DNA of 56,761 nucleotides, taken from Acutalibacteraceae bacterium (GTDB lineage Bacteria; Bacillota; Clostridia; Oscillospirales; Acutalibacteraceae). The notes under the pieces are model-generated. The model had not been told where the DNA came from. It saw only the letters and a list, made by a program, of their open reading frames with translations, and ran no database searches. Every line of letters starts with the position of its first letter. The stretch's first letter is position 1. Positions 1 through 56,761 of the stretch are shown here, one piece after another. Location of the stretch: positions 1 through 56,761 of the forward strand of contig JAZNJE010000123.1 in the NCBI GenBank assembly GCA_045577905.1, given 5' to 3'. Made by a program: the position numbers and the translations under genes.

Positions 1-132
1 GACTTCACAGTTCAAAAATGCTATCGCGCATTTTTGACTGCTTCGACGAACCCTACGGGTTCAAATCCCGTCGCTAAGATTAGCGAAAATAAAAAGAAGA
101 GATTCTAAACGAACCTCTTCTTTTCATTTTTG
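1..132 (+). repeat. 132-bp perfect direct repeat, copy 1 (copy 2 is at 988..1119); it contains a bidirectional hairpin terminator and a T-arm-like hairpin
   Basis: Bases 1..132 are identical to 988..1119 (offset 987). The repeat begins at the window edge, so it may extend further left. Confidence 0.9.
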
Positions 133-189
133 CGAAAAAGCAGTAAAACGGTGCGCAAATGGGGCAAAGAAAATCAATTAGGTGCGCAA

Positions 190-326
190 TTAAAATCTGC
201 TACCAAAATAATACATTCCGTAAATCAGGATGAAATTTTCAAACAATCCTATTACAGACAAAAAATTACCAGCGGTATTGGAGAAGCAACCGCTATGATA
301 CCTGTGACGATCGGTCTGTTCTTCAC
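190..326 (-). pseudogene. Decayed copy of the small membrane-protein gene (intact paralog at 36485..36808)
   Basis: GTG at 326 overlaps the upstream stop (GTGA), just as ATGA does in the intact paralog. The 5' and 3' ends align to 36485..36808. The middle is deleted between two AATTTTTT(C/G)TGTAATA direct repeats, and the frame reaches TAA after 24 codons. Confidence 0.7.
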
Positions 327-676
327 TTTGAATTCTCCTTCGCTGTTTTGCAGGAAGCGATCAGCATTGCTCTTAGGGAAGTGCATTTTGTTGAAAGTGC
401 TTTGAAAGTTTGCTCGTCAATGTATTTCGTTCTAAACAAGAGTTCAAGCCAATAACCCGTTTCGCTAGCTTCTTTCAAGGCGATTTCAAGTTTAGAAATA
501 AAATCCTTCTTACCTTGTGCGTATTGCGCTTCGTGGATATTGGCGCCGATACTTGTGGCACTTCTGCCTATTTGATTGGAGATGATAGACTCCTTGACGG
601 ATTTCAGATGCTTTACCAATTCAATAATATCGACGGAGAATTCCATAGAAAGATTTTTAAGCCTTGATTCTGCCAT
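323..676 (-). CDS. Four-helix-bundle protein (23S rRNA intervening-sequence protein / Avd-like family)
   Basis: Helical protein of ~117 aa with family-typical motifs (IGRSATSIGANIHEA; KLEIALKEASETGYWLELL). RBS GAGGTG lies 6 nt before the ATG at 676, so the ORF-track start at 685 is less likely. Confidence 0.85.
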   Translation of the reverse strand: MAESRLKNLSMEFSVDIIELVKHLKSVKESIISNQIGRSATSIGANIHEAQYAQGKKDFISKLEIALKEASETGYWLELLFRTKYIDEQTFKALSTKCTSLRAMLIASCKTAKENSK

Positions 677-697
677 AATATACACCTCGCTCTTTAT

Positions 698-731
698 ATT
701 ATATCACAATTCAAACTTATTTGCAAATAAG
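698..731 (-). promoter_or_regulatory. Extended -10 promoter (TGATATAAT) of the four-helix-bundle gene, plus a perfect 16-bp palindrome CTTATTTGCAAATAAG (716..731)
   Basis: The same TGATATAAT element precedes the paralog at 36111..36119. The palindrome lies immediately upstream and is operator-like. Confidence 0.5.
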
Positions 732-860
732 TGATAAGCGATGCAGCTGCGCTGTGATAGGTGATGCGATGCTTTCCACCCACGCGCCGAAGGCGTGCAT
801 CACGGGCGAAGCCTGCATCACGCACAAAGTGCGCATCTCGTTCCGTAAGGAACGCAGCAC
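732..860. repeat. Mini-hairpin array A: short words GTGAT(GC) and then GCATCAC, interleaved with 4-6 bp hairpins
   Basis: Hairpins are CGCC-GAA-GGCG (785..795), GGC-GAA-GCC (805..813), CGCAC-AAA-GTGCG (821..833) and CGTTCC-GTAA-GGAACG (839..854). GTGATGC at 761..767 is the reverse complement of GCATCAC at 797..803 and 815..821. Confidence 0.7.
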
Positions 861-862
861 TC

Positions 863-904
863 AAAAAAGTCTCATTTGTCTGGTAGACAAATGAGACTTC
901 TTTT
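863..904. terminator. Bidirectional intrinsic terminator hairpin
   Basis: A 13-bp perfect stem (868..880 pairs with 886..898) is flanked by an A-run and a T-run. It directly follows the CCA-ending tRNA-Glu 3' duplicate on the minus strand. Confidence 0.7.
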
Positions 905-906
905 GT

Positions 907-922
907 TGGTGACCCGGACGGG
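907..922 (-). other. 16-nt duplicate of the tRNA-Glu 3' end including CCA (att-like core or 3' end of a tRNA-like RNA)
   Basis: TGGTGACCCGGACGGG at 907..922 is identical to 1118..1133. Identity is 17 nt if 906 and 1117 are counted. The sequences diverge beyond this. Confidence 0.8.
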
Positions 923-987
923 GTACGGTGCGCTCTCGGTTTGTGCCGACGGCTCCGAGCCGTTATCGGCAAAACCTTCGTGCTGCC

Positions 988-1119
988 GACTTCACAGTTC
1001 AAAAATGCTATCGCGCATTTTTGACTGCTTCGACGAACCCTACGGGTTCAAATCCCGTCGCTAAGATTAGCGAAAATAAAAAGAAGAGATTCTAAACGAA
1101 CCTCTTCTTTTCATTTTTG
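988..1119 (+). repeat. 132-bp perfect direct repeat, copy 2
   Basis: Identical to 1..132. It abuts the tRNA-Glu 3' end and overlaps it by 2 nt. Confidence 0.9.
1081..1117 (-). terminator. Intrinsic terminator of the tRNA-Met/tRNA-Glu operon (lies inside the 132-bp repeat)
   Basis: Stem AAGAAGAG/CTCTTCTT (1081..1088 pairs with 1102..1109) is followed by a T-run on the minus strand, just downstream of tRNA-Glu. Confidence 0.65.
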
Positions 1120-1193
1120 GTGACCCGGACGGGATTCGAACCCGTGTTACCGCCGTGAAAGGGCGGTGTCTTAGGCCTCTTGACCACCGGGCC
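1118..1193 (-). tRNA. tRNA-Glu (anticodon UUC), CCA encoded
   Basis: Manual cloverleaf: GGCCCGG acceptor, anticodon loop CTTTCAC, T arm ACGGG-TTCGAAT-CCCGT, 3' end CCGGGTC-A-CCA. Confidence 0.9.
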
Positions 1194-1197
1194 ATAT

Positions 1198-1274
1198 TGG
1201 TGGCTATAGTAGGATTCGAACCTACGACACTGCGGGTATGAACCGCATGCTCTAGCCAACTGAGCTATATAGCC
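1198..1274 (-). tRNA. tRNA-Met (anticodon CAU; elongator type, although Ile2-lysidine is not excluded)
   Basis: Manual cloverleaf: GGCTATA acceptor, anticodon arm TGCGG-TTCATAC-CCGCA, T arm GTAGG-TTCGAAT-CCTAC, CCA encoded. There is no initiator-type GGG/CCC anticodon stem. Confidence 0.85.
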
Positions 1275-1293
1275 ATAATATAGTGCACGAACT

Positions 1294-1322
1294 ATTATAA
1301 CCGCGACATTTAGTTTTGTCAA
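1294..1322 (-). promoter_or_regulatory. Sigma-A type promoter of the tRNA-Met/tRNA-Glu operon
   Basis: On the minus strand: TTGACA (1317..1322), 17 nt spacer, TATAAT (1294..1299). It lies ~20 nt upstream of tRNA-Met. Confidence 0.6.
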
Positions 1323-1598
1323 TCTTTTTTTACTTAAAATTTTTTGCGTATTTCTTTTACTCGGTTATCATAATGTTGAAAGGTTGCCGAGATGTTTGTG
1401 TTAATAACTCGGTTAAAAACCTTTATAAAACTAAAAAAATGCTTGTTTTTTACCAAAAAAAGGCGAAAAATAGCGAAAAAATCAATTTTTTCGTATAACT
1501 TTTGAAAAAGTTATACACTTTTTTCACAGAGTTATTAACTTTTTACACGTTGCAACAGTTTACATAACAACAATTTTTAGTCCAAATTCAAACTTTTA

Positions 1599-1626
1599 TT
1601 GACAGTTTTGCAGTTATATATATAAT
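1599..1626 (+). promoter_or_regulatory. Sigma-A type promoter
   Basis: TTGACA (1599..1604), 16 nt spacer, TATAAT (1621..1626). Confidence 0.5.
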
Positions 1627-1648
1627 GTTATAATAATGATTGTAGTTA

Positions 1649-1817
1649 GTCGAAGCGCTCTAAAAGCGTTTCGACAAGCCACTTGTTAAGTGGCTTTAGC
1701 AAAATTAAATTATAATATTTAATTTTGCACGACACTCATTTCAACGGAAAAGGACAAATTTTAGTAAAAATTTGTCGCAAAATCAAAGATTTTGTGGCGA
1801 AACAAAATTGTTTCGCC
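1649..1817 (+). other. Run of five consecutive near-perfect hairpins (structured leader or small RNA candidate)
   Basis: Stems are at about 1649..1675, 1676..1696, 1699..1728, 1752..1776 and 1796..1817. They lie between the promoter at 1599 and the EamA gene. Confidence 0.35.
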
Positions 1818-1834
1818 TAACCTATTTCATTATA
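1788..1834 (+). repeat. 47-bp promoter-containing module, duplicated at 49526..49571
   Basis: GATTTTGTGGCGAAACAAAATTGTTTCGCCTAACCTATTTCATTATA differs from the second copy by only a few changes. It contains TTGTTT, a 17-nt spacer and TATAGT. Confidence 0.6.
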
Positions 1835-1855
1835 GTAAAATTAAGGGGGCAGAGG

Positions 1856-2728
1856 ATGAAAAAATCACAATCGGCAAAAGATACGGCACAGTTATTATTT
1901 TCGTATTTTATATTCGGCTCAATCGGGCTTTTTGTCAAAGGAATACCTTTGCCGTCCTCAGTAATTGCATCATTCAGGGGTATCTGCGGTGCAGCATTTA
2001 TCTTCATTTTTATGTTGATGAAAAGAAGTCTGCCAAACCGAAAAGAACTTGGCGAAAACCTATTATGGCTTATACTGTCGGGTGGGGCAATTGGCTTTAA
2101 TTGGATACTGCTTTTTGAGTCATACCGATACACGAGTATTGCAACCGCGACCCTTTGTTACTATATGGCGCCTGTCTTTATGCTATTGGGCTCCGCCCTC
2201 TTTCTAAAAGAGAAAATTGAGATAAAAAGCGTCCTTGCAATAGCGGTTTCGGTGGTGGGAATGCTTTTAATTTCGGGATCGGAACTTTTAAAAGAAAAAA
2301 GTATCCTCGGCATCATTTTGGGACTTGCGGCGGCTATACTTTATGCGGCGGTTATCATTATAAACAAGAAAATGGGAGAAATTTCTTCCGAGACAAGGGC
2401 ATTTGCCCAGATTTTGACGGCAGGAATAACGGTATTACCTTACGCATTTCTAACCGCTAAACCTATCGGCACTCCCCTTGACGGCAGAGCGATAATTCTG
2501 CTTGCAACGGTGGGGCTTATACACACAGGGGTTGCCTATGTGATGAATCTCGGTGCTGTGGCAAAACTTTCGGCGAGCAGTGTGGCGGCGCTTTCCTACA
2601 CCGATCCGATAGTAGCCATTGTACTCGAAAGTATAGTATATCTGAGGTTGCCCGGTGTTGCAATAATAGTAGGCGGACTGTTGATTTTGGGAGGTACGGC
2701 ATTGGCGGTAAATAAGAAAGAGGGCTGA
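1856..2728 (+). CDS. EamA/DMT-family transporter
   Basis: Ten-TM-like ORF with two EamA-like halves. ATG at 1856 is preceded by the RBS GGGGGCAGAGG; the ORF-track start at 1772 is unlikely. Confidence 0.75.
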   Translation: MKKSQSAKDTAQLLFSYFIFGSIGLFVKGIPLPSSVIASFRGICGAAFIFIFMLMKRSLPNRKELGENLLWLILSGGAIGFNWILLFESYRYTSIATATLCYYMAPVFMLLGSALFLKEKIEIKSVLAIAVSVVGMLLISGSELLKEKSILGIILGLAAAILYAAVIIINKKMGEISSETRAFAQILTAGITVLPYAFLTAKPIGTPLDGRAIILLATVGLIHTGVAYVMNLGAVAKLSASSVAALSYTDPIVAIVLESIVYLRLPGVAIIVGGLLILGGTALAVNKKEG

Positions 2729-2759
2729 TTTCCTTTATAAAAAGGGTAATTAGCCCTTT

Positions 2760-3116
2760 TTATTTATCGCTTTTTAAATACCGTATGGCTTCGAGCACCT
2801 GTTCGGCCGAGTATAAAAATTCTTCCTTTGATTCATCTGCCGCAAGAGAGGAGAGCCCCGTCAGTCTTGAATCGACCTCGTATAAAAGGGAGTGATTTAC
2901 ATAAAATGAGAGCAGCCGCCGGCGGTCCTCCCAAAACCGTTTTGCAGAATCAACCGTGTTGGCGGCAGCATTATAGTCTTTACTCCTACAAAGGGAGACC
3001 GAGCGTTCGATGGCAGATGTCATTTCATTGCAGGTTATATCAAAAAATGCGGTGCCGATAACCCCGATAGCCAGAACAATAATAAAGGCGACCACCGCAA
3101 TCATAATTCGTTTCAC
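2760..3116 (-). CDS. DUF4363-family protein (N-terminal TM)
   Basis: Small TM-anchored helical protein whose start overlaps the stop of the upstream DUF421 gene. This is the usual DUF421-DUF4363 pairing in Clostridia. Confidence 0.6.
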   Translation of the reverse strand: MKRIMIAVVAFIIVLAIGVIGTAFFDITCNEMTSAIERSVSLCRSKDYNAAANTVDSAKRFWEDRRRLLSFYVNHSLLYEVDSRLTGLSSLAADESKEEFLYSAEQVLEAIRYLKSDK

Positions 3117-3790
3117 AATCTGTCCTCCCGTTTAACAAGCGTATAGTTCAGTTCCTTGTCAACAGAGAGCAAAAAGACCTCTGACAAGGAAACCTTATTT
3201 TTTCGTATTATATCTTCAACATCCCGTTTATCTATACCGAGTTCCTTTAAAACGTTCTTCATAATAACACCGTCATTTACGGCAGGAAGAGGCACCAGAG
3301 CAGAACTGCCGCTTTTTCCGACATCCTTTTTTGTGGCTGTTTGAAACTGACTTTTTAAAAGGACATTAAGGTTGCCGTTTGTCTCCATAATTGCATAGGA
3401 AACCTGACTTATATCGTAAACATCTCGGTCACGCAGAAGTTCAACCAAATCGGTAACGGTAATACGCAGACTTTTCATCTCCCTTTGGTCGATAACCCCA
3501 TCCCGAATGATAATTCGGCTGCTTCCCGCAAAAAGACGATGCAAAAGGGGGGATTTAAGTGTTAAAACCGAAAAAACAACCTCAAAAAAAACGAGGGTGG
3601 CTATGGCCGAAATGCCTAAAAACACCGGCTGGCTTATATCTTGGAGAGGAATTGCAACCATCTCTGAAATTAGAAGGGTAACAACAAGTTCGCTCGGTTG
3701 CATCTCGCCGATTTGCCTCTTACCCATAAGCCGAAGGCCCAAAATAACAAAAAAGTAAAGCAGGGTCGTGCGGAGAATAATAGTAAACAT
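3113..3790 (-). CDS. DUF421 (YetF-like) membrane protein
   Basis: N-terminal TM segments followed by a YetF-type C-terminal domain (LRITVTDLVELLR, YAIMETNGNLNV). Confidence 0.7.
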   Translation of the reverse strand: MFTIILRTTLLYFFVILGLRLMGKRQIGEMQPSELVVTLLISEMVAIPLQDISQPVFLGISAIATLVFFEVVFSVLTLKSPLLHRLFAGSSRIIIRDGVIDQREMKSLRITVTDLVELLRDRDVYDISQVSYAIMETNGNLNVLLKSQFQTATKKDVGKSGSSALVPLPAVNDGVIMKNVLKELGIDKRDVEDIIRKNKVSLSEVFLLSVDKELNYTLVKREDRL

Positions 3791-3833
3791 AAAAAAATCA
3801 CCGCAATTAGTATTTGCGGTGATTTTGGTTTTA

Positions 3834-4460
3834 TTAACCTTTTTTAATTTTGTAGGAAAGGCGCATCAGGGTGTCGGTAAAGTGAACATTCTCGACCGAA
3901 ACCTGTGGATGGTTAAGGGTTATATCAAAGTGGGAGAAGTTCCAAAAACCCTCAACGCCAAGTTCGATAAGTTTTGGGCAAAGTTTCTCCGCAGCAGAGG
4001 TCGGAAGGCAAATAAAGGCCGCCTTCGGGGAATGTTCCTTGCAAAAATCTTCAAGGTGTGAAATATCCAGAATGTTTAGCCTCGCAACCTCGGTGCCGAC
4101 AACATCGGGACTCTTGTCAAAGGCGGCAATGAGCGAAAAGCCGAGTTTTGTAAAGTCCATATTGTTTGCGACAACCCTGCCCAAATTACCCACCCCCAGC
4201 ATAATGGCGGGAATTTGCTCATCAATGCCTAAAATTGAGCCGATTTCATCGTAAAGAAGATTGATGCTGTAACCGTAGCCTTGCAGACCAAAACCGCCGA
4301 AACAGTTGAAGTCCTGCCTTACCTGACTTGCGGTTAAATTCATTTTTTTTGCGAGTTCCCCCGAAGAAATACGCTCGATCTTCTGCTTTTTAAGGTTGCC
4401 TAAAAACCTGTAATAGCGCGGAAGCCTCTTAATTACCGATGGAGAAATATATTTACTCAT
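3834..4460 (-). CDS. rex: Redox-sensing transcriptional repressor Rex
   Basis: N-terminus RLPRYYRFL, then ISSGELA..TASQVRQDF and a Rossmann motif GVGNLG. Confidence 0.9.
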   Translation of the reverse strand: MSKYISPSVIKRLPRYYRFLGNLKKQKIERISSGELAKKMNLTASQVRQDFNCFGGFGLQGYGYSINLLYDEIGSILGIDEQIPAIMLGVGNLGRVVANNMDFTKLGFSLIAAFDKSPDVVGTEVARLNILDISHLEDFCKEHSPKAAFICLPTSAAEKLCPKLIELGVEGFWNFSHFDITLNHPQVSVENVHFTDTLMRLSYKIKKG

Positions 4461-4593
4461 AAGTTTTACCTGTCCTACATATTATACATAATGTACCCAA
4501 ACAAAGTTGTGCAACTTTTTAACAATATTCATTATACACAATAAAGATGTTTTTGTAAATAGAAAAAACTATGAAAAATTTTTCAAAAAACTC

Positions 4594-4645
4594 TTGACAA
4601 ATCAGTAATCATTGCTATAATAAAAATAGTAACAATTACTGATTT
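4594..4645 (+). promoter_or_regulatory. perR-rbr promoter with two Fur-family-type palindromes
   Basis: TTGACA (4594..4599), 16 nt spacer, TATAAT (4616..4621). Palindromes are AGTAATcATTGCT (4604..4616) and AGTAACaATTACT (4628..4640). A 10-bp inverted repeat AATCAGTAAT/ATTACTGATT brackets them. Confidence 0.6.
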
Positions 4646-4661
4646 GGGGGGTGCTGCAAAA

Positions 4662-5045
4662 ATGAAGAATTATTCAAGACAGCGTGAAGCGATTTTGAAC
4701 CTGCTTTGCAATACAAAGAGTCATCCGACTGCGGCTTGGATATATGAACAAGTAAGGGAAGAAATTCCCAACATAAGTCTCGGTACCGTTTATCGCAACC
4801 TATCGGGTCTTGCCGAGGAAGGAAGAATTAAAAAACTTGCATTTGGCGATTCGTCGGTACATTTTGACGGCGATGTTTCGGTTCACAGTCATTTTTACTG
4901 TGAACATTGCGGCAACATAGTCGATATTTGGCTTGACCAATCAAATATGTTCGGTAAGATTGAGGCCGAATACGGAGTCAAGCCGAGAAGGGTAGATTTC
5001 AACATTATCGGAAAATGCGGTAATTGTTCAAATAAAGAAAAATAA
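4662..5045 (+). CDS. perR: Fur-family regulator, probably PerR
   Basis: Fur-family length with a CxxC...CxxC C-terminus, located upstream of rubrerythrin. ATG at 4662 follows the RBS GGGGGGTG. Confidence 0.7.
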
Positions 5046-5064
5046 AATTTTTGGAGGAAAAACT

Positions 5065-5607
5065 ATGAAAAAATTTGTATGCACAATCTGCGGATATGTT
5101 CACGAGGGAGATTCTGCTCCCGATGAGTGCCCTATCTGCAAGGCAAAGGCAGAAAAGTTCAAGGAGCAGGCAGGCGAAAAGAGTTGGGCAGCCGAGCACG
5201 TAGTAGGGGTTGCAAAGGGCGTTGACGAGAGAATAATTGAAGGCCTCCGTGAGAATTTTAACGGCGAATGCAGTGAGGTTGGTATGTACCTTGCTATGGC
5301 AAGGGTTGCCCACCGTGAGGGTTATCCTGAAATCGGTCTTTATTGGGAAAAGGCAGCCTATGAAGAGGCAGAGCATGCCGCTAAATTTGCCGAACTTCTC
5401 GGCGAGGTTGTAACCGACTCCACCAAAAAGAACCTCGAAATGAGAGTAGATGCCGAAAACGGAGCAACAATGGGCAAGTTTGAACTTGCAAAACTTGCAA
5501 AAGAACTCGGACTTGACGCAATTCACGATACGGTACACGAAATGGCACGCGATGAAGCCCGCCACGGAAAGGCTTTTGAAGGTTTGCTCAAACGTTACTT
5601 TCAATAA
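5065..5607 (+). CDS. rbr: Reverse rubrerythrin (N-terminal rubredoxin-like CxxC..CxxC followed by a di-iron ferritin-like domain)
   Basis: CTICGY..CPICK at the N-terminus and ExxH di-iron motifs (EEAEHA, DEARHG). Confidence 0.9.
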
Positions 5608-5608
5608 C

Positions 5609-6106
5609 GAAACCCAAAAATCTAAAACCGACCCGACCGCACTTTTCAAACTGTCTTACGGTCTTTTTGTGTTGACCGCCAAGGAGGGCGAAAAGGACAA
5701 CGGCTGTATTGTAAACACCGCGTTTCAGGTGGCGAACGAGCCGACAAAGATAGCGATTTCCTGCCAAAAGGAAAACCTGACCCGTGAAATAATCGGAAAA
5801 ACGGGGGAATTCAACCTCTCGGTTCTGACCGAGGAGGTTCCCTTTGAGGTTATCCGTCATTTCGGAATGCAGACCGGAAGGCAGATAGATAAATTTGAAA
5901 ACTGCAAGGAGGAAGTGCGTTCTGCAAACGGTATAAAGTATATACCAAAATATACAAACGCATTTTTCTCGGTAAAGGTAGAACACTCTATCGATCTCGG
6001 CAGTCACGAAATGTTTATCGGCGATGTTGTAGAATCAAAGGTGCTTTCGGACAAACCGTCCTGTACCTATGCCTACTATCATAAGTCGGTAAAGCCGAAA
6101 AAGTGA
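5609..6106 (+). CDS. Flavin reductase-like domain protein; start codon unresolved
   Basis: Family-typical N-terminus ALFKLSYGLFVLTA..DNGCIVNT. The frame is open from 5450 across the rbr stop, but there is no ATG, GTG or TTG between the rbr stop and the conserved N-terminus. The first candidate is GTG near 5669. Confidence 0.6.
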   Translation, partial: ETQKSKTDPTALFKLSYGLFVLTAKEGEKDNGCIVNTAFQVANEPTKIAISCQKENLTREIIGKTGEFNLSVLTEEVPFEVIRHFGMQTGRQIDKFENCKEEVRSANGIKYIPKYTNAFFSVKVEHSIDLGSHEMFIGDVVESKVLSDKPSCTYAYYHKSVKPKK

Positions 6107-6261
6107 AACAGCCGATAAAAAAAGGCGGCCGAGCGCCGCACATTTTAAAGGACAGAGAATGCATTCTCTGTCCTTTTTTGGTCAAAAATACAGGCTATTG
6201 ATATTTTGGTTATTATAAAGTATAATAGACTATGTATTATAGTTTGAATAGAGGTCTTGCT

Positions 6262-7620
6262 ATGAACATTATAATTGTAGGCGGCGGAAAGGTAGGCACA
6301 ACCCTTGCGAATCTTTTTTCAACTGAGGGTCACAGTGTTACCATTATTGATACCGCCCCAAAACTTATTGAAAACATTGTAAACGATTATGACGTAATCG
6401 GTTATTGCGGCAACGGTGCGTCCTTCCCCGTCCAGAACGAGGCAGGGGTATCCGCCTGCGACATTTTTATTGCGGTTACAGGCTCGGACGAACTTAATAT
6501 TATGAGTTGTCTTGTCGCCGAAAAACTCGGAGCAAAACACTCGGTTGCCCGTGTGAGAAACCCCGAATATTCTCTTCAAATGGACTTTTTGAAGGAAAGT
6601 CTCGGCATAGACCTTGTTATAAACCCCGATTATGAGTCGGCAAACGAAATATTCCGTGCTATTGAATTTCCTGCGGCTTCAAAGGTTGAAAGTTTTGCCA
6701 AAGGCAGGATAGACCTTGCCGAAATTACGATTGAAGAAAACAGTCCGCTGAACGGTTTGGCACTTTTTGACCTTAAAAAAGAGATTAAAGTTCCTATGCT
6801 CGTCTGTGCCGTACAAAGGGGAGACGAGGTTATTATTCCCTCGGGTAACTTTGTTATAAAAGCGGGGGATACCATTCACTTTACAGCCGCAAAACATAAT
6901 CTTTCGAAGATATTAAAAGCCCTCGATATGAAGACCAAGAAGATAAAATCGGTTTTGATACTGGGAGGAAGCCGAAGCGCCTATTATCTTGCGAAGGCAC
7001 TGATAAAGGCAGGTATTAAGGTGACGATAGTCGAATCCGACATAGGCAGGGCGACCGAACTTGAAACGGCACTCAGCGAGGCCACCGTAATCTGTGCTGA
7101 CGGTACCGATACCGAATTTCTTAACGAATACCACATTGAAAATATCGGGGCAACGGTTGCACTTACCGATACCGACGAGGAAAATATGGTCTTTTCAATT
7201 TACGCCGCAACTCATAATGTAGAAAAGACAATTTGCAAAATTACCCGTCCCGCACTTATTAAAATGCTTCCCTCGGTAAGCATAAACACAACCGTTATTT
7301 ATCCGCAAAGCATAACTTCAAACATTATTCTCCGCTATGTCAGGGCCGTAAACAATACAAAAGGTTCGCAGGTTGAAACGCTATACCGCTTGTTATACGG
7401 CAAGGCGGAGGCGGCGGAATTTATTGTGTCCGAAAATTCGGCGCTCGTCGGAAAGACTCTTCGTGAAATTACCCTTAAACCCAATGTTATAATTGCCTGT
7501 GTCAGCCGAAAAGGTACCGTAATTATACCCGACGGTAACACAACGGTCGAGGCGGGAGACAGCGTTATCGTAATTACGGCAGGTCAGGGCATTTCCGACC
7601 TTGACGAGATTGTTTTGTAA
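6262..7620 (+). CDS. trkA: Trk potassium uptake protein TrkA (two RCK/NAD-binding repeats)
   Basis: MNIIIVGGGKVG and a second LILGGSRSAYYLA Rossmann motif. ATG at 6262. Confidence 0.9.
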   Translation: MNIIIVGGGKVGTTLANLFSTEGHSVTIIDTAPKLIENIVNDYDVIGYCGNGASFPVQNEAGVSACDIFIAVTGSDELNIMSCLVAEKLGAKHSVARVRNPEYSLQMDFLKESLGIDLVINPDYESANEIFRAIEFPAASKVESFAKGRIDLAEITIEENSPLNGLALFDLKKEIKVPMLVCAVQRGDEVIIPSGNFVIKAGDTIHFTAAKHNLSKILKALDMKTKKIKSVLILGGSRSAYYLAKALIKAGIKVTIVESDIGRATELETALSEATVICADGTDTEFLNEYHIENIGATVALTDTDEENMVFSIYAATHNVEKTICKITRPALIKMLPSVSINTTVIYPQSITSNIILRYVRAVNNTKGSQVETLYRLLYGKAEAAEFIVSENSALVGKTLREITLKPNVIIACVSRKGTVIIPDGNTTVEAGDSVIVITAGQGISDLDEIVL

Positions 7621-7630
7621 GGAGTTTTGT

Positions 7631-9106
7631 ATGAATTACAGAATGGTTTTATATGTCTTAGGCAGAATACTCGGGGTTGAAGCGGCGTTGATGCTCTTGC
7701 CCCTTATCTGCTCGGTAATTTACGGGGAAGGGATACTGCCCTTTGTAATTCCGATTGCAATACTTCTCCTTTTGTTCTTTGCATTTTCCTTTAACCTCCC
7801 GAAAGATTCAACCATGAGGGCGCGCGACGGCTTCGTCTGTGTAGGCCTTTCCTGGATAGTAATGTCAGTATTTGGATGCCTGCCCTTTATTATAAGCGGA
7901 TATATTCCCTCGGTTGTAGATGCATTTTTTGAGACCGTCTCGGGCTTTACAACAACGGGAGCATCAATTTTATCCGACGTGGAGGTCATAGGAAGAGGAA
8001 TACTCCTCTGGAGGAGTTTTACCAATTGGATAGGCGGCATGGGAATACTTGTTTTTGTGATTGCCATTATGCCCCAAACCGACCTTAAAGGCAGCCGCCT
8101 TATGCACTTAATGAAGGCCGAGTCACCCGGCCCTTCGGTGGGAAAGGTAGTACCCCGCCTTGCACAGACGTCGAGGATTATGTACGGCATTTATATTGGA
8201 CTAACCCTGGCTCTTTTCATTTTTTTAGTGGCTGGAAAAATGCCTCTGTTTGATGCTGTATGCCACACGTTAAGTACGGCAGGCACGGGAGGTTTCGGAA
8301 TAAAGAACACCTCGATTGCCTCTTATTCTCCCTACTGCCAGTATGTTTTGGCAGTCTTTATGGTGCTTTTCGGCATCAACTTTAATGTTTATTATTTTAT
8401 GATTATAAGGCAGTTCTTAAAGGCTGTTAAAAGCGAAGAACTTTTTGTATATCTTACGCTAATCGTCCTTTCGGTAACCTCTATTTCACTTTTGGTTTAC
8501 AACTTTTATTCACAAAGTGGGTTCTTTGCCGCCGTATCGGGAGAAGAGGCATTCAGAATGTCCTTTTTCCAGGTTGCATCTATAATTTCAACCTCGGGAT
8601 TTTCGACCGTGGACTTCAACCTCTGGCCATCTTTGACCCACGTTATTTTAATTCTTTTAATGTTTGTCGGAGGGTCGGCAGGTTGTACTGCGGGCGGAAT
8701 AAAGGTTTCACGAATTATGTTGCTTGTTAAAAATGCGGCACGCGAAATAGGATATATTCTGAACCCCCGACTTGTCAAAACGGTTAAACTCGAAGGTAAA
8801 AGAATTGACCACGAAACGCTTAGAGGAACAACCTCCTACCTGATAGTTTATATTATGATTTTCATAGCATCTTTGCTTGCCGTCATTGCGGCGGAGGGCT
8901 GCGATTTGATTACCGGCTTTTCTTCGGTCACCGCCTGCATAAACAATATAGGTCCGGGACTCGGTATGGTAGGCCCTGCGTCAAATTTCGCTTGGATGAC
9001 CGATTTTTCAAAAATCATCCTTACATTTAATATGTTGGCAGGCCGACTTGAACTTTTCCCGATAATAATTCTTTTCTCCCGTTCAACATGGAAAAAGACA
9101 ATATAA
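7631..9106 (+). CDS. trkH: Trk potassium uptake permease TrkH
   Basis: Polytopic membrane protein with TrkH motifs (TTTGAS, STAGTGGF, GGSAGCTAGGIK). RBS AAGGAG precedes the ATG at 7631. Confidence 0.9.
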   Translation: MNYRMVLYVLGRILGVEAALMLLPLICSVIYGEGILPFVIPIAILLLLFFAFSFNLPKDSTMRARDGFVCVGLSWIVMSVFGCLPFIISGYIPSVVDAFFETVSGFTTTGASILSDVEVIGRGILLWRSFTNWIGGMGILVFVIAIMPQTDLKGSRLMHLMKAESPGPSVGKVVPRLAQTSRIMYGIYIGLTLALFIFLVAGKMPLFDAVCHTLSTAGTGGFGIKNTSIASYSPYCQYVLAVFMVLFGINFNVYYFMIIRQFLKAVKSEELFVYLTLIVLSVTSISLLVYNFYSQSGFFAAVSGEEAFRMSFFQVASIISTSGFSTVDFNLWPSLTHVILILLMFVGGSAGCTAGGIKVSRIMLLVKNAAREIGYILNPRLVKTVKLEGKRIDHETLRGTTSYLIVYIMIFIASLLAVIAAEGCDLITGFSSVTACINNIGPGLGMVGPASNFAWMTDFSKIILTFNMLAGRLELFPIIILFSRSTWKKTI

Positions 9107-9139
9107 AAAATCGCTCGGTATCTTACCGAGCGATTTTTA
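9105..9139. terminator. Bidirectional intrinsic terminator
   Basis: An 11-bp stem ATCGCTCGGTA/TACCGAGCGAT is flanked by A and T runs, between convergent genes. Confidence 0.7.
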
Positions 9140-9142
9140 TTT

Positions 9143-9685
9143 TTACAGTTCTACAAAGGTGGGTGTGTGATGGAAATTCGGCAGAAATTTTTCAAGAATA
9201 TCACTCATCTTTATTTTTAAGGAGGAAGAATTGAGACATGGATGGCACCCCAAATATTCATCCTTTAAAAGGTCCTTATCTATAATGAGCCGAACCTTTA
9301 TTTGTCGGTCGAAAATAAGACCCAAAACCGAAGCCGAACCGGGGGTGCAGCCAAGATACTCCTCCATAAACTCGCTCGGGGCAAAGGAAAGGCGGGAACA
9401 ACCGAGTTGAGGAGACAAAAACTTTGTTTTAAAGGGCTTTTCGCCCGGCATAACCAAAAGATAAAAATCGGTCTTTTGGGAGTTACACAAAAACAGATTT
9501 TTTGCTATTTTCACACCCAAAACCTCGGCAATTTCAAAGGTTCCCTCTATGGTGCCGATCTCCTCGTGGCTAACCCTTTGGTAGGGAATATTAAGAGATT
9601 CAAGGGCATCGTAGCAAAGTCCTTCTTTTTCGGTGCAGTCGGGTTTTCTCACCGTATAGACGGTCTTATCCTTGAAAAGTGACAT
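9143..9685 (-). CDS. YbaK/ProX-type aminoacyl-tRNA deacylase domain protein
   Basis: Length and motifs (KNLFLCN, LLVMPG.K, GC.PGS.S) fit the prolyl-tRNA-synthetase-associated editing domain family. Confidence 0.65.
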   Translation of the reverse strand: MSLFKDKTVYTVRKPDCTEKEGLCYDALESLNIPYQRVSHEEIGTIEGTFEIAEVLGVKIAKNLFLCNSQKTDFYLLVMPGEKPFKTKFLSPQLGCSRLSFAPSEFMEEYLGCTPGSASVLGLIFDRQIKVRLIIDKDLLKDEYLGCHPCLNSSSLKIKMSDILEKFLPNFHHTPTFVEL

Positions 9686-11073
9686 TATACCAATCTTCTT
9701 CCCATTAAAACACCCATTACGGATGCCATCATAAGCCCTCTCGTCCAGCCCGAGGAGTCGCCGAGGCAGTAAAGCCCCTTAACGTTTGTGTTGAAATCTT
9801 TATCCATCTTTACTCGGTTTGAGTAGAATTTAAGTTCGGGGGAATAAAGCAGGGTTTCTTCACTTGCAAAGCCGGGAACAACCTCATCGACCGCCTTGAT
9901 GAAATTGATGATGTTCATCATTGCACGGTAGGGCATTGCGGCGGTAATATCGCCTGCAACGGCATCGGGCAGGGTAGGACGGACGTTGGAATGGACAAGT
10001 TCCTTTGCCCAGGTGCGTTTTCCGTCGAGAATGTCGCCGAAGCGTTGTACCATAATATGTCCGGCACCGAGCATATTTGTCAATTCGCCCACCTTAACGG
10101 CATAGTCGATAGGCTGATTAAAGGGCTCAGAGAAGTTGTGAGAAACCAAAATGGCAAGGTTTGTATTGTTGGACTTTAATTCCTTATAAGAATGTCCGTT
10201 AACAACGGCAAGGTCGTTGTCATAATTTTCCTGACTGACAAAACCGCCGGGGTTCTGACAGAAGGTTCTAACCTTGTTTTTAAAGGGTTGAGGATAACCG
10301 ATAAGTTTTGATTCATACAAAACCTCGTTTACCTTTTCCATAATTTCATTTCTTACCTCAACCCTGACACCTATATCTACGGTGCCGGGCTGATGGGCAA
10401 TATCGTGCTCGGCACAGAGTTTTTCAAGCCAGTCGGCACCCCTGCGCCCCGTTGCAACAACAATATCGTCGGCCTCGATAACCTCTGTACCGCTGCCCTT
10501 TTGAATGACGACACCTTTGCAAACCCCGTTTTCGATTACGAGGTCATTACACTCGGCACCAAAAAGAAGTTCAACACCGTTATCGCGAAGATAGTTTTCG
10601 ATTGCAAGGTATATATCCTGTGCTTTTTCGGTGCCTAAGTGACGGATAGGACAGTCAACAAGTTTAAGGCCTGCCTTAATGGCACGCTTTCTTATCTCCT
10701 TAACCTCTGCCTCGTTGCCAATGCCCTCAATGTGACTGTCGGCACCGAAATCAAGATAGATTTTATCGGTGTAATGTATGGTTTCCTGTGCCAAATCTTC
10801 GCCGATAAGACCGGGCAAATCTCCGCCGACCTCATAGGAGAGGGAAAGTTTTCCGTCCGAGAAGGCACCTGCACCCGAAAAACCTGTTGTGATATGACAA
10901 CAGGGCTTGCAGTTTACACATTTGTGAGTTTTGGTTTTGGGGCAAGAACGTTTTTCGATAGGAGCACCCTTTTCAACGATAGCAATTTTTTTCTTACTAC
11001 CGAGTTTTAGCATTTCGATTGCGGTAAAAATACCTGCGGGACCTGCACCTACAATAACAACATCCTTTTTCAT
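9685..11073 (-). CDS. FAD-dependent oxidoreductase (COG2509-like)
   Basis: N-terminal VVIVGAGPAGIF dinucleotide-binding motif, followed by a Cys-rich insert and a conserved C-terminus GDSSGWTRG. Confidence 0.75.
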   Translation of the reverse strand: MKKDVVIVGAGPAGIFTAIEMLKLGSKKKIAIVEKGAPIEKRSCPKTKTHKCVNCKPCCHITTGFSGAGAFSDGKLSLSYEVGGDLPGLIGEDLAQETIHYTDKIYLDFGADSHIEGIGNEAEVKEIRKRAIKAGLKLVDCPIRHLGTEKAQDIYLAIENYLRDNGVELLFGAECNDLVIENGVCKGVVIQKGSGTEVIEADDIVVATGRRGADWLEKLCAEHDIAHQPGTVDIGVRVEVRNEIMEKVNEVLYESKLIGYPQPFKNKVRTFCQNPGGFVSQENYDNDLAVVNGHSYKELKSNNTNLAILVSHNFSEPFNQPIDYAVKVGELTNMLGAGHIMVQRFGDILDGKRTWAKELVHSNVRPTLPDAVAGDITAAMPYRAMMNIINFIKAVDEVVPGFASEETLLYSPELKFYSNRVKMDKDFNTNVKGLYCLGDSSGWTRGLMMASVMGVLMGRRLV

Positions 11074-11085
11074 ACTGAAACTCCT

Positions 11086-11619
11086 TTATTTTAATGCTCT
11101 TTTGAGGGGAGGGAGAAGAGTCTCCCTTATGATAACGCCTGCCGCAGACTGGACAACCAACATTACGGCAGAAAGCGGAACGCGTGAAATAAGCACGGCA
11201 GAGAAGGGCGAGCCGTAAAGAAGGCTTATCCAAAGAGAATTAAGCAGTAAGGATAAGAGAACCTCTTTTAAAAAGAGGCTTATGAGCAGGGAGATTAAAA
11301 AGATGCTTCTCTTATGTTCCCTGTTATCAACAGCACCCACCAGTCCAAAGAAAAATCCGTTTAAAAAAGCCGTCAAAGTAAAACCCGGAAAATAAGGGCC
11401 GAAGGGGAAGAGTAAGGCCCCTACAAAATCAGCAAGGGAGTATGAAAGACCTCCCCAAAAGGGACCGCATAAAAAGGCGGTAACCATAATCGGCAAAAAG
11501 GCAAAGCCAATGCTCATATTCCAGATATTGTAGGACAAAAACCTGCCCAAAACAATAGAAACGGCAGACATTATTGCCGAAAAAATAAGATACCTTAATC
11601 TTCTTTGGTTTTTACTCAT
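11086..11619 (-). CDS. folT: ECF-transporter S component, folate family (FolT-like)
   Basis: Small 5-6 TM protein directly downstream of a THF riboswitch. ATG at 11619 follows the RBS GGGAGGA. Confidence 0.75.
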   Translation of the reverse strand: MSKNQRRLRYLIFSAIMSAVSIVLGRFLSYNIWNMSIGFAFLPIMVTAFLCGPFWGGLSYSLADFVGALLFPFGPYFPGFTLTAFLNGFFFGLVGAVDNREHKRSIFLISLLISLFLKEVLLSLLLNSLWISLLYGSPFSAVLISRVPLSAVMLVVQSAAGVIIRETLLPPLKRALK

Positions 11620-11667
11620 AATAAATCCTCCCTTCCCGACAGTGGCAGAGAGGATAAAAGTTCCGGT

Positions 11668-11772
11668 CTGTTTAGCGGGATGCGGCAAACAAACCGTTGA
11701 AGCCGAACTTCCTTCGTCTGTCGGACAACTCCCCGTCCCGACAGCACTGAACGCTTGAATGCCTACTCTAAC
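11668..11772 (-). promoter_or_regulatory. THF (tetrahydrofolate) riboswitch
   Basis: The minus-strand RNA carries the conserved blocks AGAGUAG, GCGUUCAGUG, GGGA, ACGAAG and GCAUCCCGCU in the canonical order. A downstream AUCCUCUC can pair with the SD GGGAGGAU. Confidence 0.8.
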
Positions 11773-11932
11773 AGTTTATATATTACCATAAAACCCTAAA
11801 AAAAACAAGTTTTTATTAAAATAATCAATTTTATCTGTAAAGTATAAAATTTTTAGTCAAATTTGTTATAGAAATTCAGTCTTTTTTGTAGTATGATATA
11901 ATTGCTAAAATGTTTTATAAAGGGGTATAGAT

Positions 11933-13228
11933 ATGTCTAGCGTATTTACGAGAACCAACAAGACAGAAAAGGTCATTCAGTTTGGAGAGGGAGGCTTCCT
12001 CCGTGGATTTGCAGACTGGATGTTGCAAAAAATGAACGACAACGGCTCCTTTGACGGCAGCATTGTTGTAGTTCAGCCCATCGAACAGGGTATGTGCGAT
12101 ATGCTTGAAGCACAAAACTGCGGATACACCCATATTATCAGAGGTGCAGAGGGTGTTGACAAGACGGTTTGCAATGTTATTTCCCGTTGTGTAAAACCAT
12201 ATGATAATTTTGAGGAATATCTTGCCTTGGCAGAACAGCCCGAACTTCGTTTTGTTATATCAAATACCACCGAATCGGGAATTGTATTCTCGGCAGAGGA
12301 CAAGATAACCGATACCCCCCCGAAAAGTTTCCCCGCAAAGGTAACACTACTTTTAAAGAAAAGATATGAACTCGGTCTTAACGGCTTTGTTTTTCTCCCG
12401 TGCGAACTTATCGACCGCAACGGAGACAACCTTAAAAAATGCGTTTTGCAGTATGCCGACCTTTGGAATCTGGGCGACGGTTTCAAGTCTTTTGTAAACG
12501 ACCAAAACATCTTTACAAACACCCTTGTTGACCGCATCAACACAGGATTCCCCAAGGGCGAGGATATAGACCTCGGATATGAGGACAATATGCTCAACAC
12601 TTCGGAATATTTCCACCTTTGGGTAATCGAAACAGAGCACGATTTGGAGAGCGAACTCCCCTTTACAAAGGCAGGACTCAACGTTATCGTAACACGTGAC
12701 CAGTTAGAGAGATACAGAACCCGTAAGGTAAGAATTTTAAACGGCGCACACACCTCTATGGTTCCATACGCACTTTTATCGGGACTTGAAACGGTAAAGG
12801 ACGCCGTCGAGGACGAGGTAATGTCAAAGCACCTTAAAAAGTGTGTTTTCGATGAGATTATTCCCACCCTTGACCTTGATAAGGAGGAACTTTTGGACTA
12901 TGCCGAGAATGTTATGGTCCGCTTCTCAAATCCCTATATCAAGCATTATCTTTCTTCCATTGCACTAAACTCGGTTTCCAAGTTTAAGGTAAGAGTTTTG
13001 CCTTCTATTCTCGAATATCATAAGCGTTTCGGAAAACTGCCCGAGACACTTACTTTCTCTCTTGCAAAACTTATCGAGTTCTATCATACCGATATGACCA
13101 ACGACGACCCCAAGGTTACCGAATTTATGAAGACCGCCTCTGTTGAAGAGGTTTTGGCAAATACAGAACTTTGGGATACTGATCTTTCATTTATGGTAAA
13201 AGAGGTAAAGAAAAATGTTAATAAATAA
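11933..13228 (+). CDS. uxaB: Tagaturonate reductase (altronate oxidoreductase)
   Basis: Mannitol-dehydrogenase-family protein with the N-terminus IQFGEGGFLRGF, adjacent to uxaA. Confidence 0.85.
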   Translation: MSSVFTRTNKTEKVIQFGEGGFLRGFADWMLQKMNDNGSFDGSIVVVQPIEQGMCDMLEAQNCGYTHIIRGAEGVDKTVCNVISRCVKPYDNFEEYLALAEQPELRFVISNTTESGIVFSAEDKITDTPPKSFPAKVTLLLKKRYELGLNGFVFLPCELIDRNGDNLKKCVLQYADLWNLGDGFKSFVNDQNIFTNTLVDRINTGFPKGEDIDLGYEDNMLNTSEYFHLWVIETEHDLESELPFTKAGLNVIVTRDQLERYRTRKVRILNGAHTSMVPYALLSGLETVKDAVEDEVMSKHLKKCVFDEIIPTLDLDKEELLDYAENVMVRFSNPYIKHYLSSIALNSVSKFKVRVLPSILEYHKRFGKLPETLTFSLAKLIEFYHTDMTNDDPKVTEFMKTASVEEVLANTELWDTDLSFMVKEVKKNVNK

Positions 13229-14588
13229 ACTTGATAATGTCGAGGTAAACCTCGAAACAGGACATAAATTTGCCCGCACCGATATTAAAGAGGGCGAAAA
13301 CATAATTAAGTATGGCAATCCCATCGGTCACGCAGTCTGTGACATTAAAAAGGGCGAGCAGGTACACACCCACAATATGAAAACCAATCTTTCGGGAATT
13401 ATCGAGTATAATTACACCGAATTTAAGGACACCGAGCACGACAGCGAGTATAAGGACAGGACCTTTATGGGATATATCCGTGAGGACGGAAGTGTCGCCA
13501 TCCGCAACGAAATCTGGATAGTAAACACTGTCGGTTGCGTAAACAAGGTGTCTGAGGAACTTGCCCGCCTTACGGGAGCATTGCATTTCCCCCATCCTTT
13601 CGGCTGCTCCCAACTCGGCGATGACCAGTCAACCACCCAAAAGATTTTAAAGGGTATGGTAAACCACCCCAACGCCGCAGGTGTTTTGGTTTTGGGACTT
13701 GGATGTGAGAACAATAATATTGATGTTTTCAAGGAAGTGCTCGGCGAATATAACCCCGACCGAGTAAAGTTCCTCAACTGTCAGGATTTTGAGGACGATA
13801 TTGCCGAGGGCGTAAAACTTATAAACCAACTCAAAGAGTATGCTTCAAGGTTTACCCGTCAGCCGGTACCCGTTTCTGCTCTTAAAGTAGGACTTAAATG
13901 CGGCGGTTCGGACGGATTTTCGGGCATTACCGCAAACCCGTTGGTCGGCAGATTTTCCGATATGCTGATTGATGCGGGCGGAACAAGCGTGCTGACCGAG
14001 GTTCCCGAAATGTTCGGAGCAGAGCATCTTTTGATGGCAAGAGCCGAATCGAGAGAAGTCTTTGACAAAACGGTTGCTCTTATCAACAACTTTAAGGAGT
14101 ATTATGACCGTCACAATCAGGTTATCTATGAAAACCCCTCTCCCGGAAACAAAAAGGGAGGCATTACCACCCTTGAGGAAAAATCGCTCGGCTGTGTACA
14201 AAAGGCAGGCTCACGTGCGGTAGTCGATGTGCTTGATTACGGCGATACACTTACCAAAAACGGACTCAATCTGCTTAATGGCCCCGGCAATGATATTGTT
14301 GCCATAACAAACCTTATGGCGGCAGGCGCTCACATCATTCTCTTCACAACGGGAAGAGGAACCCCCGTCGGTGCACCGGTGCCCACCGTAAAGGTCTCAA
14401 CAAACACCCCCCTTGCCGAGAAGAAGAGCCGTTGGATTGACTATAACGCAGGACAGATTCTTGACGGTATTGACTGTGACAAAGATTTCTTTGAATATGT
14501 CCTCTCGGTTGCAGAGGGCAAGGAAACGGTAAACGAAAAGTATGGATATCGAGAAATCTCAATATTCAAAGACGGCGTAGTACTATAA
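13215..14588 (+). CDS. uxaA: Altronate dehydratase
   Basis: N-terminal SAF domain (GHKFA...G..I.KYG..IG) and a UxaA-family C-terminus. It overlaps uxaB by 14 nt. Confidence 0.85.
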   Translation: MLINKLDNVEVNLETGHKFARTDIKEGENIIKYGNPIGHAVCDIKKGEQVHTHNMKTNLSGIIEYNYTEFKDTEHDSEYKDRTFMGYIREDGSVAIRNEIWIVNTVGCVNKVSEELARLTGALHFPHPFGCSQLGDDQSTTQKILKGMVNHPNAAGVLVLGLGCENNNIDVFKEVLGEYNPDRVKFLNCQDFEDDIAEGVKLINQLKEYASRFTRQPVPVSALKVGLKCGGSDGFSGITANPLVGRFSDMLIDAGGTSVLTEVPEMFGAEHLLMARAESREVFDKTVALINNFKEYYDRHNQVIYENPSPGNKKGGITTLEEKSLGCVQKAGSRAVVDVLDYGDTLTKNGLNLLNGPGNDIVAITNLMAAGAHIILFTTGRGTPVGAPVPTVKVSTNTPLAEKKSRWIDYNAGQILDGIDCDKDFFEYVLSVAEGKETVNEKYGYREISIFKDGVVL

Positions 14589-14590
14589 AC

Positions 14591-14618
14591 AAAAAAGACC
14601 CGCAAGGGTCTTTTTTTG
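14591..14618 (+). terminator. Intrinsic terminator after uxaA
   Basis: AAGACCC-GCAA-GGGTCTT followed by a T-run. Confidence 0.8.
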
Positions 14619-14769
14619 TTATACAAGGAAACAGTCTGATCGATTTCCCAAGCGGATTGCTTTGATTCATAACCGACAGTCGCCGACGCCCATCTCTACA
14701 AGTTTTTATGATTACTTGCTTTCTTTGATTGCAGTCTGCGGCGTGAGTAGGCGGGCTGTTGGCACAAAA

Positions 14770-15615
14770 TTACGATTGTTTTTCAAAGCCTATAAGCAAG
14801 CCGCCTTTTTCGGCATAAAAGCTGCAAAGAGCGGCACAACTATAAATTTGAATGTCGGGATTTTGGAATTTAGAAAGCAGAAGGACCGAGAGTTTTTTGG
14901 CGGCATTTTCGTTAAAACAATGGGTGATTCTTATTTTACCACCGTTATAGCCTTCTTTTTCAAGTTGTAAAACAATGCTTTCGAGAGCACGCTCTTCGCC
15001 GCGGCATTTATGCAGCGGCTGGAGGTCGCCTTGTTCGCTTGCCTTTCCGACAACGCGTATTCCGAGAAGCCCTGCCGCTTTGGCCACGATGGGATTTACT
15101 CTGCCGTTGTTGGCAAGATTTCTCATAGATTCAAGCATAAAGAGAAGTCCGGTCTTTTGGCGATATTCGCAAACCTTTTCGCAAACACTTTGAAAAGGCA
15201 GACCTGATAGCACGAGTTCCTTTGTTTTTTCAATAAGAAGAGCCATTTCGGGACCGGTGGAAAGGGTGTTCATTACGAAAACCTTGCGGTCGGGATGTTC
15301 CTCTTCGTATTCTTGTTTCGCAAGACAAGCCGAATTGTAACTACCCGAAAGGGTAGCCGTAATCGTGAAACAGTATATTTCTTCGGCATCGCCGAAAACC
15401 TTTAACCAATCATTATTGTTTGGGCAAGAGGTGGAAGATTTACCTTTGTATCGGCTGAGGTCATCGATCATTCCTTTGCGGTCGAGATCCTCGGTATCCA
15501 CATACTCTTTTTCATCGGTCAATATTTTAAGCGGGGCCGATTCAAAACTGAAGGAATCGAGAAAAAAGAGGTCGGCAGATGAGTCTGCTACAATTTTTAC
15601 GCGTTTTTCTGACAT
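14770..15615 (-). CDS. DegV-family fatty-acid-binding protein
   Basis: The DegV N-terminus (IVADSSADL) and overall length fit the family. Confidence 0.85.
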   Translation of the reverse strand: MSEKRVKIVADSSADLFFLDSFSFESAPLKILTDEKEYVDTEDLDRKGMIDDLSRYKGKSSTSCPNNNDWLKVFGDAEEIYCFTITATLSGSYNSACLAKQEYEEEHPDRKVFVMNTLSTGPEMALLIEKTKELVLSGLPFQSVCEKVCEYRQKTGLLFMLESMRNLANNGRVNPIVAKAAGLLGIRVVGKASEQGDLQPLHKCRGEERALESIVLQLEKEGYNGGKIRITHCFNENAAKKLSVLLLSKFQNPDIQIYSCAALCSFYAEKGGLLIGFEKQS

Positions 15616-15626
15616 AAAACACCTTC

Positions 15627-16298
15627 CTAAATTATATAAAAGAATATCGAGATGAACTGCAAAATACTGCCTATTACTACAAAGAGGTGGAAAACCGAGT
15701 GGATATATCGGCGCTTTTTACCGAAACCGTAAAAGACGGCGCCTACGGTATAGGATATACCTCCCCAAAGGAGCCACAGAAAACCCCTTAAAGAGACCGC
15801 CTTCAAGGCGATGGGTGCGGCAATAATTATGCACCAGCCCATACCGATATAGCATATCATAGAAAGCACGGAATATTTTTTAAGGTCAACGGCAGTCAGG
15901 GTAACCGCCAAAGCGGTAAGCCCCCACTCGATACCGAAAATGAGCCAACACCAAAGGGGCGATACGGTACGGATTGCCGAAAATAAAATGGGTGTATATG
16001 TTCCCGCTATGAGAAAATATATCGTGCAATGGTCGAGAACCTGAAAGACCTTTTTTGCGGTCGAGCATTTTAATGCGTGGTAAATGCTCGACATTGTGTA
16101 AAGGGCGATTAGCGATGCTCCGTAGATGGCACAGCCTACAACCCCCCAAGGGTCGGACGAAAAAGCGGATTTCAAAACCGTGAGGACGAGCGCAATAACA
16201 CCGAAACCACCGCCGACTGTGTGGGAAACAAAGTTAAAAATTTCTTCGCTCTGTGTGTAGTCGGGCAAAGATCGGGCAGAGAGGGGTGTCCGGTTCAT
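15627..16298 (-). CDS. Hemolysin III / PAQR-family membrane protein
   Basis: Seven TM segments with the SxxxH and HxFVxxG motifs (SSIYHA, HLFVVIGS). Confidence 0.85.
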   Translation of the reverse strand: MNRTPLSARSLPDYTQSEEIFNFVSHTVGGGFGVIALVLTVLKSAFSSDPWGVVGCAIYGASLIALYTMSSIYHALKCSTAKKVFQVLDHCTIYFLIAGTYTPILFSAIRTVSPLWCWLIFGIEWGLTALAVTLTAVDLKKYSVLSMICYIGMGWCIIIAAPIALKAVSLRGFLWLLWGGISYTVGAVFYGFGKKRRYIHSVFHLFVVIGSILQFISIFFYII

Positions 16299-17158
16299 CA
16301 GCGCTCCTTAGCCACGAAGAAAAAGGCAATTGTTCCGGGACCGGAATGTGCGCCGATAACAGGACCGATATCGGTAATATGGGAAACCTCCACACCGCAT
16401 TTTTCTTTAAGCATATCTGCCAAGAGGTTGGCGTCGTCAATGCAGTCTCCGTGAGAAATCCAGGCGGGAGAACCCTGCTTTGCGGTGGAAATATATTTGT
16501 CGGCAAGGGCGTCAAGAGAGGCCTTTCTGCCCCTTGCAACGCTCATTTTAATAAGGTGTCCTTGGTCATCCATATGAAGAACAGGCTTTATTCCGAGAAG
16601 ACCGCCGACAAAGGCAACCGACGGACTTACTCTGCCGCCCCTCTTTAAATATTGGAGGTCATCGACCGTAAACCAATGTGCTAAGCAGGGTAGGGTCTCT
16701 CTTGCAAATTCGCAAAGTTGCTCAAATCCTTTGCCCTCGTCCCGTTCTTTTGCAACAAGGGATACCAAAAGCCCCTGTCCTGCCGAAGCGCAAAGGGTAT
16801 CGACAACCTCGATTTTTCTGTCAGGAAACTCCTCAGCAAGTTCCTCTGCCGCAAGTTTTGCGGAATTATAGGTGGTGCTGAGTCCCGAAGAAAAACCAAG
16901 ATACAAAATATCCTTGCCCTCCTTTAAATAGGGAGCAAAAAACTCCTTGAACTCGGAAATATTAATTGCGGCCGTCTTTGCAACCCCGCCGTTTCTCATG
17001 CGGTCATAGAATTCTTTTGTTTGAATGTCAAAATTCCCGTAGGATTTTTCCTCATCGTCAAAACGGAAGGTAAGAGGGACAAATCCGACCTTGATAGTAT
17101 TAAAAAAATCGGGCGTAAGGTCGCAGGCAGAATCGCTCAGAATAACAAAATCACTCAT
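16298..17158 (-). CDS. DegV-family fatty-acid-binding protein
   Basis: DegV N-terminus (ILSDSACDL). ATG at 17158 follows the RBS AGGAG; the ORF-track start at 17200 is unlikely. Confidence 0.85.
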   Translation of the reverse strand: MSDFVILSDSACDLTPDFFNTIKVGFVPLTFRFDDEEKSYGNFDIQTKEFYDRMRNGGVAKTAAINISEFKEFFAPYLKEGKDILYLGFSSGLSTTYNSAKLAAEELAEEFPDRKIEVVDTLCASAGQGLLVSLVAKERDEGKGFEQLCEFARETLPCLAHWFTVDDLQYLKRGGRVSPSVAFVGGLLGIKPVLHMDDQGHLIKMSVARGRKASLDALADKYISTAKQGSPAWISHGDCIDDANLLADMLKEKCGVEVSHITDIGPVIGAHSGPGTIAFFFVAKER

Positions 17159-17403
17159 AAAATGAACTCCTGTTGTGCAAAAAATTGAATCAGACCGCAA
17201 ATAACGGCCTCGTAAAGAGTATAGCCTAAAAGGACATATAATTAAACCTACCGATGGAAATTTCTGCTATATACATCAAAACCCGGTGGTAGAGTTGACA
17301 AAACAGACTCTACTGTCGGTAGAATAGCCAGAAAACAAAGGCTTGATTTAATAAAAGTTTTGTGGTAGAATACTAAAAAAGTAATCGTTGGAGAAAACGA
17401 AAA

Positions 17404-18015
17404 ATGAAAGATATAAAACCCGTTATTGCAAAAAATATAACCCGTCTTCGTGTGGCGGCAGGAATGACGCAGGTTGAACTTGCCGAAAAACTGAACTACT
17501 CAGACAAGGCGGTTTCAAAGTGGGAAAGAGGAGAGTCGGTTCCCGACGTGGCGGTGCTTTTGGAGGTTGCTGAACTTTTTGGGGTTACCCTTGACTATCT
17601 TGTGCGCCCTCAAAAAGAAGATGTTAAGGTTACACAACTCGGAAAAGACAAAAGGAGAAACAGAGGGCTCATTACCGGAATTTCGGTTGTTCTCGTTTGG
17701 CTTATTGCAACGGTTGCCTTTGTTTCAACCGATATTGCGTCGGTTGAGTTTTCATACCGTTGGCTGGCGTTCCTCTGGGCTGCGCCAGCATCTCTTGTTG
17801 TTTGGCTTGTTTTCAATTCGGTATGGTTTAATAAGTCGGTCAATTTTGCGATAATTTCCCTGCTTATGTGGACGACCCTTGCGGCAGTTTATCTGACCCT
17901 GCTCCTCGCCGCAAGTCTTAATTGGTGGATTTTGTTCGTACTTGGGATACCGGCACAGATAATTATCTTTATGTGGTCGGGAATCAAGGTAAGGAATAGA
18001 AATAAGGAGATATAA
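17404..18015 (+). CDS. XRE-family HTH regulator with a C-terminal multi-TM domain
   Basis: N-terminal HTH (MTQVELAEKLNYSDKAVSKWERG) followed by about four predicted TM helices. Confidence 0.75.
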   Translation: MKDIKPVIAKNITRLRVAAGMTQVELAEKLNYSDKAVSKWERGESVPDVAVLLEVAELFGVTLDYLVRPQKEDVKVTQLGKDKRRNRGLITGISVVLVWLIATVAFVSTDIASVEFSYRWLAFLWAAPASLVVWLVFNSVWFNKSVNFAIISLLMWTTLAAVYLTLLLAASLNWWILFVLGIPAQIIIFMWSGIKVRNRNKEI

Positions 18016-18275
18016 ATTTAGAGATATACATTATAAATAATGGTGCTTTTGTCGGCGCAAGAGTAACCGCCGCAAAGGAGTAAAAAGCCAAAATGTGCGC
18101 GTGTCACAGACAGAACCCCTCTGCGGTGTTTAAATTATAGCGGTTTTTATTAAATTTGCACTAATTTAGCCGCAAATTTTGTAGGAATTAACACTTTTCA
18201 ATTTCACTTTATCGTGCTAAAATGATATAAATGTTAAACGACATTAACAAACAAACTAAATAAAGGAGAATTTTT

Positions 18276-19430
18276 ATGAAATTCGCAAAGATTTTAGCAA
18301 TCGTAATGGCTCTCGTTCTTTGTGTAGGCTGCCTTGCAGGCTGCGGCGGTTACACTGCCAAGAATGAGAAAATCAAGATCGGCTTCTCTGGTCCTCTTAC
18401 CGGCCCTGCTGCAGTTTACGGCGTAGCTGTTCAGAACTCTGCTAAGATGGCTATTGATGAGATTAACGCTGCAGGCGGACTCGACGGAATCGAGTTTGAA
18501 CTTGTTGCTATGGACGACAAGCACGATGCTGCAAACGTTGCAACCAACTATGCAACCCTTCTTGAAGGCGGAATGCAGATTTCTCTCGGAACTGTTACCA
18601 CCGCTCCCGGACTTGAGTTCTCGAAACTCGCTGCTGAGGATAACGTATTCTTCCTCACACCTTCTGCTTCCGGCGACAAGATTCCTGAGTTTGACAACGG
18701 ATTCCAGATGTGCTTCGCAGACGGAAACCAGGGTGCAGTTGCTGCAGACTATGTAAACTCTCTCGGACTTTCTGAGATCGGTGTATTCTTCAAATCTGAT
18801 GACCCGTATTCAAAGGGTATCTATGATCAGTTCAAGGCAAAGCTCAACTCTTCTATCAATGTAGTTGAGACCGTATTCACCGGTGACCTTTCTGATGCTA
18901 CTACTCAGATCAACACCCTTAAGGACTGCAAGTTCATCTTCATGCCCATCTACTATCAGCCCGCTGCTATCTTCATGGATCAGGCTAAGTCTGTAATCGC
19001 TGCTGACGCTGTTTACTACGGCTGCGACGGTTTTGACGGTCTTGCAGGTCAACTTGACCTTTCTACCATTCCTCAAGAAATCTCCATGCTTTCTCACTTC
19101 GACTCTAATGCAACCACAGGTAAGGCAGCAGAGTTCATCAAGAAGTACACCGAAAAGTTCGGCACCGAGACCCTCAACCAGTTCGGCGCATCTGCTTATG
19201 ACTGCGTATATGCTATCTTTGAAGCATTAAAGGCTGCAAAGAAAGACGGCGAGAAATTCAATGTTAAGACCAAAGCTGAAGATTTCTGCGCTATCCTTAA
19301 AAAGCAGTTTGCCGGTGACTTCAAGTTCTCCGGTGTTACCGGTAAGGACGGCTCTGAAATTTCTTGGGAAGCTAACGGCTATGTAAATAAGGAAGCTGTT
19401 AAGTACGTTCTTAAAGAAGCAGACAAATAA
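18276..19430 (+). CDS. Branched-chain amino acid ABC transporter substrate-binding lipoprotein
   Basis: Lipobox LAGC, a type-I periplasmic binding fold signature, and position at the head of the livHMGF-type genes. Confidence 0.85.
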   Translation: MKFAKILAIVMALVLCVGCLAGCGGYTAKNEKIKIGFSGPLTGPAAVYGVAVQNSAKMAIDEINAAGGLDGIEFELVAMDDKHDAANVATNYATLLEGGMQISLGTVTTAPGLEFSKLAAEDNVFFLTPSASGDKIPEFDNGFQMCFADGNQGAVAADYVNSLGLSEIGVFFKSDDPYSKGIYDQFKAKLNSSINVVETVFTGDLSDATTQINTLKDCKFIFMPIYYQPAAIFMDQAKSVIAADAVYYGCDGFDGLAGQLDLSTIPQEISMLSHFDSNATTGKAAEFIKKYTEKFGTETLNQFGASAYDCVYAIFEALKAAKKDGEKFNVKTKAEDFCAILKKQFAGDFKFSGVTGKDGSEISWEANGYVNKEAVKYVLKEADK

Positions 19431-19511
19431 TTTTTGTCAGAGTGAAATAATATTACGATTTGCCGGTGCGGATTTTCGTTCCGGCAATTCGTTTCAGTTT
19501 AGGATGTTTTT

Positions 19512-20384
19512 ATGGAATTTATCGAAACATTGATAAGCGGTCTCAGCATAGGCGGAACCTACGCGATGATTGCTCTCGGCTACACTATGGTTTACGGCAT
19601 CGCAAAGATGCTTAACTTCGCTCACGGCGACGTTATCATGGTGGGCGCATATATGATTTTTGTGACAATGACTGCAAAGGGACACCCTCTTTTGGGCCTT
19701 CTTGGTGCGGTCTTGTTCTGCATACTGCTCGGTATCACAATCGAAAAGGTTGCTTACAAGCCTCTTCGAGGTGCATCACCCCTCGCTGTTCTTATAACTG
19801 CAATTGGTATGAGTTATTTGCTTCAGTCAACAGCCCAGATTATATTCGGCACAGCCCCTCAAAGAGCAAAAATTGCAGAGTTTGGCAGTATAAATATCGG
19901 TTCTGTGAGCATTCAAGTTTATACTCTCATAACCCTTGCCTGCTCGGTTGTAATAATGGTGGCGTTAAGTTTATTTATTAAATACACCAAGACAGGCCGT
20001 GCTATGATTGCTGTCTCTGAGGACAAGGGAGCCGCTCAACTTATGGGTATTAACGTAAATGCGATTATCTCTATAACCTTTGCGATAGGTTCGGGACTTG
20101 CAGCATTTGCAGGCTTCTTTATGCTTATGAAATCTCCTTATGTTACAAATACACTTGGTGCAATGCCCGGAATTAAGGCATTTACCGCAGCAGTTATCGG
20201 AGGAATCGGCTCCGTTCCGGGAGCAATGCTCGGTGGAATTTTAATGGGAATAGTAGAAGCCTTTGCATATACTGTTCCCGCAGTAGCACCCTACACCGAC
20301 GCTATTGAGTTCCTTATCCTCATCATAATACTTCTTGTACGTCCTTCGGGAATTCTCGGCAAGTTAAGAAGGGAGAAGGTATAA
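19512..20384 (+). CDS. livH: Branched-chain amino acid ABC permease (LivH type)
   Basis: Polytopic protein with typical LivH motifs. TAATG junction with the next gene. Confidence 0.85.
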   Translation: MEFIETLISGLSIGGTYAMIALGYTMVYGIAKMLNFAHGDVIMVGAYMIFVTMTAKGHPLLGLLGAVLFCILLGITIEKVAYKPLRGASPLAVLITAIGMSYLLQSTAQIIFGTAPQRAKIAEFGSINIGSVSIQVYTLITLACSVVIMVALSLFIKYTKTGRAMIAVSEDKGAAQLMGINVNAIISITFAIGSGLAAFAGFFMLMKSPYVTNTLGAMPGIKAFTAAVIGGIGSVPGAMLGGILMGIVEAFAYTVPAVAPYTDAIEFLILIIILLVRPSGILGKLRREKV

Positions 20385-21523
20385 TGGCTAAGACATCTGT
20401 TCTAAACCTCAAACACAATTTTAGTTATATTGTTATTGCAATAGTGACCATTGCCTTCGGCTCGGTTTCTCTTTTTGGAACGCTTCCTTCTTCGATTATC
20501 TATCTTCTTGAAAAAATTGCAATCGCTATAATGCTTGCGGTTTCCCTTTCAATGGTAGTAGGCTTCCTTGGAGAACTCTCGCTCGGCCACGCCGGATTTA
20601 TGTGCGTTGGCGCATATCTCGGTGGTAAGGTTTCGGCGGTCTTAGAGGCATCTATGGGCAAGGGCATCGGCAACCTATTGATATCGGTAGTTGTCGGAGG
20701 CGCCGTAGCGGCACTCTTCGGAGTTATTATCGGACTCCCTGCATTAAGACTCAAAGGAGACTATCTTGCAATCGTTACGCTCGCATTCGGCGAAATCGTA
20801 AGATCGGTATTTATGAATACAAGCGACGAAACTTTTGGCGGTGCAGACGGACTTGAAACCCCTCGGTTCCAGAAAAAAGAGTTGTTTATTATTGCCTTTG
20901 TTCTGGTTATCGTTTGTCTGTTTATAATTCAAAACCTTATTCGCTCTAAGCACGGTAGAGCAATTACTGCAATTCGCGATAACGAGATTGCCGCAAAGGC
21001 AACCGGAATCAACGTTACAAAGTATAAACTTGCTGTATTTACCGTGTCGGCACTTTTTGCCGGTGTTGCGGGCGTTCTTTACAGTTTTTCAAACTTTACG
21101 GTTCAGCCCGCAAAGTTCAGTTATAACTACTCGATTGAAATACTTGTAATGGTTGTTCTCGGAGGAATGGGAAGCATTAACGGTGCAATTATTGCGGCGG
21201 CACTCATTACCTATCTTGATACAACCCTCCAGACGGCTCTTACGGGAGAAATGGCAGTTCTGCAAGATCTGCTTTATGCGCTTATCCTTATTGTCATCGT
21301 TATTTACAACAATGCTCCCGCACTTAAAGGCTTCCGTGAGAAGTATAATTTTAAAAATCTCCTTACTAAAATATTCAGACCCAAGCACGATCCCTCAAAG
21401 GTTCACGACGACGAGCATAAGTGGGACCGAGTGCCTACAAAGATTGAGATGAACGAGGTTCTGTCGGTTGACATTCAACCCCAGATGTCCACCGTTGATC
21501 CCGATAAAAAGGAGGGTAAATAA
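20384..21523 (+). CDS. livM: Branched-chain amino acid ABC permease (LivM type)
   Basis: Polytopic protein in the expected operon position. Confidence 0.85.
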   Translation: MAKTSVLNLKHNFSYIVIAIVTIAFGSVSLFGTLPSSIIYLLEKIAIAIMLAVSLSMVVGFLGELSLGHAGFMCVGAYLGGKVSAVLEASMGKGIGNLLISVVVGGAVAALFGVIIGLPALRLKGDYLAIVTLAFGEIVRSVFMNTSDETFGGADGLETPRFQKKELFIIAFVLVIVCLFIIQNLIRSKHGRAITAIRDNEIAAKATGINVTKYKLAVFTVSALFAGVAGVLYSFSNFTVQPAKFSYNYSIEILVMVVLGGMGSINGAIIAAALITYLDTTLQTALTGEMAVLQDLLYALILIVIVIYNNAPALKGFREKYNFKNLLTKIFRPKHDPSKVHDDEHKWDRVPTKIEMNEVLSVDIQPQMSTVDPDKKEGK

Positions 21524-22293
21524 TGTCTCAAATTATCCTCAAAACAGAAAATCTCGGAATATCGTTCGGCGGACTTAAAGCCGTATCCGACCTTAATATC
21601 GAGATAAAGAAAAAGCAACTCTACGGCCTTGTCGGACCTAACGGTGCGGGAAAAACCACCGTTTTCAATATGTTGACCGGCGTTTACAAGCCCACAACGG
21701 GAAAAATTTATCTTGACGGCGACGACATTACCGGAAAAAATCAGGAGACAATAAACCACAAGGGTATTGCGAGAACATTCCAGAACATCCGTCTTTTCAA
21801 CAATATGACGGTTATCAGAAATGTGCTTGTAGGACTTCATAATCAGCCCGAATTCAAGTGCAGTATGATTGAAAGTATGTTCCGTCTGCCTCGCCACTTT
21901 AAGGTGGAGAAGGCCATGCGCGAGCGTGCAAAGGAAATACTCGAAATAGTAGGTCTTTTGGAGGAAAGAAACTTCCTTTCCTGCAATCTTCCCTACGGAA
22001 AACAGAGAAAACTTGAAATTGCAAGAGCCCTTGCAACAAATCCGAAACTTCTTTTGCTTGACGAGCCTGCCGCAGGTATGAACCCGCACGAAACAGAGGA
22101 CCTTATGGCAATCGTTCGCCGCATACGTGACGAGTTCGATATGACGGTGCTTCTTATCGAGCACGATATGAAGTTCGTTTCGGGCCTTTGTGACGAGGTA
22201 ACCGTTCTTAATTTCGGTACGGTGCTTGCACAGGGCGACTGTGAAACGGCACTTAACGACCCCGAGGTTGTTCGGGCATATATCGGAGGATAA
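21523..22293 (+). CDS. livG: ABC transporter ATP-binding protein (LivG type)
   Basis: Walker A GPNGAGKTT, signature motif, Walker B LLLLDEP. Confidence 0.9.
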   Translation: MSQIILKTENLGISFGGLKAVSDLNIEIKKKQLYGLVGPNGAGKTTVFNMLTGVYKPTTGKIYLDGDDITGKNQETINHKGIARTFQNIRLFNNMTVIRNVLVGLHNQPEFKCSMIESMFRLPRHFKVEKAMRERAKEILEIVGLLEERNFLSCNLPYGKQRKLEIARALATNPKLLLLDEPAAGMNPHETEDLMAIVRRIRDEFDMTVLLIEHDMKFVSGLCDEVTVLNFGTVLAQGDCETALNDPEVVRAYIGG

Positions 22294-22297
22294 CGCT

Positions 22298-23008
22298 ATG
22301 GCATTGCTTGAAGTTAAAGATTTACGGGTTTTCTACGGCGTTATTGAAGCCATTAAAGGAATTTCCTTTGAGGTTAACGAGGGAGAAATTGTTACCCTTA
22401 TCGGAGCAAACGGCGCAGGAAAAACCACCACAATGCAGTCTATTATCGGACTTATTCCCAAAAGAGGCGGAAGCGTTGTTTTTGACGGTTCCGACATTAC
22501 AAAAACACCCTGCCACAAGATTATTCGTCTCGGAATGGCACAGGTCCCCGAAGGAAGAAGAATTTTCCAAGAACTTACAGTTTACGAAAATCTTTTAATG
22601 GGCGGATTTTCCGAGAAGGATAAGGGCAGAATAAAGAAGGACATAGAGGCAATCTATGAGCGTTTTCCCCGACTTTCGGAGCGCCGCAACCAAATTGCAG
22701 GAACCCTTTCGGGCGGAGAACAGCAAATGCTCGCAATGGGACGTGCTATGATGAGCCATCCCAAACTTCTTCTGCTTGATGAGCCTTCTATGGGACTCAG
22801 CCCTCTGCTTGTTGATCAGGTTTTTGACATTATAAAGGCATTCCGTGATGACGGAACAACCGTTTTGCTGGTTGAGCAGAACGCAGGAAAGAGCCTTGCA
22901 ATTTCCGACAGAGCCTATGTTTTGGAACTCGGACAAATCGTTCTTACGGGAACAGGTGCGGAACTTGCCGCAAGTGACGAGGTTAAAAAGGCTTATCTTG
23001 GCGGCTAA
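22298..23008 (+). CDS. livF: ABC transporter ATP-binding protein (LivF type)
   Basis: Walker A GANGAGKTT, LSGGEQQ, LLLLDEP. The ATG at 22298 begins MALLEVKDL. Confidence 0.9.
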   Translation: MALLEVKDLRVFYGVIEAIKGISFEVNEGEIVTLIGANGAGKTTTMQSIIGLIPKRGGSVVFDGSDITKTPCHKIIRLGMAQVPEGRRIFQELTVYENLLMGGFSEKDKGRIKKDIEAIYERFPRLSERRNQIAGTLSGGEQQMLAMGRAMMSHPKLLLLDEPSMGLSPLLVDQVFDIIKAFRDDGTTVLLVEQNAGKSLAISDRAYVLELGQIVLTGTGAELAASDEVKKAYLGG

Positions 23009-23059
23009 CACATACAAAATGGGCGAACTTTGTTCGCCCTTTTTTGAAAGGAAAATCTT

Positions 23060-23824
23060 ATGAAAATAGCAATCATTACGGGCGCGTCAAGCGGAATGGG
23101 CAGAGAGTTCGTCCGCAGGATAGCCGACACAAAAAATCTCGACGAAATATGGGTCATTGCCCGCCGCCGAGAGAGACTTGAAGAACTTGACGGTCAGATG
23201 AAAACCAAGGTCAGGGCAATTCCGCTTGACCTTACAAAAAACGAGTCTTTCGAGGAATTAAAGGGTTTGCTTGACTCCGAAAGGCCGGAGGTTGAAGTCC
23301 TTGTTAACGCAAGCGGTTTTGGAGTTTTTGAGGAGTTTTTGAAGATTCCACTTTCACAGCAACTTGATATGATTGACCTGAACGATAAGGCTCTTGTTGC
23401 CGTAACCTACACCGTTTTGCCCTATATGGGTCGGGGCAGCGAGGTATATCAGATAGGCTCCCTTTCGTCTTTCCAACCGGTTCCCTATATCGCAACCTAC
23501 GGCGCAAGCAAGGCCTTTGTACTTTCATTTACAAGGGCGGTAAATGCCGAGTATAAGAAAAAGGGCATAAAAATGATGGCGGTCTGTCCCGGTTGGGTAA
23601 GAACCGAGTTTTTTGATACCGCAGTGGTTGACGATTCGGTAATCGTATATTATAACCAGTTCTTCACAGCAGAGCAGGTTGTAGAAAGAGCCATCAAAGA
23701 TATGAAAAAAGGCAAAGATGTCTCGGTTGTAGGTCCGATGATTCGGCTTCAAGTTCTTGCAACAAAACTTCTGCCCCACAAACTTGTTATGTGGATATGG
23801 CTAAAACAACAGAAGAAATTATAA
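23060..23824 (+). CDS. Short-chain dehydrogenase/reductase (SDR)
   Basis: TGASSGMG cofactor motif and the YxxxK catalytic motif (YGASK). Confidence 0.85.
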   Translation: MKIAIITGASSGMGREFVRRIADTKNLDEIWVIARRRERLEELDGQMKTKVRAIPLDLTKNESFEELKGLLDSERPEVEVLVNASGFGVFEEFLKIPLSQQLDMIDLNDKALVAVTYTVLPYMGRGSEVYQIGSLSSFQPVPYIATYGASKAFVLSFTRAVNAEYKKKGIKMMAVCPGWVRTEFFDTAVVDDSVIVYYNQFFTAEQVVERAIKDMKKGKDVSVVGPMIRLQVLATKLLPHKLVMWIWLKQQKKL

Positions 23825-23825
23825 A

Positions 23826-23872
23826 AACAAAACGGTCGGGGATTTGTGGTGAACTGCCCCGACCGTTTCTTT
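23826..23872. terminator. Bidirectional terminator between the SDR gene and the phage-like locus
   Basis: An 11-bp stem AACGGTCGGGG/CCCCGACCGTT is flanked by A and T runs. Confidence 0.7.
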
Positions 23873-24868
23873 TTATGCTTTTTTGATTATCCTTATCTGC
23901 AAACGGTCAATTTTCTTGCCGTAAACACCTGCATAATCATTGTTATCGGTTACCCACGGATAGTAACTGCCGCCGACCCTTGACACTCGGCACTGAACAG
24001 AGTAAGAAGGCTCGCCCAAAAGCCGTACCCTAACACAGTCAATATCCTTGCCGATGATTCCGGCATAATCCTCTCGGTTTTTAACCCAAGGGAGCCACCT
24101 TCCGCCGAGGGTGTGAACCTGATATTCAATATCCCCTTCGGTCAGTTCGGCATATATGCATTGGATATCCTGCCTCGGCAGTCCTGCATAGTCGCTCTCT
24201 CCGTTTACATTGGGAAGCCAACCGCGTTCGGCGGTATATACCTGATAGAGAACGTCCGGCAGAGCGACCGACTGAGGCTTACAACTCTTCTTTTTGAGTC
24301 CGCAACGGGAGATCAAAACCTCGCTGATTGCCTCGGCACACTGATTTGCGTATTTCTCGCTCAAAATAATCGGAACATCTGCCACCGAGTCCATAAAGCC
24401 AAGTTCAAGCAAGACAGCAGGCATATCGGTCTCTCGCAGTTCGTGAAAATCGGCGGTTGCAAGAGGATTGGCACGGTTGCCCCGAAGCCCGGTTTTGCGG
24501 ATAAGTGCGTTATAAAAATCCACCTTCCAATCGGCGGTTACGGTGTCGGTCGAGGTATATGTGTAGGCAACAATACCACCGCCCGAGCCACCGTTGATAC
24601 CGGCATTATGGTGAATTGAAAGATAAAGATGAGCACCCCATTTATTTGCGGTATCGGTTCTCTTTTTAAGGGAAACGTTGACCTTGCCTGTTATGTCATC
24701 AACCCTTATAAGTTCCGCCCCGTCATATTCCGATAAAATGGCTTGTACCTTATCGCAAATACGGGAGTTAAGGCTCCATTCCCTTGTTTCGTTCGGGTCA
24801 ATAGACTTTAAACATCTTTTACCGGCGGAATAAAGTCCGTGACCGGCGCTAAGAGCAATTTTAAACAC
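23873..24868 (-). CDS. Endolysin: N-acetylmuramoyl-L-alanine amidase (Amidase_3) with three C-terminal ChW-like repeats
   Basis: Catalytic-domain motifs SAGHG, SIHHNAG and ELGFMDS. The repeat Y.V....G.WLPWV......AG..G..ID is present three times. GTG start follows AAGGAG. Confidence 0.85.
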   Translation of the reverse strand: MFKIALSAGHGLYSAGKRCLKSIDPNETREWSLNSRICDKVQAILSEYDGAELIRVDDITGKVNVSLKKRTDTANKWGAHLYLSIHHNAGINGGSGGGIVAYTYTSTDTVTADWKVDFYNALIRKTGLRGNRANPLATADFHELRETDMPAVLLELGFMDSVADVPIILSEKYANQCAEAISEVLISRCGLKKKSCKPQSVALPDVLYQVYTAERGWLPNVNGESDYAGLPRQDIQCIYAELTEGDIEYQVHTLGGRWLPWVKNREDYAGIIGKDIDCVRVRLLGEPSYSVQCRVSRVGGSYYPWVTDNNDYAGVYGKKIDRLQIRIIKKA

Positions 24869-24870
24869 AG

Positions 24871-25131
24871 TTATTCTCCTTTTTCAATAAAAATCTTGAA
24901 TGTTTGATGCAGTCCGGTGGATGCGAGACCCGAAACAAGACCGCCGAGCAAAACTTGGGGGGTAAAAACGAATCTGTTTAGCCAAAAAGCAAGAACTAAA
25001 CCTATTGTTCCCATAATAAGCGGAATGTAGCGGTTAATTTTATCCCCGGGCAAAATATTCTTTATAATATATCCTACGCAAAGACATATTCCAATAATGA
25101 TAAACTCAAAATAATCTTTTAAAAATTCCAT
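24871..25131 (-). CDS. Phage holin
   Basis: 86 aa with 2-3 TM helices and a charged C-terminus, immediately upstream of the endolysin. Confidence 0.7.
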   Translation of the reverse strand: MEFLKDYFEFIIIGICLCVGYIIKNILPGDKINRYIPLIMGTIGLVLAFWLNRFVFTPQVLLGGLVSGLASTGLHQTFKIFIEKGE

Positions 25132-25135
25132 AAAT

Positions 25136-25384
25136 CTAACCTCCTTTGTGAAATTCTTCCAAATCTGCTATTCGGTGGTTTACAACCTTGATTTCTTCGT
25201 TTTGGACGGCATCGCTTTTTTCAAGTTCGCCGACCCGTTCAATCACACGGTTGTGCTTTTCAACCTTTTTTTCAAGTTGCTCTATTCGGTAAAGGGCAAG
25301 CCTGTTGGAAACAAGGATGCCACCAAAGGTGCCGAAAAGGGTACCGATAAGAGAAATTATACTGACAGTAAGTGCTTCGCTCAT
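25136..25384 (-). CDS. XhlA-like TM plus coiled-coil lysis accessory protein
   Basis: 82 aa with an N-terminal TM helix and a heptad-rich tail (IEQLEKKVEKHNRVIERVGELEKSDAVQNEEIK). Its position before the holin and amidase matches the PBSX xhlA-xhlB-xlyA arrangement. Confidence 0.5.
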   Translation of the reverse strand: MSEALTVSIISLIGTLFGTFGGILVSNRLALYRIEQLEKKVEKHNRVIERVGELEKSDAVQNEEIKVVNHRIADLEEFHKGG

Positions 25385-25617
25385 AAAAGGGACCTCTCCT
25401 CATTTTTTATTTTCTCAACAAAACTATTGTACTCTGCAAATTCTTCGGGTTTAGTATCCCTCTGCCTGAGTATTGCGAGTTCATCATCAACCGAATAGAC
25501 CTCACGAATGCGGTTTACCACCCTCTGCTCATAAGGAACAGGAGGAATATCTTTCTGCATTTGGGCAATTTCTTCCTCGGTCATATCTCTGTAAATTCCA
25601 TTATCATATATTCTCAT
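25381..25617 (-). CDS. Small tail-fibre-associated protein (XkdW-like)
   Basis: 78 aa with the motif DDELAILRQRD..PEEFAEYN, which is common downstream of fibre genes in Firmicute prophages. The ATG lies 2 nt after the fibre stop. Confidence 0.45.
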   Translation of the reverse strand: MRIYDNGIYRDMTEEEIAQMQKDIPPVPYEQRVVNRIREVYSVDDELAILRQRDTKPEEFAEYNSFVEKIKNEERSLL

Positions 25618-25619
25618 TT

Positions 25620-27008
25620 TTAACGCCCCCAAACCTTGAATTTTGTGCCTGCTGCAAATCCGTTTTCAGATGTGTTAAACTTTAAATCCTGACCCACGCT
25701 CGATATATAATTATAATTCCTTGCATCATTCATAAAGTAAGTCGAAACTGCTTTAAAGTTTGAACCTGCATTTGACGTAGTATAGTAATAAGAAGTTAGG
25801 TTTCCGTCACAAAAAATCTTATTATCAGGTGATATATATAAATCAGCAACAAAGTATAACTTTCCCGTTGATTTTGGACTTGCTTGTGAAGTCCACAACT
25901 GGGATCCTTCAAACGTCAAGCGAATTGATTGCGATGTTATTGTAGTATCACTCGGTATAACTAATGATTCTATATGGATTTCTTTAAAGCGAAGGTTACC
26001 TTTCGGTATTCGTATCTCCGTTACGGCCTCAGTTAAGGTTATATCCTCTATAAGTTCCCATTCTTTTTGAGCAACGGTTGATATTGCCTCGGCAACCGCT
26101 TTACCGCTTTGAGGGTTCAAACTTTCGGGGGAGTAGGTCTTGTCAACCGCCGACTTATTAAGTTTGTCGGAAACATCCTTAACAGCCTTAACACTGTTTA
26201 AGACAGTCGGATTTATGCCGTCCGAGGTAATATCAAGCAAATATTTATTGCCGACGATATATCCAAGTTCGGCAAATTTATCCAAGGAAGTGCTTTTCAA
26301 AAGACCCTGGCAATCGGTAAAAATCAACTCAAAGTTATTGTCAACGAGAGGCTTGATGTTTATAAGAGTATGGATATTTCTGCCGTTTGTTCCGTAATTG
26401 ATATCAAAAGGTGTTATTTCGGTAAGTTCAAGGTTAGCCTTCTCGACCACATCGGGGGTTTTGCCCGGCTCGCCCTTAAATTCTCCCCGTTCAAGACGGC
26501 CTTCAATGTCAAGCACAAGGTTTTGGGTTTCATTTTTGGTTTCGGTTAGTTCTTCTGCCGACACCCCTGCGCTGAGTATTTCGTCACGAATAGACCTTAC
26601 CGATTCTTCCATTGCCGAAAGGCTTTGGTGGGGCTTATCTTCGGCAAGGGGGCTTCGTTTAAGGGAGGTCAGATGTACCTTTACGGGGAAGGACAAAATT
26701 TCGGCATCGCGGTCGGTTATGACAAAAACCACCTCGACCTCATTGCCGAATCGTGTAGCCGAATAGGGCAGAGGGCGGGAAAAAGCACCCGAGGGGGAGG
26801 GGGTAAGATTCTCCGACGGGTTCCAACCGTCAACCGTGTTAAAATCAATGCGGAAAAGAGCAGATTCGCCGAGCATTTTTTTCAAAGAAGGGTCCATAAC
26901 AAAAGTAAAAAGGGTTGCGTTATCCTCGTACTGCATACCGCCCCAAACCCTCGGCGACGGGGTTTCGCGGTCGGCAGAAACGGTAAAAGTGTAGTTTCTA
27001 ACAGCCAT
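25620..27008 (-). CDS. Tail fibre / receptor-binding protein
   Basis: 462 aa with an N-terminal virion-attachment-like domain, a coiled-coil segment, a short collagen-like GEFKGEPGKTPD stretch and a beta-rich C-terminus. It lies between the tail and lysis genes. Confidence 0.55.
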   Translation of the reverse strand: MAVRNYTFTVSADRETPSPRVWGGMQYEDNATLFTFVMDPSLKKMLGESALFRIDFNTVDGWNPSENLTPSPSGAFSRPLPYSATRFGNEVEVVFVITDRDAEILSFPVKVHLTSLKRSPLAEDKPHQSLSAMEESVRSIRDEILSAGVSAEELTETKNETQNLVLDIEGRLERGEFKGEPGKTPDVVEKANLELTEITPFDINYGTNGRNIHTLINIKPLVDNNFELIFTDCQGLLKSTSLDKFAELGYIVGNKYLLDITSDGINPTVLNSVKAVKDVSDKLNKSAVDKTYSPESLNPQSGKAVAEAISTVAQKEWELIEDITLTEAVTEIRIPKGNLRFKEIHIESLVIPSDTTITSQSIRLTFEGSQLWTSQASPKSTGKLYFVADLYISPDNKIFCDGNLTSYYYTTSNAGSNFKAVSTYFMNDARNYNYISSVGQDLKFNTSENGFAAGTKFKVWGR

Positions 27009-27042
27009 ATTTTTTCTCCTTTATAATCATAATGGTCATTAT

Positions 27043-29004
27043 TTAACGATTCCTACGCGGCGTATAAAAAACCGCAAAATCGTTTATTTCAAGTTTTCCT
27101 TTTGCCGAAATCACAAACAGTATGTCTGTAAGAAAGGCGGGAAGGCGGACTTCGTTCGAGCCGTTAAAAATTTCGGTCGTCATAAAGTGCTCCCCGTCGG
27201 CAAAAACCGAAAGTTCGGCATATCCGTCGGCTTTTATGACGGCAAGTACCGAATGGAGGCGAGCCTGTTCGGGATTATCGAAGGGAGATATTGTAACCGA
27301 GGTTTCAATCGGCAGAGAGTCGGCCTCGTCGGGGTCAAGAGTGCCGAGCAAAAAGCGGTCGCAATCATCTTTCAGGGTAAAAACATATATTGAACTGCTC
27401 ATATTGTTGGCAAGGAAAAAAGCATTGCCCCCAACCGAAAGGGCATTAAGCACCTTGACGGGAAGGTCAAAGGAAGGAATAAAGGACAGGTTTTTGCCGA
27501 TTGGAACCGAAAATACAGAGTTTTCGGTAAAAACCAGATAGTTTTCGCCGTCGGCAACGGCAAAACGGGGCTCCCCGTCCACTTCTCCCGCCTTGTCACA
27601 GGAAAGTGAGGAAGAAAGGGAGAAAATCTCGCCCGATTCGGAGGAAAACAGCATTTTGTCCTCTGTTTTGACGAGGGTTCGGGGAAGAAGGGTTGTTCCA
27701 AGACCGGCAACCGATTCCAAGGTAAGTTTGGGTGTAGAAAAGGAGGAAGGAGGCCTTGTTCCCGATAAAACATCGGGGATTGAATAGGGCTCGGAGGAGA
27801 CAACCTTTGCCGAGAAAACCGTGTGAGGTTTAAAAATTAAGAGTTTTCCTTTAACCGAGTCGAGAGCAACCACCGAACCCGACGGCTCGGGCAGAGAAAC
27901 AGAGCAACTTTTCGGAAAATAAAGGGGATTTACGGGGTCTATCCACAAAAGGTCGTGAGGATAGTATCGGCTTCCCGAAAAAACTGTAACCGATTCCGAA
28001 CCGCTTCCCTTAAAGGCGGCAAGGGTGGTTGAACGGCTCATAGAACATACCCTTAAAGCCTCATCGGGGGAAACCGTCTTGTACCGAAAAGTAAGACTGT
28101 TCGGCCGACCTGCGTAGGGTAGAGGGAAGGTGGCGGGACCGTCATAGAAAATGATTTTACCGCTGCTTCTGTCACAGTACATAACCACCTCGGTTTCGTC
28201 AACCGTTTGGGGAGCCGAATGGGTAGAGCCTGCGGCAATTTCCCATACCGTTTTGTCCCCCTCTGCCGAAACATAGGTAGCCCTGATTTTTTCGGAGGGG
28301 TCAGGCAGTCGGGGCAAAATAAAAATATAGGAATGTCGGTCGGCGGTAAAGGTGCAGTCGATAACCGACGTCAGCAAATTTTCGCTTTCAAAGACGGCGG
28401 GGGCGGGGATATAGAAGTCATCTGCCTCGCCATTTACAAATAGGTTGCCTCTGCCGTTTATAAATGCCGTAGGTATATAAAAATCTCCGTCGCTGAGCAA
28501 TCGCCAGGAATCAAGGGTAGATGCAAGTTCGTAAAATCTTACCGTATCGGGTTGGTTGCCGTAACAGATACGGACGGCAAGATATATGCCGGCACCGTAA
28601 AGGGGTTTGCCCGAGTAAAGGAAAAAGGTATCGGGGACGCCAAAGGTGTAACTGTCGGAACGGGAAAAGAGCACCTTACCGAGGGGCATAATTTCGCCGG
28701 TCTCAAAAAAAGCATTAAAGGCATATGAAATATTGCTGTACCCATCCTCCTCGATAACCGCCGCTATTTGCGCCTGACGGTTATTTATGCCGAGGGTAAG
28801 GTCGGTAACCGAAAATGTTGTATAGGAATCTTCGGTCAGGATAGGGTTAAAAATTACGGGAGACGCAGGTAGGCGCATACCCGACCTTGAAACGAGTTTT
28901 CGGTCTTTCGGCACCATATTTACGGCAGACCGAATTTTATCAAAATTACTCTCCGAATTTACCGACACCCTAACAAGATTTCTCTTTTTTGGGTTAATTA
29001 GCAC
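27043..29004 (-). CDS. Large tail structural protein (unknown family)
   Basis: 653 aa, beta-rich. GTG at 29004 lies 6 nt after GGAGGTG and overlaps the upstream stop by 11 nt. The ORF-track start at 29139 would overlap the upstream gene by 145 nt. Confidence 0.5.
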   Translation of the reverse strand: MLINPKKRNLVRVSVNSESNFDKIRSAVNMVPKDRKLVSRSGMRLPASPVIFNPILTEDSYTTFSVTDLTLGINNRQAQIAAVIEEDGYSNISYAFNAFFETGEIMPLGKVLFSRSDSYTFGVPDTFFLYSGKPLYGAGIYLAVRICYGNQPDTVRFYELASTLDSWRLLSDGDFYIPTAFINGRGNLFVNGEADDFYIPAPAVFESENLLTSVIDCTFTADRHSYIFILPRLPDPSEKIRATYVSAEGDKTVWEIAAGSTHSAPQTVDETEVVMYCDRSSGKIIFYDGPATFPLPYAGRPNSLTFRYKTVSPDEALRVCSMSRSTTLAAFKGSGSESVTVFSGSRYYPHDLLWIDPVNPLYFPKSCSVSLPEPSGSVVALDSVKGKLLIFKPHTVFSAKVVSSEPYSIPDVLSGTRPPSSFSTPKLTLESVAGLGTTLLPRTLVKTEDKMLFSSESGEIFSLSSSLSCDKAGEVDGEPRFAVADGENYLVFTENSVFSVPIGKNLSFIPSFDLPVKVLNALSVGGNAFFLANNMSSSIYVFTLKDDCDRFLLGTLDPDEADSLPIETSVTISPFDNPEQARLHSVLAVIKADGYAELSVFADGEHFMTTEIFNGSNEVRLPAFLTDILFVISAKGKLEINDFAVFYTPRRNR

Positions 29005-29332
29005 AGGGCTCACCTCCGAAAAGAGTGTTGCGGACGGTGTCGGTGCAGGAGAGGTACTTCTTTTTAAGATTGTTATAAACGTCGTTAAACTCAGAGGCCC
29101 CTGCGTCATCCCCCAACAATATACTGATGAGCATTGCAATACCGATTTCGAGGAGTATTTTTCCTCCCCTTTGAAGGGTGGGAATCGGGTCGGTCAAAGA
29201 GCAAACCGACTCGGCACCTATATCACTCAGTATGGTGTTTGTGAAGCCGACCGCCGCCTTTTTAATAAGTTCCGAAGGTGCACCACCTCCGCAGAGGGCA
29301 TAGGCTTCGGTTAAAATATCAATTACCTTCAT
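28994..29332 (-). CDS. Head-tail connector/adaptor-size protein (unknown family)
   Basis: 112-aa helical protein overlapping the portal stop, in the position expected for a head-completion or adaptor protein. Confidence 0.4.
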   Translation of the reverse strand: MKVIDILTEAYALCGGGAPSELIKKAAVGFTNTILSDIGAESVCSLTDPIPTLQRGGKILLEIGIAMLISILLGDDAGASEFNDVYNNLKKKYLSCTDTVRNTLFGGEPCAN

Positions 29333-30935
29333 TTTTAATTTCCTCCATCTGATTTTTTAGGTCCTCAATATCGGGAATGAGGGAAGAAGGCAGTCGCTTT
29401 ACATACTGCAAGGCTGAAATTGCCCCCTTTTCGTAAAGAGAAGTCAGCAGTTTTGCAGAATCTTCTTCACTGCGTGTGACTCCTTCGGACAAGACAACCG
29501 AAACCGACAAAAGAAGGTCACGGTACCGTGCAGAATCGAAGGGGAAATACCACTCTCCGTTTTCGTCGCTTATTTTGAGACCTCTTTTTCCGTACATTGT
29601 CACAAAAAACTCTGCCCAAATAAGGGCAATTTCCTCTATAAAACGGTTGAAGCGGTTTTTGAGGAGAACAAGGGGTTCGGTAGCCGCTGCACGCAGGGCG
29701 ATGATTGCGGATGTATTGTCGGTTGACATGTCACCCAGAGCAGCCATTGTAGCACCGCTTTGGGAGAGGGTATTTACAATAAGTTGAGATACCGATTGAT
29801 TAAAGCCGGAAGAAAAATCAGGCGGATTTATGTATTTTACCGCAGATGAAATTTCCTCCGCATTACCCCAAACACGGATTATTTGTCCGGGGTCGTTGGT
29901 AATGTCCTCGGGGACGAGTTCTCCGTTTACTACCATAAGGGGCATACCGCTTGACACCGCCGACCAAACCGATGCCGTAATCATACGGTTTATTGCAATC
30001 TGATTGGGTATTAAGTAGGTAATTTCGCTGTCGCCGTAAATATTGTTGTCACGGGGCTCCCAAACAAACCCCGCAAGGGGATACAGCCTGACCCCGATGT
30101 CCCACTCTTCACGGACCGTAAAGTCTCGGGTTACCTTAACCGCAAAAATGTGCATACTGCCGTCAGGAAGCCTCTTTTTATAAAGACGGGTCAAAAGAAG
30201 AATCTTTTCTGCCGACTCCTCAGGAGTTGGCTCAGGCAGAGAGGTCTGTCCGAAGAGCCTTGCCTCATAAAGAAGGTCGGCAAGAGGCTTTTTCTCGGCA
30301 AGAATAATAAAGGGTTGAGATTGAAGACGGGTGCAGGTGGGGTCGCCGAAATATACGTTTTCGGCTCGGACAACCTCCGAAACAATGTCTCCGAGTATTG
30401 GTTTTCCACCGATTTTGTCTGCATAAAGCCCCGTTCTTACCGACGGGTCAAAATAGGTGTAGATATATCCGCTTCCCGAAATATATGCGTTTTTAAGGGC
30501 AGAGTCCAAAAGTGCGGGCAGTCCCACCCTTTTGGAGACGGTGTCTCGGTAGGAGTTAAGTGCCGAGGTCATAAGGGCAATTTCATTCTTGCTTTGTATC
30601 GGAGCATAGAGAGAATCTCCCCGCTTTGAAAGAGCCTTTCTTTCTTCCTTGACGGCACGGTCGGTATCCTTGGTGTGGGGGACACCCTCTGCGGTGTAGC
30701 AAACCTTAATCTTCGATGAGACAAGTTGACTCATTTTGAAGTCGCCTATTCTCTTAATAACATTGTGTCTGACCAAAGGGCGGTCGGAAGGAGAGGAAAC
30801 ACCGCTCCACTGGTCGCCCGCAAAAAAGCGTTCGTTAAATTTTATCTGCTCATAAAGTCCTCTGTTTCCTACCGAGGACTTAAATTGCCGAATACGGTTA
30901 TATTCTTCAAAGATTTTTTCGCGGCTTATCTGCAT
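29319..30935 (-). CDS. Portal protein
   Basis: 538 aa with a portal-typical N-terminal motif (NERFFAGDQW), appropriate size and genomic context. The ATG at 30935 lies after a terminator hairpin and the RBS-like GAAAGGA. Confidence 0.7.
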   Translation of the reverse strand: MQISREKIFEEYNRIRQFKSSVGNRGLYEQIKFNERFFAGDQWSGVSSPSDRPLVRHNVIKRIGDFKMSQLVSSKIKVCYTAEGVPHTKDTDRAVKEERKALSKRGDSLYAPIQSKNEIALMTSALNSYRDTVSKRVGLPALLDSALKNAYISGSGYIYTYFDPSVRTGLYADKIGGKPILGDIVSEVVRAENVYFGDPTCTRLQSQPFIILAEKKPLADLLYEARLFGQTSLPEPTPEESAEKILLLTRLYKKRLPDGSMHIFAVKVTRDFTVREEWDIGVRLYPLAGFVWEPRDNNIYGDSEITYLIPNQIAINRMITASVWSAVSSGMPLMVVNGELVPEDITNDPGQIIRVWGNAEEISSAVKYINPPDFSSGFNQSVSQLIVNTLSQSGATMAALGDMSTDNTSAIIALRAAATEPLVLLKNRFNRFIEEIALIWAEFFVTMYGKRGLKISDENGEWYFPFDSARYRDLLLSVSVVLSEGVTRSEEDSAKLLTSLYEKGAISALQYVKRLPSSLIPDIEDLKNQMEEIKNEGN

Positions 30936-30951
30936 AAAATCATCCTTTCTT

Positions 30952-30981
30952 AAAAAAGGGACGGAGGTTGCCCTCCGTCCC
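30952..30981 (-). terminator. Intrinsic terminator-like hairpin between the capsid and portal genes
   Basis: A 10-bp GC-rich stem GGGACGGAGG/CCTCCGTCCC is followed by TTTTTT on the minus strand. Confidence 0.6.
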
Positions 30982-30988
30982 AAAGTGA

Positions 30989-32170
30989 TTACGCTACCGT
31001 AACAGTTGCAACCTCGGAATTAACCGAGTTGGTACCGTCGGCGGTAACCTTACAGAAGAAGTAATATTCTCCTGCGGGAAGGTCGTCAGGAATGTTCATA
31101 GATGCGGCAGTTTCTCCTATAAGACGGGCAGCGCCCCTACCGTTTTTGATGTCAGCCTGATACCATTGGTATGCAAGTTCAACACCTGCTTCGGAGGTTG
31201 CGGCAACCGAGAGAGACTCGTTTATTGCACCCTCGGTTACGGTAATGTCGGAGGGAGAAGACGTAATGGTAAGGGGAGAAGAGAAGAAGCCCCAAACCGT
31301 ATCGGTTGCCGAAGCCTTTACAAATACGTCGTAGTAAATACGGTAATCGAACTTGTAGGCATCGGCGCCGGTGTTCTGTTCAGGTGTGAAAACCCTGAGT
31401 TTTTCGGTTTTCTTTACAAGATGAGCAGCGGTTTTGGGAAGAAGGAGCATATAAATTCCGCGGGCGCCGTCGGCAGGAACAAATCCGCCGACCGCATCGT
31501 TCTTGAAGTTATAGGCGGTCTTCATTCTCTCGCTTACAACGGGAATAATGGCAACACCGTTAATCGACTTAACTTTGAGGTTGATTTCGCCCTGCTTAAA
31601 GTCAGAAACGGTAACAAAGCGTGTAATCTCGGCAGAGGACATAAGTGCGGCATAAGCAACAGAGTCCATAAAGCAAACGAGGTCACGGTCATAGCCTGCA
31701 ACCGACTGAACCTGATTTACAAGGGTAGAAAAAGCCTCGAAAGGTCTTTCAAGGTCGCCTGCAATTGCGTTGCCCTTTGAAAGAGCAAGGTTGCCGAGTT
31801 TTGATATAACATAGGCATCACATTCGGGAACAACCTTTGTTTTAACATATTCGCCGAGCACCTTTCCTGCGAGATTTGCAATGCCGGTCTCGTCCATATC
31901 TTCACGGTCGATGGTAAGCGAACGGGCACGGTCCATTGTCATTGTGTAGGAACTTCCTTTTACCGAAACTGAGCCGCTTGCAAAACCGTTAGCACGGTCA
32001 TAATCGGCTAGTCCGTCAAAGTCAACGTCGGGAATGATAACGGTTTTTGCACCGACAAAACGGGTGCGAAGAATGTTGTCGGCAAGGAATGCGGTGGCAC
32101 TCTTTGCCTCGAAAACACGGTCAAGTGCGCCGGAATAGTTTTCGGCGGCAGCAATAGAATTGATAGACAT
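30989..32170 (-). CDS. Major capsid protein with a C-terminal Ig-like domain
   Basis: 393 aa, immediately after the scaffold gene. The last ~95 aa resemble a bacterial Ig-like domain (ITVTEG....YQWY....AGEYYFFCKVT). Confidence 0.7.
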   Translation of the reverse strand: MSINSIAAAENYSGALDRVFEAKSATAFLADNILRTRFVGAKTVIIPDVDFDGLADYDRANGFASGSVSVKGSSYTMTMDRARSLTIDREDMDETGIANLAGKVLGEYVKTKVVPECDAYVISKLGNLALSKGNAIAGDLERPFEAFSTLVNQVQSVAGYDRDLVCFMDSVAYAALMSSAEITRFVTVSDFKQGEINLKVKSINGVAIIPVVSERMKTAYNFKNDAVGGFVPADGARGIYMLLLPKTAAHLVKKTEKLRVFTPEQNTGADAYKFDYRIYYDVFVKASATDTVWGFFSSPLTITSSPSDITVTEGAINESLSVAATSEAGVELAYQWYQADIKNGRGAARLIGETAASMNIPDDLPAGEYYFFCKVTADGTNSVNSEVATVTVA

Positions 32171-32196
32171 AAATTTTTTCTCCTTAAATAGTTTTT

Positions 32197-32703
32197 TCAG
32201 TTACCCCAAACGCCCTTTAAAAATTCTGCGGCGGTGGGGTCCTGTCGGTCATCTGCCGACAGAGAGCCGGTGGTAGAGGCGGCGGTAAAACATTGATTCT
32301 CGGTTTCTTCTGCCGCCGCCTTTGCCTTTTTATACTCGTAGAGCAGGTACTCAAAAACCAGTCCTGTACCATTATTTTTTGCGGCTGTTTTTACCTCCTC
32401 GGGGAGCATATCGGGTGAGGAAATTTCGGGGAAATGAATACGTAATTGACCAAAATTATCGGGGCTTTCAGCCTGCGCGCGCAATTTTTCGTAGTCCTCA
32501 TAAATCTGGTCAAACTTCATTCCCTTTTGTGCCAGACTGACGGCAGTTTCTCGGTCAAGGTCCAAAATTTCTTTGTTAAACTTGATTTTCATAAAACTGT
32601 CGCAGGGGGAAGGGAGGTCGGGTGTGGTTGCCTCGTCCTTCTCATTTAAAATCTCCTCCTCGGTCTGTGGTTGGACCGAATCATCTTTTAATTTTTCTTC
32701 CAT
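32197..32703 (-). CDS. Scaffolding protein
   Basis: Acidic, helical, 168 aa, with the IKFNKEI..L...A..LAQKGM motif, located upstream of the capsid gene. Confidence 0.6.
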   Translation of the reverse strand: MEEKLKDDSVQPQTEEEILNEKDEATTPDLPSPCDSFMKIKFNKEILDLDRETAVSLAQKGMKFDQIYEDYEKLRAQAESPDNFGQLRIHFPEISSPDMLPEEVKTAAKNNGTGLVFEYLLYEYKKAKAAAEETENQCFTAASTTGSLSADDRQDPTAAEFLKGVWGN

Positions 32704-32873
32704 TTAGAAATTTCCTCCGTTAATTCAAAAATTTTTTCGCTTCCGTCAAAGGACAGGAAGTCATAAAGGCCGACTGCTTCGCCCTTCCTTCGGGTGGCAG
32801 GGGGCTTTTTTGTCCTTCTTTTTCCTAAATTCCAACCGATAATAAGAAAGACAAGTGCAACAAGTGCGGTCAT
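32688..32873 (-). CDS. Small membrane peptide (one TM followed by a basic stretch)
   Basis: The ATG at 32873 overlaps the TerL stop (ATGA). Function is unknown. Confidence 0.4.
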   Translation of the reverse strand: MTALVALVFLIIGWNLGKRRTKKPPATRRKGEAVGLYDFLSFDGSEKIFELTEEISKWKKN

Positions 32874-34117
32874 ACACTCCACCCCCCTTTGTTTCCGTAA
32901 AGCCTCCTCGACGGCTCTCCGCCGTTTTTAACATCGTAAAAGGCATAGCGGAGAGCATCCATAAGGTGGTTGTCGGAGTCCATCGGGGTGTTGGGAAGAC
33001 TCTTGTTCCAACGGTATGAGGAAAGTTCTTCCAGAGTGTTCTTGCATTTTGGGTCAACAATAATTCGGTATTCGCTTATGTTCATAATTCCGTTTATAAT
33101 ACTGTCTTTGCCCTTGACCGACGGCATAAGACGGGTCAGACCGAGCCGTCTTAAATCCTCGTTCGTTTTGGGCTCGGCAGAGTCGGCACGTATCCGTTCC
33201 TTGCCGTAGCCCTTTTGGATAATCAGTCGGGCAATGTCGGAATTGAGCATCTTTTTCTGACAAAACTCATCAAAAATATAAATGATTTTTTCCTCACGGT
33301 TGACCTTGATTGCAATAAAGGCGGTCGGGTCGGTGGTGTAGCCGTAATCGAGGCCGAAAAATGCCTGCCAGTTTCCCTTGGCGGTGTCGGGAACACCCGT
33401 AATCCAGTTTTCATAAACCAGACCTTCGGCAATTCCCCATTCGCCAAGCCCCGCAACAGCATATCGACGGGGATGCTCGGTTTTGAGCCGTTCAAAAACC
33501 GCACGGTCGGTTTGGTCCAAAAATTCGTTTACCAGATAGTTGGTCGAAAAAACCGTACAGTCGGGGGAAGGATTGTCAAAGAAACGGGCTTTCAGCCAAT
33601 GCTTTTCGCTCCAAGGGTTAAAGGTCAAGGTTGTCTGCTTGAAAAGGGGAGGGGGAAGACTTCCCCTCGGCACCGATAAATCAAGTTTTTCAAAGTCGGA
33701 AAGTTCGGCGATTTCATAGGCTTCTTCAACCCAAACAAAATTGAGAAAACCTTTCTCGACGGTGGTTGATGCCAACTTCAAAACGTCGTCAAACCCTCTG
33801 AAAAGTATTTTTTGACCGGTGGGAATATAGGTCATTTCAAGCGGAGCAACACAGTTTTTAAAAAGGTGAGAAACCCCGAGTTTTTCCTGCGCCCATTTAA
33901 GTTGGGCAAAGGTCGAGTCTCGGTGGGTGTTCATAACGGCTCGGACTACAAGAATATTGCTTTGGGGATACCGTATGAGGCGGTAAATAAGATTGAGCGC
34001 AGTTGTCGCAGATTTTTTGGAGCCCTTTCCGCCCTTTAAAACCCTGTAACGGGTCTTACAGTTCCAAAACTCATCGTATCCGTCTCCGACCTTCTCTTTA
34101 AGACTTACCGATGTCAT
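32870..34117 (-). CDS. Terminase large subunit (PBSX family)
   Basis: Walker A GGKGSKKS, Walker B-like FVWVEEA, and nuclease motifs GLDYG, DSAEP and DNHLMDALRYA. The start is uncertain (ATG at 34117 or GTG at 34132). Confidence 0.9.
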   Translation of the reverse strand: MTSVSLKEKVGDGYDEFWNCKTRYRVLKGGKGSKKSATTALNLIYRLIRYPQSNILVVRAVMNTHRDSTFAQLKWAQEKLGVSHLFKNCVAPLEMTYIPTGQKILFRGFDDVLKLASTTVEKGFLNFVWVEEAYEIAELSDFEKLDLSVPRGSLPPPLFKQTTLTFNPWSEKHWLKARFFDNPSPDCTVFSTNYLVNEFLDQTDRAVFERLKTEHPRRYAVAGLGEWGIAEGLVYENWITGVPDTAKGNWQAFFGLDYGYTTDPTAFIAIKVNREEKIIYIFDEFCQKKMLNSDIARLIIQKGYGKERIRADSAEPKTNEDLRRLGLTRLMPSVKGKDSIINGIMNISEYRIIVDPKCKNTLEELSSYRWNKSLPNTPMDSDNHLMDALRYAFYDVKNGGEPSRRLYGNKGGWSV

Positions 34118-34352
34118 CGACAAGGGTAACACCTCCCGAAACCTCTCCGAGTCCGATAATTCCGAGCAGTTCCTTTATTGCGGAAAGTTCTCCTCCCGCC
34201 GCCTTTTTATAGAGTGCGGCGGCAATTACCGTCATACGGGTCGGCTTTTTCACCTTAATTTCCATCTCCGAGAGCCGTTCATCTTCTTCTGCTGTCGCAG
34301 GCAGACGTAACAGACGGAGCAGTTCATCGGATAACTGTTTTTTGCTTTTCAA
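34098..34352 (-). CDS. Short terminase small-subunit-like protein
   Basis: 84 aa with a segment resembling the TerS helix (MTVIAAALYKKAAGGELSAIKELL). TTG start lies 7 nt after AGGAGGTG, and the gene overlaps TerL. Confidence 0.4.
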   Translation of the reverse strand: MKSKKQLSDELLRLLRLPATAEEDERLSEMEIKVKKPTRMTVIAAALYKKAAGGELSAIKELLGIIGLGEVSGGVTLVDDIGKS

Positions 34353-34379
34353 TTCGGCTCACCTCCTGACCGCAGGCAA

Positions 34380-34445
34380 ATTCTACAACAAAACAGTAGG
34401 ACATAAACGGACAAAAAAGCCTAAAAAGCGGACACGGGAGGACAT
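34380..34445 (-). promoter_or_regulatory. Promoter of the phage-like locus: four phased TGTCC direct repeats plus the -10 TAGAAT, with no -35
   Basis: Minus strand reads ATGTCCtcccgTGTCC-N16-TGTCCgtttaTGTCC-N13-TAGAAT. Box start-to-start spacings are 10, 21 and 10 nt. Confidence 0.6.
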
Positions 34446-34505
34446 ACTTTCCCAAAAAAGTAAAACTCCGCCGATTTCCTCGACGGAGTTTAAAAAACAT
34501 ATTAA

Positions 34506-34874
34506 CTAATTTCGGTCATGGGGTTTAAAAATCAGCGAGGCAAAATATCCCGAAACAATTGCCGTCGCAATACCTGCCGCCGTTGCCGTAAGTCCTCCTG
34601 TAAAAATTCCGATAAATCCGTATTGACCAACCGCTTTTCTTATCCCTTCGGCAAGGGAATGGCCGAATCCGGTAAGGGGAACTGTGGCGCCCGCTCCCGC
34701 AAATTCTGCTAAGGGACCGTAAACGCCGACGGCAGAAAGTATTACCCCCGACACCACAAATCCGACAAGAATACGTGCAGGAGTAAGTTTGGTAAAATCA
34801 ATCAGAATTTGACCGACAAGACAAAAACTGCCCCCCACAAGAAAAGCCTTTAAACAGTTTATAAAAATATCCAT
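34506..34874 (-). CDS. spoVAE: Stage V sporulation protein AE (SpoVAE/SpoVAEB type)
   Basis: Strong resemblance to SpoVAE (AFLVGG..C..GQ.L.D.TKLTPA, AGAGATVPLTGFG, IFKP). Confidence 0.8.
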   Translation of the reverse strand: MDIFINCLKAFLVGGSFCLVGQILIDFTKLTPARILVGFVVSGVILSAVGVYGPLAEFAGAGATVPLTGFGHSLAEGIRKAVGQYGFIGIFTGGLTATAAGIATAIVSGYFASLIFKPHDRN

Positions 34875-35094
34875 CTGTAATCACCCGAAGATATTTTTCA
34901 CACAATGCGGATTTTTATACACCCGTTTTCGCAATAAGGGAAGAAAAGGGATGGATTTTTAAATCTTTTGACTTGACTTTTTATCTTCAAATTGTATAAT
35001 GGATAAGGACGGCAAGAAGAAAGAGAATGTTAAAAAAGTAAATTTTTAAACCGTTTTTAATTGGCATTTTTCATAGTTGTTAGGGGTGCCCAAT

Positions 35095-35745
35095 ATGGAT
35101 ATAAAAGCGAAAAAGATGGTTTTTTTGGGAGACAGCATAACCGAAGGATCGGGCGTGCAGGATAAAAACAATCTTTATTGGAAACGCTTTGAGAAAGCCT
35201 ACGGTGCAGAGGTCTATGGCTACGGTATAGGCGGAACCCGTATTGCCCGTCAGCACACACCTAGTATAAACGAGAGGTCAGACCTGTATTTCGGACTCCG
35301 TGTTGAAGGCATGGAGGAGGGCGCAGATATAGTTGTCGTTTTCGGAGGAACCAATGACTTCGGTCACGGCGATGCCGCAATGGGAAAAATGTCCGATCGC
35401 ACCGACGACACCTTTTACGGAGCCCTTCACAATCTTTACACCTCTCTTATTAACAAATACCCCACCGCATTGATAGTAGTTATGACACCCTGCCACTGTG
35501 TGGGAGACCATCTCTATTACGAGGGAAACATCAGAAGAGTGGGAATTTTAAAGGACTATGTTAATGCAATTAAAGAGGTTGCGCAATATCACAGCCTCCC
35601 TGTTTTGGACCTTTATTCGGTGCTTGGAATAAACCCTTCAAACGAAAAACTCAGGGAACTCTATATGCCCGACGGACTTCATCCGAACGATGCCGCGCAT
35701 GAAAGAATTTTTGACCGTCTGCGTCACTTTATAGAGACACTTTAA
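35095..35745 (+). CDS. SGNH/GDSL hydrolase
   Basis: Block I GDSITEG, block III GTND, block V DGLHPN. The ATG at 35095 follows AGGGGTG. Confidence 0.8.
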   Translation: MDIKAKKMVFLGDSITEGSGVQDKNNLYWKRFEKAYGAEVYGYGIGGTRIARQHTPSINERSDLYFGLRVEGMEEGADIVVVFGGTNDFGHGDAAMGKMSDRTDDTFYGALHNLYTSLINKYPTALIVVMTPCHCVGDHLYYEGNIRRVGILKDYVNAIKEVAQYHSLPVLDLYSVLGINPSNEKLRELYMPDGLHPNDAAHERIFDRLRHFIETL

Positions 35746-35799
35746 AAATCCAAGATGCGGCAGGGTGTGATTCCCTGCCACATAAACAACTTAATATTT

Positions 35800-35884
35800 G
35801 CAGGGGTGCTGAAATTGGCATACAGGCTGGCCTCAGACACCAGTGGAGTCATCCGTGCGGGTTCAAGTCCCGTCCCCTGCACCA
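35800..35884 (+). tRNA. tRNA-Leu (anticodon CAG), long variable arm, CCA encoded
   Basis: Manual cloverleaf: GCAGGGG acceptor, anticodon loop CTCAGAC, variable arm TGGAGTCATCCGT, T arm GCGGG-TTCAAGT-CCCGT. Confidence 0.85.
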
Positions 35885-35927
35885 AAAAAGAAGTAACTTT
35901 TGTTTAATAAAAGTTACTTCTTTTTTT
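35885..35927 (+). terminator. Intrinsic terminator after tRNA-Leu
   Basis: A 12-bp stem GAAGTAACTTTT/AAAAGTTACTTC followed by T7. Confidence 0.8.
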
Positions 35928-35929
35928 AT

Positions 35930-36110
35930 CCAAGCCGCAGGCTTGGTATATCATCACGCTTTAACGTGTATATCATCGCCGTAGGCGTATATCATCACCG
36001 AAGGTGCATCTTCCTGCGGCTTGATGAGATACAACACTTCGTGTTGGTGATATACAATGCTTCGCATTGATGATATGCAACGGCAAGCCGTTGATTTGTT
36101 TGCCGGAGTA
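35930..36110 (+). repeat. Mini-hairpin array B: TATATCATC three times, then its reverse complement GATGATATA-like three to four times, each word separated by a 10-16 nt hairpin
   Basis: Hairpins are CCAAGCC-GCA-GGCTTGG, CACG-CTTTAA-CGTG, CGCC-GTA-GGCG, CACC-GAA-GGTG, AACAC-TTC-GTGTT, CAATGC-TTC-GCATTG and CAACGG-CAAG-CCGTTG. In addition, 35931..35941 is complementary to 36013..36023. Confidence 0.75.
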
Positions 36111-36135
36111 TGATATAATACACTTGAAAGGAGTG
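36111..36135 (+). promoter_or_regulatory. Extended -10 promoter TGATATAAT and RBS of the four-helix-bundle gene
   Basis: TGATATAAT at 36111..36119 is the same element as at 698..706 on the minus strand. RBS is AAAGGAG. Confidence 0.5.
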
Positions 36136-36140
36136 TATAT

Positions 36141-36488
36141 ATGTCGAAAAACTATTTACTAACATATTCTGAGCAACTTGCAACAGAGATCGAATTGCTT
36201 TGTCAAAATATAAAAGCCTCTTCCAACACTCTTTTCCAAATCCGTAAGAGTTCAAGCAGTGCATATGCAAATATTCGTGAGGCTAATTACGGACAAAGCA
36301 AAGCGGATATGCTTTCAAAATTTGAAATTGCACTCAAGGAATGCAGTGAAACAGAGGGTTGGTTGCAGTTGTTATATAATACAAAGGGCATCAATGAAAC
36401 GACCTACAAAAGCCACAGAAATCTTTGCGGTCGCATCAGGCGACTGTTGATCGCCTCTTGTAAAACATTAAAGGAGAATGTAAAATGA
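36141..36488 (+). CDS. Four-helix-bundle protein (23S rRNA intervening-sequence protein / Avd-like family)
   Basis: 115-aa helical protein with the motifs KFEIALKECSETEGWLQLL and LIASCKT.KEN, both shared with the paralog at 323..676. Confidence 0.8.
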   Translation: MSKNYLLTYSEQLATEIELLCQNIKASSNTLFQIRKSSSSAYANIREANYGQSKADMLSKFEIALKECSETEGWLQLLYNTKGINETTYKSHRNLCGRIRRLLIASCKTLKENVK

Positions 36489-36808
36489 AGAACAGACCGA
36501 TCGTCACAGGTATCATAGCTGTTGCTTCTCCAATACCGCTGGTAATTTTTTCTGTAATATGGAGTTGGGTGTGGTTTTTCGGTATAGGTATGGGATTGCT
36601 AAACTACGACACTGTTCCTCAATGGATACTTATAGTTTCGCTGCTACCCTTGCTTATTAGTCCGATTTTTGGTTTGTTGGGCACAATTCATGGTATAGTA
36701 AAAATCAAAACGAGGAAAGCGTGGTTGGGAATTTTTTTGTCTGTAATAGGATTGTTTGAAAATTTCATCCTGATTTACGGAATGCATTATCTTGGTAGCA
36801 GATTTTAA
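36485..36808 (+). CDS. Small 3-4 TM membrane protein, translationally coupled (ATGA) to the four-helix-bundle gene
   Basis: 107-aa hydrophobic ORF. A decayed homolog lies at 190..326. Confidence 0.6.
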   Translation: MKNRPIVTGIIAVASPIPLVIFSVIWSWVWFFGIGMGLLNYDTVPQWILIVSLLPLLISPIFGLLGTIHGIVKIKTRKAWLGIFLSVIGLFENFILIYGMHYLGSRF

Positions 36809-36874
36809 TTGCGCACCTATTTGCTTTTCTTTGCCTCATTTACGCACCGTTATACCGCTCTTTTGCAAAGCATT

Positions 36875-36924
36875 CAAACCCGAACCTTTTACCAATCGGT
36901 GAAACGTTCGGGTTTGTTGTTTTC
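36875..36924 (+). terminator. Intrinsic terminator after the cassette
   Basis: Stem CAAACCCGAAC/GTTCGGGTTTG followed by a T-rich tract. Confidence 0.65.
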
Positions 36925-37047
36925 TTAAAAGATGTTAAATAAGCCTTTGTTTGTCGCAGTACGGAGTTAGTCGCTCTGTCGCTGATTATTTGTGCAGAAT
37001 GAACGATACAGAGCAATAAATTTGATTTAAGTTTTACATACGAAGCA

Positions 37048-37088
37048 TGACAGATAAGTTGACAGATGTAAACCTTTGTGCTATAATG
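37048..37088 (+). promoter_or_regulatory. nadABC promoter with a direct repeat TGACAGAT (two copies; candidate NiaR operator)
   Basis: TTGACA (37059..37064), 18 nt spacer, TATAAT (37083..37088). TGACAGAT occurs at 37048 and 37060, and ACAGATGT resembles the NiaR half-site ACAGGTGT. Confidence 0.5.
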
Positions 37089-37129
37089 TTAGGCAAGTTT
37101 TGAATGTTCGGAGATGCGGTTATTAAGAT

Positions 37130-38029
37130 ATGAAAAATCAAATCGAACGGTTAAAAAGGGCGAAGAATGCGGTCATTCTCGCTCATTATTACGCCCCTGC
37201 CGAGGTGCAGGAAATTGCAGATTACGTCGGCGATTCATTTTATCTTGCCAAGATAGCAAAGCAAAGTGATGCCGATATAATCGTATTCTGCGGTGTGCAG
37301 TTTATGGGCGAGAGCGCAAAGATTCTCAATCCCGATAAGAAGGTTCTGATGCCCGATCTGACTGCCGACTGTCCTATGGCACATATGGTTGCAGACGGTA
37401 TTATCGAGGAAATGCGCCAAAGATATGACGATCTTGCAGTTGTCTGCTATATCAATTCTACGGCCGAACTGAAATGCAAGAGCGACGTATGCGTTACCTC
37501 TTCCAACGCGGTTAAGATTGTAAGGTCTCTTCCAAACAAGAATATCTTCTTTATCCCCGACCATAACCTTGGAAGTTTTGTAGCAGAGCAGGTGCCGGAG
37601 AAGAATGTTATTCTTAACGACGGATGCTGTCCAATCCACGCCAAGATTACGGCGGCACAGGTTTACGACCAACAAAAAAAGCATCCCGATGCCGAGGTAT
37701 TGACACATCCGGAGTGCGATGCATCGGTGGTCGAGATTTCCGATTACATAGGGAGTACGGCAGATATTATCGCCTATGCAAAAAAGAGCAAGGCAAAGGA
37801 GTTTATCGTCTGTACCGAGGACGGTGTAGATTATAAACTAATTACCGCGAATCCCGAAAAGCGTTTCTATTATCCAAACCCGCATCCTTGCTGTGCGGAT
37901 ATGAAACTCAATACACTCGGGACCGTTTTGTCGGTTCTCGAAAAAGAAGACAAAGAAGTTATAGTTGACAATTGCATTCGACAAAGTGCACTTGCGCCTC
38001 TTGAAAGAATGTTGGAACTTGCGAGATAA
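37130..38029 (+). CDS. nadA: Quinolinate synthase
   Basis: NadA-typical N-terminus (ILAHYY...VQ..AD.VGDS), Cys ligands and operon context. Confidence 0.9.
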   Translation: MKNQIERLKRAKNAVILAHYYAPAEVQEIADYVGDSFYLAKIAKQSDADIIVFCGVQFMGESAKILNPDKKVLMPDLTADCPMAHMVADGIIEEMRQRYDDLAVVCYINSTAELKCKSDVCVTSSNAVKIVRSLPNKNIFFIPDHNLGSFVAEQVPEKNVILNDGCCPIHAKITAAQVYDQQKKHPDAEVLTHPECDASVVEISDYIGSTADIIAYAKKSKAKEFIVCTEDGVDYKLITANPEKRFYYPNPHPCCADMKLNTLGTVLSVLEKEDKEVIVDNCIRQSALAPLERMLELAR

Positions 38030-38031
38030 TT

Positions 38032-39306
38032 ATGATTACGGATGTTTTAATTGTAGGATGCGGCGTGGCAGGGCTTTACTGCGCGTTAAACCTACCGGAA
38101 GATAAAAAGGTAACGGTCGTTACCAAGAAAGAAGCCCCAAAAAGCGATTCTTTTCTTGCCCAGGGCGGAATCTGCGTTCTTCGTGATGAAACCGATTATG
38201 ATGCTTTTTATGAGGACACGATGAAGGCAGGACACTATGAAAACAATCCCGATTCTGTTGACATTATGATCCGTTCCTCTAAGGAGGTAATTTCTGATCT
38301 TGTCTCCTACGGGGTAAGATTTGAAAAAAACGGAGAGGAATTTATCTATACCTGTGAGGGGGCTCATTCCAGACCAAGAATCCTCTTCCACCAGGATGAG
38401 ACCGGTAAGGAGATTACCTCCCGTTTGCTGCTAAGCGCAAGGAGCAGAAAGAACATCACGCTGATCGAAAACTTTACGATGGTAGATCTGATTTGCAGTG
38501 ATAATATCTGTAACGGCATTGTCGGTTATGATGCAAAAGGAAACTATATGGGCATCAGCGCCGATTATACGGTGCTTGCCACGGGCGGAATCGGAGGTCT
38601 TTTTAAGCACTCAACCAACTACCGCCATTTGACAGGCGATGCTTTGGCTCTGGCACTTAAATACGACATCAAACTACAACATATTGATTACATTCAGATC
38701 CATCCCACCACGCTTTACACCAAAAAGAACGGAAGAGAGTTTTTGATATCTGAATCGGTACGCGGGGAAGGAGCCGTTCTGCTTAACTCAAAAGGGGAAC
38801 GTTTTGTAAATGAACTGTTGCCCCGTGACGTTGTAGCCAACGCCATCTTCAATGAGATGAAAAAAGAGGGTAGCGAGCACGTTTGGCTTTCGATGGCGCC
38901 GATTCCCGAAAAGGAAATTCGCACCCACTTTCCACACATTTATGAACACTGTCTTGATGAAGGCTATGACGCAACCAAGGAGCCGATTCCCGTCGTCCCG
39001 TCACAGCATTACTTTATGGGCGGTATTGACGTTGACTGTTACAGTAAGACCTCTATGGACCGTCTGTATGCGGTTGGAGAGACTGCCTGCAACGGTGTCC
39101 ACGGCCGCAACCGTCTGGCAAGCAACTCGCTGCTTGAAAGCCTTGTGTTTGCCAAAAGAGCGGCAAATCATATAATAAGCAATTATTCCGCATTGGCACA
39201 GCTCGAAGAAATAACCGTTGATGCTTCTGAGTATGAGGGCTATGCTGAAAAATACAAGGAAATAGTCTTAGAAGCCATAGAAAAGGAGAGACACAGCCAT
39301 GAATAA
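38032..39306 (+). CDS. nadB: L-aspartate oxidase
   Basis: FAD motif VLIVGCGVAGL, plus AQGGI and the RLASNSLLE motif. Confidence 0.9.
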   Translation: MITDVLIVGCGVAGLYCALNLPEDKKVTVVTKKEAPKSDSFLAQGGICVLRDETDYDAFYEDTMKAGHYENNPDSVDIMIRSSKEVISDLVSYGVRFEKNGEEFIYTCEGAHSRPRILFHQDETGKEITSRLLLSARSRKNITLIENFTMVDLICSDNICNGIVGYDAKGNYMGISADYTVLATGGIGGLFKHSTNYRHLTGDALALALKYDIKLQHIDYIQIHPTTLYTKKNGREFLISESVRGEGAVLLNSKGERFVNELLPRDVVANAIFNEMKKEGSEHVWLSMAPIPEKEIRTHFPHIYEHCLDEGYDATKEPIPVVPSQHYFMGGIDVDCYSKTSMDRLYAVGETACNGVHGRNRLASNSLLESLVFAKRAANHIISNYSALAQLEEITVDASEYEGYAEKYKEIVLEAIEKERHSHE

Positions 39307-40150
39307 CATTTCGATGAAATTGAATGCAGACAAGCTGATTCTTCTTGCCTTGCAGGAGGATATCACAAGCGAAGATATTACCACAAACTCGGTTATGAGA
39401 GAATCTAAACTCGGAGAAGTGGAACTTATTTGCAAGGAAGACGGCGTTATTGCCGGTCTTGACGTATTTAAAAGAGTATTTGAACTTCTTGACGAGAAAA
39501 CCGAAGTCATATTCAATTGTGCCGACGGCGATGAGGTTAAGAAAGGTCAGAAGTTAGGTCTTGTCCGCGGCGATATCCGCGTGCTTCTTTCCGGCGAAAG
39601 AACTGCATTGAACTACCTGCAACGAATGAGCGGAATTGCGACCTATACCCGAAAAATCGCGGATTTGCTCAAAGGCAGCAAGACCAAACTTCTCGATACG
39701 CGCAAGACCACTCCCGGTATGAGAATATTTGAAAAGTATGCCGTTAAGGTAGGCGGAGGATATAATCACCGTTACAACCTCAGCGACGGCATTCTCTTAA
39801 AGGATAACCACATTGGTGCTGCGGGCGGTGTTAAGGAGGCCGTTATGATGGCAAAGGAATACGCGCCCTTTGTTCGCAAGGTTGAGGTTGAGGTTGAGAG
39901 CCTGGATATGCTGAGGGAAGCGTTGGAAGCCGGTGCCGATATTATTATGCTTGACAACATGAGTGTCGAGGATATGAAGGAAGCGGTAAGACTTACCGCG
40001 GGAAGAGCCGAGACCGAGTGCAGCGGAAATGTAACCAAAGAGAACATAGCAAGACTTGTGGATATCGGGGTTGATTATATTTCCAGCGGTGCGCTTACAC
40101 ATTCTTCTCCCATTTTAGATCTTTCTCTTAAAAATCTGCACGCTATCTAA
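39299..40150 (+). CDS. nadC: Nicotinate-nucleotide pyrophosphorylase (carboxylating)
   Basis: QPRTase motifs (GER.ALN.LQ..SGIAT, DTRKT.PG, LKDNH, IMLDN). Confidence 0.9.
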   Translation: MNNISMKLNADKLILLALQEDITSEDITTNSVMRESKLGEVELICKEDGVIAGLDVFKRVFELLDEKTEVIFNCADGDEVKKGQKLGLVRGDIRVLLSGERTALNYLQRMSGIATYTRKIADLLKGSKTKLLDTRKTTPGMRIFEKYAVKVGGGYNHRYNLSDGILLKDNHIGAAGGVKEAVMMAKEYAPFVRKVEVEVESLDMLREALEAGADIIMLDNMSVEDMKEAVRLTAGRAETECSGNVTKENIARLVDIGVDYISSGALTHSSPILDLSLKNLHAI

Positions 40151-40167
40151 TTTGAAGGGGTGAATAT

Positions 40168-40680
40168 ATGAAGGCGCGTGAGAGAAGAACCGCAATAGCA
40201 AATTTCCTTTTATCCGAGGACAGGGCTGTATCCGGCGGCGAACTTTCCGAGAAGTTCGGTGTTTCAAGACAAATCATTGTCCAGGATATTGCCGTCTTAA
40301 AGGGGTCCGGCTACGATATTCTTTCAACCCATAACGGCTATATTATTCAAAAATCCCCGCTAAAAGAGCGTGTGTTCAAACTATATCATACAACGGAGCA
40401 AACCGAGGACGAACTATCTTTGATTGTTAATCTTGGCGGTACGGTTGTGGATGTTTTTGTGTGGCATAAGGTGTACGGCAAGATGGTAGCCCCGCTGAAT
40501 ATCTTTTCAACCCTTCATATAAAGCAGTTTATCGAAGGTGTCAGAACGGGCAAGTCCTCAGAACTTATGAATATTACGGGGGGATATCACTATCATACCG
40601 TTCGTGCCGAATCGGACGAAAGACTCGACAAAATCGCCAAAGAACTTGACGAGAGAGGTTATATTGCTCAGGGCGAATGA
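40168..40680 (+). CDS. niaR: Transcriptional repressor NiaR (HTH_11 plus 3H domain)
   Basis: R...I...L......SG.ELS..FGVSRQ.IVQDI, a C-terminal 3H-type domain with His residues, and a position downstream of nadC. Confidence 0.85.
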   Translation: MKARERRTAIANFLLSEDRAVSGGELSEKFGVSRQIIVQDIAVLKGSGYDILSTHNGYIIQKSPLKERVFKLYHTTEQTEDELSLIVNLGGTVVDVFVWHKVYGKMVAPLNIFSTLHIKQFIEGVRTGKSSELMNITGGYHYHTVRAESDERLDKIAKELDERGYIAQGE

Positions 40681-40694
40681 AACGGAGATAACCG

Positions 40695-41288
40695 ATGGAT
40701 AAAGATAGATTTGAAAAGCAACTGGCTTTTATCTTGGAGGCCGATAAAGAAAAGAACATTCTTCGCCAAACACATCTGAGTAATCATGGACGAAGAGAAA
40801 ATGATGCCGAACACGCTTGGCATATGGCGATGATGATATATCTTCTAAAAGAATACTCCAACCAAGAATTCGACCTTGCCAAGGCAATGATGATGGCTCT
40901 TATACACGATATTGTTGAGATAGATGCAGGAGACACCTACGCTTATGATGCTGTTGGACTGCAATCGCAAAGAGAACGTGAGGAACTTGCGGCAAAGCGT
41001 ATATTTGGTTTACTTCCCGACGATCAGCGAAATGAACTTCAAGCGCTGTTTTATGAGTTTGAAGACGGCCAATCTGCAGAGGCGAGATTTGCAAAGGCGA
41101 TGGATAATTTTCAACCCGTTTTGCTGAACGACTCCAACGGCGGTGCGGATTGGCGTACACATAAAGTAACAAAGTCTAAAATAGTTGGAAGACAGCAGAC
41201 ATCAAGATATGGTTCGGAGGACATATGGAAATATACCGAAGAACTTATCGATGCCAATGTTAAAAAGGAAAATATCATAGACGAATAA
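40695..41288 (+). CDS. HD-domain phosphohydrolase (YfbR/YpgQ-like)
   Basis: ENDAEHAWHMA and LIHDIVEIDAGD metal-binding motifs. Confidence 0.75.
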   Translation: MDKDRFEKQLAFILEADKEKNILRQTHLSNHGRRENDAEHAWHMAMMIYLLKEYSNQEFDLAKAMMMALIHDIVEIDAGDTYAYDAVGLQSQREREELAAKRIFGLLPDDQRNELQALFYEFEDGQSAEARFAKAMDNFQPVLLNDSNGGADWRTHKVTKSKIVGRQQTSRYGSEDIWKYTEELIDANVKKENIIDE

Positions 41289-41441
41289 TGTTTTATATAG
41301 TTTATCACGAAAATGAAGAGGTGCCTTGGCGGCACCTCTTTTCTCATATTCGCAACACAGGGGAAGGTTCTGTGTGTTAGGTTTGTTTCGGACGCTTTTC
41401 AACACGACCTTTGCTGATTTTGAACAAGAAAAGCAAAGTGG

Positions 41442-41747
41442 CTATTTTTCTTGCTCTTGTGCATTTTTGTCAAGGCGGCGGTTACGAACATATAAAAGCA
41501 GATCGCAGCCAACCATAATGAGGTTGAGTACATAGAAGAAAAGAACATACCAACTTTCTCCGATTTTTTCCATATATCCTTGGTTTAAGAGTTTGCCTGA
41601 GATACCGGCAATATATCCAAAGAAGATAAGCAACAAAAAAGCCAAACTTTTGCCCTTTGCCGTTCTTGCTTTATATGATTTAATAACATTGAGCGGCCAA
41701 GATGCACCAAATGACACAATCATAACAACCTCTAAAATTTCATACAT
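41442..41747 (-). CDS. Small 3-TM membrane protein (PQ-loop/SemiSWEET-like?)
   Basis: 101 aa with three hydrophobic helices and the motif SWPLNVIKSYK. RBS is AAGGGAG. Confidence 0.4.
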   Translation of the reverse strand: MYEILEVVMIVSFGASWPLNVIKSYKARTAKGKSLAFLLLIFFGYIAGISGKLLNQGYMEKIGESWYVLFFYVLNLIMVGCDLLLYVRNRRLDKNAQEQEK

Positions 41748-41899
41748 AAGAGCACTCCCTTTCTGTAATAGTGTATCAAAGAATGTAGTAAATGTAAATA
41801 GAAAAAAGGCTATTTATTGATTAACATACGGCTTGTGCTTGCACTTTTGGTACAAGTATAATATAATAAATATATATATCTATAAAAGGGGAGGAAAAT

Positions 41900-42670
41900 A
41901 TGTTTTCGGTAAACCATCCAACCTTGTTTGTAATCGTCGGAATTATCATTGCTGCGGTGCTCGGACAGTCGGTATTTTTCCTTGTTCGCGCCATTAAACG
42001 TGCCGGTCAACTCGGAATAAGCCGTGAAAAAATCAGAAAGACGGTGGGCTCTTCTGCCGTTTTCACAATAGCACCGGCTATTGCGGTGCTTGTGGGAGTA
42101 GTGGCGCTTTCAAAGACTCTCGGCGTGGCTCTGCCGTGGCTTCGGCTTTCGGTTATAGGCTCGCTGACCTACGAAACGGTTGCGGCAGGCAATGCGATTG
42201 AGGCTCTTGACCTTTCAACCGCAGATACCATAACCGACCCGACCGCCTTTGTTACGGTGCTGTGGGTTATGACCCTCGGAATCGCAATAGGACTTATCTT
42301 GGCCCCCATTATTACCAAGAAGGTGCAAAGCGGTGTTGCCAAAATCGGTATGAAGGACAAAAAATGGGGAGAAATCTTCAACAATGCAATGTTCCTCGGT
42401 ATGATTTCGGCATTTTTGGGCTACGTTTTCTGTGACGTTACATATGCCTTTAACGGTTTTTATCAAGGGCTCACACCCGTTTGCGTAATGCTCGTTTCGG
42501 CGGTTGTTATGGCGGTGCTCGGGCTTCTTGCAACAAAATTAAAAATTCGTTGGCTCACCGACTATGCCTTGCCTATCAGTCTTATAGCGGGCATGGCATC
42601 GGCGATTTTATTCTCAAATATCTTTGACGGGTTTGAGGTTACCAAAGAAATGTTAGAGGGGGTAAAATAA
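41900..42670 (+). CDS. Polytopic membrane protein (DUF5058-like)
   Basis: Hydrophobic 256-aa ORF, first of three co-oriented genes that end with an M20 peptidase. Confidence 0.5.
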   Translation: MFSVNHPTLFVIVGIIIAAVLGQSVFFLVRAIKRAGQLGISREKIRKTVGSSAVFTIAPAIAVLVGVVALSKTLGVALPWLRLSVIGSLTYETVAAGNAIEALDLSTADTITDPTAFVTVLWVMTLGIAIGLILAPIITKKVQSGVAKIGMKDKKWGEIFNNAMFLGMISAFLGYVFCDVTYAFNGFYQGLTPVCVMLVSAVVMAVLGLLATKLKIRWLTDYALPISLIAGMASAILFSNIFDGFEVTKEMLEGVK

Positions 42671-42671
42671 G

Positions 42672-43337
42672 ATGAAAAAGCAAATGTCTTATATGGACTC
42701 GGTTCATTATTACGGCAAACGCTGGGGCATAGCCGTTATGCTTATCATTTTTGCATTCCCCGTTGCGGTATCCTTGATTTTCCAGTGCATCCCCGATTGG
42801 AGGGCGTTGGGACAAGGCCTTTTTGCGACCCTTCCTATGTATTGGGCGGTCGGTCTTGTTGAGATATTTACATATGTTCCGATGCTCGGAGCAGGAGGCA
42901 CATATCTTTCCTTTGTAACGGGCAACATTTCAAACATAAAACTTCCCTGTGCCATAGACGCTATGGAAAGGGCAAACGTCAAGGCATCGAGCGAGGAGGG
43001 AGAGGTAATTTCAACAATCTCCATTGCAGTTTCCTCCATTGTTACCACCGTCATTATTATTTTGGGAGTAATTCTTATAATTCCTTTAACACCGCTGCTT
43101 GAATCTTCTGTTTTAGAGCCTGCATTCGGTATGATTTTACCCGCGCTTTTCGGCGGACTTGCGGTGGTCTTTATCTCAAAGAATGTAAAACTTTCCATTC
43201 TCCCCATAATCTTAATGCTGGCACTCTTCATTTCGGTACCGGCACTTAACGCAGGCACGGTAGGAATTATGGTTCCTGTCGGCGTTGTATTTACGGTTGC
43301 CGTTGCAAGAGTTATGTATAAAAAAGGAATGTTATAA
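42672..43337 (+). CDS. Polytopic membrane protein, unknown family
   Basis: Hydrophobic 221-aa ORF with tight spacing to both neighbours. Confidence 0.5.
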   Translation: MKKQMSYMDSVHYYGKRWGIAVMLIIFAFPVAVSLIFQCIPDWRALGQGLFATLPMYWAVGLVEIFTYVPMLGAGGTYLSFVTGNISNIKLPCAIDAMERANVKASSEEGEVISTISIAVSSIVTTVIIILGVILIIPLTPLLESSVLEPAFGMILPALFGGLAVVFISKNVKLSILPIILMLALFISVPALNAGTVGIMVPVGVVFTVAVARVMYKKGML

Positions 43338-43338
43338 T

Positions 43339-44775
43339 ATGTTCGTACTTTACATGGTTTTAGGGGTTATAGCCTTATTTTTAACCGTTTTGGTTATAAG
43401 AGCCTTAATGTTCACTCCCAAAAAGGGCGTTTCGGCAGACCTGACTGAGGTTAGTTTCGATAAGGAATTGGTAATAAACCGTTTGGTGGAACTCATCCGT
43501 TATAAGACGGTTTCATACCGTGACCCCGTTTTGGAGGACGATGCTGAGTTTAAAAAACTTATAAACAGTCTTCCCCGCCTTTATCCCAACGTTTTTAAGG
43601 AATGTGAATATAAGGAATTTCCCGACAGAGGAATTCTTTTCCGTTGGAAGGGCAAAAATGAAGGAGAGCCCTCCGTTTTGATGGCACATTACGATGTAGT
43701 TCCCGTAAACGAAGAAGATTGGGAGAAACCAGCCTTTGAGGGGATCATCGAGGACGGAGTTCTCTGGGGAAGAGGCTCCCTTGACACAAAGGGCACCTTT
43801 AACGGCGTGCTTTCGGCGGCCGACCACCTTATAGGAGAGGGATTTACCCCCCAAAATGATATTTATTTTGCCTTTTCGGGCGGCGAGGAGATCAACGGCA
43901 AGGGTGCGGTAAATATCGTCGATTACTTTGAGGAAAATGGCATAACCCCCTCTTTGGTTGTTGACGAGGGCGGCGCCGTGGTAGAAAATGTTTTCCCCGG
44001 CGTAAAGGCGCCTTGCGGACTTATCGGAATTGCCGAAAAGGGTATGATGGACGTGAGATATACCGCCAAATCTGCGGGCGGACACGCATCGGCTCCCAAG
44101 CCAAATTCTCCGATTGCCCGTCTGTCAAGGGCATGTTTAAGGCTCGAAAAAAAGCCTTTTAAATCACATATTACCAAGCCGGTTGCGGAACTTTTTGATA
44201 CACTCGGCAGGCATTCCACCTTTGTTTTTAAAATAGTCTTTGCAAGTTTTCCGCTTTTCAAGGGACTGCTTGATGAATTTATGTGCAAAAAATCGGGCGG
44301 GGAGATAAATGCCCTGCTTCGCACAACAGTTGCCTTTACTCAAACCGAGGGCAGCCGTGCAACAAATGTTATACCGCCAAAGGCGAGCATGGTTTCAAAT
44401 ATTCGACTCAACCCCGAGGACAATATAGAATCGGCCCTTTCCTATCTTAAAAAGACGGTCGGTGACGGGGTCGAAATAGAGTTGATTCACGGAATGAACC
44501 CCTCACGCATATCCCGTACCGATTGTGAAGGCTACAACAAGGTGGCGTCGGCGGTTGCATCGACCTGGCGGGGCTGTATAGTATCTCCGTATCTTATGGT
44601 GCAATGCTCCGACTCCCGTCATTGGGGAAGAATCAGCGACCGAGTTTACAGATTTTCAGCCATGGACCTAACCTCCGAAGAGAGGGCAACCATTCACGGC
44701 AACAACGAGAAAATCCGTCTCGATTGTGCGGCTCGCGCGGTTGAGTTTTATATCCGTTTAATGAGGAATTGCTAA
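43339..44775 (+). CDS. M20/M25/M40-family metallopeptidase with an N-terminal TM anchor
   Basis: Motifs MAHYDVVP, GRGSLDTKG and GGEE. ATG at 43339. Confidence 0.8.
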   Translation: MFVLYMVLGVIALFLTVLVIRALMFTPKKGVSADLTEVSFDKELVINRLVELIRYKTVSYRDPVLEDDAEFKKLINSLPRLYPNVFKECEYKEFPDRGILFRWKGKNEGEPSVLMAHYDVVPVNEEDWEKPAFEGIIEDGVLWGRGSLDTKGTFNGVLSAADHLIGEGFTPQNDIYFAFSGGEEINGKGAVNIVDYFEENGITPSLVVDEGGAVVENVFPGVKAPCGLIGIAEKGMMDVRYTAKSAGGHASAPKPNSPIARLSRACLRLEKKPFKSHITKPVAELFDTLGRHSTFVFKIVFASFPLFKGLLDEFMCKKSGGEINALLRTTVAFTQTEGSRATNVIPPKASMVSNIRLNPEDNIESALSYLKKTVGDGVEIELIHGMNPSRISRTDCEGYNKVASAVASTWRGCIVSPYLMVQCSDSRHWGRISDRVYRFSAMDLTSEERATIHGNNEKIRLDCAARAVEFYIRLMRNC

Positions 44776-45287
44776 TGAAAATTTTAATTGCAAGTGATAT
44801 ACACGGTTCGGAATATTGGTGCAGAAAAATGCTTGCGGCATATAAATCTGAAAAGGCCGACAAACTTCTCCTTCTCGGCGACATTTTGTACCACGGACCG
44901 AGAAACGACCTGCCCGAAGGCTACAATCCCAAGGAGGTTATCAACCTTTTAAATGAAATCAGGGATGAAATATTGGCGGTTCGGGGAAACTGTGATACCG
45001 AGGTTGACCAGATGGTCTTAAAATTTCCGATTCTGGCAGACTACGCTTATATTTGCGAGGGTGATACCCGAATTTTCGCAACCCACGGACATAAGTTTAA
45101 CGAGGAAAATCTTCCGCCCCTTAAAAAGGGAGATATTCTGCTTAACGGCCACACCCATGTTCAGGTAAAAAGGGAACACCAAGAATACACCTATATAAAT
45201 CCCGGCTCGGTTTCAATTCCCAAGGAAAACACCGGCCACGGATATGCGATTTTCGAGAATGGAGAGGTAGTGTTAAAATGCCTTTAA
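44775..45287 (+). CDS. YfcE/MJ0936-family metallophosphoesterase
   Basis: Motifs SDIHG, GDILYHG, GNCD, HGH and GHTH. Confidence 0.85.
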   Translation: MKILIASDIHGSEYWCRKMLAAYKSEKADKLLLLGDILYHGPRNDLPEGYNPKEVINLLNEIRDEILAVRGNCDTEVDQMVLKFPILADYAYICEGDTRIFATHGHKFNEENLPPLKKGDILLNGHTHVQVKREHQEYTYINPGSVSIPKENTGHGYAIFENGEVVLKCL

Positions 45288-45652
45288 CACAAAACCCGGT
45301 CCATATCTTTGAACCTAATCCGCTTGCCTGCGGTCAGGCGGTGTTGGCGATGCTTACCGACACCGATGTTGGCGAGATAATCGAACTTGTCGGCACCGAT
45401 AGGGAAACAACCCTTTCGGATATGATAAATACCCTTAAAACTTTGGGCATAGAAATGATAAAAACAAGGGGAGAGGCATCCAAAAAGAGCGACCTTCCGC
45501 AAATTGCCGTTTTAAGCCTTGAAACACCTAAATGTTGGCATTGGTCGCTTTATTTCAGGGGTCGGTTTTATGACCCCGAGTATGGCGTGCTTGACGATTT
45601 TCCGCCCTCAAACAGAAGATATTACTTTGAGATTAAAAGGAGTGTTTTATGA
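45278..45652 (+). CDS. Small C39-like (papain-fold) cysteine peptidase domain protein
   Basis: Candidate catalytic Cys in NPLACGQAVLAML and His in CWHWSLYF; 124 aa. Confidence 0.45.
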   Translation: MPLTQNPVHIFEPNPLACGQAVLAMLTDTDVGEIIELVGTDRETTLSDMINTLKTLGIEMIKTRGEASKKSDLPQIAVLSLETPKCWHWSLYFRGRFYDPEYGVLDDFPPSNRRYYFEIKRSVL

Positions 45653-46245
45653 AAAATGAAACCCTGCAAAGAAGGATAAATGTGGCGGGATATTTTGCCG
45701 TCACCCTCTTTCTTTTAAAACTCATAAACCTTTTTCTTGATTTTTCGGTACTTAAAGAAGGCCCCTATATTGCAGAAAGAGTACTTGAAGTTTTGGCACC
45801 TGTTTTTGTAGCAATATTTTGTCTTTTAAACCGAAAGAACCAAAAAATCAGGTGGTGGCCGATAACGGTCGGCTTTTCTGCCCTTTGCCTTTCGGGCCTT
45901 ATAGGGTACAGTTCGGCAGTAATGTCCATTTCGGTGGGGTCAAACGGTTTTGTTCTGTCGCTTTTTCTAGCAACCACACTTTTTAACATAGCGGGCATAT
46001 TGGTTGTGGCAGGAAGTCTTTTCGATTTTGAGTATAAAGTGCTCTTCGCCGCAGGCACCGCACTTTCGGCACTCTCGGTTGCGGCAAGCCTGGTTATAAC
46101 AACCCTTTATTTGGCATTTCTTGGTGCATTTGCCGAGCAGGGACTTAGCGGAATTAACCTTCCCAAAACGCTTGAACAAATTATAGAAGTTTTATTCTAT
46201 ATTTCGTTATTCATTCTAAATTCAAAGGAAAAAAAGGAGCAGTAA
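45649..46245 (+). CDS. Polytopic membrane protein, unknown family
   Basis: Hydrophobic 198-aa ORF that overlaps the upstream gene by 4 nt. Confidence 0.5.
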   Translation: MKNETLQRRINVAGYFAVTLFLLKLINLFLDFSVLKEGPYIAERVLEVLAPVFVAIFCLLNRKNQKIRWWPITVGFSALCLSGLIGYSSAVMSISVGSNGFVLSLFLATTLFNIAGILVVAGSLFDFEYKVLFAAGTALSALSVAASLVITTLYLAFLGAFAEQGLSGINLPKTLEQIIEVLFYISLFILNSKEKKEQ

Positions 46246-46246
46246 A

Positions 46247-46747
46247 ATGGACACTTTTTATGAACAAATAGTAAGTATGAAGAAAACGGGCAAAGATTAC
46301 GCCATTATCGCAGGCTCATTTTTGTTGGCGCTTTTAATTTGCTATATAAATTTCTTATTTATATTTATCATACTCCCTCCCCTCGGCATAGTCGTTATGT
46401 TTGGAGTTATATGGGCACTGTATAAGGTATTTATGATTACCTTTGTTGAGTATGAGTATATCTTCACAAACGGCGACCTTGATATAGACAAAATTACTGC
46501 AAAATCTTCCCGTAAGAGGATGATAACAATCAAATGCGGCAAGGTTGAAAAGTTTGCAAAATACACGGCCGAGGTTACACCTCCCGCATCGGTTAAAAAG
46601 GTTTTCACCTTCTGCGATAAAAACGACGATAGGGCAAGGTATATCATTGTCCCCACTAAAAAACACGGAACGGTAATGGTGATTTTTGCCCCCGACGACC
46701 GCATTTGCGAAGTTGTCGAAAAATCCATACCAAGGATTGCACAATAA
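46247..46747 (+). CDS. Membrane protein with a two-TM hairpin and a soluble C-terminal domain, unknown family
   Basis: 166-aa ORF, tightly packed with its neighbours. Confidence 0.5.
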   Translation: MDTFYEQIVSMKKTGKDYAIIAGSFLLALLICYINFLFIFIILPPLGIVVMFGVIWALYKVFMITFVEYEYIFTNGDLDIDKITAKSSRKRMITIKCGKVEKFAKYTAEVTPPASVKKVFTFCDKNDDRARYIIVPTKKHGTVMVIFAPDDRICEVVEKSIPRIAQ

Positions 46748-48258
46748 TGAAAATAATTACCGCAAAAACAATGAAAGATGCCGAAGAAGCGGCGGTGCAA
46801 AGAGGGCTCGGATACGATGTCCTTATGGAAAATGCAGGTGCCGCAGTCGGTGCTTTTATAAAGGAGACACTTCCTCTTAAAGGAAAAACCGCCGCGGTCA
46901 TTTGCGGTGCGGGAAACAACGGAGGGGACGGATTTGTTATTGCCCGAAAACTTTTTGAGCAGGGTGCCGCCGTCTCGGTAATTCTTGCAAACGGTTTGCC
47001 CAGAACCGAGCAGGCGGGCATTATGTACCGCCGACTGCCGACGGGGGTTACCGTCTATGATGCCGAAAAGTTTTCCTCTGCCTGCCTTCGTATAATTTCG
47101 GCGGCAGACATAACGGTAGATGCTATAATCGGTTCAGGGCTTAATGCACCTCTTCAAGGATTTGCCGCCCAAGCGGTCAATGCCGCAAACCAAAGCCAAA
47201 AGGCAGTTCGTTTTGCGGTAGATGTTCCGTCGGGACTATTGGCCGACGGAGGTTTTTTTGAGCCCTGTTTTTCGGCACATTATACCGTTACCTTTGAGGC
47301 AGTCAAACTCTGCCACGTGCTATTTCCCGCAAATCGGTATTGTGGAGCCGTTAGGGTTGCCACTATCGGGATAGACACCGCAATATTTGACTCCCTGCCC
47401 ATCGAAGCACAGACTATTGACTCGGTTTCGATTAAAAATAGGGAACGGAACACCCATAAAGGAAACTACGGAACCGCCCTTTCGGTTACCGGTTCCTACG
47501 GAATGGCGGGAGCCTCTGTTTTAGCATCAACCGCGGCACTTAGAATGGGCGTGGGAATAATGAAAACTGCGATTGTTCAGGAAAACTATGTTCCTGTTGC
47601 GGTTGCGGTGCCCGAATCGGTGCTTATTCCCTGCGAGAGTACGGCGGGAAGATACTCTGTAATGGCACTGCCCACCTTAAAGGAACATCTTAAAACTGCA
47701 TCGGCTTTGCTTATCGGATGCGGACTCGGTGTAACAAAGGATACCGCCTATATAACAAAGGAACTATGCCTTTCATCGACGGTTCCTGTAATAGTTGATG
47801 CCGACGGCATAAATTCAATAGCCTCCGACATAGAATTTACAGAACAGATGAAGGCCCCCCTTATAATGACACCCCATCCGGGGGAAATGTCTCGGCTTAT
47901 CAATATGAGCACTGCCGAAATAGAGGCGGACCGAATTGGAGTGGCACGCAGGTTTGCAACCCTTAAAGGTGTGTATCTGGTTTTAAAGGGCGCTTATACC
48001 GTCATAGCGGCACCCGACGGAGAGGTGTTTATAAACACCTCGGGCAATGCCGGAATGGCGACGGGCGGCACAGGGGATATGCTTGCAGGAATGATATTAT
48101 CCCTTTTGGCGCAGGGCTATGAGGTAAAAGAGGCTCTGAAAATCGGGGTAAGACTCCACGCACTTTCGGGCGATACGGCAAAGGAAAAGGTCGGAGAGGT
48201 CTCACTTTTGCCCCGCGATATGCTTGAACAACTGCCTTCTCTGTTGAAAAACATTTAA
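46747..48258 (+). CDS. nnr: Bifunctional NAD(P)H-hydrate repair enzyme (epimerase/dehydratase)
   Basis: N-terminal YjeF_N motif (GAGNNGGDG) and a C-terminal carbohydrate-kinase-type domain (GGTGDMLAG). ATG at 46747. Confidence 0.9.
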   Translation: MKIITAKTMKDAEEAAVQRGLGYDVLMENAGAAVGAFIKETLPLKGKTAAVICGAGNNGGDGFVIARKLFEQGAAVSVILANGLPRTEQAGIMYRRLPTGVTVYDAEKFSSACLRIISAADITVDAIIGSGLNAPLQGFAAQAVNAANQSQKAVRFAVDVPSGLLADGGFFEPCFSAHYTVTFEAVKLCHVLFPANRYCGAVRVATIGIDTAIFDSLPIEAQTIDSVSIKNRERNTHKGNYGTALSVTGSYGMAGASVLASTAALRMGVGIMKTAIVQENYVPVAVAVPESVLIPCESTAGRYSVMALPTLKEHLKTASALLIGCGLGVTKDTAYITKELCLSSTVPVIVDADGINSIASDIEFTEQMKAPLIMTPHPGEMSRLINMSTAEIEADRIGVARRFATLKGVYLVLKGAYTVIAAPDGEVFINTSGNAGMATGGTGDMLAGMILSLLAQGYEVKEALKIGVRLHALSGDTAKEKVGEVSLLPRDMLEQLPSLLKNI

Positions 48259-48270
48259 GAAGGCGACATT

Positions 48271-48774
48271 TTGAAAAAAATAATCTCCCTTATCATCATT
48301 TTAATAACCCTTGCGGCATGTTCCGGCAAAGAGGGGGTAAAACCGCAACTTTGCGGAATATCTTTTACTGCCGATATAACCTATTATAATGAGAATTATA
48401 AGGGAGATTTTACGGTCTTGGATAACGGGGATATGACCGTTATAATTCGGGAGCCCGAAATTTTAGAGGGATATACCGTAACGGTAGCCAACGGCAAAAT
48501 GACCGCCGAGTATTTGGGACTCACCTTTGTTCCGGGCACGGGGAATATGCCGTTTTCGGGAGTGCTTGACGAGGTTTATTCAAAACTAACCGAAATAAGG
48601 GGTTCATCCTTGTTGGCCAATCTTAAAAACGGCGAATATATACTCAAAGACGGCAAGGACCTGTCGGAATACACCCTCTATGTTTCGCCTACGGGACTGC
48701 CTCAAAGACTGCTGATTCCCGACGAAGCCTTTTCGGTGTATTTTTATAATGTGAGCATAATAAACAAGGGGTAA
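48271..48774 (+). CDS. Lipoprotein, unknown function
   Basis: Signal peptide with the lipobox LAAC. TTG start. Confidence 0.55.
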   Translation: MKKIISLIIILITLAACSGKEGVKPQLCGISFTADITYYNENYKGDFTVLDNGDMTVIIREPEILEGYTVTVANGKMTAEYLGLTFVPGTGNMPFSGVLDEVYSKLTEIRGSSLLANLKNGEYILKDGKDLSEYTLYVSPTGLPQRLLIPDEAFSVYFYNVSIINKG

Positions 48775-48803
48775 TTAACAGATTGCCGTAGCAGGGGAAT
48801 TTT

Positions 48804-49310
48804 ATGAACAAGGAAAATTATATTAAAATAATGTCGTGGTGGCAAAGCCACAAAAAACTGCTTAAAGTAACAGCAATGGCCGAAAGGATTTTGGAAATTG
48901 TTACGGTGGTTGGCTATCTTGTGCTGCTTTTATATTCGGCGTATGTCAATGGTGGACTTCTGCTTCGTTCGGCAGTAACGAGCGTTATTGCCCTTTACGG
49001 ATGCACCCTTTTGCGCTTTACGGTAAACGCACCGCGTCCATACCAAAAATATGATACCCTACCTGCCATTAACAAGTACACTAAGGGTCAGTCCTTTCCG
49101 AGCCGACACTTAACCTCGATTTCAGTTATTTCAATCAGCATGATGTATATGAATACATATGTAGGCATAATATTTATCTTATTTACATTTATGATGGGCG
49201 CCCTTCGGGTTCTGCTCGGAGTTCACTTTGTAAAGGATGTTGCGGTCGGTGCCGCAATCGGTTGGATTATCGGCATCACGGGAATCTACCTGATTCCGTT
49301 GCTGTTTTAA
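48804..49310 (+). CDS. PAP2-family phosphatase
   Basis: Motifs PRPY, SFPSRH and GVHFVKDV. Confidence 0.8.
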   Translation: MNKENYIKIMSWWQSHKKLLKVTAMAERILEIVTVVGYLVLLLYSAYVNGGLLLRSAVTSVIALYGCTLLRFTVNAPRPYQKYDTLPAINKYTKGQSFPSRHLTSISVISISMMYMNTYVGIIFILFTFMMGALRVLLGVHFVKDVAVGAAIGWIIGITGIYLIPLLF

Positions 49311-49487
49311 GAGACAGCCGTTAGTAAATATCCCCGAAAATTATGTGTCACTATAAGGTTTTAATTAACTTAAATTAAAGAACACAAGCTAAATAAAACA
49401 CCTATGGCAGTTTGCGCCATAGGTGTTTTAATAGGCGGAAGATAGGCTTGGCTTCTTGTGTAAAAGAATTATGCCGACAAAGAACGA

Positions 49488-49516
49488 TTGATTTTTATGT
49501 GCAAATGTGTTAGAAT
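49488..49516 (+). promoter_or_regulatory. Sigma-A type promoter upstream of tRNA-Arg
   Basis: TTGATT (49488..49493), 17 nt spacer, TAGAAT (49511..49516). Confidence 0.55.
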
Positions 49517-49525
49517 GATGATTGT

Positions 49526-49571
49526 GATTTTGTGGCGAAACAAAATTGTTTGGCTGACCTATTTCATTATA
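49526..49571 (+). repeat. Second copy of the 47-bp promoter-containing module (first copy at 1788..1834)
   Basis: GATTTTGTGGCGAAACAAAATTGTTTGGCTGACCTATTTCATTATA. Confidence 0.6.
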
Positions 49572-49583
49572 ACAAAAATATTT

Positions 49584-49660
49584 CCGCTCGTGGCGCAGTT
49601 GGATAACGCAGCAGATTCCGATTCTGAAGAACGGGGGTTCGAATCCCTTCGAGCGGGCCA
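49584..49660 (+). tRNA. tRNA-Arg (anticodon CCG), atypical, CCA encoded
   Basis: Manual cloverleaf: acceptor CCGCTCG/CGAGCGG (C1:G72), anticodon loop TTCCGAT, T arm GGGGG-TTCGAAT-CCCTT with two G:U pairs, and one D-stem mismatch. Confidence 0.7.
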
Positions 49661-49911
49661 AAGAAAACGACAAGTTTCGATAGAACCTTGTCTTTTTCAG
49701 TTATATTCGCCTTGCGGCGAGTTAGGCACAATATCACTTAAAACTGTAGGGGTTCAAACACATAGGTTGACTTTTTGAAAGGTATCGAATCTACACACCC
49801 TTTCCAAATAAAAATGAGCCTACCGTAAGGTTTCGGCTTGTTTTTATTTTGTGATAACTATGAGGGATGAGAAGCAGGAGTAGTAGCGAATACTATAGTT
49901 TTATAAAAAAG

Positions 49912-49991
49912 ATGTCCTTTTTTTTCGCGTTTTATGTCCACCTGTGTCCATATTTTTTACTTTATAATAATTCTTGCAAATCGATTTGCAA
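49912..49991 (+). promoter_or_regulatory. Islet promoter: three phased TGTCC repeats, N13, the -10 TATAAT, then a perfect 18-bp palindrome
   Basis: ATGTCC (49912), ATGTCC (49934) and TGTCC (49945), then 13 nt, then TATAAT (49963..49968). The palindrome TTGCAAATCGATTTGCAA is at 49974..49991. Confidence 0.6.
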
Positions 49992-50018
49992 TTTTTATTA
50001 TAAAGGAGTATTATTAAA

Positions 50019-50576
50019 ATGAGTTTTTTTAGCGAATTGTTTTCTGCCGGAGTGGGGGGTGAGAAAACACCTGCTGCACCGAAATGGAACAAATGGATAC
50101 ATCGTAATTTAAGTGATAATCATTGTCCAGAATGTCTGATGCTCGATAGTTGTTGGTTTCAAAGAGAGAAAACGCCCAAGTGGCCACACCATCCGTTTTG
50201 TCATTGTATCTTAGAAGATATCCCGTATAACGATGTATTAACCAAAACCACATCTGATAGCGCTTATAGTAAATTTGATATATACTTATTCAACACAGAA
50301 GGTAGATACTCTGACACTAAAAAGCATTTGTTTGAAAGTTGGGGATATACCGTTGAAGATGGTAAGTGGTTGCAAAGCGAAATTAATAAACAAGGGTTAG
50401 AAAAGTATATTTCGGGCAATTATGTATTAGGAAAATTGAATAAAGACGGGCAACGAATTAGTATTCGAATTGAAATTCCAAGAAAAGATAAAACTGAAAA
50501 AGTTTCTTTTATTACCGGTTGGATGGCATATCCAAACGGACATATACAGTTAACAACGCCTTATGGAGGTAAATAA
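50019..50576 (+). CDS. Mini MuF/SPP1-gp7-type zinc-ribbon motif fused to a DUF6883-like C-terminal domain (toxin-like or effector-like)
   Basis: W...L.D..CPEC..LD......P..P.HPFCHC matches the C-terminal signature of phage head-morphogenesis (MuF) domains. The C-terminal ~110 aa fit the DUF6883 pattern (K...YL......K..F...GY....W..L ... TGWMAYP). Confidence 0.55.
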   Translation: MSFFSELFSAGVGGEKTPAAPKWNKWIHRNLSDNHCPECLMLDSCWFQREKTPKWPHHPFCHCILEDIPYNDVLTKTTSDSAYSKFDIYLFNTEGRYSDTKKHLFESWGYTVEDGKWLQSEINKQGLEKYISGNYVLGKLNKDGQRISIRIEIPRKDKTEKVSFITGWMAYPNGHIQLTTPYGGK

Positions 50577-50577
50577 T

Positions 50578-50826
50578 ATGAAAATGATGGATTGTGTAGA
50601 AGTAATTGTTGAAAAAGAAAAGTATGTTAAGGACGGAGTTCATAAAGGAATGCAGGGCTGGATTTGTTTGGAACAACGAACCGACGGATATTGGCTTGTG
50701 AATTTTCCGCAATACGGCGAAAAAGAGGATATTGCCGAAATCTCAATTAGCGAAGAAGATTTAAAACTTATTCCCAAAATGGATGCGAGAGTTAACGAAC
50801 AAATAAAAGCTAAATTCGGCGATTAA
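50578..50826 (+). CDS. DUF4926-like small protein (putative immunity/antitoxin partner)
   Basis: 82 aa with an SH3-like pattern (D.VEVIVEK...V..G..G.I......DGYWLVNF). The ATG lies 8 nt after GGAGG and 2 nt after the upstream stop. Confidence 0.5.
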   Translation: MKMMDCVEVIVEKEKYVKDGVHKGMQGWICLEQRTDGYWLVNFPQYGEKEDIAEISISEEDLKLIPKMDARVNEQIKAKFGD

Positions 50827-50852
50827 CATTATGTATATTTGAATCCCTTTCC

Positions 50853-50887
50853 AAAAACAAGACAGTCTTTGGACTGTCTTGTTTTTA
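50853..50887 (+). terminator. Intrinsic terminator after the islet genes
   Basis: An 11-bp stem ACAAGACAGTC/GACTGTCTTGT followed by TTTT. Confidence 0.75.
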
Positions 50888-50888
50888 T

Positions 50889-50985
50889 CCAAGCCGAAGG
50901 CTTGGTATGTAATCTGCGATAGCGGAATGTAGTCATGTTTAAACGTGTATGTTATCAACGCAAGGCACATCTTCGGCTTGATTAC
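50889..50985 (+). repeat. Mini-hairpin array C (orphan, degenerate left half of the array type seen at 35930)
   Basis: It starts with CCAAGCCGAAGGCTTGGTATGTAATC, compared with CCAAGCCGCAGGCTTGGTATATCATC in array B. It contains TCTTCGGCTTG, complementary to its own first hairpin. No four-helix-bundle gene follows. Confidence 0.6.
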
Positions 50986-51067
50986 GGCGCGATTTAAAAG
51001 ATCTCGGCTTTGCCGACAAATGAATAAACCTGAAAAATTATGACCAAAATATTTTTGGGTGTTTTAT

Positions 51068-51682
51068 ATGAAGATTAAAGGTTTAATTTCAGGACTTCTG
51101 GCAGCGGTCATTGCTGCCGGCGCGTTTTTTTTGTCGGCACTTATTATGTTGCCATCTCTGAGTGTAGAGGAGCCGTCCTCTCCCACCCCTGCCGGAGATT
51201 CGGTTTCGGAAATCGACTACTATAATACCGAACCTGCGGTTATTCTCTGCCTTTTTGATGACGGCTCGGGACTTCTTTTAAATCTTGATTTTAGCGGGGC
51301 TTCGCTGAATGCCGTATTTTATTCAAATCACGCCGAGGAGCAGGCATACGCAGGACGGCTCGGCATAAATTATGAAATAAAAATGGGACGGGAATTTCTT
51401 TGCGTTTTTTGTGATAGAATCGGCGGCATTGAGATTGCCGAGGGAGGGGCAACGAGACGCTATCTTTCGGGCGGACTCCGCCAAAAATTAAAAGAGCACA
51501 ACGGTTTTGAGGATAAAATACAAATCATAGAGGCTTTTTTAACCAAAATTGCAAAAATAGGTTTGACCTCGGACGATTTTAAGTTTATAATTAGGGAGAG
51601 CGAAAATAATCTTTCTTATCCTGTTTGCTACGACTGGATTCCCCATATTTCGCAACTTTTTGAGAACAGAGTTTTAAATTAG
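51068..51682 (+). CDS. TM-anchored hypothetical protein (weak LytR/CpsA/Psr-like pattern)
   Basis: N-terminal TM helix followed by a soluble domain. The ATG at 51068 has a weak RBS. Confidence 0.35.
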   Translation: MKIKGLISGLLAAVIAAGAFFLSALIMLPSLSVEEPSSPTPAGDSVSEIDYYNTEPAVILCLFDDGSGLLLNLDFSGASLNAVFYSNHAEEQAYAGRLGINYEIKMGREFLCVFCDRIGGIEIAEGGATRRYLSGGLRQKLKEHNGFEDKIQIIEAFLTKIAKIGLTSDDFKFIIRESENNLSYPVCYDWIPHISQLFENRVLN

Positions 51683-51831
51683 GGGAAAGCGATGGATTCG
51701 ACACAGAGGAGGTGCGGCTTTCTGCGTTAAGCAGATACGCCCAAAGAAGAAAAGACTTCGCTCATTTATCTAATCGGAGTCTATAAATACCCGAACGGCA
51801 AAACTGTATAAATTATCTGCGGAGGATTTTT

Positions 51832-52425
51832 ATGAGCAAAAAATTCGTTATCACAATCGCAAGGGGCTTTGGCTCAGGCGGAAAGGTTATAGCAAGAGAG
51901 TTGGCGAAGGAACTTGGCATACCTTGTCACGAACACGACATTTTAACCCTTGCGGCAGAAAAAAGTGGATACGACAGAGAGCAGTTTGCCAGGGCGGACG
52001 AAAAATTAGTTCATCACACGATTTTTGACACTATGAGCAGAAAATTTGTGCCGAATGATGTTTTGTTCCGTCATCAGGCAGAGACTATAAAGGAACTTGC
52101 CGATAAGGAGTCCTGCGTAATCGTAGGAAAATGTGCCGACTATGTTCTTCGCGGCCGTGAAAACGTGTTCAGTTTTTATATTGAAGCCACCCGTGACGTA
52201 TGCCTGAAAAATGTTATGGCAAAAATGGAGGTCACCGAGGCAGAGGCAAATGCAATTATAACCGAGACCGACCAATACCGTGCTGACTACTATAAATATT
52301 ACACCCACGGAAATTACTGGACCAACCCCGTAAATTATGACCTTACCTTAAACTCGGGCAAACTCGGTCAGGAAAAATGCGTTGCGGTAATTAAAAATTA
52401 TGTTGAAATGATGCTTAAAGACTAA
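51832..52425 (+). CDS. Cytidylate kinase-like family protein
   Basis: P-loop-like ITIARGFGSGG, with a length and pattern typical of the family. Confidence 0.7.
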   Translation: MSKKFVITIARGFGSGGKVIARELAKELGIPCHEHDILTLAAEKSGYDREQFARADEKLVHHTIFDTMSRKFVPNDVLFRHQAETIKELADKESCVIVGKCADYVLRGRENVFSFYIEATRDVCLKNVMAKMEVTEAEANAIITETDQYRADYYKYYTHGNYWTNPVNYDLTLNSGKLGQEKCVAVIKNYVEMMLKD

Positions 52426-52463
52426 CATAGCAGCCGACCCAAAAGGCTGATTTACACAAGTAT

Positions 52464-52496
52464 AAAAAACCTCGATGAACTTCATCGAGGTTTTTC
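52464..52496. terminator. Bidirectional intrinsic terminator
   Basis: A 10-bp stem CCTCGATGAA/TTCATCGAGG is flanked by A and T runs, between convergent genes. Confidence 0.75.
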
Positions 52497-52512
52497 TTGT
52501 GTTTATCGGAAT

Positions 52513-53784
52513 TTATTTTATAATGTCGCAGCCCATATACTTTCTGAGCGCTTCGGGTACCGTGACGGAACCGTCGGCATTCTGATAGTTTTCGAGAATT
52601 GCGGCAACCGTTCTGCCCACCGCAACACCCGAACCGTTAAGGGTGTGAACGTATTGAGCCTTATCCTTAGGTGTTTTCTTAAATCTGATGGAGCCGCGTC
52701 TTGCCTGATAATCTTCAAAGTTGGAGCAGGAAGAAATTTCAACATATCTTCCGTATGAAGGCATCCAAACCTCAATGTCATAGGTCTTGGCAGATGAGAA
52801 ACCAAGGTCGCCCGAGCAAAGGCAAACAACACGGTAGGGAAGGCCGAGTCCCGCCAACACCCGTTCTGCATCAGCGGTCAGTTTTTCGAGTTCCTCGTAA
52901 GAGTTTTCCGGGTCGGCAAACTTAACAAGTTCAACCTTGTTAAACTGATGCTGGCGGATAAGACCGCGGGTGTCTCTGCCGGCAGAACCTGCTTCGGCCC
53001 TGAAACAAGCCGAATATGCACAATACTTTATGGGAAGGTCCTTGCCGTCCAGAATTTCGTCGCGGTGCATATTGGTAACGGGCACCTCGGCGGTAGGAAT
53101 AAGGAAATACTCGTTATTCGAAAGTTTGAAAGCATCTTCTTCAAACTTGGGAAGTTGTCCCGTTGCGGTCATCGAAGCACGGTTTGCCATAAAGGGAGGT
53201 AAAATTTCGGTATAGCCGTGCTCGGTATGTGTGTCAAGGAAATAAGAGATAATTGCACGTTCAAGACGGGCGCCGAGACCCTTATAGAAATGAAAACGGG
53301 TGCCGGTAACCTTTGCGGCAGTTTCGGGGTCCAAAATTCCCAAATCTGCACCTATATCCCAATGTGCTTTGGGCTCAAAATCAAACTTTTTGGGCTCGCC
53401 GTTTCGCCTCAGTTCGGGGTTGCAGGAGTCATCGGTTCCGACAGGCACCGTGTCGGAAGGTATGTTTGGAATCATAAGAAGCAGTTCACGCTGTTTTGCT
53501 TCAAGTTCTGCAAGTTTGGCGTCGTCTGCCTTAATCTTCTCGGAAATCTCCTTCATTTCGGCAAAAATTGGGGCAACATCCTTGCCCTCCTTTTTAAACT
53601 GGGGTATCTTTTTGGAAACATTGTTCTGTTCCGCCTTCAAAACCTCAACCGAAGCAATAATTTCTCGGCGGTGAGCATCGGTTTCCAAAAGCATATCAAT
53701 CTCTCGGTCAAGGTTTCCGTTGCGGTTTTTAACCGCCTGCTTAACCCTGTCGGCTTCCTGTCTTACAATCTTAATGTCCAACAT
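52513..53784 (-). CDS. serS: Seryl-tRNA synthetase
   Basis: N-terminal coiled-coil MLDIKIVR..., class II motifs (FRAEAGS, GSG.AVGRT). Confidence 0.95.
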
Positions 53785-53795
53785 AATATTATCTC

Positions 53796-54635
53796 CTAAT
53801 CTGCTATTTTCTTTGCGAGTTCAGTGAGTTCTTCATCACTGTAAAATTCAAGTGTAAGGGTTCCCTTTCCGGCAGAAGTCGGCGAAATCTTTACCTTTCT
53901 ACCGAGTTCGTTTTTAAGGGCAAGTTCAACCTCTTTATAAAAATGAGGCTTTTCGGTCTTAGGCCGTTTTGGAGAAACCTTATTTGCCTTGGCGACTGCT
54001 TCAAGATCACGCACCGAGGCACCGTTTTGACTTAAACGGAAAAGGGTTGCACGAAGTTCGCTGCCCTTTTCGGCAGAGAGCAGAACCCTTGCGGCACCCG
54101 ACGAAAGTTTACCCTTTTTAAGGGCTTCGGTCTCTTCGGGGGTCAGTTCCAAAAGACGGAGGGTGTTTGCGACTGCGGGACGGCTTTTTCCGACCGCCTC
54201 GGCAACCTGCTCCTGAGTCAGAGAATAGGATACCATAAGCGAACGGTAACCGAGAGCCTCTTCCACGGGGTTAAGGTCCTCTCTTTGGAGGTTTTCGATA
54301 AGAGCCGCCTCCATAACCTCGCGCTCGTCCATTTCACGGATAACGACGGGAACGGTGCGAAGTTCTGCCATACGGCAGGCACGCCAACGGCGTTCTCCCG
54401 CAACTATTTCATATCCGCCCATAGGCTTCGGGCGAACCAAAATGGGTTGCAAAAGCCCGTGCTTTTTTATCGACTCGGAAAGTTCGATAAGAGCCTCCTC
54501 GTCAAAGTCTTTTCGGGGTTGGTCGCGGTTGGGCTCAATCTGAGAGAGCATAATTTCGGTGACCGAACTGTCGTTACCGTTTGCCTCCAAAAGAGAGTCG
54601 AGTCCTCTGCCGAGACCTCCTAATGTTTTAGCCAT
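53796..54635 (-). CDS. spo0J: Chromosome partitioning protein ParB/Spo0J
   Basis: [11 protein letters not shown]-terminus, the ParB box LLQPILVR...[12 protein letters not shown], and an HTH. Confidence 0.95.
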
Positions 54636-54642
54636 TTACAGT

Positions 54643-55410
54643 TCACCTGCCGTTTCTCATAATAAATTCGTCTGCAAGGGCATCGTATGACTTGGCACCC
54701 TTGCCCTTAGGGTCGTAATACTGTATCGGCATACCGTAACTCGGGGCTTCGGAAAGCCTTACTGCCCTTGGTATTGCGGTTGCAAAGAGTTTTTTATCAA
54801 AGAACTTTTTAACTTCGGCTACAACCTGCTGTGTGAGGTTGAGGCGGCCGTCATACATGGTGAGAAGCACCCCTTCAAGTTCCAACTCGGGGTTATAAAG
54901 CCTTTTAATCTTCCTGACCGTTGCCATAAGTTGGCTTAGCCCTTCAAGAGCAAAATATTCGCACTGAATGGGAACAAGCACCGTGTCGGAAGCGCATAGC
55001 GAGTTGATGGTTATAAGCCCGAGAGAGGGAGGGCAGTCGATAAATATAAAATCATAGTCTCCCTTAATAAGGCAAAGTGAATTTTTAAGTTGCGACTCTC
55101 GGTTTTCGATGCTTATAAGTTCAATTTCGGCGCCCGCAAGGTCCATATTACAGGGAATGATGTCAACACCTTCAAACTGGGTTTTGATTATCGTTTCTTT
55201 TGCCTTTTTTGCACCGATTAAAAGTTCATAAGACGAGGAGGAAAGCCCCTGCTTATTGATGCCGTAGGCAGAGGTGGTGTTTCCTTGCGGGTCGGCATCT
55301 ATAAGAAGAATCTTTTTGCCCCGCCGACCGAGTGCCGAGGCTAGGTTGACGGCGGAGGTTGTTTTACCGACACCGCCTTTCTGATTTACGACAGAGATTA
55401 TTTTGCCCAT
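54643..55410 (-). CDS. soj: Chromosome partitioning ATPase ParA/Soj
   Basis: Deviant Walker A NQKGGVGKTT and a ParA-type length. Confidence 0.95.
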   Translation of the reverse strand: MGKIISVVNQKGGVGKTTSAVNLASALGRRGKKILLIDADPQGNTTSAYGINKQGLSSSSYELLIGAKKAKETIIKTQFEGVDIIPCNMDLAGAEIELISIENRESQLKNSLCLIKGDYDFIFIDCPPSLGLITINSLCASDTVLVPIQCEYFALEGLSQLMATVRKIKRLYNPELELEGVLLTMYDGRLNLTQQVVAEVKKFFDKKLFATAIPRAVRLSEAPSYGMPIQYYDPKGKGAKSYDALADEFIMRNGR

Positions 55411-55429
55411 AAGGCATCTCCTTTTTATA

Positions 55430-56761
55430 TTATTTTACGCTGAAAAGCATATCCCCGTAGGACGGATAGGGCCAAATTGCCGAATCGCAGATTTTTTCAA
55501 GGGAGTCAACATAGAAACGAAGGGTATCCATTGAGGAAAGAACCTTTTCTCTGTAATGTGTGGCAAGAGCAAGAGAATCTTTTATCTCTTTCGCTGAACT
55601 TACAGCATCTTCCAAAACAGCAAGTTCCTTTGAAGCCGAGGAGATGAGCGAAGAAGCCTTTTCAAGGGTTTCAAGTTCATATTCGCAGGAAATCTTGCCT
55701 TTTATGGCCTTGACGGCACCCTTCGAGATAACCGTGTCGCTCAAATTTTTGGTAAAGAGGGATGCGGCGGGAAGAATGTCCCTGTGAACCATATCAATCA
55801 TAGTAAGGGCTTCGATATTTACAACCTTTGAATAGTTATCCAGCAAAATTTCGTAGCGGGAATGAAGTTCAGTCTCGGAATATACCTTGTGGGTAGAGAA
55901 AAGCGCTATATTCTTTTCCTTTAAGAGGTAAGGCAAGCAGTCGGGGGTCGATTTGAGATTCAAAAGGCCACGAATTTCGGCCTCCTTCTCCCAAGTTTCG
56001 TCATAGGAGTTGCCGTTAAAGATAATCCTTTTATGCTCGCGGAAGGTTTTCTTGATAAGTTCGTGGAGATCGGTTTCAAGATTTTCTGACGATTCCAGAA
56101 CATCTGCAAATTGACGGAGAGATTCGGCAACAGCGGTGTTAAGAACAACATTAGGTTCCGAAACCGAAGCGGCAGAGCCGAGCATACGAAGTTCAAACTT
56201 ATTGCCCGTAAAGGCAAAGGGAGAGGTGCGATTGCGGTCGGTTGTATCCTTAGGGAATTTGGGAAGAACGTGAACGCCGACCTTCATCAAGGTCTTTTCC
56301 TTGCCGTCATAGGTCGTATCATTTTCGATTGCTTCGAGAATTTCGGTCAATTCTTCGCCGAGGAAGATTGAAAGTGCCGCAGGAGGAGCCTCGTGTGAGC
56401 CGAGACGGTGGTCGTTTCCTGCCGAGGCAACCGAAATACGGAGCAAGTCCTGATAATCGACAACAGCCTTGATTACAGCACAAAGGAAAAGCAGGAACTG
56501 CGCGTTGTCATAGGGAGTTTCACCGGGCTCAAGAAGATTAACGCCCGTGCTTGTTGATATTGACCAGTTATTGTGCTTGCCGCTTCCGTTAACACCCTCA
56601 AAAGGCTTTTCGTGAAGCAGGCAAATCATATCGTGCTTCTTTGCAACCTTCTGCATAATCTCCATCGTGAGCTGATTATGGTCAGTTGCAAGGTTGGTTG
56701 TCAAGAAAATCGGAGCAAGCTCGTGCTGAGCGGGAGCCGCCTCATTATGCTCTGTTTTTGC
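55430..56761 (-). CDS. glnN: Glutamine synthetase type III, C-terminal part (gene continues beyond the window)
   Basis: Motifs LHEKPF.G.NGSGKHNNWS and NDHRLG..EAPP, with the long C-terminal extension typical of type III GS. The frame is open to the window edge. Confidence 0.85.
   Translation of the reverse strand, partial: AKTEHNEAAPAQHELAPIFLTTNLATDHNQLTMEIMQKVAKKHDMICLLHEKPFEGVNGSGKHNNWSISTSTGVNLLEPGETPYDNAQFLLFLCAVIKAVVDYQDLLRISVASAGNDHRLGSHEAPPAALSIFLGEELTEILEAIENDTTYDGKEKTLMKVGVHVLPKFPKDTTDRNRTSPFAFTGNKFELRMLGSAASVSEPNVVLNTAVAESLRQFADVLESSENLETDLHELIKKTFREHKRIIFNGNSYDETWEKEAEIRGLLNLKSTPDCLPYLLKEKNIALFSTHKVYSETELHSRYEILLDNYSKVVNIEALTMIDMVHRDILPAASLFTKNLSDTVISKGAVKAIKGKISCEYELETLEKASSLISSASKELAVLEDAVSSAKEIKDSLALATHYREKVLSSMDTLRFYVDSLEKICDSAIWPYPSYGDMLFSVK

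Follow-up and report, generated by a model that had tools for sequence, protein, structure and literature searches.

A candidate minimal MuF-type toxin-immunity cassette beside a tRNA gene in Acutalibacteraceae shares a promoter design with a phage-like particle locus

Introduction

SPP1 gp7, a short MuF protein, is bound to the portal and travels in the head. DUF6883 and DUF4926 are both reportedly named in a preprint on BECR-fold RNase toxins. MuF polymorphic toxins of temperate phages have been described as a class (Jamet et al., 2017; PMC5576092), with Apk2 and Bxa among the examples (PMC11699363); MuF-fused toxins are widespread in prophages, and the role of MuF as a capsid-targeting domain is still a hypothesis (PMC11699363, PMC9503650).

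We analysed a stretch of 56,761 nucleotides from an Acutalibacteraceae bacterium (contig JAZNJE010000123.1; hereafter the window), in which a small islet with two genes, referred to as A and B, follows a tRNA-Arg gene, and a locus of phage-like particle genes lies on the opposite strand (Table 1). We read the A-B cassette as a self-contained, horizontally mobile toxin-immunity unit, a minimal version of the MuF polymorphic toxins, and give this reading a probability of roughly 0.6. No published description of a MuF remnant fused to DUF6883 was found.

Table 1. Coordinates of the islet and particle-locus features in the window.
Feature	Position	Strand	Description	Evidence
Particle locus	23873-34350	-	phage-like; conserved in relatives	Pfam, PHROGs
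Endolysin	23873-24868	-	particle locus
Portal	29319-30983	-	particle locus
Major head protein	30989-32170	-	particle locus; 168-aa ORF also in locus
TerL	32870-34132	-	particle locus; small TerS-like ORF also in locus
112-aa, 698-aa and 462-aa ORFs		-	particle locus
Particle-locus promoter	34380-34444	-	four TGTCC as two 10-bp-spaced pairs; TAGAAT 13 nt after the proximal pair
tRNA-Arg(CCG)	49584-49660	+	CCA encoded	ARAGORN; Rfam tRNA, 54 bits
Hairpin GACAAG...CTTGTC	49669-49698	+	followed by a T-run	direct sequence reading
Left boundary of the cassette	49798-49849	+	CCCTTTCCAAATAAAA, then hairpin and T-run (inverted repeat I7)	repeat search
Islet promoter	49913-49968	+	TGTCC repeats from 49913, 49935 and 49945; -10 TATAAT at 49963-49968	0 matches in shuffles
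Perfect 18-bp palindrome	49974-49991		TTGCAAATCGATTTGCAA, between the -10 box and the Shine-Dalgarno of A
Shine-Dalgarno of gene A	50003-50008	+	AAGGAG	direct sequence reading
Gene A	50019-50576	+	185 aa, mini-MuF::DUF6883, predicted toxin	AF2 pLDDT 84.5, pTM 0.81
A residues 20-75	50076-50243	+	Cys/His zinc-knuckle-like domain (CxxC...HHPxCHC)	hhalign, Foldseek
A residues 85-182	50271-50564	+	DUF6883 domain	Pfam PF21814
Gene B	50578-50826	+	82 aa, modelled as an SH3-like small barrel, predicted immunity protein	AF2 pLDDT 73.6
TTTGAATCCCTT	50838-50849	+	11/12 copy of the tRNA 3' segment TTCGAATCCCTT (49638-49649)	repeat D10
A-B operon terminator	50853-50886	+	perfect 15-bp-stem hairpin, then T-run	inverted repeat I3

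The islet and its surroundings

The segment 49661-50887 has a GC content of 0.35, against 0.445 for the window as a whole, and this value is the minimum of all same-sized windows; the AT-rich segment claimed by the original prediction 3' of tRNA-Arg(CCG) is thus real. The tRNA had also been called atypical; nothing clearly atypical was seen in it. The islet probably integrated at this tRNA gene, and the hairpin found just 3' of it looks like the terminator of the tRNA gene. The left boundary of the cassette contains the left copies of the direct repeats D5 and D13, and the right copy of D5 (50845-50860) overlaps TTTGAATCCCTT, which may represent a weak att-like remnant. The islet has PAP2, the tRNA-Arg and housekeeping genes as neighbours, and the att-like repeats around it are only weak. 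A phage-like element probably integrated site-specifically at the tRNA-Arg and brought the cassette there; the cassette and the weak att-like repeats would be all that is left of it.

In relatives, tRNA genes of many kinds precede the cassette by 170-700 bp. The AT content of the cassette exceeds that of the flanks in 79 of 79 loci, and in four loci (L009, L048, L078 and L081) it is flanked by direct repeats of the tRNA end that are much clearer than those of the window, with a score that 0 of 200 shuffles reached.

Gene A, a two-domain protein

The W/Cys/His motif of MuF type that had been read in gene A was found as W..W.H..HCxxC...C.F...P..P.HHPxCHC; twelve of its residues (W23, W26, H28, H35, C36, C39, C45, P53, P56, C61, H62 and C63) are invariant among 42 A homologs, and the knuckle residues are unchanged even at 34% identity. 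The string GGAGTATTAT at the Shine-Dalgarno sequence of the gene is likewise kept in relatives. A was further proposed to join a MuF motif to DUF6883. The DUF6883 part is supported directly by Pfam (E 3.8e-7, 30.8 bits against a cut-off of 27, profile positions 14-107 of 110), and nearly all of 120 A homologs have a precomputed PF21814 match. The MuF part, in turn, is supported by hhalign and Foldseek but not by Pfam, as DUF6883 was the only match of A in hmmscan at E <= 10 and Phage_Mu_F went undetected; the HMM check suggested at the outset therefore came out positive for DUF6883 (30.8 bits) and negative at E <= 10 for both Phage_Mu_F and DUF4926.

Against the PHROG head-morphogenesis families A gave weak matches (E 0.031 and 0.14). 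A profile of its N-terminus, searched against 1.84 billion representatives, retrieved the Phage_Mu_F protein P0377 with E 3.6e-5; P0377 itself matches Phage_Mu_F in Pfam (E 2e-9), and hhalign aligned it to the N-terminal profile of A with a probability of 97.5% and E 8e-12. Furthermore, a divergent member of the family (P0350) matches positions 62-111 of the 112 of Phage_Mu_F (E 0.0027), and two phage "minor capsid proteins" were the sole significant structural neighbours of the A model in BFVD (Foldseek, E 5.9e-6 and 2.4e-4). Judged by these profile and model comparisons, residues 20-75 of A are homologous to the C-terminal half of Phage_Mu_F (profile positions ~62-111 of 112), an assignment reached by remote and transitive homology only.

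The DUF6883 region is modelled by AF2 as helices followed by a four-stranded antiparallel sheet. Foldseek comparison of the A model with the PDB returned only noise (CorA, UFC1) and assigned no fold, and sequence-profile searches of the PDB gave nothing significant for A and nothing for B; no BECR fold (Barnase/EndoU/colicin/RelE-like) emerged from these comparisons. We consider the domain a putative RNase-type toxin domain; the toxicity of the C-terminus is inferred because A has an obligatory partner, occurs in arrays and has a sister protein with a barnase fusion (see below). The window toxin carries no signal peptide.

Gene B and its pairing with gene A

The two genes are coupled, as originally predicted: the ATG of B lies one base past the TAA of A (TAA-T-ATG), with a GGAGG (50565-50569) 8 nt upstream. 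The AF2 model of B comprises five strands and one helix, and its best Foldseek matches are SH3, KOW and NdhS barrels, none of them at E < 1e-3. B had been expected to be an SH3-like partner of the DUF4926 family. The coupling stands and the model looks SH3-like; the family name is not borne out by Pfam, where B had no match at E <= 10, DUF4926 (PF16277) included, and where DUF4926 is precomputed for none of 120 B homologs. A remote relation is indicated by hhalign, in which the B profile aligns to the 66-aa partner of P0350 (L120) with a probability of 91.3% and E 9.4e-7, the PF16277 match of that partner being weak and precomputed. B may thus be called remotely DUF4926-like, by transitive homology only.

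B lies directly 3' of A in 126 of 126 related loci (89/89 and 37/37) and is better conserved than A. Relatives also have A-B,A-B in tandem and orphan B genes, and in the arrays of L004 and L049 the neighbours of B include Barstar genes. In L051, a sister protein of 174 aa, encoded 3' of a duplicated promoter, carries the same half-MuF tag (Phage_Mu_F positions 62-111 of 112; 30.3 bits, cut-off 29.6) joined to a barnase-type RNase (E 6.7e-10). Taken together, the tandem pairs, the orphan B genes, the Barstar neighbours and the mini-MuF::barnase sister point to the logic of polymorphic toxins and their immunity proteins. Neither A nor B was matched in PADLOC at E <= 1, and NCBIfam gave no match.

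These observations also bear on whether A is a toxin at all. It could instead act without toxicity as a minor component of the head or of its assembly, being a short MuF of the SPP1 gp7 type, with B as chaperone or small virion protein and DUF6883 as a structural or nucleic-acid-binding domain. Most MuFs are indeed short non-toxic structural proteins (PMC5576092), the matches to "minor capsid proteins" of 473-497 aa cover the entire A model, and neither a catalytic site nor a known toxin fold was found by Foldseek against the PDB or by PDB sequence-profile search. However, a structural protein would hardly explain a cassette that persists and duplicates far from head genes, an identical tag on barnase with Barstar genes near, or a constant small-ORF partner, a feature of 89% of MuF toxins vs 25% of short MuFs (PMC5576092); we regard a purely structural A as very unlikely.

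Promoter, repeats and palindrome

In the islet promoter the proximal TGTCC pair is spaced by 10 bp and the -10 box follows 13 nt further. Clusters of at least three same-strand TGTCC occur in the 56.7 kb only at 49913/49935/49945 (+) and 34440/34430/34409/34399 (-), and the pattern TGTCS-N5-TGTCS-N13-TANAAT matches only the islet and particle-locus promoters of the window and was never matched in 100 shuffles. Outside the window, the strict pattern gave 23 matches at 22 other loci, every one upstream of A. The same design is present at the particle loci L111, L113 and L116 (three of six other particle loci), its sole occurrences in 163 kb, and a degenerate form of the motif at 2/6 other particle loci. 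The claim that islet and particle locus have a TGTCC-repeat architecture in common is therefore well founded, given the 0/100 shuffles and its recurrence in other genomes. About one third of the cassettes have another promoter, of an ordinary sigma-A type (TGnTATAAT), which fits an expression independent of capsid genes.

Two further readings of the repeats were discarded. As a general phage late promoter, the 16-mer ATGTCGGTGAATGTCG gave 21 IMG/VR matches, approximately the number expected by chance, and none in promoter context; as a Pho box, the TGTC repeats find no parallel in the pstS promoter of L120, which has TTTAC(G/A) boxes instead. Cassettes of other lineages have other promoters.

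The repeats could also belong to a host regulator shared by accessory genes that are otherwise unrelated, for instance a stress or sporulation regulon, with no tie between toxin and particles. The use of different promoters in other lineages would agree with this, as would the failure to find the motif in promoter context among IMG/VR phage contigs. A regulator of that kind is most unlikely to be the explanation: in ~1.4 Mb of sequence the TGTCS motif is almost exclusive to the promoters of A-B cassettes and particle loci, and the physical linkage of both in L019, L020, L049, L051, L087 and L088 independently favours a functional tie.

The perfect 18-bp palindrome had been proposed as a repressor operator. 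The palindrome is there, at the centre of an inverted repeat of 46 bp (49960-50005), which joins the -10 box to the Shine-Dalgarno region, but a conserved operator it is not: of 89 related upstream regions 88 lack it, and the exception is a near-identical promoter (L083). In the RNA, a hairpin in which the -10 box pairs with the Shine-Dalgarno sequence is predicted to be stable (z -3 to -4.4; z = -3.5 for the repeat of the window), and no covariation or compensatory changes were found in it. The supposed common core TTGCAAAT with a second palindrome at 716-731 is at chance level, with 9 occurrences where 5 +/- 2.4 are expected, a count reached in 9 of 100 shuffles.

The particle locus and the distribution of the cassette

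In the particle locus (23873-34350) no MuF gene, integrase or replication genes were found; the 112-aa ORF, which follows the portal of the window and was considered as its MuF gene, has no knuckle motif. The A gene is not directly after the portal in the window but ~19 kb away, and ~16 kb of housekeeping genes separate the islet from the particle locus. One viral contig (L088) has the order TerL, portal, A, B, scaffold, major head, and A is there in the canonical MuF position as defined by PMC5576092, a post-portal placement seen this once. Divergent family members gave no further post-portal case in viral contigs, and neither did 37 metagenome loci, which are without head genes. In L019, L020, L049/L004, L051 and L087, head modules homologous to that of the window end with A-B as their last operon; in six other particle loci examined, A-B is absent.

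Islet and particle locus had been expected to go together. Their distribution is indeed not independent, as the linked cases (L019, L020, L049, L051, L087 and L088) indicate, but to take the islet as a part of the locus is too strong, considering the ~16 kb between them, the six particle loci without A-B and the many cassettes that stand alone. Broadly, the majority of cassettes consist of the two genes alone, as chromosomal islets surrounded by housekeeping genes, and for most cassettes, the 37 human-gut loci included, no head genes were found within 7-10 kb. Some 8 of 89 related loci lie within prophage-like modules; the cassette occurs in 3 of 2.9 million IMG/VR contigs, and neither A nor B found a match by tblastn in INPHARED phages or PLSDB plasmids.

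Such a distribution might be expected of a purely intracellular module, that is, a type II toxin-antitoxin, addiction or abortive infection system that was once a phage moron, whose A is never exported and whose MuF remnant is a vestige or else senses the portal or procapsid of an invading phage and then frees the toxin from B. The majority of loci being lone islets amid housekeeping genes, the tight gene coupling with terminators on both sides of the cassette, the conservation of B exceeding that of A, the moron position after lysis genes, with an own promoter, in prophage-like elements, and the persistence beside tRNAs with att-like remnants after loss of the element, as an addictive module would persist, all agree with it. 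On the other hand, orphan B genes, diversified tandem pairs and Barstar neighbours are typical of immunity to incoming toxins and not of classical toxin-antitoxin systems, no PADLOC match supports the module, and it leaves both the capsid-shared promoter element and the post-portal position in L088 unexplained. We judge this explanation rather unlikely.

Proposed mechanism and significance

If the cassette is a toxin-immunity unit of the MuF kind, the N-terminal ~55 residues of A would be the remainder of a MuF/SPP1-gp7 head-morphogenesis domain, with its Cys/His knuckle; DUF6883 would be the toxic part, most likely an RNase, and the SH3-like B would neutralise A inside the producing cell. The cassette would be read from its own promoter, in which TGTCC direct repeats, two or three at 10-bp spacing, may serve as an activator site in place of the -35 element. 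The same promoter design is present at the islet and at the particle locus, and on this ground one regulator is predicted to bring about the joint production of toxin and capsids. The shared design also suggests a cargo role for A, in which the islet toxin rides in the particles of the nearby locus: the MuF remnant would dock A on the portal or procapsid, and A would be carried in and released from the particles, acting on neighbours without B.

A wider reading can be put forward tentatively, as possible and no better than doubtful at this stage. The particle locus of these gut Clostridia, devoid of replication and integration genes, may deliver small polymorphic RNase toxins encoded elsewhere in the genome and recruited by a ~50-residue MuF zinc-knuckle tag as the minimal portal-binding piece; one regulator would switch both on via ATGTCS direct repeats, and B and Barstar genes would be collected against the particles of neighbours.

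The interest of the cassette lies in a MuF domain trimmed to ~50 invariant residues and fused to at least two toxin types, which still stands in the MuF slot of one phage. If this tag suffices for packaging, the capsid-targeting hypothesis could be tested on it directly, and proteins could be loaded into capsids by means of it. With one promoter element at toxin cassettes and at a conserved particle locus to which they are not linked, a regulon may be predicted for these abundant gut Clostridia; a possible new route of interbacterial antagonism is also suggested. Should the pair prove an addiction or defence module only, it would still be a new and very common toxin-antitoxin family of gut Firmicutes.

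Comparison with known systems

The likeness to barnase-barstar is found in the relatives, namely in the L051 sister with its tag on a barnase-family RNase and in the Barstar genes of the L004 and L049 arrays, whereas the toxin domain of the window is DUF6883 and is not accompanied by a signal peptide. Type II toxin-antitoxin systems resemble the cassette in having two translationally coupled genes and in being mobile, AT-rich and able to outlast the carrier element; unlike them, A-B has the toxin gene first, a phage-structural N-terminal domain, orphan immunity genes in arrays and the promoter design of a capsid locus. With DUF6883 (PF21814) proteins that have DUF4926 (PF16277) neighbours, the C-terminus of A shares family membership, while B carries no DUF4926 by Pfam.

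The particle locus, for its part, is comparable to gene transfer agents, PBSX-like defective phages and tailocins as a compact, family-wide chromosomal module of structural and lysis genes with no integrase or replication genes, and differs from them in being a head-containing, podovirus-like module of ~10 kb. To our knowledge, a protein toxin encoded in trans is undescribed as cargo of GTA-, PBSX- or tailocin-like particles. Like the short MuFs SPP1 gp7 and Mu gpF (PF04233), A has the CxxC...P.HPxC.C knuckle at the domain end; these proteins have the N-terminal half of the domain, which A lacks, and neither toxin domain nor immunity partner.

The closest relatives are the MuF polymorphic toxins. 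As in these, A consists of a MuF-derived N-terminus and an effector C-terminus and is followed by a small immunity ORF (B, 82 aa, within the <150 aa of the definition); there is an association with phages, with the A gene right after the portal in L088, and one tag is found on different toxins (DUF6883, barnase) in company with poly-immunity arrays. Unlike them, A keeps the C-terminal ~50 residues of the ~112-position Phage_Mu_F domain, below the Pfam threshold, and measures 185 aa in total vs typically >400. The MuF domain is defined by a match to PF04233, PF06152, MuF3 or MuF4 at the family threshold (Jamet et al., 2017), which A does not reach; by profile-profile and structure comparison A has the domain in its C-terminal half only. 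MuF polymorphic toxins are also defined as encoded inside a temperate phage or prophage, which the window islet is not. Finally, the cassette is usually unlinked from portal and terminase and stands as a lone islet beside tRNAs, with its own promoter and terminators, and its link to the capsid is made by a shared promoter element and not, as in the MuF polymorphic toxins, by gene order.

Organization of the A-B cassette

The islet beside tRNA-Arg(CCG) was predicted to be AT-rich, and its GC content of 0.35, against 0.445 window-wide, is the minimum among all windows of the same size. As also predicted, two coupled genes lie in it: A, encoding a predicted toxin, and B, encoding an 82-aa predicted immunity protein whose ATG stands one base past the TAA of A, with GGAGG 8 nt upstream. 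Directly 3' of the tRNA gene comes a terminator-like hairpin, followed by CCCTTTCCAAA with a second hairpin, the promoter, A, B, and again CCCTTTCCAAA with a perfect terminator hairpin. The hairpin terminators on either side of the cassette share their start (CCCTTTCCAAA) and their end (CTTGTTTTTAT) and have unlike interiors; they look like a terminator duplicated or recombined at the insertion point.

Features of the islet, the particle locus and their surroundings in the window
Feature	Position (strand)	Description
Palindrome CTTATTTGCAAATAAG	716-731	
Particle locus	23873-34350 (-)	TerS-like small ORF, TerL, 168-aa ORF, major head protein, portal, 112-, 698- and 462-aa ORFs, endolysin
SpoVA genes	34506-34874	SpoVAC-, SpoVAD-like; adjoin the particle locus
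PF05635 gene	36141-36488	23S rRNA-intervening-sequence protein; just past tRNA-Leu(CAG), <2 kb from the particle locus
Islet upstream flank		Housekeeping: YjeF, lipoprotein, PAP2
tRNA-Arg(CCG)	49584-49660	
tRNA-end copy	49638-49649; 50838-50849	11 of 12 bases
Islet	49661-50887	
Bracketing terminators	49798-49849; 50845-50888	
-10/Shine-Dalgarno stem	49958-50010	
Gene A	50019-50576	185 aa
Gene B	ATG at 50578	
Islet downstream flank		Housekeeping: 207-aa unknown, cytidylate-kinase-like gene, SerRS, ParB/ParA

Domain composition of A and B

The original prediction described A as a mini MuF zinc ribbon fused to DUF6883. The second part holds, since residues 85-182 match DUF6883 above the Pfam cut-off (E 3.8e-7; 30.8 bits, cut-off 27). 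The first is supported as remote homology to the C-terminal half of the MuF domain, but not as a direct match: Pfam returns no Phage_Mu_F in A even at E <= 10, and PHROGs give weak head-morphogenesis matches, to the C-terminal ends of their profiles. The support comes from profile comparison and from viral structural neighbours. A profile of residues 1-82 retrieved 165 proteins from 1.84 billion representatives, almost all of them small and with the same N-domain plus DUF6883; they include P0377 (E 3.6e-5), a genuine member of Phage_Mu_F (Pfam E 2e-9); in hhalign the end of its MuF domain aligns with the A N-terminal profile (97.5%, E 8e-12). P0350, a divergent A-family member, matches Phage_Mu_F positions 62-111 of 112 (E 0.0027). 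The confident AlphaFold model of A (pLDDT 84.5, pTM 0.81) has no significant structural match in the PDB, and its sole significant neighbours among predicted viral structures are two "minor capsid proteins" of 473-497 aa from gut siphoviruses (E 5.9e-6, 2.4e-4).

Relatives of A number 524 in a set of 5.8 billion proteins, the best 120 showing 58-100% identity and nearly all having 185 aa. W23, W26, H28, H35, C36, C39, C45, P53, P56, C61, H62 and C63 are invariant in 42 homologs, and the CxxC...H..CxC core is kept down to 34% identity.

B has 2635 relatives (best 120 at 78-100% identity) and no match in Pfam, PHROG, PADLOC or NCBIfam. Its model (pLDDT 73.6) consists of five strands and a C-terminal helix, with SH3/KOW/NdhS barrels as top Foldseek matches, none at E < 1e-3. 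The 66-aa ORF 3' of P0350, which has a weak precomputed DUF4926 match, aligns with the profile of B (91.3%, E 9.4e-7); B, itself devoid of a Pfam match, can thus be termed DUF4926-like by transitive homology only. In the divergent cassette of P0350 (L120), three 11-12-bp direct repeats (GGAAGTTGAAAG; L120:3690-3740) lie upstream of the gene, a direct-repeat site unlike the TGTCC type in an equivalent position.

Predicted toxin-immunity organization

A homolog of B follows directly 3' of A in 89/89 loci from genomes and viral contigs, and in all 37 of the 37 metagenome loci. Several genomes hold two cassettes; tandem A-B,A-B arrangements with diverged B genes occur in L021 as well as in ten or more loci from the human gut, and an orphan B in L025. 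In two loci (L004:6813-7419, L049:10813-11641) two Barstar genes and an additional B-like gene come next after A-B. In another (L051:8645-9169), a 174-aa protein adjoining A-B has its own copy of the A-B promoter, and in it the same half-MuF tag (Phage_Mu_F 64-111/112; 30.3 bits, cut-off 29.6) is joined to an RNase of the barnase family (E 6.7e-10). Given this fusion and the Barstar arrays, the mini-MuF tag is modular. Obligate pairing, tandem pairs, orphan B, Barstar arrays and a barnase sister are marks of polymorphic toxin systems. Analogy suggests that DUF6883 may be an RNase-type toxin domain; as a lead, DUF6883 and DUF4926 are both named in a preprint on BECR RNases.

Regulatory sequences

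Clusters of at least three same-strand TGTCC occur twice window-wide, upstream of A and upstream of the particle locus. The pattern TGTCS-N5-TGTCS-N13-TANAAT matches exactly these two promoters (0 in 100 shuffles), which bears out the repeat architecture predicted to be shared by both. Among 110 loci, 22 contain the pattern (23 matches, each preceding an A gene by 60-110 nt, both L021 cassettes included); about a third of the cassettes have another promoter, of extended -10 type. Six further particle loci were fetched via head-protein homologs, and within their 163 kb the motif is found at their promoters only: four ATGTCC repeats at 10-bp spacing in L111, ATGTCGTGGAATGTCG-N13-TACAAT in L113, and, in L116, a proximal pair with a single ATGTCC further upstream, then N13 and TACAAT, arranged as in the window islet; it is partial in L114 and degenerate in L112 and L117. 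The repeats take the place of the -35 element, which points to a candidate activator binding direct repeats. A Pho-box reading of the TGTC repeats was not supported.

The 18-bp palindrome proposed as a repressor operator does exist, but it is confined to the window and, with one mismatch, L083, and occurs nowhere else among relatives' upstream regions, so that a conserved operator is not supported. Its supposed core link to CTTATTTGCAAATAAG, which is also present, is at chance level (9 occurrences of the common octamer vs 5 +/- 2.4 expected). A recurrent element of the leader is the potential pairing of the -10 box region with the Shine-Dalgarno region of A (window, L008:9950-10006, L013:128-184), whose complementary arms give a stem of 12-13 bp including G-U pairs (z = -3.5, -4.4 and -3.0). 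Both arms are functional elements in themselves, and a search for compensatory changes or covariation in the stem found none. By analogy with IS10-type fold-back inhibition, the pairing could mask the Shine-Dalgarno sequence in read-through transcripts.

Probable mobility and association with phage-like particle loci

About 14 of the 89 loci have a same-strand tRNA gene 170-700 bp upstream of the cassette, many different tRNAs being involved. In L009, L048, L078 and L081, a stretch of 17-22 nt repeating the 3' end of the tRNA or its adjacent sequence is found 44-328 nt past B (0/200 shuffles reach the score); in the window and L008, which share the tRNA-Arg(CCG) site, the copy is short and imperfect. 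These repeats flank the ~1.3-kb cassette like att sites, the islet having no integrase, and in 79/79 loci GC is lower in the cassette than in its flanks (0.369 vs 0.443). Proximity to tRNA genes, flanking repeats and AT-richness thus fit insertion at tRNA genes, after which all but the cassette was lost.

The particle locus is separated from the islet by ~16 kb of housekeeping genes, encodes a phrog_422 major head protein (E 1.9e-71) and a phrog_156 portal (E 7e-16), and lacks a MuF gene, integrase or replication genes. Relatives of the head protein number 1808 (best 120 full length, 61-78% identity). The six further loci are compact head-plus-lysis modules, each in a different chromosomal setting among housekeeping genes. 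The ~10-kb module (window 23873-34450 (-); L111-L118) comprises a TerS-like ORF, TerL, a scaffold-like ORF, a major head protein whose C-terminus is Ig-like, portal, ~110-aa and 650-700-aa ORFs, a variable tail-like gene, holin and amidase, and has the appearance of a domesticated element of this bacterial family, of GTA-like or defective-phage type. SpoVA genes also recur <=1-2 kb from A-B cassettes in other genomes (L010, L011, L015, L041, L059, L063), and the PF05635 family in L117:773-1123, ~7 kb upstream of the L117 particle locus.

The main rival explanation, favoured by the majority of cassettes being lone islets, is that A-B acts solely inside the cell, for addiction or defence. Against a phage link, 0/37 metagenome loci have head genes nearby, the A family occurs in only 3 of 2.9 million IMG/VR contigs and was found in no cultured phage, and none of the six further particle loci contains A-B. 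Some other cassettes adjoin a large serine recombinase or phage-type regulators, and in L019, L020, L049/L004, L051 and the IMG/VR contig L087, A-B is preceded, 2-8 kb upstream, by homologs of the scaffold-like, head, portal and 698-aa proteins of the particle locus, sharing strand and gene order, with A-B as the final unit after the lysis genes. The checkable core of the prediction holds, and A-B is best read as a MuF-type polymorphic toxin in minimal form, paired with its immunity protein and sharing regulation with a conserved phage-like particle locus.

Comparison with known systems

The L088 contig (IMG/VR) reads TerL, portal (phrog_533, E 3e-51), homologs of A and then B, scaffold (PF06810) and major head protein (phrog_212); muf genes are defined by position, and theirs is exactly that of this A homolog (PMC5576092). 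Workers in the field view MuF as a domain that is packaged into heads and possibly targets capsids, and loading of A into particles is plausible.
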